DNA of 64,000 nucleotides, taken from the IMG/VR virus record IMGVR_UViG_3300039076_000082, positions 20,956 to 84,955 of that record; one strand, written 5' to 3'. Both the position numbers and the translations under genes were made by a program. This document shows, piece after piece, positions 1 to 64,000 of this stretch (position 1 is the stretch's first letter; every line of letters begins with the position of its first letter). The stretch is from a virus (taxonomy: Duplodnaviria > Caudoviricetes). The notes beneath the pieces were generated by a model. That model worked only from the letters and a program-made list of their open reading frames with translations, was not told the origin of the DNA and searched no databases.

Positions 1-35
1 GATATACAAATGCTTGTGTCAAAAGAAGAGTATCT

Positions 36-227
36 ATGCTATATTTGAACTGTAGAAACGTACTAACTAAAAACTATAAGTACCAAGTTAGCTATTTACT
101 AATAATGGGGCTAGTATTTCGTAAGCTAGTAAAACTAAAAATACCGTACTTTATTAAGCGTTCAAATTTAAGTAAAGAAGTAATAGAAGAGATTGATAAA
201 ACTGTTAGATTCTTGAATAGGAGTTAG
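36..227 (+). CDS. hypothetical protein
   Basis: 63-aa ORF on the local coding strand, followed by AGGAG and the next gene. Confidence 0.5.
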   Translation: MLYLNCRNVLTKNYKYQVSYLLIMGLVFRKLVKLKIPYFIKRSNLSKEVIEEIDKTVRFLNRS

Positions 228-229
228 TT

Positions 230-415
230 ATAAAAGATAGACAGCTTATAATTGACTACTTAATGAATAACTTCAATTTTAGCTATGAAAATGCTATTAC
301 TTGGATAAGTACTAGTAATGCTAACTTTGGTATGAGTAGTCCTGAAGAGTTAATAGAAGCTGGTAGAGTTGATAAAGTTATGCTATACTTGATAGCAATA
401 AAGGAAGGATATTAG
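230..415 (+). CDS. orphan Xre/MbcA/ParS-like antitoxin C-terminal domain (DUF2384-like); ATA start or in-frame ATG at 263
   Basis: Not in ORF track. Manual translation IKDRQLIIDYLMNNFNFSYENAITWISTSNANFGMSSPEELIEAGRVDKVMLYLIAIKEGY fits the A..W...N..(L/F)G...P..L...G....V...L..I..G pattern; AGGAG at 219-223. Confidence 0.65.
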   Translation: MKDRQLIIDYLMNNFNFSYENAITWISTSNANFGMSSPEELIEAGRVDKVMLYLIAIKEGY

Positions 416-417
416 TT

Positions 418-648
418 ATGACTAAAGATGAAGCATTGGAATTGCTAAACAATAAAAGAGACTATTTTGCTGTAGCATATAATAGAGAAGATATCACAGG
501 TAAAAAAGTAGGCGATAGTGCTATACTTGAAGCGTTAACTGATAAATTATACGACATAAAAAAAGTTTTGGTAGATTTACATTCAATAGATGAAAGTGAC
601 TCACAAATTGGAGAGTTATTAACAATAAGAGTCAAGAGGTTACTGTAG
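418..648 (+). CDS. hypothetical protein
   Basis: 76-aa ORF in a tightly packed gene series. Confidence 0.7.
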   Translation: MTKDEALELLNNKRDYFAVAYNREDITGKKVGDSAILEALTDKLYDIKKVLVDLHSIDESDSQIGELLTIRVKRLL

Positions 649-656
649 GAGTAGTT

Positions 657-782
657 ATGTTTGGTTGCTTTTTTAGACACAAGTTTACGAAATGGTCAGA
701 GATCAGAGTCGATACTGTTGGTTTAAATTATCAGATTAAGACTTGTTTAAGACGTAATTTGAAACAAGTGAGAATTATATAA
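657..782 (+). CDS. small hypothetical protein (41 aa, MFGCFFRHKFTKW...)
   Basis: AGGAG RBS; TAA overlaps the polymerase ATG (TAATG coupling). Confidence 0.55.
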   Translation: MFGCFFRHKFTKWSEIRVDTVGLNYQIKTCLRRNLKQVRII

Positions 783-3325
783 TGACTAAAACTACTGATA
801 CTATTACAACTATAGAAGAACTAGACGAGCTAACAGAATATTTAGTGAATCCTGTAAACAATGATACTATTATTGAAATTAGCGATAGTCATGTTGAAAC
901 CGATAAGTTAATTATCAGCTTTAACGGAAGTATTGCTAAAGAAGCTGTAATCAGAATGACTGATATCGTAATGGGAGAGATCGAATGGGTAGAAGAATCT
1001 TGTAATGGACCGATTGACACATTAACAATTGATGCACTTTTCGGTAAAGATAAACGTGCTAATATTGTAAATATCGCAATCAAAAATGATTTACTTTATT
1101 TATTCTATCTTGATGGTTCAAGCGAAACTATTCCATGTAAATATTTTATTTTATCTTCAACTAAATATGACTCTAAGTTTGAAAGACTTGAAGGTGAAAC
1201 ATTTTATAAATATATTAGATACTTTAATAATTTAGAATCTTATAATTTATTTAAGAAAAATAATTACCATTCAATTTCATCAAAAGTGCTTCATGCCATT
1301 AATGATCCATTACAGCAACAATTATATTTAACAGGAATAACTTTATATAAAGATTTAGAATTTAAGTCATTAAGAATTTTAGGGTTCGATATCGAAACTA
1401 ACGGTGTCATTAAAGATAAAAATTCGTCAATTAAAGTTATTACTAATACTCTCTGGGATGGAAATAGTCTAACTAGAACAATCTTTAGAGAAGATCACTA
1501 TAAGAATGAAGGAGAAATGTTAGTAGCTTGGTCCAACTATGTCCAAGAAGTAAACCCTTCAGTAATGACTGGTCATAATATATTTGGATTCGATTTACCT
1601 TATATGATGCACGTTGCTAAATTGAATAAAGTAGAATTAAATATAAGTAGAGACGGTGGCTCCCCAATTGTCGCAAAAAGAGCTAGAAAATATCGTGTCG
1701 ATGGAAGTCAAACTTGGGACTTTTTTAATATTGAAGTCTTCGGAAGAGATATTATTGATGGTATGTTCTTAGCAGTAAAATATGATGTTGGACGAAACTT
1801 CTCTAGTTGGGGACTAAAATCTATTATTGAAGCTTTAGGGCTAGTTAAAGAAGGAAGGCAATTCTATGATGCATCTAAAATTGGAGAAAACTGGAGTGAC
1901 TTAGTCGAAAGAGAAAAGATTGTTGAATATTGTAAAGATGATGGTGACGATTCTATCAGTATCTTTAATACTATGACTCCTGCGTTCTTTTATTTAGCTA
2001 GGTCCATTCCTAATACGCTCCAAAACATTATTAATAGTGCTTCTGGAAGCTGGTTAAATAGCATTATAGTTAGAGCCTATATGCAGAATGGTAAGTCTAT
2101 AGCAAAGCCTAATGAGCCTACAACCGTTACTGGGGGCATCTCGTTTGGTATCCCCGGCATCCATAAAAATGTGAAAAAAATAGATATTGTCTCAATGTAT
2201 CCCTCAATAATGAGAGAATGGAAAATTTTTGACGATAAAAAAGACCCTGATGCTATTTTTAATAAAATGGTAGAGTGCTATACTTTAGATCGACTAAAAC
2301 ATAAAAAACTTTTTAAAGAAACTAAAAATAGCTACCATGATGATATGCAAGCTTCCTTAAAAATTGCAATTAACTCTTTATACGGATTGAATGCAACTAG
2401 TGGACTCAATTACAATAACTTTCAAAATGCTGATAAAATTACAACATTAGGAAGGCTAATTTTAAGAGCTAGTACAATGTGGGCATCAGGTGAAGACGTT
2501 GACTTTTGGTTTCCAGAATATAAAAACCTTGAGCATGATAATCAATATTTCGATTTATTAAAATTAAAAGATTTTACTTCTCATAATTTTTTAATTGTCA
2601 ATGGTGATACAGATTCAATCTCTTTTAAAAAGAAAGATGAAAGTCCGTTTACAGAAGAAGAAACTAAAACTTTATTAGACGAAATTAATAACATTCTTCC
2701 CAATTTAATTACATTTGAGGATGATGGGACTTTTCCAGTTGTAGTAGTTCTTAAAGCTAAAAACTATGTTTTATATGATGGAAAGAAAGTTAAGTTTAAA
2801 GGTTCAAGTTTACGTTCATCTCGCCAAGAACCTGCACTTAAAGAAATGATGGACCGTATTCTTAAAGACTGCCTAGTTTTTGAAAAAGAAGATTACGTTA
2901 AAGTTTACAACGAATATATTAGGGAAATATTAGATATTAAAGATATATCTCGTTGGGCTAAAAAAGAATCAGTAACAGATACAATGTTTGATAGCGATAG
3001 ACTGACTGAAACAAAGAAAGTTGAAGCTATCTTAGGTATGGGCGCAAAAGTTGGCGACAAAGTATTTTTATACAACGCTTTAGATGGAGAGGAACCAGTT
3101 TTAGATAAAGATGGTAATGAAAAGAAAGATCGAAAAGGTAATACTAAAATGCAACCTAAACGAATTTTAAAGCATATCAGTAATTTTAATAATGATTATG
3201 AGCTTGACCATTATCTAAAAAGATGCTACGATTCAATTAGTATCTTAGAAAATGTAATAGATATGGAAAAAATTATTGATTATACTAAAAAAAAGAATAA
3301 GGAACTTCTTGAGCAGATAAAATGA
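782..3325 (+). CDS. family B DNA polymerase with 3'-5' exonuclease
   Basis: ExoI FDIET, ExoII GHNIFGFD, ExoIII YCKDD; Pol motifs DIVSMYPS, KIAINSLYG, NGDTDS. Confidence 0.96.
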   Translation: MTKTTDTITTIEELDELTEYLVNPVNNDTIIEISDSHVETDKLIISFNGSIAKEAVIRMTDIVMGEIEWVEESCNGPIDTLTIDALFGKDKRANIVNIAIKNDLLYLFYLDGSSETIPCKYFILSSTKYDSKFERLEGETFYKYIRYFNNLESYNLFKKNNYHSISSKVLHAINDPLQQQLYLTGITLYKDLEFKSLRILGFDIETNGVIKDKNSSIKVITNTLWDGNSLTRTIFREDHYKNEGEMLVAWSNYVQEVNPSVMTGHNIFGFDLPYMMHVAKLNKVELNISRDGGSPIVAKRARKYRVDGSQTWDFFNIEVFGRDIIDGMFLAVKYDVGRNFSSWGLKSIIEALGLVKEGRQFYDASKIGENWSDLVEREKIVEYCKDDGDDSISIFNTMTPAFFYLARSIPNTLQNIINSASGSWLNSIIVRAYMQNGKSIAKPNEPTTVTGGISFGIPGIHKNVKKIDIVSMYPSIMREWKIFDDKKDPDAIFNKMVECYTLDRLKHKKLFKETKNSYHDDMQASLKIAINSLYGLNATSGLNYNNFQNADKITTLGRLILRASTMWASGEDVDFWFPEYKNLEHDNQYFDLLKLKDFTSHNFLIVNGDTDSISFKKKDESPFTEEETKTLLDEINNILPNLITFEDDGTFPVVVVLKAKNYVLYDGKKVKFKGSSLRSSRQEPALKEMMDRILKDCLVFEKEDYVKVYNEYIREILDIKDISRWAKKESVTDTMFDSDRLTETKKVEAILGMGAKVGDKVFLYNALDGEEPVLDKDGNEKKDRKGNTKMQPKRILKHISNFNNDYELDHYLKRCYDSISILENVIDMEKIIDYTKKKNKELLEQIK

Positions 3326-3987
3326 TTATTTGCGGTGTTTATCAAATTAAAAATTTAGTAACTGGCGACTTATATATCGGCAGTTCTAATGATATTTTAA
3401 AAAGATTTAAAGATCATAAGAGAAAATTATTAATTAAAAGGCATCATTCTAGATTTTTACAACTTGCTTATAATAAATATTCACTAATTAATTTTGAATT
3501 TACAATAATATGTAAATGTGATAAATTTTTAAAATTGTATATTGAGCAACTTTATATAAATTCAATGAATCCTAAATACAATACCGCCAAATCTAGTTGT
3601 GCTCCAATGGAAGGGAGAAGACATTCAGAAGAACCCAAGTTAAAATTTAAGAATAGAGTAGTTAGAAAAGGAAAAGATAGTCCAAGTTATGGTAAAAAAT
3701 GGTCAGATGAATATAAGAAAAAATGGATAGAAATTAGGACTGGCGAAAAACGCTCAGAAGAATTCAGTAAAAAAGTTTCAAAAAAGAACATAGAAACTAA
3801 TAGTATTAAGTATCTAAAGCCATATCATGAGACTAATCGAAAAAAGGTTAAAAGTTCTGATGGGAATGTATTTAAATCCTTACTAGAGTGTGCTAATTTT
3901 TATAATGTTAAAGTTGCTACAGTGTGTGACGTTTTAAAAGGAAGAAGTAAAACATTAAAACGAAAATTTATTTTAGAATATTGTTGA
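3322..3987 (+). CDS. GIY-YIG homing endonuclease (NUMOD-type C-terminus)
   Basis: GVYQIKN...LYIGSS...R motif; HSEE NUMOD3-like segment. Confidence 0.9.
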   Translation: MIICGVYQIKNLVTGDLYIGSSNDILKRFKDHKRKLLIKRHHSRFLQLAYNKYSLINFEFTIICKCDKFLKLYIEQLYINSMNPKYNTAKSSCAPMEGRRHSEEPKLKFKNRVVRKGKDSPSYGKKWSDEYKKKWIEIRTGEKRSEEFSKKVSKKNIETNSIKYLKPYHETNRKKVKSSDGNVFKSLLECANFYNVKVATVCDVLKGRSKTLKRKFILEYC

Positions 3988-4012
3988 CTATAAAGAAATG
4001 ATAGACTATGAT
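3984..4012 (+). promoter_or_regulatory. sigma70-type promoter
   Basis: TTGACT-17 nt-TATGAT. Confidence 0.6.
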
Positions 4013-4084
4013 TACTATATAGAAGAAGCTAAGAAACTAGCTGATGTATTTACTAATTACAAAGAAATAGAATAAGGAGTAACA

Positions 4085-4408
4085 ATGACAGAAAAAACAA
4101 AATTTAACGATCCTAAACTAATGGAAGCTTATTTAGAACAGGTACTAGATGGTGACTTAAGTGAAGCTCCATATAAGCCTGAAAACATTGACGGAGTAGA
4201 CTTAGAAACCGTAAAACAATGGGGAGGAGAAGGTGAAGGTGACTCTATCGGATATATTCTTAAAGTAACTGAAGCTGATAAATCGGTATTCGTAGAAGTA
4301 ACAGGATACTATGATTCTTATAACGGCTCAGATTTTAGTAGCGCTTCAGTAATTTTGGTAGAACCAAAAGAAGTTACTGTAACAAAATACTTTCCTATCA
4401 AACTATAA
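4085..4408 (+). CDS. hypothetical acidic protein
   Basis: 107-aa ORF with AAGGAG RBS. Confidence 0.75.
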   Translation: MTEKTKFNDPKLMEAYLEQVLDGDLSEAPYKPENIDGVDLETVKQWGGEGEGDSIGYILKVTEADKSVFVEVTGYYDSYNGSDFSSASVILVEPKEVTVTKYFPIKL

Positions 4409-5166
4409 TGAACAATAAAACTATCATCATTGGGAGCTATGCTATCAGTCACCATTTTAGTGACTATAACAGAACTCCTTCTGATATAGACTATGTAGTT
4501 CGTGGACAACAAACTATATTCATAGACGAGCTGTCTAAGCGTCAAGAAATCCATCATGGTAATCATTTTGACTACTTGTTAGATAACAATAAAGACTCAT
4601 TCTTTGCTGATCCTGATATGGTATATACGATCAAAGTATCCCACTTAGCTTGGGACATTAACTTCGACAAACACATGAAAGATGTGATCTTTTTGAAGTC
4701 TAAAGGTTGTAAACTTATTCTTGAGTTTTATAAAACGCTATATAATCATTGGCAAATTGTCCACGGTAGCAAATCATACATAAACTTGAGTCGTCCGGTT
4801 AGTAAATTCTTTCACGATACCATCAGTCGTAAATATGACCACGATTCACTTCATGAGTTAGTAGCTTTTTACGATAGACCTCTCCATGAAAAGATTAGGA
4901 AATCTGTGGATAATGCCCTCCCATCTCAAACTAAATGGAACGAGTTATCGCACGAAGATAAAATTAAATGTAGCCTTGAAGAAATTTATGTGATATTCTT
5001 GGAAAGATATAGCAATTTTCCTATCTCTCATGGGATAGTAAAGGCTATGAAACAGCTAATTACGAGTATGACTAAAGGGTATTTTAACTTGTTTTTAATT
5101 GAGAACTTTGAAGAACTTAGAACATACGACAAAACTCACCTTAAACTGAAAATGGAGCAACTATGA
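4408..5166 (+). CDS. putative nucleotidyltransferase-fold protein (Pol-beta superfamily-like N-terminus)
   Basis: IIGSYA...PSDIDY (hG[S]...DxD) motif. Confidence 0.55.
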   Translation: MNNKTIIIGSYAISHHFSDYNRTPSDIDYVVRGQQTIFIDELSKRQEIHHGNHFDYLLDNNKDSFFADPDMVYTIKVSHLAWDINFDKHMKDVIFLKSKGCKLILEFYKTLYNHWQIVHGSKSYINLSRPVSKFFHDTISRKYDHDSLHELVAFYDRPLHEKIRKSVDNALPSQTKWNELSHEDKIKCSLEEIYVIFLERYSNFPISHGIVKAMKQLITSMTKGYFNLFLIENFEELRTYDKTHLKLKMEQL

Positions 5167-5363
5167 CACCTAATCAACATGACCAACAGACCTCAACAAC
5201 ACTACAAGATACTGCTACTGCTATTATTGCATCAGGAACCAAAACTCCGTTCTCTACTGCTTTCAAAATTACTCTAGGTATCGGACTAGCTAGACTATCG
5301 CTATTCTTATTAGGAGTAGGAGTAATTGCTGGTTCAATTGCTATTTATAACTTGACGAAGTAG
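5163..5363 (+). CDS. small membrane protein
   Basis: C-terminal hydrophobic helix; overlaps upstream stop. Confidence 0.6.
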   Translation: MTPNQHDQQTSTTLQDTATAIIASGTKTPFSTAFKITLGIGLARLSLFLLGVGVIAGSIAIYNLTK

Positions 5364-5371
5364 GAGTAATT

Positions 5372-5596
5372 ATGACAATTCGTTCACCTAGGAAAATTCT
5401 TCAAGATGAGTTTAGTCCAGAACAGATTATTGAAATGGCTAAAAATGTCTTAGAATCTTACAATAGTAATACTTTAAATAAATTGAATCATTTATTTATT
5501 TCTTATTTAGACCAATATCCTATGAATACAAGAAGACGTTTAGCTGAAGAAGCAATTAAAGACTATGCTTTATATATTCTAATAACTTACAAATAA
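5372..5596 (+). CDS. hypothetical protein
   Basis: AGGAG RBS, 74 aa. Confidence 0.65.
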   Translation: MTIRSPRKILQDEFSPEQIIEMAKNVLESYNSNTLNKLNHLFISYLDQYPMNTRRRLAEEAIKDYALYILITYK

Positions 5597-5605
5597 GGAA
5601 TAGCT

Positions 5606-5866
5606 ATGAAACAATTTACTATAAGATTTACTACAGAAAATATTTCAAATTGCGAATGGATATTTGACCAAATCAAAACAGGTAAGTCTTCCAACGGTAT
5701 CTCAATAAATGCTATTGCTGATGGTGACTTATTCCAAAGAGTAGATATTTTAGAGCAACAGATTGATATTTTAATGGACAATAGTTACGATCTTCAAAAT
5801 GAAGAAGCTGAAAATTTTGAAAAGTTAGAAGAAAAATTACAAAATACTTACAAAAGAGAAATATAA
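5606..5866 (+). CDS. hypothetical protein
   Basis: AAGGA RBS, 86 aa. Confidence 0.65.
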   Translation: MKQFTIRFTTENISNCEWIFDQIKTGKSSNGISINAIADGDLFQRVDILEQQIDILMDNSYDLQNEEAENFEKLEEKLQNTYKREI

Positions 5867-5868
5867 CC

Positions 5869-6066
5869 ATGAATCTTCTTCAACTAAACAAAACACTCAA
5901 ATCTACTCCGTATACTCTTCCTAAAGTAAACTACGACTTTTTACAAAAAGTAGTAATAAATTGTGGCAACTCCGATATTGCAATTACTGGAAGGCTGTGT
6001 TACGATCAGTATAAGTTAGCTAAAAAGCTATTACATAGAAATCTATGTAAAACTAAAACAACATAG
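5869..6066 (+). CDS. hypothetical protein
   Basis: 65-aa ORF in packed series. Confidence 0.55.
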   Translation: MNLLQLNKTLKSTPYTLPKVNYDFLQKVVINCGNSDIAITGRLCYDQYKLAKKLLHRNLCKTKTT

Positions 6067-6090
6067 AAAACTATGTAAAAAGGTAGGAAT

Positions 6091-6261
6091 ATGAACAATT
6101 TAACGCAAAAACTTACAACTCAAAAAACTGGTCTAGTAGAGTATTTAAAGCTAAAAGTTCTACAAGAAGATTGGCATGCTGTAGCAGATGCATCTATGGA
6201 CATTCGTGAAATTGAAGCTAAACTTCAGCTACTAAAACAATTAGACGGAGACAGTAAATAA
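6091..6261 (+). CDS. small hypothetical protein (56 aa)
   Basis: Manual translation MNNLTQKLTTQK...LDGDSK; AGGA RBS; below track cutoff. Confidence 0.55.
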   Translation: MNNLTQKLTTQKTGLVEYLKLKVLQEDWHAVADASMDIREIEAKLQLLKQLDGDSK

Positions 6262-6403
6262 TGGCACTTCAAAATATTCCAGACTACTCTATACTATTTG
6301 CAGTAGTATTCTGCGGAGGTTTGCTAGTAGGAGCTACAACAACATTAATTATTACAAGCTTGTCGGAAGCTAGAGAACGAAAAAGAGATAGAAGGGAGTA
6401 GTT

Positions 6404-7432
6404 ATGAAAACAACTACTGAGCTACTCCGCTGGTTCTATAGCAACTATCCTCGCTTAGTTGAGGAAATGAGAAACTGCGACCACAACTTATCCTACGATG
6501 AGCCCAATAGCTATCATTTAGAAGGCGATGTTTGGTGTCATGTTATGATGATTCTGAAACAGATTCAACAAGCTAACTACTTGACTGATTATGATAAGTA
6601 TATCTATTCAGTTATAGCTCTCTGTCACGATTTAGGGAAGCCTGAAGCGCGACAAATCAGAGACGGTAAAGTAACATTCTACAACCATGATGCTATTTCA
6701 GCATTTAAAGCTATCGAAGTACTAAATCACTTAGCACTTTCCCAAGAAGAAAAAGAAGTAATCTTTCAAACTATAGCTCACCATACTCAAGTATTCAGAT
6801 TGACTCGTCAACAATTATTTGACAAGCTACTTGACGCTAAACTTAGAAATACTATAGAAACTTTTGGAGTATTCGACCATGATGGACGTTTTCATGATAA
6901 TCAAGAAGTAGAAAAGTCTTATACTTTATGTGAAGATTTGGTAGTAAAATATAGCTCTCAGAACGCTCCTAAAACTGTTACTGTAATGGTAGGACTTCCT
7001 GCTAGTGGTAAATCTACTTATATTGAACAAAACGCTTCAGAAGGCTCGTTTATCGTATCTAGAGATAGGATTGTAGAAGACTTAGGAGACGGTATTACTT
7101 ACTCTGAGAAGTGGTATAGTGCTAATCAAAAAGAAGTAGATGAAGTGCTTCAAGAAGTATTCAAGCAAGCCAAAAAAGAAAACGAAGTATTTGTCGATAT
7201 GACCCATTTGAGTACTAAGTCTAGACGTAGAACTTTGTCGCATTTCGGTAAAGAGTGGAAGAAGAAGTGTGTGGTAGTACTACCAAGTTTGACCCAACTA
7301 ACTAACAATAGCGAATATCGTAAAAATACTACTGGTAAATTTGTATCGGATAGTGTAGTATTAGAAATGATGAGTAGGTTTAGCAGTCCTACTTATAGCG
7401 AAGGGTTCGATGAGATTGAGTGGAGATTTTAA
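6404..7432 (+). CDS. HD-Pnk: HD-domain phosphoesterase fused to P-loop polynucleotide kinase
   Basis: HLEGDVWCH...CHDLGK HD motifs; GLPASGKST Walker A, SRD and DMTH..R kinase motifs. Confidence 0.85.
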   Translation: MKTTTELLRWFYSNYPRLVEEMRNCDHNLSYDEPNSYHLEGDVWCHVMMILKQIQQANYLTDYDKYIYSVIALCHDLGKPEARQIRDGKVTFYNHDAISAFKAIEVLNHLALSQEEKEVIFQTIAHHTQVFRLTRQQLFDKLLDAKLRNTIETFGVFDHDGRFHDNQEVEKSYTLCEDLVVKYSSQNAPKTVTVMVGLPASGKSTYIEQNASEGSFIVSRDRIVEDLGDGITYSEKWYSANQKEVDEVLQEVFKQAKKENEVFVDMTHLSTKSRRRTLSHFGKEWKKKCVVVLPSLTQLTNNSEYRKNTTGKFVSDSVVLEMMSRFSSPTYSEGFDEIEWRF

Positions 7433-7464
7433 TATGGAAAAAAGTAAAACAAATAGTGGATTTA

Positions 7465-8076
7465 ATGCGTAGAATTGATCTAGTAGGGAAAAGAAAAGAT
7501 AAGTTGGTGGTTATGTCTTTTTTAGAAAAGAGAGGAAAACATTTATATTGGAAAGCGTTATGTGATTGTGGTAAGGAAAACAAAATATCTAGTACAAATT
7601 TTCTTCAAAAAGAAACTGCTTCGTGCGGTTGTACCAGAAATAAAAAAGCTAGCGATAGGTGGAAAGGTCAAAAAAGAAAAAATACACTACCTGAAGGAGA
7701 AGGATCATTATCTTGTTTAATAAATCAATATAAACAAGGGGCTAAATTAAAAAATGTTCCTTTCTCTTTGAGTAGAGATGAATTTAGACAATTGACAAAA
7801 AGTAACTGTTACTACTGCGGAAGAAAACCGGAAAATATCATAAAAGGTAAAAGAAGTAATGGTGAATATGTCTATAATGGAATTGATCGCATAAATTCAG
7901 ATTTAGGTTATTCATATTCTAATTGTGTTACATGTTGCGTTAAGTGTAATACATCAAAAATGGATTATTCTTTTTCAGAATTTATCAATTGGGCTGAAAA
8001 ATTAGCAAATAATTTATTGAAAATGGGAGATATCCAATTAGATGAAGAAGTTTATTTAAAACTGGAAAAATTATAA
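7465..8076 (+). CDS. HNH-type homing endonuclease
   Basis: CYYCG...GIDRINS..GY...NCVTCCVKCN..K; start moved to ATG 7465 (MRRIDLVG) behind a GGA RBS. Confidence 0.85.
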   Translation: MRRIDLVGKRKDKLVVMSFLEKRGKHLYWKALCDCGKENKISSTNFLQKETASCGCTRNKKASDRWKGQKRKNTLPEGEGSLSCLINQYKQGAKLKNVPFSLSRDEFRQLTKSNCYYCGRKPENIIKGKRSNGEYVYNGIDRINSDLGYSYSNCVTCCVKCNTSKMDYSFSEFINWAEKLANNLLKMGDIQLDEEVYLKLEKL

Positions 8077-8084
8077 AAAGTATA

Positions 8085-8113
8085 TTGACAGAATAATATA
8101 AATAAAGTATTAT
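8085..8113 (+). promoter_or_regulatory. sigma70-type promoter upstream of ncRNA candidate, tRNA-His and RNA ligase
   Basis: TTGACA-17 nt-TATTAT; predicted +1 near G8120. Confidence 0.75.
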
Positions 8114-8119
8114 CAATTT

Positions 8120-8211
8120 GTCTAGGTAAGAATATGATTTAGATCGGATTCGAGCCAAAAGAGAAGTTAGAGTATTGAATCATTCTCGTAAACAATACTT
8201 CCACCTAGACA
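8120..8211 (+). ncRNA. candidate structured RNA with paired ends and possible pseudoknot
   Basis: TGTCTAGGT 8119-8127 / ACCTAGACA 8203-8211; GAGTATTG 8170-8177 / CAATACTT 8193-8200; loop AATCATTCT complementary to AGAAT(AT)GATT 8129-8139. Confidence 0.5.
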
Positions 8212-8220
8212 TTTTATATA

Positions 8221-8295
8221 TCCGAGTTCGTTTATGTAGTAAGACGGGAGATTGTGATTCTCCTCAAAAGGGTGCAAATCCCTTACTTGGAACCA
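8221..8295 (+). tRNA. tRNA-His (GUG), non-canonical
   Basis: Full cloverleaf: TCCGAGT/ACTTGGA acceptor, GTTT/AGAC D stem, GGAGA/TCTCC anticodon stem with GTG at 8254-8256, AAGGG/CCCTT T stem, encoded CCA. Confidence 0.9.
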
Positions 8296-8307
8296 TTAAG
8301 GAGCATT

Positions 8308-9474
8308 ATGTCATTTAAAACTTGTTTCACTAAAATCTTAGCAGTTAATCCTCATCCGGATACTGAGACTACAGGATTAGATATCGCAACAGTTTACGGA
8401 TTTAACATTGTTGTGAAACGCGGATCAATGAAAGTTGGAGATATCGTTTACTATATCCCTATTGACTCAGTATTACCTCAAGATTTAGAAGAACTTATTT
8501 TTCCACCGACAGGGAAAGTAAAGTTATCAAATTCAAGAGTACGTCAAATTAGACTTCGTAAATTCCCATCGGAAGGTCTGTTAGTGGAAGCCGATACTAT
8601 CCACTCCTTCATGGTAGCACAAAGAGCTTTACGCCCACAAATTACTTCTAATGCGATGTTAGAGCAAGATACTAGCCATATTTTAGGTATTAAAAAATTT
8701 GAACCACCTGCTCCAAAAGAAACTATTTCAGGTAAACCTATTACTTCTAAAAAAAGATTAGCTGAACACCCTCAATTTCATAAGTATAATGGGTTAGATG
8801 CACTAAAATGGGGTAATCCTTTTACCGAAGACGAACAAGTATCTATTCAACTCAAAATGCACGGAACAAATGCTAGATTTGGTAAATTAGCAACAAAACC
8901 CAAAAACCTATTTCAGCGTATTTTGAACCTACTTAAATTATTACCAGAGTATGAGACTAGATACGGTAGCAACAATGTGGATATTACTCTTAAAAACGGC
9001 GCTAGTGGGTTCTACGACACTGACGTATATGGTACGGCTTTTAAAGCTTGTAATGCTGATACTAAAGTAAAAGAGAATGAGATGATATTTGGAGAAATTG
9101 TAGGTGAAGGTATTCAGAAGAATTACCACTATGGACACAAGACTCCACATTTTGTATTATTTGATGTCAAAGTATTTACTGATAAAAACGATTTAAAAGG
9201 TCGTTGGTTAACTCCTTCAGAAGTAGAAATTTATGCTAAAGAAAGAGGATTTGAGATGGTTCCTGTGCTATATAAAGGCTTTTATGACAAAGCTACTATG
9301 GAATCATTGATCTCAGGAGTAGATCCTTATTACCCTCCACATAAAATTAGAGAAGGTATTGTTATTAAATCTGAGAGTAACTATAATGATCCAATGAGTA
9401 GTGCTGGTAAGAAAGCTAGAAAGGTTATTTCACCAGAATACTTGGATGATAAGTCAAATACCGATTTACACTAA
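8308..9474 (+). CDS. ATP-dependent RNA ligase, DRB0094/Rnl5 family
   Basis: N-terminal HP...LDIATVYGFNIVVKRG...GD.VYYIPIDSVLP domain; motif I KMHG; motif IV EGIVIK; true start at ATG 8308 after AAGGAG (track start 8254 lies in the tRNA anticodon). Confidence 0.9.
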   Translation: MSFKTCFTKILAVNPHPDTETTGLDIATVYGFNIVVKRGSMKVGDIVYYIPIDSVLPQDLEELIFPPTGKVKLSNSRVRQIRLRKFPSEGLLVEADTIHSFMVAQRALRPQITSNAMLEQDTSHILGIKKFEPPAPKETISGKPITSKKRLAEHPQFHKYNGLDALKWGNPFTEDEQVSIQLKMHGTNARFGKLATKPKNLFQRILNLLKLLPEYETRYGSNNVDITLKNGASGFYDTDVYGTAFKACNADTKVKENEMIFGEIVGEGIQKNYHYGHKTPHFVLFDVKVFTDKNDLKGRWLTPSEVEIYAKERGFEMVPVLYKGFYDKATMESLISGVDPYYPPHKIREGIVIKSESNYNDPMSSAGKKARKVISPEYLDDKSNTDLH

Positions 9475-9484
9475 AGGATCAACC

Positions 9485-9658
9485 ATGAGTGAAATTATTT
9501 TCCTAACAATTTTCCTATTAGTTCAACTATTTGCTATATTTATCGCTTTTACTTTCAGTAAAGTTATAGCAGGACTATTGACTTTAGTTTGTTTACCGTT
9601 TATAGTAGTTTACTTAGGAGTTATCCTAGATAGGGGAAATAATAATGAAAACCGTTGA
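9485..9658 (+). CDS. small membrane protein (two TM helices)
   Basis: Hydrophobic; start corrected to ATG 9485 after AAGGA. Confidence 0.6.
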   Translation: MSEIIFLTIFLLVQLFAIFIAFTFSKVIAGLLTLVCLPFIVVYLGVILDRGNNNENR

Positions 9659-9833
9659 CCAATACATAGAAATGTTACAATACTGCTTACCTTACGATAA
9701 CAACGATATAGTAAAAGCTATTGAGTTCGGTAGACAATTAGCTCTACTTGAGGTAAAGTCTAAGTTGACAGGAATGGTTGTAAACGGTACAGTTAAAGGT
9801 GTAGTTACTGAGGAGCAGTTGGAGAAGTTATGA
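9645..9833 (+). CDS. hypothetical protein
   Basis: Overlapping packed ORF. Confidence 0.6.
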   Translation: MKTVDQYIEMLQYCLPYDNNDIVKAIEFGRQLALLEVKSKLTGMVVNGTVKGVVTEEQLEKL

Positions 9834-10039
9834 TTTTACAAGATGAAGAACAGTGTTTAGACTTTTATATTAGAGAATTTGATAGAAGTAATTTCACTCA
9901 CGTTAACGATACCAGTATTGGAGAAAGTGTATCTTATGTTATGTGCGAAGATATTTGTAATCTACTGAAAAAACTTAAAAATTCTAAACAAAAGATAAAA
10001 GAACTCGAAGAAGACTTATATTATTCTTATTACTTTTAG
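9830..10039 (+). CDS. hypothetical protein
   Basis: ATGA overlap, GGAG RBS. Confidence 0.6.
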   Translation: MILQDEEQCLDFYIREFDRSNFTHVNDTSIGESVSYVMCEDICNLLKKLKNSKQKIKELEEDLYYSYYF

Positions 10040-10042
10040 TAT

Positions 10043-10333
10043 ATGAGCCTTAAATCTCCTTCCAAATACTACTCACTATCCTATCTCCTCCTAATCAAAC
10101 AGAACAATTACTATCTCAACTACGACTTTCAGCCAGAAGAAGTAGATGCACTTATTTGGCAGAAGCAACAAAAGCTGTTACCTAAGCCTCAAATAAATAT
10201 AGAAGATATTACTTCAAAGCTTTGTACTAGCTGTAAGAAAGTGAAAGATTTAGTGGAGTTTGATAGGGACTCGTCGAAACTTTTGTTGAGACGATCACAT
10301 TGTAAGAAATGTAGAAAAAGAGTTCCTTTTTAA
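10043..10333 (+). CDS. hypothetical protein with C-terminal Cys4 zinc-binding motif
   Basis: CTSC...CKKC. Confidence 0.65.
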   Translation: MSLKSPSKYYSLSYLLLIKQNNYYLNYDFQPEEVDALIWQKQQKLLPKPQINIEDITSKLCTSCKKVKDLVEFDRDSSKLLLRRSHCKKCRKRVPF

Positions 10334-10345
10334 TTGGGAGAATTT

Positions 10346-10966
10346 ATGAAAAATATTAGCAATACTTTTGTTACTTCAGATTTACATTTCGGACATAAAG
10401 CGGTTATTGAATACTGTAATCGACCATTTAAAAGCCTAGAGGAAATGGACGAAACTTTAATTAAAAACTGGAACAAGGTTGTTAAACCTATAGACAAAGT
10501 TTATGTATTGGGCGATTTCTTCATGTATCACAAAAAACCTAAGCTGAGAGAGATTATGTCTCGTTTAAACGGCACTAAGATTTTAGTACTAGGGAACCAC
10601 GACATGAGCGATAGAGAGATGGAATCTATAGGATTCTCTTTTGTTTGTAGAAGTGCAACTATAAATTTAGCTAATGAATTAGTAAATTTGTCACATTTCC
10701 CATATAAAAGAAGTAAGTTATACTACCTATTTTGGGATACGCTACATAAACTATTTCCTAAACGATTTTTTAGACCGAGAAGATTTCATTATATGTTAGA
10801 GGATGATGGTAAGTACCTTCTACATGGGCACACGCATGGGAAAGATAAAGTTACTGCTGGTAAAATGATTCATGTTGGTGTAGACGCTTGGAATTATACT
10901 CCTGTACCTTTACAAAAGATTGCGGATATTATCGGTAAGTTGAAAAAAGGTGAAATAATTAGTTGA
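10346..10966 (+). CDS. calcineurin-like metallophosphoesterase
   Basis: SDLHFGH, LGDF, GNHD, HGHTH motifs; start corrected to 10346. Confidence 0.92.
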   Translation: MKNISNTFVTSDLHFGHKAVIEYCNRPFKSLEEMDETLIKNWNKVVKPIDKVYVLGDFFMYHKKPKLREIMSRLNGTKILVLGNHDMSDREMESIGFSFVCRSATINLANELVNLSHFPYKRSKLYYLFWDTLHKLFPKRFFRPRRFHYMLEDDGKYLLHGHTHGKDKVTAGKMIHVGVDAWNYTPVPLQKIADIIGKLKKGEIIS

Positions 10967-10991
10967 CAATACTTTTTAGCTATTGTAAACT
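10963..10991 (+). promoter_or_regulatory. sigma70-type promoter of ncRNA candidate
   Basis: TTGACA-17 nt-TAAACT; predicted +1 near G10998. Confidence 0.7.
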
Positions 10992-10997
10992 ATATTT

Positions 10998-11374
10998 GAG
11001 CTAGCGATGTGGTAAGCTGAGAAAGTTGTTACAAGAGGTTCGATTCCTCGGGTACTAGATGGGTTCATAACAACAAGTAACTGGAGACACTTCCTTTGCC
11101 GGCACGACAAGAGTTCCTGCGAGTACCTTCAACAATCGTGTACTGGTTGGTACTTTAAATAGAAAAGTCAGAGTAGCGCCTGACCTAGCTCATTATTTAA
11201 AGGTTCTACTGTAAAATTTGATGATTAATAATTGGAGCTTTTCATATTGATGTTCAAGCTGGAAAGTAGCGCCTCTGACAATGCTGACTCAATATAATAC
11301 TAGTCGAAAAGTAGGTGCGGTTCGCTTTATACCGCTTAATGAAATGGATGATCAGCGTACCATTAGCCTTTAAA
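10998..11374 (+). ncRNA. candidate two-domain structured RNA with tRNA-like T-arm
   Basis: Closing stems GAGCTAG 10998-11004 / CTAGCTC 11185-11191 and TTTAAAGGTT 11196-11205 / AGCCTTTAAA 11365-11374; T-arm GAGG-TTCGATT-CCTC 11035-11049; no sizeable ORF; GC above background. Confidence 0.6.
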
Positions 11375-11520
11375 TCCTTTATTCGGAGATAATTATGATT
11401 ACTTTAATTTTTGTGCTAATATACTACTATATACTCTTCAATAGTTCAACTACTGAAACAGATTTATATAAACAATATGACTATATCGGTATTTGTAAAT
11501 CAAATCCTTGGGACTAACAA

Positions 11521-11985
11521 ATGACTAAACTTATACTAATACTACTACTAACATTAGCACCACTATCTTACGCTAGTGCTCCTATTAACTATGCTTCAGG
11601 TATTGATCCTGCTTCTTTTGAAAAGCTCCATCCTAAACTTAAAGATATTGCTTATTTTGTAGCATCATTTTGTCAACAGAACGGTATTAAGTTTGTAATT
11701 ACTTCTACCATTAGAACAAAAGAAAGGAATCGTTTAGTTGGTGGAAAGAGCGAAACCCACACCTCCGGACGTGCGTTCGATTTCTCATTAAGAGAAGAAT
11801 ATGGTTGGACTGATGATAGGATCATGCTACTAGTTTATCAAATTGAGAGAAACTATAAAGAGTTTGGAGCTTACTCATTAAACGGAGGTAAGCAAGTAGT
11901 AATCTTTAATCATAGTGCAGAATCTGGTAAGGGGGGATTGTACCATTCTCATATTCAAGTAAGAAGAGATTTACCGTGGAATTGA
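11521..11985 (+). CDS. peptidase M15-family (zinc) endolysin-like protein with N-terminal signal peptide
   Basis: R..SETH..GRAFD and HSHIQ zinc ligands; hydrophobic N-terminus ending in an AxA site. Confidence 0.75.
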   Translation: MTKLILILLLTLAPLSYASAPINYASGIDPASFEKLHPKLKDIAYFVASFCQQNGIKFVITSTIRTKERNRLVGGKSETHTSGRAFDFSLREEYGWTDDRIMLLVYQIERNYKEFGAYSLNGGKQVVIFNHSAESGKGGLYHSHIQVRRDLPWN

Positions 11986-11988
11986 TTA

Positions 11989-12900
11989 ATGAAGAATAAA
12001 TACCAAGATAGAATAGGATCTATTATTAGAGGTTGTCTAGTATTAGAATGTTTTAAAAAAGACAATATACAAAATCCTTATTTTAAAGTAAAATGCAAAT
12101 GTGGTAATATTTTTACAATAGCTAGTACTACTTTATGTAATAAAGCTTATTCAAATAAAGATTCTAATTGTGGGTGTATTGTTAGAGTAACGTCTAATGG
12201 TAAAAAAGATGGTAGGATAATTCCTGAGAATAATATAGGTAAAACAATTAGACAATGTAAAATATTAAGCTATATTCCTAATTTACAAAAACCAAAAGAT
12301 AAAAGTTCAGGTAAATATGAGTGCGTTTGTACTTGTGGAAATACTTTTATTATCTCTCATAGTCATTTATTTAAAAAGCAATTAAAGAACATTAGAGCTA
12401 ATTGCGGATGCTTCAGAGAAGAGCCGAAAGAATACAAAAGAGAGTACGATTCTGCAACATATCATAGACTTTATCAACATAAAAAATATACTACCATTCG
12501 TAGAAATTTAGAATTTTCTTTATCTGAAGAACAATTCATTAATATATCAAAAAAGCCGTGCATATATTGTGAAAAAGTGACATTAAGGAACTCTTATATA
12601 AAAGTAGAGGATACCTTTGGTTCCAATAAAGGAAAAACTGGAGAATTAATTCTTAGTAATATAAAGGGAGATAGATTAAAGAATGTAGATAAGTATACTG
12701 TACCATGTTCAGGTATAGATAGAATAGATAATAGTAAAGGGTATATAGTAGATAATTGTGTACCATGTTGCACTTATTGTAACACCATAAAAGGTACTAG
12801 AACTGTTGAAGAGTTTTACAAAAGAGTAGAAGATCTTGCACCAACTCATGAACAGTGTGCTAAAATCTTATCAGTCAAAAGAAAACGTGAGAAAAAATAA
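11989..12900 (+). CDS. HNH-type homing endonuclease
   Basis: Two C.C.CGN.F repeats; CIYC...GIDRIDNSKGY..DNCVPCCTYCN..K; paralogous to 7465-8076. Confidence 0.85.
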   Translation: MKNKYQDRIGSIIRGCLVLECFKKDNIQNPYFKVKCKCGNIFTIASTTLCNKAYSNKDSNCGCIVRVTSNGKKDGRIIPENNIGKTIRQCKILSYIPNLQKPKDKSSGKYECVCTCGNTFIISHSHLFKKQLKNIRANCGCFREEPKEYKREYDSATYHRLYQHKKYTTIRRNLEFSLSEEQFINISKKPCIYCEKVTLRNSYIKVEDTFGSNKGKTGELILSNIKGDRLKNVDKYTVPCSGIDRIDNSKGYIVDNCVPCCTYCNTIKGTRTVEEFYKRVEDLAPTHEQCAKILSVKRKREKK

Positions 12901-13295
12901 TGGAATATAGAGCTACTACCGAAGACATTACAATCCTCGTTTCTACTCGTTACAATCACGAAAAGTCCAGTAACGAATCTACTTACTACAACTACTCAGT
13001 TATCTTCCTAAACAATACCATCTTCGATTGGGAAATAGTTGGTAGGAGCTTAACAGTACGTCCTAATACAATGGACAATCAATCTAAAGATATCACTATA
13101 AACAGTCTCAGTCAGTCAATTAAAGGTGCTATTCTACCTTACGAAGGTGAGTACGTCTACGATACATTCTCCGCTAATAACGGACCAGTAAGCGTTCGTG
13201 GCTACTACGTTTTAAGAAATACTACAACTAACCAGCTACTTGAGGTAAAGTTCCCATTAACATTCTTTCCGAAGGTAGACTATGACCTTTTCTGA
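12900..13295 (+). CDS. apaG: ApaG (DUF525)-like protein, divergent
   Basis: TEDITILVSTRY..EKS...YYNYSVIFLN...VGRSLTV...Y.Y.T.......V.G.Y......F spacing typical of ApaG; lacks GxGVVG. Confidence 0.65.
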   Translation: MEYRATTEDITILVSTRYNHEKSSNESTYYNYSVIFLNNTIFDWEIVGRSLTVRPNTMDNQSKDITINSLSQSIKGAILPYEGEYVYDTFSANNGPVSVRGYYVLRNTTTNQLLEVKFPLTFFPKVDYDLF

Positions 13296-13470
13296 AGTAC
13301 TATTCCTAATCCCATTACTGATTCTGTGGATGAGTTTAATAGCTATAACTACTGCCAATATGATTAAATTCACGTTTATTGCTGTCAAAGAACGTGATTA
13401 TAATTTCTTAGCTCAAGCTTTTCTCTTGACAATTATCCCGATACTGTTAGTATTCTTGTTAGATACCTAG
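13282..13470 (+). CDS. small membrane protein
   Basis: Two hydrophobic segments. Confidence 0.55.
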   Translation: MTFSEVLFLIPLLILWMSLIAITTANMIKFTFIAVKERDYNFLAQAFLLTIIPILLVFLLDT

Positions 13471-13480
13471 GAGGTTCTAC

Positions 13481-13861
13481 TTGGGAAGAAATAAGGACAT
13501 ATACTCGGAACCCAAAAGCGGAGAAGTAAAATCTCTCAAAAAGAGAATAGCTAAGTTAGAAAATGAAAATAGGCGATTAAAAAGCGAACTTAAAACTTTT
13601 GAAGCTATGTTTCGTCGTACTGTAATATACTTGAAAAAAGATACCGAAGAGCTTAGTATTGAGCAGATTATCAAAGGTGTGGATGACGATAAGACGCTGT
13701 TCCAGATTAAAGAAGACAATAAAGGTAAATGGGCTTGTCATAAATGCGAAGATGGAGAATTACGCTTAATTATTGTACCTCAAGGACGTTACTTTAGAAA
13801 ATGTAATAAGTGCGAGAATAGAACAGATACAAAGACTTATCACGATAAAGTGGAGAAATAG
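13481..13861 (+). CDS. coiled-coil and zinc-ribbon protein (TTG start)
   Basis: AGGAGG RBS; CHKC...CNKC. Confidence 0.7.
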   Translation: MGRNKDIYSEPKSGEVKSLKKRIAKLENENRRLKSELKTFEAMFRRTVIYLKKDTEELSIEQIIKGVDDDKTLFQIKEDNKGKWACHKCEDGELRLIIVPQGRYFRKCNKCENRTDTKTYHDKVEK

Positions 13862-13863
13862 TT

Positions 13864-14127
13864 ATGAAATGGGTAAAATGGTTAATTGATTGGTGGATAG
13901 ATTTTGATCCTGTATATTATGAACCTTTAGTAAAGGTTACAGATCGTTACTGTAAAGGTTCTCAACATGAGTTTCCTCGTTATGTGACTTACAATAGTGT
14001 TATAGGAGCTAAAGATACCGATTTTTGTCAGTGTCGTAAATATCGTGCTAAAGAGTATTTCGATTTACAGATTTCAGAAATGAGAGAATTGTTATACGGT
14101 AAAAATGAACATACAACTAAAATGTAA
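13864..14127 (+). CDS. hypothetical protein
   Basis: GGAG RBS, packed. Confidence 0.6.
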   Translation: MKWVKWLIDWWIDFDPVYYEPLVKVTDRYCKGSQHEFPRYVTYNSVIGAKDTDFCQCRKYRAKEYFDLQISEMRELLYGKNEHTTKM

Positions 14128-14377
14128 ATATTGTGATTCTGTCATTGAAGTACCGTTAAAGTGGGCTATTGATAATCAAAGAGTTTTTTGCAATTTCTGC
14201 TGTAAATCCTTTGACGTATCAGTTCAAAGTGCTCCAGACGAAGCCAAACAAGACCATTCTGCTGTAGAACAAGAAGTACAATCTATAGTTAACAAAGATA
14301 TCGAATCAGAAGAAGCGTTATATATCGCATCCGATGAAGACGACCAATGGAACTTTTATGACGGATTACCATTTTAG
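14105..14377 (+). CDS. zinc-finger protein with acidic SSB-like C-terminal tail
   Basis: CKYC...CNFC; ends DEDDQWNFYDGLPF. Confidence 0.7.
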   Translation: MNIQLKCKYCDSVIEVPLKWAIDNQRVFCNFCCKSFDVSVQSAPDEAKQDHSAVEQEVQSIVNKDIESEEALYIASDEDDQWNFYDGLPF

Positions 14378-14383
14378 GAGATT

Positions 14384-14848
14384 ATGAATAAAGTAATACT
14401 ATTTCCCGAATATAAAAACGAAGCTATAGTAAAACCTTTTCTGTACGATCTTTATAGCGATAAGAAACTTGCGACCACTTACTTCAACAATATTACTAGA
14501 CCTAATAATGAAACTGAAGCTAGACAGTATGTTGACGATATACTAAGTTGGCAAGCTTATAAAGGCTACATCATACTATACGAAGGTATAATGGTAGGAG
14601 AAGTTGGTTACTTAGCTAACAGTCCCAATCCATTAAACGTAGTAATCAGAGAACAGTTCCAAGGTAAAGGAATAGCTAAAGAAGCCATTAAACAAATAAT
14701 GGCGCTTTACCCAAATAAAACATTTACAGCTACTATTCTATCTGATAATATAGCTTCTATAAGCTTGTTTAAAAGCTTAGGGTTTGTTAAAACCGGAAGA
14801 GACGATTACTATCAACTGGATATCTACGAGTATAATTATGAGCTATAA
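14384..14848 (+). CDS. GNAT-family N-acetyltransferase
   Basis: FQGKGIAKEAI motif A; N.ASISLFKSLGF motif B. Confidence 0.88.
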   Translation: MNKVILFPEYKNEAIVKPFLYDLYSDKKLATTYFNNITRPNNETEARQYVDDILSWQAYKGYIILYEGIMVGEVGYLANSPNPLNVVIREQFQGKGIAKEAIKQIMALYPNKTFTATILSDNIASISLFKSLGFVKTGRDDYYQLDIYEYNYEL

Positions 14849-15479
14849 ATTAATTTTAGGTGATTGTTTACAAGAAATTGATAAATTAGCATCAGTAGAC
14901 CATGTTCTAACTAGTCCTCCCTATAACAGGAAAAGAAACGACAAATATTTACATTTTAAAGATCAAAATAATAATTGGTATGAAATGAATAAGCAAGTAA
15001 TTACTAAACTACTAGCTATAACAAAGGGTTATATATTCTACAACATTCAAGCTAATTATTACAATAGAGCTGACGTTTATCGTTTAATTGGTGATTTTGC
15101 TAATGAAATTAAAGAAATCATAATTTGGGAAAAATCTAACCCTATGCCAGCTTCAGGTAATAGTATTACTAATTCTGTAGAATATTTTTTAGTTTTAGGT
15201 AACAAACCACTAAAATCCAATAAAACTTATACTAAAAATATCATAACTACCTCAGTTAATTCTAATATGCCAAAAATACATAAAGCTGTCATGAAGCAAG
15301 AAGTATCTGATTATTTTATTAATAACTTTACCCAAGAAGGTGAGACGGTGCTAGACTGTTTTAGTGGTTTAGCTACTACTGGTGTAAGTTGTCTAAAGAA
15401 TAATAGAAATTATATAGGTATAGAATTAGAAGAAGTTTACTATAACGAGTCAATTAAAATATTGGAGAAATTGTCATGA
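14838..15479 (+). CDS. DNA N4-cytosine/N6-adenine methyltransferase (beta class)
   Basis: TSPPY catalytic motif precedes VLDCFSGLATTG SAM-binding motif; start corrected to 14838. Confidence 0.9.
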   Translation: MSYKLILGDCLQEIDKLASVDHVLTSPPYNRKRNDKYLHFKDQNNNWYEMNKQVITKLLAITKGYIFYNIQANYYNRADVYRLIGDFANEIKEIIIWEKSNPMPASGNSITNSVEYFLVLGNKPLKSNKTYTKNIITTSVNSNMPKIHKAVMKQEVSDYFINNFTQEGETVLDCFSGLATTGVSCLKNNRNYIGIELEEVYYNESIKILEKLS

Positions 15480-15569
15480 TTGGTTTGGAACAAATAGGAC
15501 TCATTATCGGATTAGGATTTGTAATAGCTTTACCTATTGCTACGTTGCTAATTCTTAGGAGTAAATACG

Positions 15570-16448
15570 GTGGAAAATAAGTACTTAGAAAAAGGACAAT
15601 CTCTCATATTACCATTTGGTATATTTACTGCTCCTATTTCTGGAAATTACTCTATACATGAAGATTCTTGTTTATACAATCCTTCTTATATAAATATTTT
15701 TAATATAGTAAAAAGTAGCATTACAATAGATAGCAGTAAACTTGAAGGCTACTATACTAGTATTCCTAAACAACTAGACCAAGTACTTGAATACGTGAAA
15801 GATCGTTATAAACTTAACAATGATACTGCTAATAAACTCTATATAGCTGGTGGAGCGATTCGTAGTTTAATTTTAAACGAAGAAGTCAAAGATTACGATA
15901 TCTTTATTGAGAATGACGAAGTAAAAACGCTTCTACTAGAAGAATCTAAAACCAAATGTAATGGTTCTTATATCTCAGATAACGCTATTACTTTATACTC
16001 TCCTTATGGTCAGATTCAAATTATTACGACTAAAACTGGCTTTCCTTGGGAAGTAATTGATGAGTTTGACTTTGTAATGAATCAGAACTACTACTGTCCT
16101 AATCTAACAGTAGCAGGAGTTTGTGATGGGTTGTATATTGCCGATATTGATACTGTAATGAGTAAGAAGCTCAAGATAAATAAACATTGTCGTAACAAGC
16201 TCGGAACACTAGCTAGATTAGCTAAGTTTTTAGAACGTGGCTACTTACCTCCAAATAAGTTGGACTTAGTAGAGTTAGGAATAGCTATTTCAAAACTTAA
16301 TCCAATTACTACCTTGACAGAATTAGCTTCCGAGAGTAAATTGTACTTGAATGCGGAAGAAGTTTCAGGTCTATGTGATGGGACTACTTTAGCATTTTGT
16401 AGTGACGAAGAGATAGATAGTTTAAATAATAGAGGGAGTGGGTTATGA
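15570..16448 (+). CDS. nucleotidyltransferase of the poly(A) polymerase/CCA-adding head-domain type
   Basis: YIAGGAIRSL...KDYDIF; FDF motif; RL.KF..RGY. Confidence 0.75.
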   Translation: MENKYLEKGQSLILPFGIFTAPISGNYSIHEDSCLYNPSYINIFNIVKSSITIDSSKLEGYYTSIPKQLDQVLEYVKDRYKLNNDTANKLYIAGGAIRSLILNEEVKDYDIFIENDEVKTLLLEESKTKCNGSYISDNAITLYSPYGQIQIITTKTGFPWEVIDEFDFVMNQNYYCPNLTVAGVCDGLYIADIDTVMSKKLKINKHCRNKLGTLARLAKFLERGYLPPNKLDLVELGIAISKLNPITTLTELASESKLYLNAEEVSGLCDGTTLAFCSDEEIDSLNNRGSGL

Positions 16449-16614
16449 AGTATGAGATATCTGTTCATAAATATAAGTACTCTCAAAGCAGTAGACGTAA
16501 TATTTTAAAAAAGCTATCAAACCAAGGTTTTATAAATTATATAGGTCAAAATAAAACACACTACTATTATACAATAACTTCAGAAGTTGGAATGACCGAA
16601 TATAGGAAGAGGAA

Positions 16615-17274
16615 ATGAATAGCGAAAAGAAACTAATTATTAGCTTAACTGGTGCCAAGAAATCAGGTAAATCTACAGCTGGTGAGATTCTGTCTTACAT
16701 GTTCCCAGATGCTAAAGTTACAGCAATTGCTGGAAAACTTAAACAAGCTTGCTCAAATGCATACGATTTAGAGCCTATCTTTTTCGAGTCTCAGGAGCTA
16801 AAAGAAACAAATCTAATCTACCCCATTAAGACTGACGTATTGAAGCTATGCGAGCTTATTAACAGCTTTAAAGTTAATAAAAAAGCTATCAAGATTGACA
16901 GTAATCTATTGGAAGAGTTTGCTACTTATAAAATGCAGAATCCTCGCCATATTATGCAACAAGTCGGTATGTTAATTCGTAACCTGTTCGGTAGCGATAT
17001 CCACATGAAACACTTGGACCTGTCCCATGACGTAACTATCGTAACTGATGTTAGGTTTAAGAATGAGTTTGATTGGCTAAATAAGAGGAAAGATGCTATT
17101 CATTTACCGCTATACGTTAAGAATGATCTAGTTGAAAATTCAGGAGATCTCCATATTTCTGAACAAGAGTACTTGACATTTAAAGATAAGTGTGTAACTA
17201 TCGACAATAGTAAATTGGATATCATGGACTTCTCTGAACAAATTGAAGACGTTATTTTTAGTAGGTTTAGCTAG
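16615..17274 (+). CDS. deoxynucleoside monophosphate kinase
   Basis: GAKKSGKST P-loop; PR.IMQQVG; TDVRF.NE; H.SE. Confidence 0.88.
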   Translation: MNSEKKLIISLTGAKKSGKSTAGEILSYMFPDAKVTAIAGKLKQACSNAYDLEPIFFESQELKETNLIYPIKTDVLKLCELINSFKVNKKAIKIDSNLLEEFATYKMQNPRHIMQQVGMLIRNLFGSDIHMKHLDLSHDVTIVTDVRFKNEFDWLNKRKDAIHLPLYVKNDLVENSGDLHISEQEYLTFKDKCVTIDNSKLDIMDFSEQIEDVIFSRFS

Positions 17275-17684
17275 TGACTTATAGAACAGAAGAAACTGAC
17301 GAAATTAGATTAATACAAGAAATTGCTTACAAGGGTAGAACTATCCTTACTTGGTATAACCAGACTAAGAAGCTATTTAGTTTAACTATCTTTAACTATA
17401 GAGATCAACCTAATATTGTAGCTAAGTTATCTACATTAACTAATTGGGGATATCCTACTTATCACGGTGAAGAGTCAGAAGATCATGCTGAAGGTGCTGA
17501 AATATCAGCTTTATTTATTGAAGATTTATTGAAAGAGAATTACTGGTGGGAAAATGATGCTAACTTTTTTATCCCAGAAGAGACTTGGAAGCTATTAGAA
17601 GAAGTTACAGGTGAAGTTAGAGGAGTTCAAGAGGACTTGACAATTAAGCGACCTAAGCTTACACTTATTAAGAACGAGGAGTAG
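17274..17684 (+). CDS. hypothetical protein (GTG start), C-terminus KRPKLTLIKNEE
   Basis: 136-aa ORF overlapping upstream stop. Confidence 0.7.
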   Translation: MTYRTEETDEIRLIQEIAYKGRTILTWYNQTKKLFSLTIFNYRDQPNIVAKLSTLTNWGYPTYHGEESEDHAEGAEISALFIEDLLKENYWWENDANFFIPEETWKLLEEVTGEVRGVQEDLTIKRPKLTLIKNEE

Positions 17685-17686
17685 TT

Positions 17687-17878
17687 ATGGATTATGGATC
17701 GGTTTATTATAGCGAAGTTTTAGATAGAATTGTAATAGTTACTACTGGTATAAGCAATGACATGGTAGTAAAAGGTATTAGTAAATCAAATCAAACATTC
17801 CAAGTATCGTCTTTTGATAAAGATAAAGTTTCAGATGAGTTATTGAAAAAAGATTATGAACTTATTGGATACTTATAG
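17687..17878 (+). CDS. hypothetical protein
   Basis: GAGGAG RBS. Confidence 0.65.
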   Translation: MDYGSVYYSEVLDRIVIVTTGISNDMVVKGISKSNQTFQVSSFDKDKVSDELLKKDYELIGYL

Positions 17879-17886
17879 GTGATGAT

Positions 17887-18330
17887 ATGAACAATTTAAG
17901 TTTTTTACAGAAAGCTATAGAAATGATGGAAAATGACTCAAGATTAGTACTTTGTGGCAGTTTAGCTTTAATCTTATCTAAGAATATACCAGATAGAGAA
18001 GTAAATGATTTAGATTTTGTCTTCATTGATGCTCCATCTAAGTTTAATTTAACTAATCATTATAAAGCAAGAGAAGATCATATTTATGAACAAGAAGGTT
18101 ATGTTTGCTACAAAACGTATGTTTCTCCTCATGGAAATCATGCCAACATTTTTGTATTTGATGATCATAAGTCAATTTTAATTGAAGAATTGACTATATT
18201 TGGTAAAACTATTCTTATTCAAAATCCAGAACAAATGTTACAATATAAAAAATTATACGATAGACCAAAAGATAGAAAAGATTTAGGTATTGAAGAAAAA
18301 GTTTTTACTTCAGATGATATCCCATTTTAG
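17887..18330 (+). CDS. minimal nucleotidyltransferase-fold protein with SSB-like DDIPF tail
   Basis: CGSLAL...DLDF; K...RPKD..D; ends TSDDIPF. Confidence 0.65.
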   Translation: MNNLSFLQKAIEMMENDSRLVLCGSLALILSKNIPDREVNDLDFVFIDAPSKFNLTNHYKAREDHIYEQEGYVCYKTYVSPHGNHANIFVFDDHKSILIEELTIFGKTILIQNPEQMLQYKKLYDRPKDRKDLGIEEKVFTSDDIPF

Positions 18331-18338
18331 GAACAACT

Positions 18339-18572
18339 ATGACGCAACAACAAAAACCCTCACTAACTGATACAATCAAAGAATGGGGTAGTATTATCCT
18401 CTCAGGATTAGGAATTGTATTCCTTCTGACTCTGCTAAGAAAAGACAACGGTAGCGAGATTCAAGGCTTAAAATCAGATATCAAAGATGTTGAGGACAAT
18501 ATTAAGGACATTGAGCTAAGTGATCCTAGTATCGATGAGATTATTAACAGATGGAACAATAGGAATAAGTAA
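18339..18572 (+). CDS. membrane-anchored coiled-coil protein
   Basis: N-terminal TM followed by heptad segment. Confidence 0.6.
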   Translation: MTQQQKPSLTDTIKEWGSIILSGLGIVFLLTLLRKDNGSEIQGLKSDIKDVEDNIKDIELSDPSIDEIINRWNNRNK

Positions 18573-18712
18573 ATGACTTTTATTTTATTTGGTATATTAC
18601 AGTTACCACCAAAGACATTCAACTATTTCGTAAGATACAATACAGTAAAAGAGTGTGTAGATGCTCGTAAATCCTTAGAACGTAAATATGGATTTCATAA
18701 TTTTTCTGGATT

Positions 18713-18904
18713 TTGTGCAATAGAGGTAGTAGAATGAAATTAGGCGTATATATTGAACCAAATGGGAGACTTTTAGAAGTAGACCGATGGAGTGGTTATT
18801 ATTATGTTTATGATAGACAAAAACTTGTAATAATTGTTTTTCACAATAGAGAAAAAGAATGGGAACATTATTTAAAAATTTGTAAATATAAAGGTAAGCT
18901 ATGA
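18713..18904 (+). CDS. hypothetical protein
   Basis: Likely start ATG 18734 after GAGG; overlaps next gene. Confidence 0.5.
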   Translation: MCNRGSRMKLGVYIEPNGRLLEVDRWSGYYYVYDRQKLVIIVFHNREKEWEHYLKICKYKGKL

Positions 18905-19215
18905 AAACTATATTAATATTTCTACTAACAACCAATTTAGTATTTGCTCAAGATGCTGTTATCATTAAAAAAGGTCAGAAAAGTCCTATTGATGGAGTAG
19001 TAATTACAGAAAATCTTGCAAAAGAGCTTGACAAGAGTTCTCGACTTGTGGTAGAGTACCAAGAATTAGGTAGACTCAACAAAGAGCTTATCGAAAAACA
19101 ACAACAGAAAATTGACCATCTTGAACAAAAAGAAACAATCAATATATTTAAAAACATTGGCTACTTCATCCTTGGTGGTGCAGTTGTCGCTTTATCAGTA
19201 AAGGCATCTAAATGA
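18901..19215 (+). CDS. exported/membrane protein (signal peptide, coiled coil, C-terminal TM)
   Basis: MKTILIFLL...VFA signal; hydrophobic C-terminus. Confidence 0.7.
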   Translation: MKTILIFLLTTNLVFAQDAVIIKKGQKSPIDGVVITENLAKELDKSSRLVVEYQELGRLNKELIEKQQQKIDHLEQKETINIFKNIGYFILGGAVVALSVKASK

Positions 19216-20534
19216 AAAATTATGTCATTTCAAGCTATATCCCAAATACGCATATTGATGATAAGTTTGTCAGAGTATTAAATAATTTTACAAAACATAC
19301 TGACTCTGAGTTTAAGTTACTGCAATGTAAAGAGAATTATAATAAAGATCATGAAATGCCATTAGAATTGGCTATTATTGAAGAGTTTGGTAGTGTTATT
19401 AGTACAAAATCTTTTAACTTAGGTAAACATCTCCATGTATCTGATTTTAGAATAAGTATAAATACTATCGATCCTATTTCTGGAATGGAATCATTTGCTT
19501 CCAAGCATGGTTGTATGATATTACCGTTTCCACGCCATAGATTTAAGACTGTACCTAGAATGTTAAAAGAGTCACAAACGCCTAGAGCTATTTGGTGTAC
19601 TGGTACTATTTCAGAAAATGATAGTTATAAGAATAACAAGTCTGGAACTAGAATGAAAGACTATCATGTAAAAGGTGCTTTATTCGTACAATTAGATGAA
19701 AAAACTGGTAGATTCTCAATTAGACAGCTTCAATTTGATGGTCAAGGGTTTTACGATTTAGATAAATATTATACTGAATCATCTGTGAAGACCGTAAGAC
19801 CTTTAGCTATTTCTTGTGGAGACGACCACGCTTTATTTCAATCTCCTATTGCCATGAAGAAAACAGAAGAGTTTATAAACCAAGTAAAGCCTCTTAATAT
19901 CTTTAGACATGACACTTTGGACTTTGGTACAGCAGGTTCTCACCATTTGATCGGTAAACATTTAACTAAATCTAAACTCCCAATGACTTTAGAAGAAGAG
20001 TTAAAGTTAACTTCAGATACTATTGCTCGTTTTGAAAAGCTTTTTCCATTTGCTAAACAATATATGGTAGCAAGTAACCATCCTGAGCACTTAGATCGAT
20101 ACTTAGATGAAGCTAGATACTATGATGATTACCCAAATCACATTATCGGTTTAGAGTTAGCACTAGCTAAAGCGCAAGGTAAAAATGTATATCAATACTC
20201 TATGGAAAAATATAATAAGCTAAATAATACTACATTTTGCTCAAGAAAAAGTAGTCTAAAATTAGCAGGTGTAGAATTGTTAGATCATGGAGATGAAGGC
20301 TCGAATGGAGCTAAAGCTACCCCTAAAGAAAAAGGTATTGTTTACTCAGGTAAGTCCATTACAGGACATACTCACTCACCAGAAATTGGTGTATTTGGTA
20401 ATTTTGTAAACGGTACTCTTACTCATTTAAGTCTACCATATACTAAAGATTCAGGTAGTAGTTCTTGGTTGTGGACAAATACATTACTTTATCCTAATGG
20501 TAAAATGACCCATATTCATATTATACCGGAGTAG
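19212..20534 (+). CDS. metallophosphoesterase-like protein (C-terminal domain)
   Basis: GDDH, HDTLDFG, SNH, DHGD, GHTHS pattern. Confidence 0.6.
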   Translation: MKNYVISSYIPNTHIDDKFVRVLNNFTKHTDSEFKLLQCKENYNKDHEMPLELAIIEEFGSVISTKSFNLGKHLHVSDFRISINTIDPISGMESFASKHGCMILPFPRHRFKTVPRMLKESQTPRAIWCTGTISENDSYKNNKSGTRMKDYHVKGALFVQLDEKTGRFSIRQLQFDGQGFYDLDKYYTESSVKTVRPLAISCGDDHALFQSPIAMKKTEEFINQVKPLNIFRHDTLDFGTAGSHHLIGKHLTKSKLPMTLEEELKLTSDTIARFEKLFPFAKQYMVASNHPEHLDRYLDEARYYDDYPNHIIGLELALAKAQGKNVYQYSMEKYNKLNNTTFCSRKSSLKLAGVELLDHGDEGSNGAKATPKEKGIVYSGKSITGHTHSPEIGVFGNFVNGTLTHLSLPYTKDSGSSSWLWTNTLLYPNGKMTHIHIIPE

Positions 20535-20544
20535 AAGTATTAAA

Positions 20545-21348
20545 TTGTGTTTAAGGTGTCATATTTACAAGAAAGAAACAGATTTTGGATTTAAAAGTAG
20601 TGCCGGTAAAGGTAATGTTTGTAGAGGGTGCTGGTCTAATAATCCTTATAAAGAAATATCTGAAGAAAAGTTTACTTTCATAAAGCATTGTAAAAAATGT
20701 AACAAGTATTATCCTAGAACTTTAGAGTTTTTCTTTAAAAAATTAAAGGCTATAGCAAATGATTGTAAAAAGTGTTCATTGACTAGAAATCATTCATATT
20801 ACAAAAACAATTCTAAAACTATTTTAAAACAGAAACAAAAATATTATATTGACAATTTACCAAAAATTACAAAATATAAGCGTAAATATAACAATACAGA
20901 AATGGCTAGAATTCGTTATAAAAAATTATATCAAAAAAGAATTAATTGTCCAATAGAATACTTAAAAAAGAATATTTCATCTAGAATAGTAAATGTGTTA
21001 AAATCTAAGGGGAAGAAGAAGTTGAAACTTACGGAAGAGATTCTGGGTTGCAACAGATTTCAGTTTTATGAATACCTGAAAAATACATTTGAGACTAATT
21101 ATGCGATAAAATGGAACGAAAGCTATATAAAATTACTGAATATTGATCATATCAATCCAATTTCGCTAGCAATGAATGAAAAAGAGGTATATGAATTAAA
21201 TCATTACACTAATTTACAATTCTTATACAAAAGAGACAACCTTCAAAAGAATAATAACTTAGATTGGAAATTAGACTTGACAAAAACTAAATTGTTTGAT
21301 AATATTAAAAAACTTAACCTACCTATAGAGATTATATCTAATGTCTGA
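20545..21348 (+). CDS. HNH-type endonuclease with Cys-rich N-terminus (TTG start)
   Basis: CxxC pairs; IDHINP...LNHYTNLQFL...NLQK. Confidence 0.8.
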   Translation: MCLRCHIYKKETDFGFKSSAGKGNVCRGCWSNNPYKEISEEKFTFIKHCKKCNKYYPRTLEFFFKKLKAIANDCKKCSLTRNHSYYKNNSKTILKQKQKYYIDNLPKITKYKRKYNNTEMARIRYKKLYQKRINCPIEYLKKNISSRIVNVLKSKGKKKLKLTEEILGCNRFQFYEYLKNTFETNYAIKWNESYIKLLNIDHINPISLAMNEKEVYELNHYTNLQFLYKRDNLQKNNNLDWKLDLTKTKLFDNIKKLNLPIEIISNV

Positions 21349-21919
21349 AAAAACAGCTAAACGTCTTAACATAGACAATATTACTACATTTCTTGAAGAC
21401 GGTATCGATATTGACAATCGCAAAGTTCAAATATTTCAAGATATTGACCAAAAACTATCAGCTAAAGTTATCAGCGGTATCCAACTAATGTTAGCTAAAA
21501 ATAAAGAAAATCCTATCGATATTTATATCAACTCGTTTGGTGGCGATATCTATTCGGGGTTTGGTTTATACGACTTTATCAGCTTATTAGACGTTCAAAT
21601 AACGATCACAGTAGTTGGTTGTGCCATGAGTGCTGCTAGTGTCGTCCTAATGGCAGGAGACGTTCGTAAAATGACTAAAAACTCTCGTTTAATGTTACAT
21701 ACTACTAGCGGAGGCGTGGAAGGTAAGAGTTATGAGATCATTACCGATGGAGAAGAACACAAAGTGCTTCATAACCAAATGTGTGAGTTATATGGAGATC
21801 GATCTAAAGTAACTAGTAAACAATGGAAAAAAGACTTAGAATATGTTGATAAATTTTACAGCGCTAAAAAAGCATTAGAATTAGGTCTAATTGACGAAAT
21901 TCTTGAACAAAACTCTTGA
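21341..21919 (+). CDS. clpP: ClpP-like serine protease
   Basis: IYINSFGGDI, AMSAAS (Ser), MLH (His), F.A..ALELGLIDEI. Confidence 0.9.
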   Translation: MSEKTAKRLNIDNITTFLEDGIDIDNRKVQIFQDIDQKLSAKVISGIQLMLAKNKENPIDIYINSFGGDIYSGFGLYDFISLLDVQITITVVGCAMSAASVVLMAGDVRKMTKNSRLMLHTTSGGVEGKSYEIITDGEEHKVLHNQMCELYGDRSKVTSKQWKKDLEYVDKFYSAKKALELGLIDEILEQNS

Positions 21920-21962
21920 CAATGATAAAAAACTAATGTACTAATAGTATTTAGGAGTAATT

Positions 21963-22502
21963 ATGTTAAAAATAGTAGACGAAAGTAATGACTTAGAGTT
22001 TTCAATTGACGACTTCTCAGTTTCACCTGTAGAAAATGTAGTAGATTACAATAAAGCTAATGACTTAGCGGAAGACGAAATTATTGACTACTATCCTACC
22101 CATACATTTCTTAATCCGTTTAGTAGAAACTCAGTAATTGAGCTTAAAACGCCTAATAGAGAGCGATACTCTTATATCATTTCTCCACCAAATGAAATCG
22201 CTAAAGTTGGAGAACTACTCGGTAACAATCAAGTAAATATTGCAATGTGGGATTCTTACCCATCTGTTATTAAAAACGTATCTATCAATGATATCACACT
22301 ATCTAGAAACAACTTATTAAAGGTAAAATTGGCTTATTTTACAATTAAAGTCATTAGAGCTATTATCCCTAACTGGTATATTCAAAAGCCGTTAAAAGCC
22401 CACTATTCCACTTATATTGACCGATTAAAGATTAAAAAGAAGACAATATTTTCAAGATTAGTATTGTTTATTGACTCAAAGATTTCAAATGGCAAGCAGT
22501 AA
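21963..22502 (+). CDS. hypothetical protein
   Basis: 179 aa, AGGAG RBS. Confidence 0.75.
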   Translation: MLKIVDESNDLEFSIDDFSVSPVENVVDYNKANDLAEDEIIDYYPTHTFLNPFSRNSVIELKTPNRERYSYIISPPNEIAKVGELLGNNQVNIAMWDSYPSVIKNVSINDITLSRNNLLKVKLAYFTIKVIRAIIPNWYIQKPLKAHYSTYIDRLKIKKKTIFSRLVLFIDSKISNGKQ

Positions 22503-22905
22503 AAAGAAACGTATCCATATATTCAAAGCTCCACTTCATGTCGTATTAAGTAGAGATCAAAAGCGTGGTAAGAAATTTATCATCAATCTAAACCAATACA
22601 GAAATTGGCACTATAGAACCAGCAACAGCATTAAAATTAAGTATAAAGAACTAATGAAGTCCCAGTTAGACGGAGTAAAGATCAATACCCCTCTTAAACT
22701 GACTTTTAAACTATTCAAATCTAGCAACCGTAGATCAGATAGGGCTAATGTTCTTTCCATCCATGAGAAGTTCTTTTGTGATGCTATGGTGGAGTTTAAA
22801 TGTATCCCTGACGATAATGACAAATATATTGTAGAAACCAGTTATATTAGCGGTGGAGTAGATAGGAAGAATCCTAGAGTAGAAATCCACATTGAGGAGT
22901 TATAA
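22489..22905 (+). CDS. rusA: RusA-like Holliday junction resolvase
   Basis: RRSDRAN..K...DAM....IPDDND...PRVEI; start corrected to 22489. Confidence 0.8.
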   Translation: MASSKKKRIHIFKAPLHVVLSRDQKRGKKFIINLNQYRNWHYRTSNSIKIKYKELMKSQLDGVKINTPLKLTFKLFKSSNRRSDRANVLSIHEKFFCDAMVEFKCIPDDNDKYIVETSYISGGVDRKNPRVEIHIEEL

Positions 22906-23489
22906 TGAGACATTTACTGACTGTGCTTTTTTCTCTAGCTTTATTATCATGTACTTCAATTAGAAGTAAAGACAACGATGTAGTAGCTTTTGTTGCTAAG
23001 AACTATGTTAATAAAATTTACACAGCCGATGGAGGTCACTGTACTTCTTTTTATGCTGATGTGAACGGTAAGATTCGCCATTTGACAGCGGCTCATTGCT
23101 GTAAACAAACTATGTTTTTAGACTCAAAACCTTTAGAGTTCGTAAAAGTAGATTTCGGTAGCGATGTTTGTGAACTATCTATTGATTCTTCAATTAATAG
23201 AGGAATTAAACTAGCACTTCAGCCTTCAGAATTAACAGATATTACTCATGTTATAGGGTTTCCTATTGACAGTGAGCTTACTATTACTTCTGGAAGAACC
23301 AATAAAACTCTTAGACGAGGATTATTTGACACATTGGTAGTAAGAACAACTTCAGTAGTATTAGGGGGAAACTCTGGTGGACCAGTTGTTAACGATAACG
23401 GTGAACTTGTTGGGATTGTATCTCAAACTACAGGTTTTTATAACGGTCTTTTTGTCCCTACTGATATTGTTTTAGATATTATCAAATGA
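22905..23489 (+). CDS. trypsin-like (S1) serine protease, predicted lipoprotein
   Basis: Lipobox LLSC; TAAHC (His), D, GGNSGGP (Ser). Confidence 0.88.
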   Translation: MRHLLTVLFSLALLSCTSIRSKDNDVVAFVAKNYVNKIYTADGGHCTSFYADVNGKIRHLTAAHCCKQTMFLDSKPLEFVKVDFGSDVCELSIDSSINRGIKLALQPSELTDITHVIGFPIDSELTITSGRTNKTLRRGLFDTLVVRTTSVVLGGNSGGPVVNDNGELVGIVSQTTGFYNGLFVPTDIVLDIIK

Positions 23490-23827
23490 TAGAATTATCA
23501 GACTTATTATCTCGAATTGAAAAGAACAAGCAAAGGAAAGAAGTTGTCTTTAATTCATTCAGCTTCTTTCTAGAATCTTATAATATCCAAAACGGTCTTG
23601 ACAAAGTTCCTACTTATCTGATATATTACCTATATAGAAAGTTTCTAAGTAATAATTTAGAAATATTCCCTATAAAAAAGCGACAATTTTTTAAACAATT
23701 TAAACAACTCTTTAAGTTAAAGAGATACGGTAAACAAAGATACTACTTACTAGATAAAAAAGTGCTAAAGTTTACTGAAGATGACTTGATTAATAGCAGG
23801 ATATATGAAAAGAAAAAGAAAGTATGA
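23486..23827 (+). CDS. hypothetical basic protein
   Basis: 113 aa, overlapping starts. Confidence 0.7.
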   Translation: MIELSDLLSRIEKNKQRKEVVFNSFSFFLESYNIQNGLDKVPTYLIYYLYRKFLSNNLEIFPIKKRQFFKQFKQLFKLKRYGKQRYYLLDKKVLKFTEDDLINSRIYEKKKKV

Positions 23828-24326
23828 AAGGGAAATTAGTAGCGTAGACTATATTGAAGGCGTAAAAGGCTGTGATGGTAGTTTAGCTATTAGACCTTTA
23901 AACCAAGAAGAGTTGGAGTTTTTAAAGAAGTTTAACGACGAATATGTTGGCGGTAACTTCCAAAAAACTGACAATCTCCATGATTCTTTGATTGAAAAAA
24001 ACACTGACAAGACTACAGAAATTAAGAACAATATTCAACAACTAAAATTACAATTAAAAGAACTATCATCTTCGTTTAAAAAGACTTGGAAGAAGACTCA
24101 GAAGATTATCCATTCAGATAAAAGAAATGCCTTAAAAGAACAAATAGAAGCTTTAAAAGAGGAGCTATTGAAGTATGATGTTAAGGGTAATATTTGGAAA
24201 GATCGTTATGCTAAACGTATGGATATGTACCATAGTGAAGTCATGAACGTAAGTGATTTCTTCTCTGATGAAGAATTTAAGTCTGAGTCAGAAATGTTCG
24301 ATGCTATTCTTAGCCGACAAATTTAA
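23805..24326 (+). CDS. hypothetical coiled-coil protein; last gene before strand switch
   Basis: 173 aa; converges with the late operon. Confidence 0.7.
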   Translation: MKRKRKYEREISSVDYIEGVKGCDGSLAIRPLNQEELEFLKKFNDEYVGGNFQKTDNLHDSLIEKNTDKTTEIKNNIQQLKLQLKELSSSFKKTWKKTQKIIHSDKRNALKEQIEALKEELLKYDVKGNIWKDRYAKRMDMYHSEVMNVSDFFSDEEFKSESEMFDAILSRQI

Positions 24327-24684
24327 AGTAAATACCTACTGCTACTGAAATAGCGGTCAATACCCCACCAATAATAGTAATATTTTGTTGTAAGTATGCT
24401 CTAAACTTAGTCCCATTAGTTTCGTTTAACTGTTTAGCTTTTCTCTCTAACAGTACTTCTTTGATTTGTGGTAGATCGTCTTTGCAGAATATTTGAAATG
24501 CTTGTAATGCTGGCATAATTTCAATAATAACTTTATCATCACCGCCAACGTGCTTTACTACTTCTTGAGTATAAATCTTAACTTCAGCTCTCAACTCAGT
24601 CAAGTTATCTCTGATAACATCAACTTTATCATCCAATCTCTCAACTCTAGCTTCTAACTTATCAAACTGCTTTTCCATACTCAT
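24310..24684 (-). CDS. holin/XhlA-like membrane protein
   Basis: N-terminal coiled coil and single C-terminal TM; last gene of late operon. Confidence 0.45.
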   Translation of the reverse strand: MSMEKQFDKLEARVERLDDKVDVIRDNLTELRAEVKIYTQEVVKHVGGDDKVIIEIMPALQAFQIFCKDDLPQIKEVLLERKAKQLNETNGTKFRAYLQQNITIIGGVLTAISVAVGIYFKFVG

Positions 24685-24703
24685 GAAAACTAACCTCTAA
24701 ATA

Positions 24704-26635
24704 TTAATTTTGATTGTCCTGTTCTGTCTTATTAACCATTTCTCTAAATGCCGGCTGTTGTGAAATTGACCACAATAACCTATCTCTTTTTGGAGATTGT
24801 AATATTTTATCTAATTTATCAGCAAATTCTGTTGCTCCCGGACTACCAGAAGTTCTTAGCTTATTGGCAACATTACTAATTGCTGTATCTTCCATCTTAA
24901 TTAAACGCTTGGTGAAATCACCTACTGGTTTTACTAGATTTTCTGCTTTATTGGTAACATTTCCTAATGCCGCACCAGTTCTAACACTCATAGAAGAAGG
25001 GTTAACAAATCCCCCTAAAATAGAACCTTCACCTTCAAGAGCTTTAGACAATCCAAGTCTAGTATTTAACTCAGAAGCTTTTTGTCCTAATTCTGGACTA
25101 ATTTCTGTTCCGTAACCCATAGCTCTCTGTAGAGATTCTTCTTTTAAGTTGTCAGCATTCATTAACTTTTGTGCTAATGGAATATCTAAATCTTGTGCAA
25201 ATCTATTATCAGGAGATAATTCAGATAAAATATCACCAGCTCTATAAGTTGAGCTAATCTCTTTATTACCAGCTTCGTACAATGCTCTAGCTTCTGGACT
25301 CATATTTGAAGTAATAGCAGTATCGACCTCTTCAACTAGTTTAGAAACAATTCCCTTAGATTTAGAATCAATATTAGCATTATTAAGAATATTTTTTAAT
25401 TCTTTTTTGACGTTATTCAAATCAGATAAACTCATTGTTTTATATGATTCTACTTGCTCTTTAATTATTCTATCTTCCGGTATATCTACTTGTCTAACTT
25501 TAGGAATAGTTTGTCCCAATTCATCCGTAGTTGTTTGAAGTGATTGAATAAGGTTTGAATTTTCTACCACTTTAGGATTAGTAAACTTTGTAGATTGTCC
25601 GAGAGCTTGCGCTTCAGCTTGAGCCTTATTGATAATTCCTTGCATTTTATCCATTGCTCGGTAAATGCCCGGTTCAACTTTTTCATTTACTGCTATATCT
25701 TTATATAAATCCAATTCTTTTTGAATTTTAGCTAAATCATCAGGTAGCATTGAAGAACTCTTCAGAGTGTCTTCTAAATTCTTAAGTTGATTAGAAAAGT
25801 CTACAGAAGTATCGCCACTACTCAAAGCCTGTCCTACTTTTTCGCTACCTTTTTTATATTGACTTCTAAAGCTATTTAATAACTCCTCAGACGTTTTTAA
25901 TGCATCAGACTGAAGTTGTTTATTAGCTTTCTCTCCTACTACAGGGATACCTTTTTCGGCAACTCTAAACGCATCAAATCCCTTTTTAACAAATTTAGGA
26001 GCCATATCTAAAGTACTTTCAGCAGCTCCTTTAGCTAGCTTCGCACCACCTTTAGCTACAGTTGGTAACGTAGCTCCAGCTACTCCTCCAACAAGTCCAC
26101 CTAAACCGATATCTTTTCCTACTTCTTGTAGAGTTTCAACGCTAGGTTGTGTCAAATCTTCTTGAGATTCACCAAATCCAGTTAATCCACCTTGAATAGC
26201 TCCAGCTTTACCTAGTTGTAGAGCTGACGTTAGTGCTGGAACTTTCCCAATATTACTAACTGCGCCTATGCCTCCAGTAGCGAAACCGGGTAAAATAGCT
26301 CCACCAATTTCTGCCATAGTAGTAGAAGTTGGATATTGCTCTTTACCTTCTTTCAAAGTTTGACGCTCTTGTTTTACTTTTTCTCTATATGTATCAAGTA
26401 AGTCCGCAAACTTCTTATCACCAAATGCAGTATCGTATAAAGCCTTAGCTCCAGCAGTAGCCTCATCCGATAGTCCAAAAGACGCACCAGAGAGCATTGC
26501 TTTACGATTAGCTTCCATAGCACCAACATCAGCTTTACCAAATACGTCAGCATCAGGAGAAACAGGCTCCCAATCATCTGAACCTTGATCTGCTACAGGG
26601 ACTTCTTGCCAATCGTCTTTATTATTGTCTACCAT
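24704..26635 (-). CDS. putative internal virion (ejection) protein
   Basis: DDW repeats at N-terminus, Gly/Ala-rich helices, position after tail genes. Confidence 0.6.
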   Translation of the reverse strand: MVDNNKDDWQEVPVADQGSDDWEPVSPDADVFGKADVGAMEANRKAMLSGASFGLSDEATAGAKALYDTAFGDKKFADLLDTYREKVKQERQTLKEGKEQYPTSTTMAEIGGAILPGFATGGIGAVSNIGKVPALTSALQLGKAGAIQGGLTGFGESQEDLTQPSVETLQEVGKDIGLGGLVGGVAGATLPTVAKGGAKLAKGAAESTLDMAPKFVKKGFDAFRVAEKGIPVVGEKANKQLQSDALKTSEELLNSFRSQYKKGSEKVGQALSSGDTSVDFSNQLKNLEDTLKSSSMLPDDLAKIQKELDLYKDIAVNEKVEPGIYRAMDKMQGIINKAQAEAQALGQSTKFTNPKVVENSNLIQSLQTTTDELGQTIPKVRQVDIPEDRIIKEQVESYKTMSLSDLNNVKKELKNILNNANIDSKSKGIVSKLVEEVDTAITSNMSPEARALYEAGNKEISSTYRAGDILSELSPDNRFAQDLDIPLAQKLMNADNLKEESLQRAMGYGTEISPELGQKASELNTRLGLSKALEGEGSILGGFVNPSSMSVRTGAALGNVTNKAENLVKPVGDFTKRLIKMEDTAISNVANKLRTSGSPGATEFADKLDKILQSPKRDRLLWSISQQPAFREMVNKTEQDNQN

Positions 26636-27881
26636 TTAAAATTTCCTGTGTTCCATCAGAATAAGTAACTCTTGTTTGGTTTCTACTAGGAGAATATTCT
26701 TTAGATTTAATAGCTTTATTTGCTTTTTCCATGGGAGCTTGATTAGCTTTATAACCAGCTAAAGTTCCTCCGCTTTGTTCAAAATAATTAGCTTTTTGCG
26801 ACTTATCTACAGCTTTATTTTCAAGATCGTTTACAAGTCTATCTAGACGAGCTAAGTTATTTTCGGTAGAATCACCTTCATTCCAAGTATTTTGAATGAT
26901 TCTCTTACCTTCGTTTTCAGTAAACTGAGCACCTAAAATAGCTCTCAAACTATTCATTACAGTAGACTCAACATCAGCTCTAGCTCCAAGAACTTCTTTA
27001 GAGGTTATACGATCTGGAAATAGACCAGTTAACCCACCAGTAGATAGTTCTTTGTTTCTAAGCTTATCAGCAACACTTCTTAGTTTACTTATCTCACTTT
27101 GAGCTATTTTCTGTCCACCAGAAGTCCAATCTTGGTATTCTTTAGCTACTTGCTTATCTAGTTCTCGTTGACCTGCTGATTGTTTTTCTTTAGTATCTTT
27201 ACCTAATTTTAACATCTCTAGCTGAAGCATTTTATTTTTGTAATCTCTTTCAAAAGACCTATCTTGAGCTTGAAGTTTACGATTTTCTGCATCAATCTTA
27301 GCCTTTTCTTTATCGCTCATAAGCTGATATTGTTCCATAAGTGAAGCTAGTTTTTCTTTGTTATTACTAGAAACAGCTTGTGCTTGTTCAGATGCGAACT
27401 GAGCGGCTGGCATTTTAATATTAGTTGTACCGGCTCTATTAGCTAGACCTTCTCCTACTTGAGAAAAAGACTTCATTAATTGATTAGTTAATTCAGTTTG
27501 TGCATCTTTATTCCTAGCCTGATCTAAATCTGCTTTATTCTCCATACGAGCATTTTTAAGTTCTTCAGCTAGCTTGTCTCTAAAGTCAGGTTGAGTATCT
27601 GTACTCGGACGAACTGATGGAGCTTTTAAATTACTTATAGATTTTAAGATTTGCTGATACTTACTTACCGGACTTTCTTCAACAGGAGGTGTTTGTTGTT
27701 GAGGAGGAGTTACTACTTGAGCAACAGGTTCTTCTATTTGTTGGACCTGCTGAGGGTTTAGTAAACCTTCTAATTGTGGAATTTCCGATTGAGGAGCTAA
27801 AGGAATTTGTTGTTCTTCTGGGAATGTAAATCCCATCAAATCTTTTAGTTTTTTATCTAAAGGGTTCATTATACTTCCCAA
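26622..27881 (-). CDS. putative internal virion (ejection) protein
   Basis: 419 aa, Gln/Pro-rich then helical; position. Confidence 0.55.
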   Translation of the reverse strand: MGSIMNPLDKKLKDLMGFTFPEEQQIPLAPQSEIPQLEGLLNPQQVQQIEEPVAQVVTPPQQQTPPVEESPVSKYQQILKSISNLKAPSVRPSTDTQPDFRDKLAEELKNARMENKADLDQARNKDAQTELTNQLMKSFSQVGEGLANRAGTTNIKMPAAQFASEQAQAVSSNNKEKLASLMEQYQLMSDKEKAKIDAENRKLQAQDRSFERDYKNKMLQLEMLKLGKDTKEKQSAGQRELDKQVAKEYQDWTSGGQKIAQSEISKLRSVADKLRNKELSTGGLTGLFPDRITSKEVLGARADVESTVMNSLRAILGAQFTENEGKRIIQNTWNEGDSTENNLARLDRLVNDLENKAVDKSQKANYFEQSGGTLAGYKANQAPMEKANKAIKSKEYSPSRNQTRVTYSDGTQEILNGRQ

Positions 27882-28864
27882 GAGTAAGAATTATTATTAG
27901 TTTTCTTTTTATTAGCGTTAGGGTCTTGTTGGTTATTGTAATAATTACCTAATGCGCCAGCAGCATTTCCGACACCAGAAGCTATTTGACTATACATATT
28001 AGCCTTTCCTGCACCTGCTGTCAAGGCATTTTGTGCTTGATTACTAGCATAATTTGTATTCATACCAGCTTGAGCCGTTGCTCTATTTAAGCGATTAGTA
28101 TAATCTTGCTGTAATAATCCCTTGTTATACATTTGTTGTTCATTAGCATTACTAGATGTTTGATTAGCTAAATTTTGTCTACTTGTAGTATTATATTGGT
28201 TAGCTTGATTTCTAGTTGAAGCATTAAATCTTTGAATAGCGTCTTGAGCAGTAGCTACATCAGCGGCTCTATTATAGTCCAGATTTTCTAAATTACCTGC
28301 TTGACTAGCTAAAGCGTTCATAGCACTTAAACGGCTTGATTGAGCTTGTTTAGCAATGTTTCTAGCGGCATCTAATTGATTTTGATTAGCTTGTTGGTTT
28401 GATTGTAATTGAGACGCTAGTTGAGCACCTGAATCTAGTGTACCACGTTGAGCCATTTCGGATAAAATAGAAGCTCTACGAGATTTCTCATCTTGAGTAG
28501 CTTTTTCTTCAGCTTCATCTAAAGCAATTCTATCAACTGTTCCCAAACCTGTTTGTGATAATCCTTCCAGTTGAGCTAATACGTCCATTTGTTTTTGACG
28601 TAATTGAGGATTAGTAGCAATCTCTTTTAAAGCTGTTTCACCTTGTAACTCCGCAACTAAATCTCCAACGTATTCAGGATTAGTCAAAGCAATTTCTTGA
28701 GCTTCTATTGAAGGAATACCAATAGACTCTAAAAGAGCTTTATTTCTTTGATAATTCTGTTCTTGAATAGCGGCAGATTGAGCCGAAGCTTTTTCGGCAG
28801 CTTTACCTGCTAAAACTCCACCAATAATATTTGCACCAGCACCAGCTAGTAATCCGGGAACCAT
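27869..28864 (-). CDS. putative DNA pilot/ejection protein
   Basis: GLLAGAGANIIGG N-terminus; Ala/Gln/Asn-rich. Confidence 0.6.
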   Translation of the reverse strand: MVPGLLAGAGANIIGGVLAGKAAEKASAQSAAIQEQNYQRNKALLESIGIPSIEAQEIALTNPEYVGDLVAELQGETALKEIATNPQLRQKQMDVLAQLEGLSQTGLGTVDRIALDEAEEKATQDEKSRRASILSEMAQRGTLDSGAQLASQLQSNQQANQNQLDAARNIAKQAQSSRLSAMNALASQAGNLENLDYNRAADVATAQDAIQRFNASTRNQANQYNTTSRQNLANQTSSNANEQQMYNKGLLQQDYTNRLNRATAQAGMNTNYASNQAQNALTAGAGKANMYSQIASGVGNAAGALGNYYNNQQDPNANKKKTNNNSYSWEV

Positions 28865-28872
28865 CGTAACTC

Positions 28873-31503
28873 CTATAAGTTGGTTGTATCCAACATTCCT
28901 AATAATTTATATAATTCTAAATCTTGAGCGGTATTTTGATTTACACCTAATTGATTTTTTAATCCGCTAGTATTAATTTTATTACCAATATTCTGTTGCA
29001 GTTTAGTCAATGCATCTTGATAAGCAGCAAAATCGGCTCTACCTTGTGCTTCAGCACTAGAACCTCCAACAAAATTACCAACTAAATTAGCTAGAGCTAA
29101 CGGAGCTGTTACTGGGTTAGAGAACATAGCATAGTTTGTAGCGGCTTTTCCGACAGGACTAGATCCTAAAATATTTTGTAACATGCTAGTAGGTAATTCG
29201 GCAGTACCTTGAACTGTCCCTACTAAATCAGGATTAACGTATCCAGTACCAAAAGATTGTTGACCTTGTGCATTTTGTGCAACTTGTCTCAATAAATCTC
29301 GATTAACTCCTTCATCGGAGTACATATTTCTATAAGCATCATTTTCTGATAAAAGATCACCAAAGTTCTTTTCTAAAGTTTTCCAAGATTGTGCACGTTT
29401 TGTGCCAAATGCTCCACCCGAAGAACCTGTACCATATCCAGCACCAGTAATATTACTTGATGCAGCATCGGTCCTAAAACCTCTTTCTGCACCTTGAAGT
29501 TGATTTCTGAAGTTTTCCAAATCTAAAGCAGAAGTAGCGTCTTGAGTACCAGCCAAATCTCTATCAGTAAATTGATTTCTATAATCGATACCAGAACCAG
29601 TAGTCCCATATCCTTTAGCCAATTCAGCTATAGATTGCAAACGAGCTAATTGTGATTGTTCATCTTGTGAAATTAATCTATTTTTATCAGCAGTAGCAGT
29701 TTTAAGTAATCCTTCTACTCCTTGCTCTTTTAATAGATTATATAATCCTTCTCCACCTTTAACACCCAAAGCCTCCGCTTCTAGTTGAGATAGTCCTAGA
29801 TTAAAAGCATTTGGATCTATATCTTTTCCTGCTAAATAAGGTTCAGCCTTATTTATTACATCGGTAGCATTACCTACTGTATTTTTTAATCTTTCTCTTT
29901 CGTTTACTACACCACCAAGAGCATTCTGGATTTTCTGACCTAGTTCGTATTTTTCAGATGCACTCATATTCTGAAATGTTTGAATATTTAACGGAAGCAT
30001 TACACCTCCAGTTGTAGGGACGCCGACACCTAAGGATGAAGCGGAATCAAATATCTTTTGTAATACTTGAGGATCGAATTGCCCATAATCAGCACCACTA
30101 TATTGAGGATGAAATTTAGTAGCTATTTCTGAAACATAAGATACTTCTTCAGGATTGATATTTCCAATTGTTTTATTTAGTTCTGCAATTCTATTAGATG
30201 CACTACTTAAATCTTGAGTAGCTTTGTCGTACCCTCCAGAATAAGTATTAGCTATTTCATTGAATTTTTTATTCAAATCAACTTTAACCCCATAAGAGTC
30301 CAATTCTTGCTGAAATCTATCTCTGAAATATTGTGGGTATTTTTCCCAATTAGAAACAACTTCATTAATTCTGTCATTGACTTCTTTACTACGAGTATTT
30401 GCTGTAGCATTTAACTCTTGACGAGCGGTATTCTTAATATTCTCCATTTCCTTTGTTTGATTTTGTGCTAAAGTTCTAGCACCCTTACTAACATCAGAAA
30501 ATTCATCAGCTACTTTACCAGTAGCACTTTGACCTAAGTTTTTAGCAGTATCGGTCAATATTTTATTGGCATTTCCTTGACCTAATAATAACTCATCTAG
30601 CAGTTTATTACCAGTATTATATTCGGTATTAGGAGTAGCAAATGTTCTATTTAATAGTTCAGTTTTAGGACCAGCAGATAAAGCTTGCTTTTGTAATCCA
30701 GATAAATCTTGATATTGGTTGTAGGCTTGATTATACCCACCAATCTCACTTAATTCGTTAGGACCTTGATAACTAGCATTTAAAATATCGGATAATCTTT
30801 GATTAGATACCGATAAAGGATTCTGTTGCCCATAAGAATAGTAAGTAGGATTAGAAGCATTATAAGTATCAATAGCGTTCTGAGCTTCAGCTTGCGTATT
30901 GTACTCTTTAGTTGATCCGTCTCCAAAATTAACTCTAGCTTTATTAGCATCAATTAGAGCTTGGTCCTCAACACTATATGCACCTTGATCGTTTTTAGTC
31001 GGAGCATACATTGTAGCTTGAATACCATTTTGAGCTTTAGTTGTAGCCTTACCCGAAGCAGCTTCATTATAGGCGGTTTTAGCTTGATTTAAAGCGTTTC
31101 CGTAATCTTCTAAGCTTCCGGCTTGGACACCTTGTTGAAATTGATTTTGAACCCCTTGTAGGTTCTTTCTTGCAATATCGCTTGTAGTAGTTAAGGTATT
31201 GGAAACTCCTTTACCTAACTGCTCACTAGATTGTTTATTCTTATCTACATAAGTCTGAACATTAGTAAAGCTACCAGAAGAAGGAGCACTTGTTGTCTTT
31301 CTTGAGGTTTGAGAAGCGTATTTACCGTAAGGATTACCATCACTGACATAAGATGAAGAGGACCCACCACCGGAAGTGGTAGGTTGAGAAGGGGCTTGTT
31401 GAGGGGTAGATTCAGATTGAGTTTGTCCTACATTCTGTCCAGAAAGTACGTCAGTAGTATTCACCTGAGAAGATGTATTTGGATCTTGTGCGATGTATGC
31501 CAT
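28873..31503 (-). CDS. large putative internal virion protein
   Basis: 876 aa, low-complexity Q/S/T N-terminus; follows a late promoter motif. Confidence 0.55.
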   Translation of the reverse strand: MAYIAQDPNTSSQVNTTDVLSGQNVGQTQSESTPQQAPSQPTTSGGGSSSSYVSDGNPYGKYASQTSRKTTSAPSSGSFTNVQTYVDKNKQSSEQLGKGVSNTLTTTSDIARKNLQGVQNQFQQGVQAGSLEDYGNALNQAKTAYNEAASGKATTKAQNGIQATMYAPTKNDQGAYSVEDQALIDANKARVNFGDGSTKEYNTQAEAQNAIDTYNASNPTYYSYGQQNPLSVSNQRLSDILNASYQGPNELSEIGGYNQAYNQYQDLSGLQKQALSAGPKTELLNRTFATPNTEYNTGNKLLDELLLGQGNANKILTDTAKNLGQSATGKVADEFSDVSKGARTLAQNQTKEMENIKNTARQELNATANTRSKEVNDRINEVVSNWEKYPQYFRDRFQQELDSYGVKVDLNKKFNEIANTYSGGYDKATQDLSSASNRIAELNKTIGNINPEEVSYVSEIATKFHPQYSGADYGQFDPQVLQKIFDSASSLGVGVPTTGGVMLPLNIQTFQNMSASEKYELGQKIQNALGGVVNERERLKNTVGNATDVINKAEPYLAGKDIDPNAFNLGLSQLEAEALGVKGGEGLYNLLKEQGVEGLLKTATADKNRLISQDEQSQLARLQSIAELAKGYGTTGSGIDYRNQFTDRDLAGTQDATSALDLENFRNQLQGAERGFRTDAASSNITGAGYGTGSSGGAFGTKRAQSWKTLEKNFGDLLSENDAYRNMYSDEGVNRDLLRQVAQNAQGQQSFGTGYVNPDLVGTVQGTAELPTSMLQNILGSSPVGKAATNYAMFSNPVTAPLALANLVGNFVGGSSAEAQGRADFAAYQDALTKLQQNIGNKINTSGLKNQLGVNQNTAQDLELYKLLGMLDTTNL

Positions 31504-31524
31504 TTTTTAGGATATTCCTCTATA

Positions 31525-31543
31525 TATTATAGGTTAATTTTTT
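31525..31543 (-). promoter_or_regulatory. late promoter motif copy (AAAAAATTAACCTATAATA)
   Basis: 13-mer TTAACCTATAATA identical at 31525, 49469 and 57483, each upstream of a late gene block. Confidence 0.7.
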
Positions 31544-31545
31544 AT

Positions 31546-31959
31546 TTACAAAAACCACACAGTTAGAGTTAAATTTGCATTACCACCAATATTCAATACC
31601 TTAGAAACTCGAATAATTCCGTCACTTAACGGTGTATAAATTAAAAAGGGAGTTCCTGTAATATTAGGAATAGCACTACTATTATTAGTATCCCTTACAT
31701 CAATAACAATAAAACCATTAGGGAATCTACCCATATTTGGATTTATGTCAATAGGAGCTTTCAAATTACCGTTTATATCAGTTTTAACTACAATCTTAGT
31801 TAATCCCGATGCTAAATTATCAAACGTAATACCGCCGTTCAATATGTCAACAGTTCCAGCCATAAACGGATTGAGAATACGAGCTAACATGCTCATAGTC
31901 TCTTGCTGTTCAGCAGGTATTCCATCTAATTCAATTCTTTTAGGTAAAGGTAATCTCAT
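31546..31959 (-). CDS. virion structural protein (hypothetical)
   Basis: 137 aa directly after the nozzle gene. Confidence 0.6.
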   Translation of the reverse strand: MRLPLPKRIELDGIPAEQQETMSMLARILNPFMAGTVDILNGGITFDNLASGLTKIVVKTDINGNLKAPIDINPNMGRFPNGFIVIDVRDTNNSSAIPNITGTPFLIYTPLSDGIIRVSKVLNIGGNANLTLTVWFL

Positions 31960-31967
31960 ATAATATC

Positions 31968-34900
31968 CTATTTGTAAGCTTTAGCTGAGAACTGTCTTAC
32001 ATTGTGAGCTACACCAACAATTCTAAATACTCTTCTAGCTGTTGAATGGGTAATTCTTACTGTTATATAACGACAACGCTGTTTATTTCGAGGAATAATA
32101 ACTCTTCTAGGAGAATCTGAACCGTCTCCTCCCCAATAGTTTACGTTTTCAAATCCCCAAGTAGAAGAACCCCAAAAACCATCACCCTTCCCAAAGAACT
32201 CACTCCCTTCAAATGAAGGAGATAAGTCAGTTTTATATTCTAGTAACATCTTGAAAAAGTTGTTCTGGTCAAAAAGTAAATACCCTTGATTGATTTGCTT
32301 AAACGAACTAGCATCTCCGAAAGAAATAGGATTAGTTTGAATTATTGATTTAATTCTCTTATATACTCGTAAATTACCAATAACAAATTCAGTATCATCA
32401 AATAACTTGACTTCGCTAGTTATTGGATAAACTTCAATAACAACATGCTCATATTCAATAGTACCTTCAGAGTACTTATAATCCTTAAATGCGGTTACAG
32501 TAGTCAACATATTCAATTGGTCAATCAAGTCATTATATTGAACTTGCATATCTACCCAATCAGAATTATTGTAGACATGGGAAGTAATATTTCCACTAGT
32601 ATCCAACTCAACTAATTTATCGTTAACTGCTGTCAATAACGGTGCTAAACTTTGACCAGTAACGCAATTATAATCATTGTAGAAACTAGTAAAATTTAAT
32701 CCTGTATCAATATCTAATTTCTTTAGAAATCTATTATACTCATCAATATTTACATATTGTATTTGAGAAATAACATCACCTACTTCAATTTCAGTAATAT
32801 CCGATACGCGATATCTATTATAGTTAAAAGCATCTAGACCTAATTCAATATCAAAGTTCTTATCTGAAAAATCAGTTCTGTCTAAGTTCTTTCTTTCTTG
32901 CATTACGATAGGTCTATCACCATCTCCGATATACATTAAAGACGATCCAGTGTCAATGACCATTCCGCAAGTAGCGGTTTTAGTCCACCTTGTCCACATT
33001 CTTTCTAAAATATTATATCTATATGCTTCGGTACAAACTTCCACTTTAGAGCTTTCAGGGAGCCATAGTAAATAAGCCCTATCATCAGTATAAGATACTC
33101 CGAATCCTTGTCTTCTAACTAAACTTCTATATTTATTAGAAACTTGGAATTTATCTTCAATCATGCGAGAAATAATCATTGGAGTAGATTCATTAGCGGA
33201 GATAACTCCGTTATTAGCTAACATATAAATCTGATTATTAAGTACTACTGCTGAATCTGGACATAGAATCTTTTCAGTATCTAGCATTTCTACAGAAAAT
33301 GAAGCATTTCTTCCAGAGAGAATATATATTCCATCAGTCTTTAAGATAAACAAATAATCTTTCAAAGCTAAGATTCTTTCTATAGCTTCATCCTTTGTCC
33401 CTACATCGATATAGTTGATTCTAGGAACCGCTTCTGGTTGACTCAGTTTAGAAAAATATATACGATTAGGTGTAGTTAAGTTATCAGAAGATTCAAAAGG
33501 GAAGAAAAAATAAGTATTAGTATTAGCTACCGAAGAAGTAGCTACGCTTATTCTGAAAGTATTAGCATCAATTAAGTTAATTTTAAATACATTTTCTACC
33601 GAAGGAGTAGCGTCAGATAGACCAATAAATACCTCTTCATTATTGCTAAATCCATGGGTTGTATAGCCAATTTCTACAGTATTAGCATCAATTCTAGTTA
33701 CACTATCAAAAGCATTACTAGTAACTGTTGGTAGTTCTGGATTAAAGTTATCGCTCGGGATACCATCAACTACTGAATAAAACTTTTCACTAGAAGAATA
33801 TCTAGCCTTTAAGATATATTTACCCGGTAAATCGTTTACACCAGATAGATAATATCCATTAGTATGACCATTTGGATCAGCGTTAATTACATTAATTAGC
33901 GATCTTATAGTTCTTTCAATTTTCAATCCAACTGAAGCAGATTTTGAAATAAGAGCTATACCGTTAATAAGGTCCTCTCCTAAGCCACTTTCAGTTCTAG
34001 TTAAAGTCCATCCTGCTCCAAAATCAGTCGCTATACCATTAGGAGTAGAAGCTGGAGTATTTGGTCCATTTTCAGAGTTATCAATTACGTTTACTACTAC
34101 ATCGAAATCATTCAATAAAGCAATAGCTGAGAAGAATTTGTCTCCATAGTTTAAATCTGAAGGCTCAATTTGTACTTTTACAGGTATAAATCCGATATCA
34201 GTAGGAGTAGTAGCTGTCCCATCATCAAAATAAACTACATATTTAGTTTCATCATTAGCTGAGTATAAACGTAACTTAGCGTCAGGCTCACTGAGACTAT
34301 GAATTTTAGGATAAGAACCAACAACAATAGTTTCTTTAGAAGAAGTCCCCCTAAAGCCATAGCTATTGACTACGGAACTACCTTGTTTGTAAATGTTATA
34401 TTTTGAAGAACTATCGATCCCATCAATAGATACTGCTGTAACTGTTTGTTGATGATTTATTTTAGTATTTCCGTAAAACGTATAACCTTGATAGTTACAA
34501 ATATCTTTAGCTACAGGTGGGATATCGTTAGACTGAAGAATACCTTCTCCTGAGATAGGATTGTTGTATAAAGCTTCTCCGGAGTTTCTAAATGTTTCAT
34601 TTGTAATATCGGTTACTGTAATTTTTGTACCCGGTGCAACAGTAACAGGACCTTCGTAAACCAAATTACACTCTTCACCCGGATCAATATCAGCTAATGT
34701 TAACCCTTCAGTAACAGTAATTGTAGGCGTTCTATAAATTCTGTAAAAGAATGTGCTATCTATTCCGTTAGGAACAGTAAACGTAACGTCAACATTTGCG
34801 TTTTGTCCTTCAGTAACTTCACCTTGATTAAGTACAGTTACTTCCATTGTAGAAGTTGACAAATCGCCTTGCTCAACGTCTTCAATATTACCACCAGTAA

Positions 34901-36215
34901 TATCAGTTAAAGATATAATAGGATTTGCACCAGAAGTATTAAGTTCTACTGTGTAAAACCCTGCTAATGTAGATCTTAATCGTTGACTTGCTATATTAGA
35001 TACATAAGCCTTACTTGACTCGTTACCAATTTGGATACCAATAAAAGTAAATCCTAGCAAAGAAGGATCGTCAGGAATTTCAGTAATAGTTCTAGCATTA
35101 CCAAAATAGAAACAGTAATCAGTTTCATTCGTATGGACAATAAAGTATTTTTGAATATATAAAGAATCGGTTCCAGTAGTTATAGTCGTATTCGACCATC
35201 CAGCGCCAATATCTACAGCTAAACTACCAGTAGGAGAAGTTGCTCCACTAGAAACGCCTTCTTCTGTATTTGTAATAGTTAAAGTAGTACCATTCAGCGC
35301 TACAGAAATATTTACCATATCAGCGCCTATCATGGCTTCATATAATACTGGTGCTACATTTTCATGGTTAGCTAGCCCTGAGATATCGACTCTTACATTA
35401 GTAAATCCTACTAAAGCTGGAGCTACCCCTGTTCCGTTATCGAACCAATAAGCGTATTTGTCAACATCATTAGCATTATATACTAATAATATAGAGTCTG
35501 GATTAGTACCATTAGTTTCAAAAGTTAAATCTTTTCTAGCACACACTACATTAGTAACGTGAGCGATAAAATCTTCATCAACTTTGAAAGTTAAATTTGT
35601 TTTTTCATAAGTAAAAATATCTTGGGAAGTATTAGTTACAACAAAACGAGATGTAGGTGTACCTAATAGTAGATTATTATTTCTATCTTTTTTCCCAAAT
35701 AATACTTTATAAGCTACTTTTGAAAGTGGAGGTAAGTACCCATTTGAAGTATATACGGTCTTTCCTGATACATCAATAGCTTCCGGTACTCCAGCATTTT
35801 GAATATACCCTACTTCAGTAGAAAAATCTTCAGCCGTCAATGCTGAAATTTTCTTTATACCGTCAGAAGTAGTAAAATATAGGTTACTATTTGCTTCAAG
35901 ATATTTAATCCTAATGTCAGGATCAACTTCAAAATATGAACCGTCAAATTGATTAAAAGTATTATTGGCATAATACTCCAACATTCCATTAACTCTATGA
36001 CGAATTGGAATATCTTTGTATTGTATTAATTGTCTAATACGTTCAGTAGACGATGGAACTAGGTCAGCAAAATCGTTAAACCCTCTTCTCTGAGTAATTA
36101 CATTTGGCTCATCAATGTTGATATTATCACCAACGTAAATAGAACCTTCCGGTTGAACAATTTCATTACCGTAAGTATATAGACCTTTCAATCTGATTGT
36201 ATTAGAAAGACTCAT
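31968..36215 (-). CDS. tail nozzle/tubular protein B (P22 gp10-like), 1415 aa
   Basis: Beta-rich; NRIYFSK...P signature and C-terminal RCRYI.VRI segment; follows adaptor. Confidence 0.7.
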   Translation of the reverse strand: MSLSNTIRLKGLYTYGNEIVQPEGSIYVGDNINIDEPNVITQRRGFNDFADLVPSSTERIRQLIQYKDIPIRHRVNGMLEYYANNTFNQFDGSYFEVDPDIRIKYLEANSNLYFTTSDGIKKISALTAEDFSTEVGYIQNAGVPEAIDVSGKTVYTSNGYLPPLSKVAYKVLFGKKDRNNNLLLGTPTSRFVVTNTSQDIFTYEKTNLTFKVDEDFIAHVTNVVCARKDLTFETNGTNPDSILLVYNANDVDKYAYWFDNGTGVAPALVGFTNVRVDISGLANHENVAPVLYEAMIGADMVNISVALNGTTLTITNTEEGVSSGATSPTGSLAVDIGAGWSNTTITTGTDSLYIQKYFIVHTNETDYCFYFGNARTITEIPDDPSLLGFTFIGIQIGNESSKAYVSNIASQRLRSTLAGFYTVELNTSGANPIISLTDITGGNIEDVEQGDLSTSTMEVTVLNQGEVTEGQNANVDVTFTVPNGIDSTFFYRIYRTPTITVTEGLTLADIDPGEECNLVYEGPVTVAPGTKITVTDITNETFRNSGEALYNNPISGEGILQSNDIPPVAKDICNYQGYTFYGNTKINHQQTVTAVSIDGIDSSSKYNIYKQGSSVVNSYGFRGTSSKETIVVGSYPKIHSLSEPDAKLRLYSANDETKYVVYFDDGTATTPTDIGFIPVKVQIEPSDLNYGDKFFSAIALLNDFDVVVNVIDNSENGPNTPASTPNGIATDFGAGWTLTRTESGLGEDLINGIALISKSASVGLKIERTIRSLINVINADPNGHTNGYYLSGVNDLPGKYILKARYSSSEKFYSVVDGIPSDNFNPELPTVTSNAFDSVTRIDANTVEIGYTTHGFSNNEEVFIGLSDATPSVENVFKINLIDANTFRISVATSSVANTNTYFFFPFESSDNLTTPNRIYFSKLSQPEAVPRINYIDVGTKDEAIERILALKDYLFILKTDGIYILSGRNASFSVEMLDTEKILCPDSAVVLNNQIYMLANNGVISANESTPMIISRMIEDKFQVSNKYRSLVRRQGFGVSYTDDRAYLLWLPESSKVEVCTEAYRYNILERMWTRWTKTATCGMVIDTGSSLMYIGDGDRPIVMQERKNLDRTDFSDKNFDIELGLDAFNYNRYRVSDITEIEVGDVISQIQYVNIDEYNRFLKKLDIDTGLNFTSFYNDYNCVTGQSLAPLLTAVNDKLVELDTSGNITSHVYNNSDWVDMQVQYNDLIDQLNMLTTVTAFKDYKYSEGTIEYEHVVIEVYPITSEVKLFDDTEFVIGNLRVYKRIKSIIQTNPISFGDASSFKQINQGYLLFDQNNFFKMLLEYKTDLSPSFEGSEFFGKGDGFWGSSTWGFENVNYWGGDGSDSPRRVIIPRNKQRCRYITVRITHSTARRVFRIVGVAHNVRQFSAKAYK

Positions 36216-37171
36216 TAAAAATTACCTCTTCTGCGACGAAAGTATCCGTTGTTTTTAGAAAGAAACCCATGACGATTTTTTATCTTTCTAGGAGAACCTT
36301 CAACTCTATCATCCAATAGCTTCTGAACAGACATTTCCATCTGCTTTAACTTACCTCTAGCTAGATTTAAGTTTTCAGCATCCCCCATTGCTTCTAAAAT
36401 ATAGACAGCAGCTCTTTGAGCTAAGACAGGATGAAGTTCTGTTGGAACATTTGGATAAGGACTTGTTTCAGGGAAACAAACCCAATCACCTTGTGTCAAT
36501 CTTACCGGAATAGATGAAGGATCGACTGTTATAGTTCTAGTAGATATACTAACACTTTGTACGGAAATGTCAAATGCTAATATCTTATTTGGCGTTTTAT
36601 TTTGAACAAAGTCTAACTCAGCCAATGAAGTAAAGTTCTGAGGTATAGAATTAAATTGAATTATCCCAGTATTTCTATCAATAGACGCAATTTGCGCACA
36701 AGTATCCTCTTTAACTATTACATTTGGACGTAAGTAATAGTACATTCTCACATTACCGCCCATAGAAGCATTAGGTAAAATTACAATTTCGTCACCTTCT
36801 ACATAAAATAAACGACTTGATCCATAATTACCGTAAATATTTCTATAATCGGATAATTCTTCTAAGTTAGTTCTACTCATCTCATAAACTACGTTTCCTG
36901 AAATAAGAGAAATATCACGAAGTTTTGTACCTACCGCTCTAGAAGGAATAACCATTCTAACAGGATCACCTGTGATAGTATTAGGTCTATCTGTATAAGT
37001 AACTAGATGTTCTTCATTTAAAGTTAATAACGTATCCAAAAGTCCTACGTCAATCTCTTCGTTAAGAATTTCCAATATAGCATCGTCATTGTAAACGCTA
37101 GAATCATCAGGAATCATTGCTCGATTTCTTACCGACTCAATAAGTTTAGTTGCTATTAAATTTCTTGCCAT
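36215..37171 (-). CDS. head-tail adaptor/tubular protein A
   Basis: LI..VR.R...D...L..LN N-terminus; P.ELHPVLA..AA...L C-terminus; position. Confidence 0.65.
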   Translation of the reverse strand: MARNLIATKLIESVRNRAMIPDDSSVYNDDAILEILNEEIDVGLLDTLLTLNEEHLVTYTDRPNTITGDPVRMVIPSRAVGTKLRDISLISGNVVYEMSRTNLEELSDYRNIYGNYGSSRLFYVEGDEIVILPNASMGGNVRMYYYLRPNVIVKEDTCAQIASIDRNTGIIQFNSIPQNFTSLAELDFVQNKTPNKILAFDISVQSVSISTRTITVDPSSIPVRLTQGDWVCFPETSPYPNVPTELHPVLAQRAAVYILEAMGDAENLNLARGKLKQMEMSVQKLLDDRVEGSPRKIKNRHGFLSKNNGYFRRRRGNF

Positions 37172-37181
37172 TATAGGCTCC

Positions 37182-37487
37182 TTAGTATTCTGACTCTTCG
37201 TCTCTCATTTTCTTAATGCAATCGATTAACTCTTCTCTACTCATCATAGCTAGAGCTTCGTCGCTGTAGTCTTTTTCTTCAGACTCACCTTCCATTTCCA
37301 TATCTTCTGACTCGGATTCCATTTCTCCACCAAGTTTAGATTCCATAATATCTTCAGCTTTTTCTAAGCCTTCCATCAGCCCTTCTTCACTATCAGCCAT
37401 TACTGATACTTTTTTAACTGGAACTTCGTCACCTACTGTTCTTAAATTTTTCCTAAGTGAAGCAAGTGCGTTTTTTCTCATATTCAT
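37182..37487 (-). CDS. acidic hypothetical protein
   Basis: 101 aa, Glu/Met-rich. Confidence 0.7.
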   Translation of the reverse strand: MNMRKNALASLRKNLRTVGDEVPVKKVSVMADSEEGLMEGLEKAEDIMESKLGGEMESESEDMEMEGESEEKDYSDEALAMMSREELIDCIKKMRDEESEY

Positions 37488-38350
37488 TATTGTTCTCCTC
37501 TTTGTTGAGCTAACATTTCAATAGCTCGTCTTCGTTGTTCGTATGATTTCGTAGGATCTTCTACTATTGATTCGGGACTATTACTTTCAGGACCTAAGTT
37601 ATCTGCATCACCGACTAAAGGTAGACTAGCTTGAGTAGCGGCTGAAACATCACCAGTAGTAGCTAATGTTATTCCACCAGCTATTGCTGGACCTAAAACA
37701 GGTATTCCTTTCATTACTTTTTTAAAATCACCAGAAGCTACTCCTAGAGCGTTCTTCAATGAAGAAGTCATTTTAGAATTAGGATTCAAATGACCATGTT
37801 GCATGATCTCATGTCCAGCCAATGCTCCTAATTTGTTTAGTTGATTTCCTCTAGCGCTAATTCCTTTTTCTTTCATTAAAGCTTCTTTAGCTTTATTCAT
37901 GATATTATCTTTTACAGATTCTCCACCTTCAGCGTTTACCATCTGATGGATAGGTTCGTGAGCGACAAGTCCCTTAGCTACATATAAACCGTTATTTGGG
38001 TCTTTTATATAGTTTTTACTAGCTTCTAATCCTTTTGTATTAGGATTAAAATAACCATAAGCTTTAGGATCTTCAATCAATGACCAATTTGGGTCAGCTA
38101 CATCAGTATATTGTTCCGTAAGTCTATTTAGAGTGTCAATAATTTGCTTGTCATTATCCATTTTAATAGGTATAGAAGTATTTTTGAACATTTCACTACC
38201 TACAAACTGGTCGAGTAAATCTCTAGTTTGTCTTGAGTTATCTAAATTATCAGAACCATACTGAATCAAATCGTCGATATTAGCATCAGGTCCTTCATCT
38301 CTGAGTCTCTTGGCTAATTCTTTAAATAATTGTTCTCTTTTATCTGCCAT
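37487..38350 (-). CDS. hypothetical protein with HExxH motif; C-terminus paralogous to 39005-39520
   Basis: AHEPIHQ; KGIPVLGPAIAGG...TGD. Confidence 0.65.
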   Translation of the reverse strand: MADKREQLFKELAKRLRDEGPDANIDDLIQYGSDNLDNSRQTRDLLDQFVGSEMFKNTSIPIKMDNDKQIIDTLNRLTEQYTDVADPNWSLIEDPKAYGYFNPNTKGLEASKNYIKDPNNGLYVAKGLVAHEPIHQMVNAEGGESVKDNIMNKAKEALMKEKGISARGNQLNKLGALAGHEIMQHGHLNPNSKMTSSLKNALGVASGDFKKVMKGIPVLGPAIAGGITLATTGDVSAATQASLPLVGDADNLGPESNSPESIVEDPTKSYEQRRRAIEMLAQQRGEQ

Positions 38351-38351
38351 T

Positions 38352-39005
38352 TTATGCCTTAACTACTCGAAATAAAGGAAATTCATCTTTTTCTTTGTTA
38401 AAGTAAATTTTTCTCATTTCAAATATAAAATTATCACCATACACCTTTTTCAATCTATTGTCAACATATTTTTTTATTAAATTATTAATAAAAGTATTAG
38501 GTAATGTTCTTAATTCTGTGTTATATATTAACTTAGAGCTAGTATCTTCTTTTCTACCACTTAAAGTTTCTATTAAATTTATAATATAAAATGGTAAAAA
38601 CAAATAAGATAGCTTAGATTCTGCATATTGACCCCAAGCGTAATAGTTTGCTAAATTAAAAGGTAGATAATCTGACCAATGCTCTACTACAGAAGGGTAT
38701 GCGCCAAAATTAGCCTTTAGTTGCTCCCATATTTCAAATCTATGGGTAGTTTTAAGCGCGTAGCTAGATGCTAACATACCAGTAAGTTCATCATTACTTA
38801 CGCTTCTTTTATTATGGTTAGCGGAACGTCTATACATTCCGTTAGGTAGTCTAGCATTTTTCATTTTAAGATTAAAAATCTGTAATGCTTTCCAAGTAGG
38901 TTTATCTGCTATATAATGAGCTAGAAACAATCCACCGTTCTCAGTTCCCGGATCTGCTTCCGTTACTAGTCCAAAAATTTCAGAAAAATATTCAAACTTT
39001 TCCAT
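38352..39005 (-). CDS. hypothetical protein
   Basis: 217-aa ORF in late operon. Confidence 0.75.
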   Translation of the reverse strand: MEKFEYFSEIFGLVTEADPGTENGGLFLAHYIADKPTWKALQIFNLKMKNARLPNGMYRRSANHNKRSVSNDELTGMLASSYALKTTHRFEIWEQLKANFGAYPSVVEHWSDYLPFNLANYYAWGQYAESKLSYLFLPFYIINLIETLSGRKEDTSSKLIYNTELRTLPNTFINNLIKKYVDNRLKKVYGDNFIFEMRKIYFNKEKDEFPLFRVVKA

Positions 39006-39520
39006 TATTTCCTTCTTGATAGAATAATGCGTTCTTCATCAGTTAAAGGTTCACCAGACTCTAATTTTTGCTCAATAGAGCCTACTTGAGGACCAAGAGG
39101 ATTAGCCTCATTCAATAGAGGAGAAGCTTCGTTTAATGAAGCATTAGCGTCACCAGTAGCCATATAAGTAAGTCCACCAGCCAACATAGGTCCTAATAAA
39201 GGAATAGATTTTAAACCTTTTTTACCAATACTCGCAACATCTTCAGCACCTTTAGCTAATTTAGAAGCATTTCTAGCATTTAAGATAGATTGTATCTTAT
39301 CTTTAAAAGCATTTCCTGTAATTGTTTTCATGGGAGTTTTAGTATCAATAACATCAGTTGCATTACCGATAACCTTTTTAGCTTCAGGTACTAATTTCTC
39401 ACCCTTAGCTAACATATTCTCGCCTTCTAACGGAGAAACATAGCCTCCAGCTTTCACTGGAGACTGTTTCAATTCGTTCATCTTTCTTCTAAATTCTAAA
39501 ACTCTGTCAATAGAGTCCAT
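39005..39520 (-). CDS. hypothetical protein; C-terminus paralogous to 37487-38350
   Basis: KSIPLLGPMLAGG...TGD. Confidence 0.7.
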   Translation of the reverse strand: MDSIDRVLEFRRKMNELKQSPVKAGGYVSPLEGENMLAKGEKLVPEAKKVIGNATDVIDTKTPMKTITGNAFKDKIQSILNARNASKLAKGAEDVASIGKKGLKSIPLLGPMLAGGLTYMATGDANASLNEASPLLNEANPLGPQVGSIEQKLESGEPLTDEERIILSRRK

Positions 39521-39529
39521 AAATACCTC

Positions 39530-41455
39530 TTACAATAAGAATTTCTTAACGTCAGCTCTCATTGTAGCACCTTCTGTACTACTTGTATAGTTAAGAATCA
39601 TATTACCGCCTGAAATAATAGCATCAAAGCTGATGTGGAGGTTTGTACTTGATCCATGAGACTCTTGAATAAATGCATTAGTTCCGTCTGTAATTAGACG
39701 AATTGTACCAATACGAGTAGCGTTACTTGCATTTTTCATCTTATATGTAATTTCTACTGCATCGTAAGTAGCAATAGGGAAAGTAAAACTTGCAATAGAA
39801 GCGTTAGTTTGACTTGCGGCTAAAGCTACTGCGTGAACATATTCTTCTTCGACAAAGTTAGACTTAGAGGCTTGTTTAGCACGTTTAACCGATACTTGAC
39901 CAGCTAGAACTACATCTGAAGTAGACGACTCTATAGCATTAGCTAATACGTCTAAGTTACCACCTAATTCTGGAGTAGTATCTTCAACTACGTTCTTCAA
40001 GAAACCTTGTGAGTTAACATAAGTTTTAATTGAAGAAACTGAAGGAGCTTGATCTGTTTCATTTCCAGCAGTACTATTAACTACAGCGGCAGTTCTAGCT
40101 CTAGAATCTGTATAATAAAGATTTGAGCCTTCTGGAATATCACTAGTAGTTAAAGATTTAGCAATAAATTCACCACCAGCATCGTAAGCAAGAACTTGCC
40201 CATTTGTACCAGCAGGTAACTCATCTTGTTTTAAATCAAGTTGTGATTTATTAACTGCATCTGTAGAAGCAGTACCAACAGCAAGATTGGTAATTTTCTT
40301 ACTAGAAACGTCAACGCTTGTCGCTGGATTTAATGTAATAGCTCCAGAAGAAACAGAAATACTAGTAGGAACAGAAGAAGCAATACTTCCACTAGAAAAT
40401 ACTGTATTACCAGTAGTTAAAGATACTGCATTAACAATATCATTACCACCTAAATCCAAATCTCCTGTCATTGCAACAGAACCGTCTTTTTTCAAATAAT
40501 CAGCCAATTGAGCTTCAACAGCCGCTACTTCAGCATCTACATAAGTAATATCAGCTTTTAAATCTAGAGCCGCTTGTGTAGCTGTGGAAATAGGTTTATC
40601 TGCATCGGAAGTATTGTCTACTTGGTCTAGTCCAATATCAGCTTTAGTTAATACTACTACTCCAGTATATCCGTTTACAGACATTACTATGTTAGAGTTA
40701 GTAGATTTTTGCCAAATAGATCCGTTATAAACTACCCAATCCCCTACAGCAAAAGTAATCGCTCCAGAACCTAAGTTTTGAGTTCCAGCAACACTTACTA
40801 GATATACCATACCAGCATCACCAACACCATCCGCTAGAGTTGGAGAGTTTGTACTAGCGTCCCAAGTTCCTTCGTAAGTCATAACTGCTGAAGGTAGTTG
40901 GTTTACTGGAATTTTACCTGCACCGTCAAGAGTTGCAACACCATTTGGAGCAGCTTTTTGTGTTAAAGGGATAAGTAAAGCGTCAGCCGCTTGTCTATCT
41001 GAAATTTCTTGGTCTAAAGCGGTTTGATCTGCTTTATCTGCTAATAGTAAGTCAGTCTCAGTTTTTGTATAGTAATCAGTTAGGTCAATTGTAGCAATTT
41101 CAGCAGCAACATAATCCTTAACAGATTGTACTGATGGAGCTTGGTCAATTTGACTACCTGCCATTGAATTTACTACTACTGCATTTCTAGCTCTAGTGAC
41201 AGTAAAGTATTGGTTAGTCGCACCTTCTTCAATATCATCAGTTGTAAGAGTTGCGATGATATTATCAATTTCAGCTTTAGTATAGTAATTAGCTAATTCT
41301 GATAAATTAACTTTTACTTCCCAAACATCATTCTCTCTAAAATAAATGACGCTGTCAGTAGAATTATAGTACATTGTACCATTTTCTGGACTTGACGGTG
41401 CTGAAGGTAAACTACCTAATGTTAATGCCTGATCTAATTTTTGCGTAATTTTCAT
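39530..41455 (-). CDS. tail/head fibre protein
   Basis: YYTK.E.D.L repeats, GVATLDG.GK, LTT.DI.EG.N.Y.T repeats, SVNGYTG.V.L. Confidence 0.75.
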   Translation of the reverse strand: MKITQKLDQALTLGSLPSAPSSPENGTMYYNSTDSVIYFRENDVWEVKVNLSELANYYTKAEIDNIIATLTTDDIEEGATNQYFTVTRARNAVVVNSMAGSQIDQAPSVQSVKDYVAAEIATIDLTDYYTKTETDLLLADKADQTALDQEISDRQAADALLIPLTQKAAPNGVATLDGAGKIPVNQLPSAVMTYEGTWDASTNSPTLADGVGDAGMVYLVSVAGTQNLGSGAITFAVGDWVVYNGSIWQKSTNSNIVMSVNGYTGVVVLTKADIGLDQVDNTSDADKPISTATQAALDLKADITYVDAEVAAVEAQLADYLKKDGSVAMTGDLDLGGNDIVNAVSLTTGNTVFSSGSIASSVPTSISVSSGAITLNPATSVDVSSKKITNLAVGTASTDAVNKSQLDLKQDELPAGTNGQVLAYDAGGEFIAKSLTTSDIPEGSNLYYTDSRARTAAVVNSTAGNETDQAPSVSSIKTYVNSQGFLKNVVEDTTPELGGNLDVLANAIESSTSDVVLAGQVSVKRAKQASKSNFVEEEYVHAVALAASQTNASIASFTFPIATYDAVEITYKMKNASNATRIGTIRLITDGTNAFIQESHGSSTNLHISFDAIISGGNMILNYTSSTEGATMRADVKKFLL

Positions 41456-41476
41456 TTTCTATTTTCCTCGTTGTTG

Positions 41477-42073
41477 TTATAACCATCTTTCGACGGAGTA
41501 TTTAAAAATTCCTGACTGTCCTGTATCATTGCTAGTATATTCTAAGTAAACATTTCCCGGAGCTAATCTTACATCAATTTTAACTTCTAGATGAGATATG
41601 CCCTGTGTTCCATTTCCAGTATCTCCTGAAAATTCAAAACATCTTGCTACTGAGTTATTATGTGTAATAAATATTTTACCAATTCTAACTTCTCCACCTC
41701 TTTCAAGAGAGTAAGTTACTTCAAAAAATTTATAAGTAGAATCAAATACTGCTAAATTAGAAGGAGTCGTTTGACCGTTTGCTACATTTATAGGGGTCAT
41801 TAGACCACTTCGTACTTGATTACCTACTTTAAGTTCATTGGTTGCTGGATTCCAAGTAAACTCAGCAAATCCATTAAATAAATTACCAGTTCTTCTTACT
41901 TGAACAGAGTTTATTGGTCCACCGGGTTCACCAGTTCCACCAGTTCCACCACCACCTTCTAGATACCATTCCAACATATCTAAAACTAATGTTGAAGATT
42001 CTCTATTAGGTATTGCTGATCTAATGTAAGCTTCTACCGTATTATCTATATTCTCGTATGCCATTTTATGCAC
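41477..42073 (-). CDS. virion structural protein (fibre-associated)
   Basis: Gly-rich linker then beta-rich domain resembling the C-terminus of 39530-41455. Confidence 0.55.
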   Translation of the reverse strand: MHKMAYENIDNTVEAYIRSAIPNRESSTLVLDMLEWYLEGGGGTGGTGEPGGPINSVQVRRTGNLFNGFAEFTWNPATNELKVGNQVRSGLMTPINVANGQTTPSNLAVFDSTYKFFEVTYSLERGGEVRIGKIFITHNNSVARCFEFSGDTGNGTQGISHLEVKIDVRLAPGNVYLEYTSNDTGQSGIFKYSVERWL

Positions 42074-42677
42074 TAACTCCTGTTATTTTTAAGTAAACAA
42101 TAACTGGTAAGTTATTGTCAATATTTCGATTTTTTATTGCTATTATTATTTGATCTTCAACAACGCTATCTATATAGACTGTAGGAATTTGCTCAAAATC
42201 TTTGTTAATTTTTCTAACACTTACTTGTATATCGCAATTCTCCAAATTTTCAAATAAACTAATGCAATGTTCATGACCACTTCTGGTAATATTAAAAGTA
42301 CAACATGATGAACTTGTATTAATTTTACAACTATAAGTTCTTATATTAGTAGAAGGTATTATCTCTTTGTTATCAATCGAGCTGACATAGCTAATAGGAC
42401 CAAATACACAATCGCATAAATTATTTTTTCTCTCTTGTTCATAAGAATCTTGTTCTATTGTACACATTTCTAAATATTGGTCATATTCGCTTTGTGTAAC
42501 TACTTTCCAACCGTTTGCAATATACTCTTGTACCTGTTCATCCTGTATCTCTTCCATTTGCCAAGGAGTTAAACTTAGCACAGTAGAAGTATTTGCTGGA
42601 TTACTAGAATAAGGCTTAAATGCTATCATCATAACTAATCCATTAGCTCCAGAATACCAATAGAGCCTATTCTGCAA
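42066..42677 (-). CDS. hypothetical protein
   Basis: 203 aa within fibre cluster. Confidence 0.65.
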   Translation of the reverse strand: MQNRLYWYSGANGLVMMIAFKPYSSNPANTSTVLSLTPWQMEEIQDEQVQEYIANGWKVVTQSEYDQYLEMCTIEQDSYEQERKNNLCDCVFGPISYVSSIDNKEIIPSTNIRTYSCKINTSSSCCTFNITRSGHEHCISLFENLENCDIQVSVRKINKDFEQIPTVYIDSVVEDQIIIAIKNRNIDNNLPVIVYLKITGVSA

Positions 42678-43462
42678 GATACCTGAGAACCATTAATCTC
42701 CGACCTAAACTGAGGGAAGAAATTTCCTGATACTGTAGGCTTTACTACTCCCGATATAATAGCAACATAAGTTGTATTTATCGCTTGTACTCCAGTTCCT
42801 ATTACTAAATCTCCCGAAGAAGTAACCTGACCTTGAATAGCTCCAGCAGCTCCGTCATTACCTACCGGAATATCAACGCTAGCGCTTATTAAACCAGCAG
42901 GACAAGATAATGTTAACGCTATACCAGTATTAGCCGAAGCATTAGACTGAAATAGTATTTTATATTCAAAAGAGTAAGTTTTATTTGCTTGTAAAACAAA
43001 GTTTAATTCGTTTATATTAGACAATGTAGCGTTTGAATTGTTAGTTAATAATGCAGTAGTAACGCGTTTTAGTCTAAGTGAATCAACATACTCTTTTAAA
43101 ACTCTCCCTTGATTAGCCGATAATACTTTAGTAGTACCATCGGTTGAAGTTAAGTTATCTACAATATCAGAAAAGTTAACTTTAAGAATGGATAAAGCTG
43201 AGATACTAGAAATATTATTTAAAATTTTAGTATTCAGTTTATTTAAAGTATCACCGTCTACTGGAACAGAATCTTTTAAAGCGTTTATTGCATCTGTCAA
43301 TAAATCGTTATAATTTTCCCAAACGGTAGTTAAGCTATTGTAAAACTTTAACTTATTATCAGTACTGTCTAAACCTATATATCCACTACTCGGACTAACC
43401 ACACTAGCTAAATTTTTAGACTCTACAGCTATTGGTCCAGTAATATTAGATACAGATTTCAT
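42635..43462 (-). CDS. short fibre protein with phage tail repeat
   Basis: DIVDNLTS...VLSANQGRVLK repeat; DTLNKL. Confidence 0.7.
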   Translation of the reverse strand: MKSVSNITGPIAVESKNLASVVSPSSGYIGLDSTDNKLKFYNSLTTVWENYNDLLTDAINALKDSVPVDGDTLNKLNTKILNNISSISALSILKVNFSDIVDNLTSTDGTTKVLSANQGRVLKEYVDSLRLKRVTTALLTNNSNATLSNINELNFVLQANKTYSFEYKILFQSNASANTGIALTLSCPAGLISASVDIPVGNDGAAGAIQGQVTSSGDLVIGTGVQAINTTYVAIISGVVKPTVSGNFFPQFRSEINGSQVSCRIGSIGILELMD

Positions 43463-43470
43463 CTAAGGCA

Positions 43471-43896
43471 TTACCTAACGATCTTAGCTCTAGCTTCAGC
43501 TCTTAATTGTTTTATTTCAATAGGACAAGGTGTTCCCTCGTCTACCTCTCTCAAAATATACCAATCGGTATCTTTTAAATATTGTTCAGCTTGCTCGTTG
43601 ATTTTTTTTTGTTGTAGCTCATTAGTTACGTCAACAATTTCTACCTCAAATTCTGCTGGAATTTTATATGAGAAATATGCTTGTCCAGCAATTTGTACTT
43701 CTGTTACTGAAATAGCTTTGTCTTTTAGTTCTTGACTTACCGGAGAAGCTTCAGTATCAACTAAGTCTCTTTCCGGCTGACCCCAACAAGTATTAGCAGA
43801 ATTAAGGACTTGTAAAAAGTCCTGTAATCCTTCTTCAGTATCAAATATTGCAGTTTGTTTAACTTCATTATTTTGACTAATTATTAACTTTTTCAT
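43471..43896 (-). CDS. tail fibre assembly chaperone-like protein
   Basis: YLKDTDWYILR...R..AR..I C-terminal motif; directly after main fibre. Confidence 0.6.
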   Translation of the reverse strand: MKKLIISQNNEVKQTAIFDTEEGLQDFLQVLNSANTCWGQPERDLVDTEASPVSQELKDKAISVTEVQIAGQAYFSYKIPAEFEVEIVDVTNELQQKKINEQAEQYLKDTDWYILREVDEGTPCPIEIKQLRAEARAKIVR

Positions 43897-46800
43897 TAGT
43901 AATTCCCCGATCTATTAATTGAAAAATTATTTTCCTGAGATGCACTAGAGAATGACACCCCTGTAGCATCAGTATAAGCTCTTATTTCTACTGTAGTTCC
44001 TGCTAACATTGGATAACACTTTACTGAAACTTTTGGCATTTGATAAGTAGCAGTAGCTCCTGTTGCAATATTCGCAGGTGAATAGATGATATCTACTCCA
44101 TTAATATATATAGCCAACCTTGAAAAAGCATTAGATGCATAAGTTCCGTTTATTCTTACTTGAGATTCTATATCATAACACCCACTTACTGGAATAGTAT
44201 AAACTCCAGAAACATAACCAGCGTGTGAATCCTTTATCTTTGTTCCAAAAGTTACTTTATTATATGAAGCAGTCAAAGTACCAGTCGGAGGAGCACCTGT
44301 GTAAAGAGCACTAACACTCTCACTAGCCATTATTTGTGATGGACCAGAAATTCTTTCAATTTCAATCGCATTTACACCGCTATCGGCAGCTAAAGTAGCA
44401 GTAGACCCTGACCCATTTCTAAGGTCAATATATTCTCCAGCTTTAAGGAAAATAGTATTAGTTGCCTTAGCAACTACGTTTGTAGTTAATTGTTGAGCAA
44501 ATGCACCACCATTAGGTACACCACTTCCGTTTTTATACAAATATAAGTTATTTGCAGAAGCGGCTGAAGAAGCTACAATTCCGGCACTAACTCTATAATA
44601 TCCCGGTACAGGAGCAGTAAACTTCCAAGCACTTCCGGTAGTTACTGCATTGTGAGTATCTTCTACTTTAATCTCGTAATCGAAAGGCTGTGAAGAAGTA
44701 CTTGTTTTAGCAGAGTTAGTAGCGTATTTAGCAAATACAACTCTAGTATCAGCATCGCTACTCATTACTTGAGACGACGACCATCCTTGAACAGGTAAGG
44801 GAATTATATTAAAAGTTATAGAGTCACCACTAGTTATAACTATAGGAGAGTTTACTTGAACCGATCCGTAACTACCCATTGTAGGAGGGGCATTACCTAA
44901 TCTAAAAAAAGAGGTAACATTTACAGAAGTCGGACCATTATATAAAGTATAGTCTTGGTTTGCGCTGGAATCAACTAGGTAGGCACTATTGTTATAAAAC
45001 CCTCCTACAACTCTAGAATCGTAACTATGTGGCAAAGTAACTTGAAGTGCTCCCCCTACAGGAGTTCCTGTAAATGAAATTCTTCCTTGGTATTCTACCG
45101 AATCTCCAACTCTTCTCTTATATAAGGTTAAAGTAGAATTAGTCCAGTTTACAGAAGCTCCAGAAGTTACTAATTCCCACCCTGTGGTTGCACTTCCATA
45201 TAATTTAGCACTATTAGAAACGATAATGTTATCAAATCTAATACTATAAGCTAGTGCAGAAGTTGATCCAATATGGAAAATTAGTCTATAAGAAGTAGAA
45301 TCAATATTAGATTGAAATTCCATTCCCATATATTCAATAATTGTAGAGTTTTTGATTAAATATGGAGCTGGTTGAATTAATCTACCATTGGTAACATCAT
45401 AAACCCAAACACTCATATCGTTATCAGCAAACGTACCTGACGCTATTTGATAAGAGAATTGAATCTGAAGTACTTTTCCTTTATCTCCATTATCAATTGT
45501 AAAATCATAGCTAAATCCTTGACCTTGACGATTTACAGCGTCCTTAGTCAATAATCCAGAAGCAGTTCCAAATAGTGGAGAAGTAGCAGATCGAGCTAAA
45601 GTAATGTTAGCTGTTCCACCAGTACCGTCTACCGGATTTGTTCCAGCAGTATCCGCATAAGTAGCCCATCCGTTAGCGTTTACTTCAAAGTTACCATTTG
45701 AAATATAGTTAGGAACTCCAGCACCGTCTCCAGAACCAGTTCCTCCAATAATTTGCCACCTAGCAGAAGTAGAATCGTAAGATAATACTAAAGCTGAGTT
45801 GTTTTTAAATGTAATAGTAGCGTTTGTTCCAGTAAAAATTCTATTAGAGGCTGTACCGACTGCTCCTGAACTATCTACAACAGTAACATCGACACCAGTT
45901 CTATTAATTACGATTAATTGCTGCCCATTAGCTCCGGCTGGAATGTTTGCCAACGAAGATAAAGAATTGTTAGTTAAACGAACTACACCTGCTGTAAAGC
46001 TTGCTAAAGAAGCATTAGCTCCAGTAGTTGTTGAGTCAGTTTGAGCTTGAGTTTCTAAGTGTTTTGTAGTTCCTAATACTAGTCCATTTGCTGATACTGT
46101 TAAATCTGAAGAATTTGACATTACCCCAGAAGCATCGTTATGTACTACTGCATTTGCTGTACCAGAAGCTAATTTAGCTCTAGCAATATTAGCACCAACT
46201 TTAATATCCGCATCTTCAATATTAGTTACAGTATTTGTATCTGCATCTAAACTTAATCCTGCTACGACTCCAGTATCGCTTAAAGTAACTGTAGAATTTT
46301 GAATTATTTTTCCAGTTGTACCATCAAACCTAGCAATAGCATTATCAGTAGAAGAAATAGCTCCACTTACATCACCATTTCCTGTCCCTTTAGTATCAAT
46401 TTGAGTCTTGAGATCAGATAACATAGCTTGTACGTCTGTCCCAGTTACGCCAGAAATAGGAGTAGTTGAGATTGCACTAGCATCATGAGCATCGGTTGTA
46501 TCATTAATATGGGCTTGAATATCCCCATCTAATTCATTGATTGCGGATTGAACATTCGTAGAAGAAATAGTACCAGCAGGTACATTTGAAATAGCAGAAG
46601 CATCGTGAGCGTCTGTTGTATTATCAATGTGAGCCGTTAGATTAGATTGAACGGTATTTACATTAGCATCTACTTCATCAATAGCATCTTGAACATTTGT
46701 AGCAGATAACCCTGATACTGCATTATCATAGCTAATTTCAGAAGCTTCGTTTTGAGCTGCGGTTTTATCATCAACATAAGTCTTAACAGCTAAAGCTGAT

Positions 46801-47087
46801 GGAAGCTGAGTATTACTAGCTCCAGCTAATGTAGTTGAAGTATTTAATACGCCAGACTTTAAATTATCTACTTCTAAATTAGAAATAGTGTTATTATCTG
46901 CGTCAACTGATTTATTAGTTACAGTTTGTGTTTGATCTTCAGTTAATACTGATCTATCTGCCCCATCTAAGTAAACATGGAGCTTTTCGTCAGCAGCTTT
47001 AGTAGAAATTGCACCTTTTGTAGCTGTAGAAGATGTTTCTTCTAGCAACACGATCCCTTCTTCATAAACCCATTTTTTTCTTGACAT
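43896..47087 (-). CDS. main tail fibre/receptor-binding protein (1063 aa)
   Basis: NVQ.AI.E and HDASAIS repeats, STDNAIARFDG, QT(V)TNK motifs, C-terminal beta-sandwich domains. Confidence 0.8.
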   Translation of the reverse strand: MSRKKWVYEEGIVLLEETSSTATKGAISTKAADEKLHVYLDGADRSVLTEDQTQTVTNKSVDADNNTISNLEVDNLKSGVLNTSTTLAGASNTQLPSALAVKTYVDDKTAAQNEASEISYDNAVSGLSATNVQDAIDEVDANVNTVQSNLTAHIDNTTDAHDASAISNVPAGTISSTNVQSAINELDGDIQAHINDTTDAHDASAISTTPISGVTGTDVQAMLSDLKTQIDTKGTGNGDVSGAISSTDNAIARFDGTTGKIIQNSTVTLSDTGVVAGLSLDADTNTVTNIEDADIKVGANIARAKLASGTANAVVHNDASGVMSNSSDLTVSANGLVLGTTKHLETQAQTDSTTTGANASLASFTAGVVRLTNNSLSSLANIPAGANGQQLIVINRTGVDVTVVDSSGAVGTASNRIFTGTNATITFKNNSALVLSYDSTSARWQIIGGTGSGDGAGVPNYISNGNFEVNANGWATYADTAGTNPVDGTGGTANITLARSATSPLFGTASGLLTKDAVNRQGQGFSYDFTIDNGDKGKVLQIQFSYQIASGTFADNDMSVWVYDVTNGRLIQPAPYLIKNSTIIEYMGMEFQSNIDSTSYRLIFHIGSTSALAYSIRFDNIIVSNSAKLYGSATTGWELVTSGASVNWTNSTLTLYKRRVGDSVEYQGRISFTGTPVGGALQVTLPHSYDSRVVGGFYNNSAYLVDSSANQDYTLYNGPTSVNVTSFFRLGNAPPTMGSYGSVQVNSPIVITSGDSITFNIIPLPVQGWSSSQVMSSDADTRVVFAKYATNSAKTSTSSQPFDYEIKVEDTHNAVTTGSAWKFTAPVPGYYRVSAGIVASSAASANNLYLYKNGSGVPNGGAFAQQLTTNVVAKATNTIFLKAGEYIDLRNGSGSTATLAADSGVNAIEIERISGPSQIMASESVSALYTGAPPTGTLTASYNKVTFGTKIKDSHAGYVSGVYTIPVSGCYDIESQVRINGTYASNAFSRLAIYINGVDIIYSPANIATGATATYQMPKVSVKCYPMLAGTTVEIRAYTDATGVSFSSASQENNFSINRSGNY

Positions 47088-47101
47088 TATTTATTTTCCT
47101 T

Positions 47102-47581
47102 TTATATTTCTGTTTGGGTAATCGCTTTGCCGTAGTACTTTGCGAATATACTTTCAGTATCGGCAATATCTAATGAAGTATAATAAAATTGACCATCATC
47201 TTGAGCTGTAATTCTTACTCCTGCGTCTCCGACATAAGAAACTGAGTATTCTAGTTTACCCTCAAAAGACGCACTAGCTACTGTAAATTTACATTGCATA
47301 GGTTCAATCATAGAAGCTTCTGTAAAAGTTCGTACAATAACGCCCTCAACGATTGAGCTTTCTACTAATGAAGTATCAAATTTTAATCCGTTAATTGGAG
47401 CTGGAACTGAGACATTGTTTGCTAGATTGGATTCTTTTGTGAGGATATCTTGTGGACCAACTAAGTTGGATAAAGAACTAGTAAGAGCTTCAAGTAAAGC
47501 TGTGGTCTTTTCTCCCCATCTATTTTCTCCATAGACAGGAATTTCATATATAGCATTTCCTATTTGGACTTCTTTACTCAT
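47102..47581 (-). CDS. virion structural protein (hypothetical)
   Basis: 159 aa between head genes and fibres. Confidence 0.65.
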   Translation of the reverse strand: MSKEVQIGNAIYEIPVYGENRWGEKTTALLEALTSSLSNLVGPQDILTKESNLANNVSVPAPINGLKFDTSLVESSIVEGVIVRTFTEASMIEPMQCKFTVASASFEGKLEYSVSYVGDAGVRITAQDDGQFYYTSLDIADTESIFAKYYGKAITQTEI

Positions 47582-47593
47582 TGTAATCTCTAT

Positions 47594-47623
47594 AAAAAAG
47601 GGTAGCGATTAAACTACCCCTTT
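47594..47623 (-). terminator. intrinsic terminator
   Basis: GGGGTAG/CTACCCT hairpin followed by T-run on minus strand. Confidence 0.7.
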
Positions 47624-47657
47624 ATAATTGTTTTTGTTTTTAAATATCTACTAAAGC

Positions 47658-47903
47658 TTATGAAGCTGCCATTAGACCAGCCGCAATTAGCGAGTCGATA
47701 AGAGCGTTTACTTGTGCTTTAGTTTCATTTGCTAGGGTGATAGCTGAAGCTAGATCAGTCGCATCAGGAGATAGAATTTGAGCTACGTTTTCAGCAGGCT
47801 CTAATCCAGCTTCTTCTAACTTAGCGATTACTGCTAGTGCAGCTTCAGGGTTCGCAATAGAACCTTTGATAGCCGATTTAATTGTTTGTGATACTTCTGC
47901 CAT
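47658..47903 (-). CDS. head decoration/head fibre-like protein
   Basis: A..L..E.K..VNALI.SL..AGL C-terminus; immediately after major capsid gene. Confidence 0.6.
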   Translation of the reverse strand: MAEVSQTIKSAIKGSIANPEAALAVIAKLEEAGLEPAENVAQILSPDATDLASAITLANETKAQVNALIDSLIAAGLMAAS

Positions 47904-47925
47904 ATATTATTCCTTTATTTTAAAG

Positions 47926-47954
47926 TAAAAAGCTCCTCTTTTTAGGGAGGAGCT
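47926..47954 (-). terminator. intrinsic terminator after major capsid gene
   Basis: AGCTCCTC/GAGGAGCT 8-bp stem followed by T-run on minus strand. Confidence 0.75.
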
Positions 47955-47962
47955 AATTTAGA

Positions 47963-49306
47963 TTAGGCTTGTGCCGCTACAGGTTCAATGTAACGAATTA
48001 CAGAGATTGATCCCGGCTTAGAAGTGAATAATGCTTGGTCAGAGTAAGCTCTTGCTTGGTATCCGTTAGCTTCTTCAAGGTATCTGATTGGATCACCTTC
48101 AAATCCCGGTGGTTCCATAGTAACGTCTGTAGCACCAATACGAGAAAGGTCTTTAGCGTTAAATACGAAAGCGTATCCACCTTTTACATAAGTAGAAGGA
48201 ACGATAGTGATAGCACCAGTTTGTCCGTAGAACTCAAGTGCTCTAGCACCTTCTTTTAGAGTTCCAACTTCAGAACCAGAGTAACGTCTCTTAGCAGCTT
48301 GGTCTTCAAGTAAGTCATTCCACTGGTCAACAGAAACCATACAGTCCATGTTAGCCGAAGCTACACCTTTTTCAGCAGAACGAGCCGCAGCTTTTTCTAC
48401 AGTCAAGAAGTCTAGTTTTGCAGGAGTTGCTTGAGTACCACAGTCAACGATGTTACCTTGGAAAAGAGGTACACCAGCGTTAGAGATTGAGAACAATGAA
48501 GTTCTTTCTTCTGCAATTGACTTTAGACCTTTCATGTTAAGGTGAGTTGGAGTTACACCAGCAAGTACTTCCCCTTGGAAGAAAAGTTTATCACCAGCTA
48601 CGATAGTCGTAGAAGCGTTAGTTGTTGGTTGATTAGTAGCGTCTACAGTTTGTAGAATTACTTGCTTCTTCTCGAAAGAGTAAGAATCAACGATCATAGC
48701 AACTGCACCAACGTGAGCACGTTTTACAGCAAGAGTTGAACTTAAAGCATCAATTTTGTGCTTGTTAGTACCAACCCAAATACCTGAAGCCCATTCTGCT
48801 TCTTCGATATCAACTACGATTTTAGAAGTATCTGTATCTAAAGCCGCAGCTTTAACGATACCGATTGAATCTTGTCCATAAAGTAGAGCTACCTCTAGTC
48901 TGTGGTACATAGATTTTTGCATATTTCCAATTAGAAGTCTAAGACCTCTTTTGAAAGAGTTAGAATCTTTAGCAGAACGGTTAACCGCACCAACTGAGAT
49001 TGCTGAACGTAGTACCATCTCAACAGATGTTACTTTTGCATCTTGAATAGATAGACCAACATATTTGTTAAGGTCGAAGATAGAAGCTTGAGTACCACCG
49101 TAAGTAAAACCACCTTCCATAGATAGAACAACTGGCTCATGGAACTCACGACCAACTTGCTTATCACCAGCAGCGAATTTTACTAGATCACACATTTTTA
49201 ATTCAGCAGGTACAAGATCCTTAAACTCACCATAAATTTCTTTATAGTTAGCAATGATATCTTGCATGTTAATCCCACCGGGAGCACTTGTATTAGGTAA
49301 AGACAT
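47963..49306 (-). CDS. major capsid protein
   Basis: 447 aa after scaffold, own promoter and terminator, strong codon bias (GCT/GGT/AAC/TAC/TTC). Confidence 0.85.
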   Translation of the reverse strand: MSLPNTSAPGGINMQDIIANYKEIYGEFKDLVPAELKMCDLVKFAAGDKQVGREFHEPVVLSMEGGFTYGGTQASIFDLNKYVGLSIQDAKVTSVEMVLRSAISVGAVNRSAKDSNSFKRGLRLLIGNMQKSMYHRLEVALLYGQDSIGIVKAAALDTDTSKIVVDIEEAEWASGIWVGTNKHKIDALSSTLAVKRAHVGAVAMIVDSYSFEKKQVILQTVDATNQPTTNASTTIVAGDKLFFQGEVLAGVTPTHLNMKGLKSIAEERTSLFSISNAGVPLFQGNIVDCGTQATPAKLDFLTVEKAAARSAEKGVASANMDCMVSVDQWNDLLEDQAAKRRYSGSEVGTLKEGARALEFYGQTGAITIVPSTYVKGGYAFVFNAKDLSRIGATDVTMEPPGFEGDPIRYLEEANGYQARAYSDQALFTSKPGSISVIRYIEPVAAQA

Positions 49307-49468
49307 TTTAATTTTCCTTGTTAGTTAATTTTTTGTTGTTTTTGTTAAAGTTTGTTGGTATAATGTATCTGAACTGTAATTTCCACACTTACGGTATCAA
49401 TTAATCCAAATGGGTATAATCGAATCTCATTGTTACTTCTTATCTGCTCGATAAAATAGACCTTCACA

Positions 49469-49488
49469 TATTATAGGTTAATTTTTTT
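49469..49488 (-). promoter_or_regulatory. late promoter motif copy upstream of major capsid gene
   Basis: TTAACCTATAATA preceded by A-tract. Confidence 0.7.
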
Positions 49489-49509
49489 ATTACTTATTCT
49501 AAAGAAATT

Positions 49510-49538
49510 GAGCATTTCCATAAGAAAATGCTCTTTTT
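49510..49538. terminator. hairpin after scaffold gene (possible terminator)
   Basis: GAGCATTT/AAATGCTC stem with T-run on plus side and weak T-run on minus side. Confidence 0.45.
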
Positions 49539-49555
49539 CCTAATAATTCAATTAC

Positions 49556-50521
49556 TTATCTCCAAACATCTTCAAAAGATTTTTTTGGTTTACTGTTCTG
49601 AATTTGTTGATTTTGCTTGACAGAATTAGCACTTGGAGCGACTACTTGCGTACTAGTTACTGGTGGAGCCTTCTTAGCAGGTACTTTAGGTGCAGGTTTA
49701 GCTACCTTTTTAGCAATTTTATCAATTACGTTTTGGTTTAGAAACTTAGCCAAAAACTCTTCAGGCATACTATCCAAATACTCATTCATCTCTTCTTTCA
49801 TCTCTTTTTCTACAAGAGGAATTACTTGAGAAGCGGTGATATCAGGAAATTTCTCAGAATACCTCGCCATCATATCGGCTACTTTTCTTTCAGTTTTTTC
49901 TGTATATTTAAGACCCGGATGCCCTTCAAATGCGTCTTTAATCTCACTTCTAAGAGCTTCATACGCTTGCTGATTCTCTTTTTCAGCTTGTTGTTGCGCT
50001 AATTGCTCCTGAAGTTTTCTTTCTTTTTCCTCGTATTCCATTAGTTTACGTTGCTGTTCTTCGTACTTCTTCTCTTCTGGAGTCTTTTTTAACTCGTCTA
50101 CTTCTTTTTGAATACGCTTCTCAGCATAATCCAATGGGTCCATCTCTAAATCTTGAAATAATAGGTCAGGGTTACTCTTCCAAGCGTTAATTTTAGCTTG
50201 TAGATTCTTGACCATTTGAGCATGAGTTTGGGACAAGTCACCAAAGGCTGCTGCTTTTTGTAGTTCTTTTCTAACTTCTTCTTCATTTGATAAGTCAATT
50301 GATTTTTTAACAGATTTACCGTTAACTTTTAACTCAAACTCTTTCAGCATTTGTTGCACTTGTTTAGGCGTTGCGCCTTCAGACAATGCTTCTTCGACCT
50401 GTTCTTGAAAATCGCTTACAATTTCTTGTTGAAGTTGAGAAGAGCTTTCTTCTCCTGCCGGTTGATCTACTTGTGGTAAATCTTCAGATACTTCTTGTGT
50501 TGTTTCTACTGGTGCACTCAT
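49556..50521 (-). CDS. capsid scaffolding protein
   Basis: Acidic coiled coil with K.KVNG motif; between portal and major capsid genes. Confidence 0.75.
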   Translation of the reverse strand: MSAPVETTQEVSEDLPQVDQPAGEESSSQLQQEIVSDFQEQVEEALSEGATPKQVQQMLKEFELKVNGKSVKKSIDLSNEEEVRKELQKAAAFGDLSQTHAQMVKNLQAKINAWKSNPDLLFQDLEMDPLDYAEKRIQKEVDELKKTPEEKKYEEQQRKLMEYEEKERKLQEQLAQQQAEKENQQAYEALRSEIKDAFEGHPGLKYTEKTERKVADMMARYSEKFPDITASQVIPLVEKEMKEEMNEYLDSMPEEFLAKFLNQNVIDKIAKKVAKPAPKVPAKKAPPVTSTQVVAPSANSVKQNQQIQNSKPKKSFEDVWR

Positions 50522-50577
50522 TTTTTATCTCCTAACTTAGTGGTCCATAATTGGATACACTGTTAATATTCGTCCCA

Positions 50578-51483
50578 TTATTGGGATAGAATTTCTTGTT
50601 TTTTCTCATATAAAGTTACCCATGATTCATTATCATAAGTACCATCAAAACTATTATACTTGGTACAGTTCTCTTCAGCAGTTAGTATTTGTAAATTCCA
50701 AGGGACATGAAGTCCGCAAACTAATTTATGTTTAAGAGGTATAATATGATCTACGTGATACTTATAAGTAGTTACTCGCTGATACATACTACAACGTTTA
50801 TATATCATATCAAATTCTTTATTCAAATTTGGTAACTTCAAAACTGCATGAAGCTTTTCAGCTCTTCTTTGCGCAGTCTTTCTTAAATAAAGATGAGGAT
50901 TCTTTTTTCTTAGCTTACTAGAGCATTCTTTATATATACTTTTATTTTTAGCTCTACGTTTTATATTTAGAATAAGTTCTCTATGTTTATAACATTTTTC
51001 ACTACAGGTTACAATGTTAGTTACTCTTCTTATAAATAGTTTACTACAATTTTTACAATTAGAATAATTAATTTTAGTTCTAATCTCCCTAATTGGAATC
51101 CTTTTATGTTTATTTTTTAATCTAGCCGTTCTTTTTCTTTCAGCAGATCGTCTATTTTTATATAATCTCCAACATTCATCATTACATACTATATTATTAT
51201 GGTTACTGGTACTAAATTGTTTATGGCATTGTACACATTTACGAACATATTCTTTATTCTTTAAATATTTAATATCTCTACATTTATCTGAACAAATTTT
51301 TTGAGAATTTACTCTTTTTATAAAAATAATATTACATTCTAAACAATTTGCATAGCTAATTTTAGTAAATCGCCTATAAAGATTATCATACGTGGATTGT
51401 TGATAGCAGTTTTTACTGCAATATTTTTGCCTATTATTACTATTAACAAAAGAAATATTACAACGAACGCAGGTTTTAGTCAT
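50578..51483 (-). CDS. HNH endonuclease with four N-terminal Cys4 repeats
   Basis: CxxC...CS..C x4; HVDHIIPL...CGLHVPWNLQIL...N..K. Confidence 0.9.
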   Translation of the reverse strand: MTKTCVRCNISFVNSNNRQKYCSKNCYQQSTYDNLYRRFTKISYANCLECNIIFIKRVNSQKICSDKCRDIKYLKNKEYVRKCVQCHKQFSTSNHNNIVCNDECWRLYKNRRSAERKRTARLKNKHKRIPIREIRTKINYSNCKNCSKLFIRRVTNIVTCSEKCYKHRELILNIKRRAKNKSIYKECSSKLRKKNPHLYLRKTAQRRAEKLHAVLKLPNLNKEFDMIYKRCSMYQRVTTYKYHVDHIIPLKHKLVCGLHVPWNLQILTAEENCTKYNSFDGTYDNESWVTLYEKKQEILSQ

Positions 51484-51832
51484 TTATATTTTCATTTTCT
51501 TTTTGTTGTTCTTTTTTTAGTCTTCTATTTTCCGATTCCGAGAACCCCTTATTACATAAACCAAATGAGCGATTTCTGGACTCAGTTTCTAGCTCAATTC
51601 CTAAGTGAGAGAGGTGTTTTCTAACAGTACGTTTCAGTACGTTCATGTTATTAATATTCTCTCCACCTTCGTATTTACGTTGTGAAACCATGTTCCTAAT
51701 TAAATATGTTTTAGTTTCAAGATCAATAAATACATGATATCTAGCACCTGTTTTAGAAATCAATTCATTTTTAGTAACAAGCTTTGTATCTTTTTTAACG
51801 TATCTAATTCTTTGCTTAATTTTCTTAGTCAT
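51476..51832 (-). CDS. hypothetical basic protein
   Basis: 118 aa after portal. Confidence 0.7.
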   Translation of the reverse strand: MTKKIKQRIRYVKKDTKLVTKNELISKTGARYHVFIDLETKTYLIRNMVSQRKYEGGENINNMNVLKRTVRKHLSHLGIELETESRNRSFGLCNKGFSESENRRLKKEQQKENENIND

Positions 51833-51835
51833 AAC

Positions 51836-54800
51836 TTATCCTTGTTGAGCCATAAGTTGTTCAGGCGTTTGTGGCATATTCTCAAACTGTCCCGGTGGTT
51901 TAGCTGGTTGTGGTAAATTAGGAACTCCTGCTACTTGATCTTGTATTTGCATTTGTGGAGCAATATCTGTAGATTGAGTAGAAGGTTGTGTAGGAGCATT
52001 AGGAGAACCACCTATTGGTCCAACTGGTTGTTCACCATTGATAGCTAACAATGTAGGATCAGTTTCTCTTAACATGACAATGTGCTCATTAATATGGGCT
52101 AATGTGCGTTCTACTAAATCTTTATCAAATCGTAAAACAGGATCAGATAGTACCGATTTATGTTCTCTAATGTGCATAGCATGAGCATCTAAAGCAATAG
52201 CAATAACAGGTTCTCCCATCAATAGCGCTTCATTTTCAGTATTAATTACGTCTAGTTCATTAGTAGTCCCATCAATAAGAGATTCTAAATTACCCGTATT
52301 AAGAAGCTGTAATAGCTTTTCAGGAGTCTTAATCAATCCCATCTGTAAAAGGTTCTCTGCTACTTGCCAACGTCCGGCATGAGTATTATGAGTTACTGTA
52401 TAATCTCCTAAAACAAAATGTGGTTCTTCTTCTAAAGTAAATCCATAGTAAGTACCTTTACCGATTGAAACTAGTTCAATGCCGTAATTTAACCAATTAC
52501 TATTTTTAGAAACTTCTTCTACTTTTTTTCTTTCAATACGAGTAGGTATTCTCCAAGTATCTCCTCCAATGGTAATGATATGGAAATAAGATACTTTATT
52601 ATTAAAACTACAAACTCTACTTTCCTCTTTGATAGAGGCATAGAATCCTAAAGACCTAGCTAAACTTACTACAGCGTGTGCAATCTTAGGACATTTTTGA
52701 TAAAATACAAAAGTTTGTTGTGCTAAAGTACCGTCAGTATCAATGAGACCTGCCAACAATTGAAGTCTATCTTCTTCCGAAGAAGTCATATAGATATGAG
52801 GAATATGTTTATTTTTATAAACATTTAATGTATGTAAATCATTAATAAACGAATTTCTTAATGCACTACCATTTTGTTTACCCGAAGTAATCTGATAACT
52901 TGAAGCTTTACCGGAACTCTTGCTCTTAGATTTTTTAAATTTTAATCCTCTAGATTCAGCTTCAACTTTCCACGATTCTATTATTTCAGAATCCATGCTA
53001 GTTATACCAGCTCTACTATTATCACCATCACCTAACCAAGTTCCGAAAATATAAGGATCAATTGGTAATTCTTTTTTAGAATAATCGATTTTAGTTCTAA
53101 ATCCCATTAACAAGCGTTGCTGTCTTTCAGGTAAAGCTAAATAATCATTAATAGTAATATCAATCACATCACCTTTTTTAGCATTATATCTAGTATCGTC
53201 AGAACAGTAACGAAGTGTCATGATATGGGATCTATTTGCAGTATATACAAGTTCTTTCGTTCGTTTAGAACGAACTTCAAACATTTCTTCTTGTCCCTGA
53301 CCTTTAGCTTCTACAGTTCTTACTTGAGAATCTGGTCCCATTACTTTATCACCAACTTTAATATCTTGCGACATTTTAAATGTACCATCAAACATCAATA
53401 CAGGAGTATCTTTTGCTAGACACGCCATAATTGCATTACCTACATCTACAGTAACTCTATCGATAGCTACAATATCATCGTTATTAAACTGTTTAATCCT
53501 TTGAGAGTTATTAATACCAGCAATAGAAACGATTCTAGGTTCATCAGCAAACTCCTTCAATAAGTTAATCATGAATGTACCAGCATCTTCTAACAATTGA
53601 ATATACGATTGTTGAAGTCCTGTCATATACTGAAGTGATTGAGCTTGAACAAGAGCTAAAGCTGTACCAGACTTAAGCGAAGCTTCTGGATTCCCTCTTG
53701 ATACAGAGTTAACTCCAGAAATAGTCTCCATTACTTTTTCAAGTAAGCCAATTAAGTTATAAGATTCAGGAGATGATTTCGTTAATTGAAGCGCTTCTGG
53801 CTTTCCTTCACTAGCATCGTAATCAATCCAGTTCATCCCATCTGAAATTTGTGTAAACTTGACATTATTCCCAATTGGATTTAAAATATTCTGCACACCG
53901 AAAGCATTATGGTTAGTTAAAACCGTAGAGTAAACGCTGTTAATTGCATCTTGAATAGGAAGTAAATCAAACATTGGCGTATAACCAAAAGACGAGCCAA
54001 GAATATCACTTGGAGAAATCCTTTGGATAGGTAAATCAGGATAAGGTAGGATAGCATCTTCCATTACTGTCTCACGATCAGCATACATGATCATACGACC
54101 TTCTGGAAGTGATTCTGTAGACCTATGGAAGAATAGGTAAACCGGAATATCGGTTGTCTCGTTATAAGGCGTTAAACAAATTCTCTTAGTCATTGCGTTT
54201 TTAGTTTCAATAGCTAAAAGTTGCTGTTTTAGCTCAGGATATTTAGCAATTAAGTCAAATTTATTAATAAAAACTCTAGCTAAGTACCAATCGTTTAGCT
54301 CAGGATCGTCTTTAGTAAAATCGAATAGTACATCTAGTGGAGAAAGTACTCGACAAGTAATATCCCCAGCAAAAATAGGAGTACCATTAACTACAGCCCC
54401 ATCAATATCCAATGGTTCGTTAGTTTCTTCGTCATAAGACTCGATCAAATCTTCGTTAATATCGTTTCTACCGATTAGGCGACCTTTAGTACCATTCCAC
54501 TCAGTTAAAAGATATCCAGTTCCCATTACAATAGAGTATTCTGTAGCTTTTTTGAACTTACGCTCAAATCTAGCAGTTCTCATGTAATAGCTAAGGATTC
54601 CATTACCTAATTGAGCTTGAATTAAAGACTTTCTATCACCATTTACAGCAGTACAAGTAAAAGCAGGACGAGAACCTGTGATATTAACAAGAATATGTTG
54701 TGCAATGTTGCGATAGTGGGCAATTGGCATACTAAGTAACTCACCAGACTCACCAGCAAAAGTAATATCATGAGAATTATCGTAGAATTGACCGTAATAA

Positions 54801-54934
54801 TATGCCCATGAAGTAACCATCTTCATTAGAAGACCGTTTTTTTGGATATGATTATACCATCCGTTAGCTTTGTCCTCTAAATAGTTAATAGTTTCTTCAG
54901 CTTTATCAGCCGCAAAGTAAATGTTATTAGACAT
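51836..54934 (-). CDS. portal protein containing an intein (686 aa predicted after splicing)
   Basis: Directly downstream of terminase; size and helical character; intein at residues 505-850. Confidence 0.85.
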   Translation of the reverse strand: MSNNIYFAADKAEETINYLEDKANGWYNHIQKNGLLMKMVTSWAYYYGQFYDNSHDITFAGESGELLSMPIAHYRNIAQHILVNITGSRPAFTCTAVNGDRKSLIQAQLGNGILSYYMRTARFERKFKKATEYSIVMGTGYLLTEWNGTKGRLIGRNDINEDLIESYDEETNEPLDIDGAVVNGTPIFAGDITCRVLSPLDVLFDFTKDDPELNDWYLARVFINKFDLIAKYPELKQQLLAIETKNAMTKRICLTPYNETTDIPVYLFFHRSTESLPEGRMIMYADRETVMEDAILPYPDLPIQRISPSDILGSSFGYTPMFDLLPIQDAINSVYSTVLTNHNAFGVQNILNPIGNNVKFTQISDGMNWIDYDASEGKPEALQLTKSSPESYNLIGLLEKVMETISGVNSVSRGNPEASLKSGTALALVQAQSLQYMTGLQQSYIQLLEDAGTFMINLLKEFADEPRIVSIAGINNSQRIKQFNNDDIVAIDRVTVDVGNAIMACLAKDTPVLMFDGTFKMSQDIKVGDKVMGPDSQVRTVEAKGQGQEEMFEVRSKRTKELVYTANRSHIMTLRYCSDDTRYNAKKGDVIDITINDYLALPERQQRLLMGFRTKIDYSKKELPIDPYIFGTWLGDGDNSRAGITSMDSEIIESWKVEAESRGLKFKKSKSKSSGKASSYQITSGKQNGSALRNSFINDLHTLNVYKNKHIPHIYMTSSEEDRLQLLAGLIDTDGTLAQQTFVFYQKCPKIAHAVVSLARSLGFYASIKEESRVCSFNNKVSYFHIITIGGDTWRIPTRIERKKVEEVSKNSNWLNYGIELVSIGKGTYYGFTLEEEPHFVLGDYTVTHNTHAGRWQVAENLLQMGLIKTPEKLLQLLNTGNLESLIDGTTNELDVINTENEALLMGEPVIAIALDAHAMHIREHKSVLSDPVLRFDKDLVERTLAHINEHIVMLRETDPTLLAINGEQPVGPIGGSPNAPTQPSTQSTDIAPQMQIQDQVAGVPNLPQPAKPPGQFENMPQTPEQLMAQQG
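52385..53422 (-). mobile_element. 346-aa intein with LAGLIDADG homing endonuclease
   Basis: Block A CLAKDTPV, block B TANRSH, LAGLIDTDG, C-terminal THN followed by +1 Thr. Confidence 0.95.
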
Positions 54935-56459
54935 ATTTACGTTTCCTTTTTATCCCTACAAGTTTATCCATCATTCTTTGAGTAGAGGTTTGATTATTTA
55001 TTATATTTCCGTGTTGACTTTCACCAATAACTGAGTTAGCATCAGGATAAGGATTGTGATTTTGTTTAACATTCCTTACTAGATATAAGGTTGCCGCAAG
55101 GGCATCACAGTGACCCCCTTTTATATCACCATCAATTGAATCTGTCAAGTGGGCAAATTCTTTTTTTCCAGTTTTATTATCTTTCCATTGAGCATTTTCT
55201 ATATGGTATATAGTATGTTTACATCTTGGATGGATTTTCAATCTACCTTCCTCAATTAAAACTCTTAATTCATTGACCGATCCGATTAAGTTATCTTTTT
55301 TTGTTGCAGAAAATTGTAAATTATGAAGTATTCTAAAATCATCGATCATTTGTAAGTTATTATCCATTACTCTTTTGAATACTTTGCGTTGATTTCCGTA
55401 TTCATCAACAAATCTTAATTTTTCTTTAGCTTTAATAGCTTCAGCAACAGTAGCGGTAGTCATTTCTGACCCATTACCTACCCACTCATCTATAATATAA
55501 ACAGTAGCCTCTTTAAAATCATAATACCCAAATACAAAAACCGTAAGGTCACGTTTACCGTGATCTCCTCCGACATATAAATCACAATATTGAGGTAATT
55601 TAATATCTAACGGCTTTCTATCTTCATCTCTTAATAAAATATGATTCCTATGCTCGTAAAACTCTGGAACAATTGTGTTTTCCGTAGCTCTAGGTATCTC
55701 TACTAAATATTCACATCTAAATCTTGGATCTTCTGTTCCTTTTTTATATCGAGCAATGATCTTATCTTTCTCTTTATCATTTAACATTGGGGAATCGTAA
55801 ATGGTAAACTTAACTACATTATCCGACCCCTCATTAGGAAATACATATTCGGTATGGAAGCTATGTTGAGGTAGGTTAAAGTTAGGAGTAGAAGTCATAA
55901 TTAATTTACCCCCGGTTGTATCCACCAACGGTAATAAAACCGATTGAATTACGTTTAAAAAATCGTCCATGAAAGCTGCTTCATCGCAAATGAGCAAATG
56001 CGCATAAGAACCTCGTAAACTTTCCACATTACCGGCATCCGTACCAGCGATATCGATAGTAGCACCGTTAGGAAACTCTAATTTATTATCTCCCGCTTTC
56101 CAAAGCTTATTTATATCAAATTCAGGAGGAGCATCAGCAAATATAATTCTCAAAGCAGGAAGAATGATACTCTTTACCATTTTTTGAGTAGGGCAAGCAT
56201 ATTTAACAACCGCTAGTGGAGTTTGAATACAAACTTCTAAAGCAGCTATAAGATTTGAAAATGATTTTCCGAACCTCCTGCTACAAAGAACAACTGATAC
56301 GTCTTTAGTTTGATCAGTAATATCATTATAAATATCAACTTGTTTACCTTTAAGTTTCCAAGCTAAATCACCTTGTCTCCAAAGTTCGTGTTTAGCCTTG
56401 ACAATCTCAGGGTCTTCTCTAGTATCAAGAATAACAGGCTTGAACTTCATCTTAGCCAT
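54927..56459 (-). CDS. terL: terminase large subunit
   Basis: Walker A SRRFGKS, Walker B LLICDEAAF, coupling motif TSTP, nuclease D (GDHG) and HCDALAA. Confidence 0.93.
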   Translation of the reverse strand: MAKMKFKPVILDTREDPEIVKAKHELWRQGDLAWKLKGKQVDIYNDITDQTKDVSVVLCSRRFGKSFSNLIAALEVCIQTPLAVVKYACPTQKMVKSIILPALRIIFADAPPEFDINKLWKAGDNKLEFPNGATIDIAGTDAGNVESLRGSYAHLLICDEAAFMDDFLNVIQSVLLPLVDTTGGKLIMTSTPNFNLPQHSFHTEYVFPNEGSDNVVKFTIYDSPMLNDKEKDKIIARYKKGTEDPRFRCEYLVEIPRATENTIVPEFYEHRNHILLRDEDRKPLDIKLPQYCDLYVGGDHGKRDLTVFVFGYYDFKEATVYIIDEWVGNGSEMTTATVAEAIKAKEKLRFVDEYGNQRKVFKRVMDNNLQMIDDFRILHNLQFSATKKDNLIGSVNELRVLIEEGRLKIHPRCKHTIYHIENAQWKDNKTGKKEFAHLTDSIDGDIKGGHCDALAATLYLVRNVKQNHNPYPDANSVIGESQHGNIINNQTSTQRMMDKLVGIKRKRKYV

Positions 56460-56845
56460 TAAACTTTACCACCAGTAATCAATCCGTACAGTTCTTCTTT
56501 AGTCTTAGGTTTCTCTTTAGGCTTCTTATCTACTTTAATACCACGAATGATACAAAGATTCCTATACAACACATCAAACATATTAATATCGTCTTTAGTT
56601 TGAATCTCATTCATTACCAATTTCTTAACAGACTCAATAGCTTTAACGCAAATGTACTCTTCATCACTCATAGGTTGAGCTAGTAAATGAGACAGGTCGT
56701 TATCACGAATAATTTTCTGTAGACTAGCTACTTGTTTTTCGAGTTCAATAACAATAGCTCCTAAATCTTTATCAGGAGTATCTTGCTTACCTTCGAGGTC
56801 AAAAGAGTAGTCAACAGTTTCTTTGGATTCTTTTTTCTTAGCCAT
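56459..56845 (-). CDS. hypothetical protein, candidate terminase small subunit
   Basis: 128 aa immediately upstream of terL; position only. Confidence 0.4.
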   Translation of the reverse strand: MAKKKESKETVDYSFDLEGKQDTPDKDLGAIVIELEKQVASLQKIIRDNDLSHLLAQPMSDEEYICVKAIESVKKLVMNEIQTKDDINMFDVLYRNLCIIRGIKVDKKPKEKPKTKEELYGLITGGKV

Positions 56846-56851
56846 ATTACT

Positions 56852-57109
56852 CTATTCTAAATTTAATAAGTCTCTAAAATAACAGCTTAACTCTAAGGGA
56901 GCTGGCACTATTTCATAAATTCCAACATCGGCTAATTGTTCACAGTCAATAAAACGAAATAATTTCGTTTTAGTATTATATCTTAGTATATGACCAGATT
57001 TGAAAGTGATTGTAATGCTCTCACTTTTAGGATCTCTAATGCTAGAGATAGTAGCAACATAATCTATGTTTTTAGTAGAGTGTATATCTTTAATTTTATT
57101 TAATTCCAT
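56852..57109 (-). CDS. hypothetical protein
   Basis: 85 aa, AGGAG RBS. Confidence 0.65.
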   Translation of the reverse strand: MELNKIKDIHSTKNIDYVATISSIRDPKSESITITFKSGHILRYNTKTKLFRFIDCEQLADVGIYEIVPAPLELSCYFRDLLNLE

Positions 57110-57122
57110 ATTATTCTCCTAA

Positions 57123-57470
57123 TTAAAATTTTAAATTTGAAATATTAGTAGTCTTAAGTCCAACTACAGTCTGAACTTGTTGTTTAACAGCTTCATTTTC
57201 TTTTTTAAGCTCATCTAGCTTATGGTTGACTACTTCAACATGAGATTTTGCAAACTCATTTAGCTGATTTTTAAATTCTTGTAATTGTTTTTCAGTTTCT
57301 TGACGAATATCAGGTTGTTTATTCTCTTCCAAATAGGTTTTTCCTGCAATATAAGCAAAAGATAGTACTAAAGCTGTGATAGATACAGAAGCTGAAGCCA
57401 TTCCTGATAAAGCAACTGCTAAAATTGTTAGAAAAATGACTAGTGGATGATGTTTTTCAAATTGATTCAT
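57123..57470 (-). CDS. membrane protein (two TM helices and coiled coil); first gene of late operon
   Basis: Hydrophobic N-terminus, heptad C-terminus. Confidence 0.7.
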   Translation of the reverse strand: MNQFEKHHPLVIFLTILAVALSGMASASVSITALVLSFAYIAGKTYLEENKQPDIRQETEKQLQEFKNQLNEFAKSHVEVVNHKLDELKKENEAVKQQVQTVVGLKTTNISNLKF

Positions 57471-57482
57471 AAGACCCTCATG

Positions 57483-57500
57483 TATTATAGGTTAAATTTT
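57483..57500 (-). promoter_or_regulatory. late promoter motif copy heading the packaging operon
   Basis: TTAACCTATAATA. Confidence 0.7.
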
Positions 57501-57591
57501 GATGTAATAACTGTAAAATATTGATTTTTTATTAGATTTTACTGTAAAAATACTAATTTACATGATTTTTTACGATATGTCAACATTTTTA

Positions 57592-57620
57592 TTGACTATT
57601 TTACCAATATTGTGTATATT
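57592..57620 (+). promoter_or_regulatory. sigma70-type promoter
   Basis: TTGACT-17 nt-TATATT. Confidence 0.55.
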
Positions 57621-57626
57621 TTATAG

Positions 57627-64000: not shown

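What the first reader, a model, noticed from the sequence alone, without database searches (positions are those of the whole stretch)
10998..11191. ~195-nt RNA with paired ends, canonical T-arm and pseudoknot; possible permuted tRNA mimic (Y-RNA-like)
Seen: the predicted +1 is exactly the start of GAGCTAG/CTAGCTC. GTTGTTA 11025-11031 / TAACAAC 11068-11074 encloses a T-arm (GAGG-TTCGATT-CCTC). GCACGA 11102-11107 / TCGTGT 11136-11141 has a loop GAGTACC able to pair with GGTACTT 11149-11155 (pseudoknot) or with GGGTACT 11050-11056 right after the T-arm, which would form an acceptor-like stem in permuted order. GTCAG-AGTAGCGC-CTGAC closes the 3' side. Established: bacterial/phage YrlA Y RNAs pair their ends and carry a T-arm followed by an acceptor-like stem. 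No Ro60 gene is in the window. Inference: an undescribed phage tRNA-mimic RNA, possibly a decoy for host nucleases or RNPs.
Basis: partly seen in the sequence, partly recalled or inferred. Interest (0 to 1): 0.75.

Follow-up and report, generated by a model that had tools for sequence, protein, structure and literature searches.

The report
Patchwork tRNA-like RNA in a phage
A roughly 195-base non-coding gene in an uncultured phage is built from pieces of tRNA-like genes and sits, next to RNA-repair genes, in a promoter-proximal slot where related phages carry other odd tRNA look-alikes; it is not a Y RNA, and its function is untested.

Summary
The stretch looks like a real RNA gene:
- It lies in a 428-nt ORF-free gap.
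- It is the local GC maximum (44-48% against 33% for the genome).
- It starts at the +1 of a TTGACA-17-TAAACT promoter.
- It holds the only exact tRNA T-loop in the window.

Seven related Logan assemblies have the same promoter. In five of them (L013-L017) its +1 opens a different non-canonical tRNA-like RNA. Each has a 7-bp terminal helix (6 bp in L017), a 5-bp hairpin abutting the 3' strand, then a single unpaired discriminator-like base (A in four, T in L017). In strain L026 it opens RNA1 itself, and in L018 it opens a small ORF.

RNA1 fits that frame but is a mosaic:
- a canonical T-arm, followed by a strand that pairs 7/8 with 11120-11127 (nested, or "permuted", order);
- a 3' third collinear with the 5' half of an 83-nt tRNA-like RNA of relatives.

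Not supported:
- Overall fold stability is no better than shuffles (z +0.13).
- The GCACGA/TCGTGT helix and the pseudoknot get no support.
- YrlA membership fails: no Ro60 in the genome, no GNCGAA motif, no Rfam hit.

RNA1 was found only in three near-identical strains, so its own helices cannot be tested by covariation.

Verdict: a new variant of phage tRNA mimic. Function unproven. Interest moderate.

The parts
10963..10991 (+). Sigma-70-type promoter, TTGACA-17 nt-TAAACT. Predicted +1 is G10998.
   Evidence: 10 of 12 matches. The same promoter, with conserved spacer sequence, is present in L013-L018 and L026.
10998..11004 (+). 5' strand of the terminal, acceptor-like helix (GAGCTAG).
   Evidence: Pairs 7/7 with 11185-11191, or 8 bp with the flanking T/A (I7). 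Ensemble probability is about 1. Relatives have a different 6-7-bp helix at the same place.
11008..11033 (+). Predicted hairpin at the position of a D-arm (TGTGG/TTACA plus AGCT/AGTT). Model only.
   Evidence: Constrained fold. L015 has a hairpin at the same position sharing TGTGG..TGAG. The similarity is not significant on its own.
11034..11050 (+). Canonical T-arm: GAGG stem, TTCGATT loop, CCTC stem, flanked by an A.G mismatch.
   Evidence: It holds the only exact GGTTCGATTCC in 64 kb. Ensemble probability is 0.61. It is strand-specific.
11051..11058 (+). 3' strand of the inner acceptor-like helix, directly abutting the T-arm.
   Evidence: Pairs 7 of 8 positions with 11120-11127 (ARAGORN drawing). 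Not predicted by thermodynamics (p = 0).
11059..11119 (+). 61-nt spacer enclosed by the inner helix. It contains a GGAG-ACAC-TTCC hairpin, and the only difference from strain L026 (G11063 to T, unpaired in all models).
11120..11127 (+). 5' strand of the inner acceptor-like helix (CGAGTACC).
11129..11150 (+). Hairpin TCAAC / GTTGG with a 12-nt loop. It starts 1-2 nt after the inner helix (2 nt to the CAAC/GTTG core used), the D-arm position of the permuted reading.
   Evidence: Spacing test. Its 3' strand is also the acceptor-5'-like GGTTGG of the tRL-B-like segment. Ensemble p = 0.
11144..11184 (+). Segment collinear with the 5' half of the 83-nt tRNA-like RNA 'tRL-B' of relatives. It comprises a GGTTGG strand, a small hairpin CTT/AAG (11153-55 / 11165-67), and a hairpin with the loop GUAGCGC (11167-84).
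   Evidence: 36-nt ungapped alignment, 25 identities. 51 of 5000 dinucleotide shuffles reach the score. Both stems differ from tRL-B by changes that keep the pairing. The GTCAG hairpin has p = 0.97.
11185..11192 (+). 3' strand of the terminal helix (CTAGCTC) plus an unpaired A in the discriminator position. No encoded CCA.

Best explanation
RNA1 (10998-11192) is a transcribed, tRNA-derived non-coding RNA. It occupies a hypervariable 'tRNA-like gene slot' directly behind a conserved early-type promoter in a clade of uncultured phages.

The outer frame is the same as in relatives: transcription starts on the first base of a 7-bp acceptor-like helix, a 5-bp hairpin abuts the 3' strand, and one unpaired A follows. 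Inside the frame it is a mosaic of at least two tRNA-like lineages:
- a canonical T-arm, whose following strand pairs with 11120-27, so that a second acceptor/T minihelix is formed in circularly permuted order;
- a copy of the 5' half of the 83-nt tRNA-like RNA tRL-B.

Proposed mechanism (inferred, not shown): the RNA presents tRNA-like acceptor/T-arm surfaces to tRNA-binding proteins. These could be RNase P or Z, the phage's PolyA_pol-head nucleotidyltransferase, the phage HD-Pnk/RNA ligase, or host tRNA-cleaving defence nucleases. It would then act as a mimic, either a decoy or a substrate, in the phage's tRNA damage-and-repair programme.

It is not a decoding tRNA and not a Y RNA.
For: An RNA gene:
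- promoter with +1 at the helix start;
- ORF-free gap;
- local GC peak of 44-48% in a 33% genome;
- a unique, strand-specific T-loop;
- the same arrangement in three independent assemblies.

Slot:
- L013-L018 and L026 share the promoter.
- In five of them (L013-L017) it is followed by a different tRNA-like RNA with a paired terminal helix, an abutting 5-bp hairpin and then a discriminator-like base (A; T in L017). L026 carries RNA1 itself there and L018 a small ORF.
- Two of them are weak tRNA calls.
- tRL-B shows a compensatory G-C to U-A change in its acceptor helix between L014 and L026.

Permuted minihelix:
- 7/8 pairing directly after the T-arm.
- Acceptor, 2 nt, 4-bp hairpin, 1-2 nt, then a 5-bp/7-nt hairpin is reached by 3 of 20,000 shuffles.
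- ARAGORN calls the permuted construct at 90% of threshold, against 29 of 3000 shuffles.

tRL-B-like third.

Context: HD + P-loop kinase, RNA ligase, metallophosphoesterase, a PolyA_pol-head NTase and tRNA-His lie within 9 kb.
Against: - The fold is no more stable than shuffles (z +0.13).
- The inner helix and hairpin Y have zero ensemble probability, and the permuted models lie 6-9 kcal/mol above the MFE.
- RNA1 itself was found only in near-identical strains (1 substitution in 194 nt), so none of its own helices has covariation.
- The spacing test was defined after seeing the sequence. It is partly explained by the tRL-B homology, which reads the same hairpins as acceptor strand and D-arm rather than D-arm and anticodon arm.
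- The candidate anticodon loops are non-canonical.
- L018 has a small ORF in the slot instead of an RNA, so no slot RNA is indispensable.
- There are no expression data.
Confidence: 0.45

Rival explanations
1. Recombination debris. Two or more tandem tRNA-like genes in a recombination-prone slot exchanged halves. The nested complementarity is inherited from the parental genes rather than selected. The transcript has no sequence-specific role beyond perhaps being a structured 5' end of the operon transcript.
For: - The slot content differs in almost every relative, and L018 has none.
- L026 differs from the window by a 368-nt block holding tRL-B and a 63-aa ORF.
- RNA1 divides into a 61-nt and a 72-nt unit, each the size of a slot RNA, separated by a 61-nt spacer. 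Fragments of tRL-B occur in RNA1, and a shorter tRL-B-like word occurs in RNA2.
- The MFE z-score is about 0.
Against: - GC content and all helices are intact rather than decayed.
- The outer and inner helices are perfect or near perfect, while the cross-combinations are not.
- The outer frame obeys the same rules as the conserved tRNA-like RNAs of relatives.
Confidence: 0.3
2. Cis-acting leader. RNA1, together with the conserved downstream element (11234-11377), is the 5' untranslated region of the operon starting at 11395. It acts on mRNA stability, processing (a tRNA-like 'punctuation' site for RNase P or Z) or translation.
For: - No second + strand promoter-like site lies between 10991 and 11508.
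- No + strand terminator follows RNA1.
- A fully paired 5' end starting at +1 is conserved in design.
- RNA2 islands are conserved up to the ribosome-binding site.
Against: - The occupants of the slot have tRNA-like 3' ends. Several have an encoded CCA, which points to released RNAs.
- L026 has a terminator-like hairpin with a T-run after RNA1.
Confidence: 0.1
3. A true permuted or split tRNA. The inner domain is cut out or re-joined, with the phage HD-Pnk and RNA ligase sealing the ends and the NTase adding CCA, to give a working tRNA.
For: - Permuted order of T-arm/3' strand and 5' strand.
- Heal-and-seal enzymes and a PolyA_pol-head NTase are encoded nearby.
- Permuted tRNA genes exist in algae and one prasinovirus (PMC3673656).
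Against: - Neither candidate anticodon arm is canonical: one has a poor stem with two mismatches, the other lacks U33.
- The D-loop lacks GG.
- There is no bulge-helix-bulge endonuclease or other known cutting activity.
- The ORFs are dense under code 11, so no suppressor is needed.
Confidence: 0.05
4. A YrlA-type Y RNA that works with a Ro60 (Rsr) protein.
For: - Paired ends.
- A T-arm followed by a stem and then a small hairpin. Two tandem RNAs sit beside RNA-repair genes, as in the Salmonella rsr-yrlBA-rtcBA operon (PMC4201824, PMC7790460).
Against: - No TROVE protein in the complete genome, while the control genomes ring.
- No GNCGAAN0-1G motif.
- The D-like loop lacks the conserved GG.
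- No Rfam hit even at E<=10.
Confidence: 0.03
5. A two-piece (permuted) tmRNA spanning RNA1 and RNA2.
For: ARAGORN at 80% of threshold reports a permuted tmRNA at 10970-11360 with the tag GAFHIDVQAGK.
Against: - Random Markov sequences give 6-9 such calls per 85 kb.
- There is no G3-U70 pair and no encoded CCA.
- The 'tag' frames of relatives share no C-terminus (read).
- No tmRNA-family Rfam hit.
Confidence: 0.01

Closest known systems
YrlA bacterial/phage Y RNAs (Chen et al. 2014, PMC4201824)
   Same: Ends paired; an internal T-arm followed by an acceptor-like stem and then a small hairpin, i.e. a tRNA-like module in permuted order. Often two in tandem, beside RNA-repair genes.
   Different: No Ro60 gene, no Ro-binding GNCGAA motif, and no conserved D-loop. 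It is about twice as long, and the acceptor-like stem encloses 61 nt rather than a small loop. No covariance-model match.
Two-piece (circularly permuted) tmRNA genes of alpha-proteobacteria, cyanobacteria and others
   Same: The T-arm and acceptor 3' strand are encoded upstream of the acceptor 5' strand, with an intervening segment, and the precursor ends pair.
   Different: No G-U identity pair, no CCA, no tag reading frame with a conserved end, and no pseudoknots. No Rfam match, and the ARAGORN call is at noise level.
Permuted tRNA genes (Cyanidioschyzon, Mamiellophyceae, prasinovirus BpV1)
   Same: Order is 3' half, spacer, 5' half, with paired precursor ends.
   Different: Those are decoding tRNAs, matured by the eukaryotic/archaeal splicing endonuclease through a circular intermediate. 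Here there is no canonical anticodon arm and no such enzyme. None is known from bacteriophages, to my knowledge.
Ordinary phage tRNA clusters with T4-type Pnkp/Rnl tRNA repair
   Same: tRNA-type genes beside a kinase-phosphatase and an RNA ligase. The T-arm is canonical.
   Different: Not recognised by ARAGORN or the Rfam tRNA model. 195 nt, mosaic, leaderless (starts at +1), and no CCA.

Membership tests
YrlA / bacterial Y RNA | Encoded within about 4 kb of, and on the same strand as, a Ro60 (TROVE) gene | tested here: not met
   PF05731 search of the whole 84,955-bp genome found no match at E<=1; the controls ring.
YrlA / bacterial Y RNA | GNCGAAN0-1G motif near the 5' end (Ro-binding strand) | tested here: not met
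   No CGAA anywhere in 10998-11192; the nearest is AGCGATG at 11003-09. Criterion from PMC4201824.
YrlA / bacterial Y RNA | Conserved T, AS and D stem-loops in that order | tested here: inconclusive
   The T-arm is canonical. A stem and small hairpins follow in that order, but the stem encloses 61 nt and the D-like loop lacks GG.
YrlA / bacterial Y RNA | Match to a curated covariance model | tested here: not met
   No Y-RNA-type family among the matches at E<=10 in 10850-11450.
Canonical tRNA | Contiguous cloverleaf found by tRNA finders or the Rfam tRNA clan | tested here: not met
   ARAGORN at default and at 95% finds none. No Rfam tRNA-clan match.
Canonical tRNA | T-arm with GTTCGAnTC loop and G53-C61 | tested here: met
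   11035-11049.
Permuted tRNA gene | 3' half upstream of 5' half, which re-joined give a cloverleaf | tested here: inconclusive
   The re-joined construct is called at 90% of the ARAGORN threshold (1.0% of shuffles). The call has a mismatched anticodon stem and a weak D-stem.
Permuted tRNA gene | Bulge-helix-bulge junction and splicing endonuclease for circularisation | not tested
   No such enzyme is expected in bacteria, and none was among the family matches of the 20 or so ORFs scanned. The genome was not searched for one.
Two-piece tmRNA | G3-U70 pair, CCA end, and a tag frame with a conserved hydrophobic end | tested here: not met
   The 3-70 pair is G-C and there is no CCA. The ARAGORN call is at noise level. 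No Rfam tmRNA match.
Slot tRNA-like RNAs of this phage clade (defined here) | +1 of the conserved promoter is the first base of a 7-bp helix; a 5-bp hairpin abuts the 3' strand; then an unpaired A | tested here: met
   Table. RNA1 shares all three features with L013a, L014/L016, L015 and L017 (L017: 6 of 7 pairs, then T).

The most novel reading that the evidence does not exclude
The first circularly permuted, two-domain tRNA-like RNA in a bacteriophage. A canonical T-arm/acceptor minihelix is nested inside a second acceptor-like frame. It would be cut at the inner acceptor by RNase P and Z, tailed by the phage NTase, and used with the phage heal-and-seal enzymes. The result would be either a split tRNA-like effector or a decoy for host anticodon nucleases. 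It would be one member of a rapidly diversifying arsenal of non-canonical tRNA mimics in this phage clade.
Probability: 0.1. Interest if true: 0.85.

Novelty: new variant of a known kind. Interest (0 to 1): 0.5.

Why it matters
Phage tRNAs are increasingly seen as counter-measures against host tRNA-cleaving defences. A promoter-proximal slot that swaps highly deviant tRNA look-alikes between related phages, beside a kinase-phosphatase, an RNA ligase and a tRNA-type nucleotidyltransferase, would be a new place to look for RNA decoys or repair substrates. None of these look-alikes is found by standard tRNA or Rfam searches. It also shows that tRNA annotation misses a class of phage genes. RNA1 itself is the most elaborate occupant seen, but its structure rests on a single sequence.

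Tried and rejected
- Rfam at gathering score on the window and on L013-L015, and in E-value mode on 10850-11450, L013, L017 and L026. This gave only chance hits, plus weak tRNA-Sec-model hits (18-20 bits) for two relatives' slot RNAs.
- blastn against 50,697 phage records: no match.
- Exact T-arm + acceptor pattern in IMG/VR and in GTDB genomes: none. So it is not a copy of a host tRNA 3' end, and not an attP core, among the representatives searched.
- RNA2-motif pattern in IMG/VR and JGI metagenomes: only chance matches in coding DNA.
- Relatives found through the upstream phosphoesterase (L002-L012) lack the RNA.
- nhmmer of the whole gap against the loci: no hit. It also missed the short conserved RNA2 islands later seen by eye.
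- Searching the whole Logan contigs by handle is not possible.
- A permuted tmRNA call was rejected after calibration.
- Direct alignment of RNA1 with RNA2 shows no paralogy beyond short shared words.
- L047, the last look-up, has no slot.

Full report
**Where it lies.** The window is bases 20956-84955 of a complete 84,955-bp IMG/VR phage record. The genome is 33% GC and distant from any cultured phage.

The finding sits in a 428-nt gap, 10967-11394, with no ORF over 44 aa. The gap lies between a metallophosphoesterase gene (10334-10966) and a 40-aa ORF followed by a 154-aa Peptidase_M15-like gene.

Upstream are these features:
- an HD + P-loop kinase (6404-7432);
- an HNH gene;
- tRNA-His (8221-8295);
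- an RNA ligase (8254-9474).

A PolyA_pol-head nucleotidyltransferase lies at 15570-16448.

**Check of the observation.** A TTGACA-17-TAAACT promoter at 10963-10991 places +1 at G10998, the first base of the terminal helix.

The stretch is the GC maximum of the surrounding 4 kb (44-48%). It holds the only exact GGTTCGATTCC in 64 kb. These points, and the ORF-free gap, argue for an RNA gene.

The global fold is no more stable than shuffles (z +0.13). In the ensemble:

| Element | Ensemble probability |
|---|---|
| Terminal helix | about 1 |
| GTCAG-AGTAGCGC-CTGAC hairpin | 0.97 |
| T-arm | 0.61 |
| GTTGTTA/TAACAAC | 0.33 |
| GCACGA/TCGTGT | 0 |
| Pseudoknot partner | at most 0.09 |

This is one of only two such clusters in the genome.

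**Known families.** Rfam gives nothing at gathering score, or at E<=10, apart from a chance snoRNA hit outside the stretch. ARAGORN finds only tRNA-His. No TROVE/Ro60 gene exists in the genome.

The YrlA criteria from Chen et al. 2014 (PMC4201824) are a GNCGAAN0-1G motif, conserved T/AS/D stem-loops, and a Ro60 gene within 4 kb. The first and third are not met, and the stem-loop order is met only loosely.

A relaxed ARAGORN call of a permuted tmRNA is noise. Random sequences give 6-9 such calls per 85 kb.

**Relatives.** Homologues of the upstream phosphoesterase led to loci without the RNA.

Homologues of the downstream 154-aa protein led to Logan assemblies that keep the promoter. The table below shows what follows it. 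In the first four rows the promoter's +1 falls on the first base of the terminal helix of the (first) RNA listed.

| Locus | What follows the promoter |
|---|---|
| L013 | a 59-nt mini tRNA-like RNA, then a 78-nt tRNA-Ile-like RNA with CCA |
| L014, L016 | an 83-nt RNA with CCA (here called tRL-B) |
| L015 | a 104-nt RNA |
| L017 | a 71-nt tRNA-Cys-like RNA with CCA |
| L018 | a small ORF |

In every RNA-bearing case:
- the terminal helix pairs 6-7 of 7 positions;
- a 5-bp hairpin abuts the 3' strand;
- an unpaired discriminator-like base follows (A; T in L017).

None passes ARAGORN or Rfam thresholds. Two give weak tRNA calls.

tRL-B differs between L014 and L026 by a compensatory G-C to U-A change in its acceptor helix.

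RNA1 has the same outer frame. A downstream element, 11234-11377, has conserved islands in all of these loci but L013. So RNA1 is the variable cargo of a conserved slot.

**RNA1 itself.** RNA1 occurs only in the window and in two near-identical assemblies. L027 is identical. L026 has one substitution, G11063 to T, in an unpaired stretch, plus a 368-nt block after RNA1 that carries tRL-B and a 63-aa ORF. No covariation test of RNA1's own helices is therefore possible. The three independent assemblies do exclude an assembly artefact.

**Anatomy.** The strand after the T-arm (11051-58) pairs 7 of 8 positions with 11120-27. The T-arm/3' strand thus precedes the 5' strand, which is the permuted order.

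After that 5' strand come three elements at tRNA-like spacing:
- 2 nt;
- a 4-5-bp hairpin;
- 1-2 nt, then a 5-bp hairpin with a 7-nt loop.

Only 3 of 20,000 dinucleotide shuffles reproduce this. ARAGORN calls the re-joined construct at 90% of its threshold, as it does two relatives' slot RNAs. It does so for only 29 of 3000 shuffles.

These tests were framed after seeing the sequence, and there is a caveat. The stretch 11145-11180 aligns without gaps, with 25 of 36 bases identical, to positions 2-37 of tRL-B. Those positions hold its acceptor 5' strand, D-arm and GUAGCGC-loop hairpin. Both stems are changed in ways that keep the pairing, and 51 of 5000 shuffles reach the score. By homology, therefore, those hairpins are one arm out of register with the permuted-cloverleaf reading.

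RNA1 is best described as a mosaic of at least two tRNA-like lineages, folded through a nested outer and inner helix. The nested models lie 6-9 kcal/mol above the MFE.

**Interpretation.**
- Shown: an unannotated, tRNA-derived RNA gene at a conserved promoter-proximal slot; a canonical T-arm; and a terminal helix and 3' hairpin whose pairing is kept, with different stems, at matching positions in relatives' tRNA-like RNAs.
- Inferred: the nested fold; recognition by tRNA enzymes; and a mimic, decoy or substrate role in the phage's tRNA repair programme.
- Main rival: the pattern is a by-product of recombination among tandem tRNA-like genes, with no specific function.

I give the functional-mimic reading 0.45, recombination debris 0.3, a cis-acting leader 0.1, a true permuted tRNA 0.05, a Y RNA 0.03, and tmRNA 0.01.

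The scan had noted this same stretch once more on this genome (e1-5948330), but not on other DNA.

Noticed in passing
window 11234-11377 (also L014 5303-5465, L015 5336-5467, L016 2111-2253, L017 2299-2463, L018 633-743, L026 1212-1357): The element downstream of RNA1 has four conserved islands in seven phages, with variable sequence between them: GGAGCYTT, ATWCTAG, GAAAGTAGG and CCTTTAAATCC. It ends at the ribosome-binding site of the next gene. GGAG followed by a short ATG frame in most copies suggests a leader peptide or a cis-regulatory leader. No Rfam match.
   Followed up: partly
L014 5200-5283, L016 2009-2092, L026 about 870-955: An 83-nt tRNA-like RNA (tRL-B) with an encoded CCA. It has a 3-bp D-stem, a hairpin with loop GUAGCRY, a small variable hairpin and a 9-nt 'T-loop'. 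Between L014 and L026 it shows a compensatory G-C to U-A change and a U.G to U-A change in the acceptor helix. ARAGORN and Rfam do not detect it.
   Followed up: partly
L026 about 780-1210, against window 11204-11225: The near-identical strain carries a 368-nt block absent from the window. It holds a terminator-like hairpin with a T-run, tRL-B, and a 63-aa ORF with a hydrophobic segment. The window's RNA2 instead holds a 24-nt word resembling part of tRL-B (11254-11277).
   Followed up: partly
window 8120-8211 and 8221-8295: A second promoter (TTGACA at about 8087) starts on a 92-nt RNA with a 9-bp terminal helix, followed by tRNA-His, whose T-loop reads TGCAAAT. The L015 slot RNA has a similar loop (TGCAAGT). 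Leaderless, end-paired RNAs seem to be a habit of this phage.
   Followed up: no
window 15570-16448: A 292-aa protein with a PolyA_pol head domain (the tRNA CCA-adding / poly(A) polymerase class). It is a candidate for adding CCA to the CCA-less tRNA-like RNAs.
   Followed up: partly
window 11186-11165 (minus strand): Read on the minus strand, the GTCAG hairpin followed by a T-rich run scores as an intrinsic terminator. No minus-strand gene is nearby, so it is probably incidental.
   Followed up: no
window 11050-11155: Four GTAC words lie within 106 nt. This is one of two such clusters in the 85-kb genome, where 0.15 are expected. It could reflect duplicated acceptor strands, or a DNA-level protein-binding array.
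   Followed up: partly
window, pattern GTAGCRYC: There are 12 matches in 64 kb against 2.8 expected, and no shuffle reaches 12. Most lie on the + strand inside minus-strand structural genes. Unexplained.
   Followed up: no
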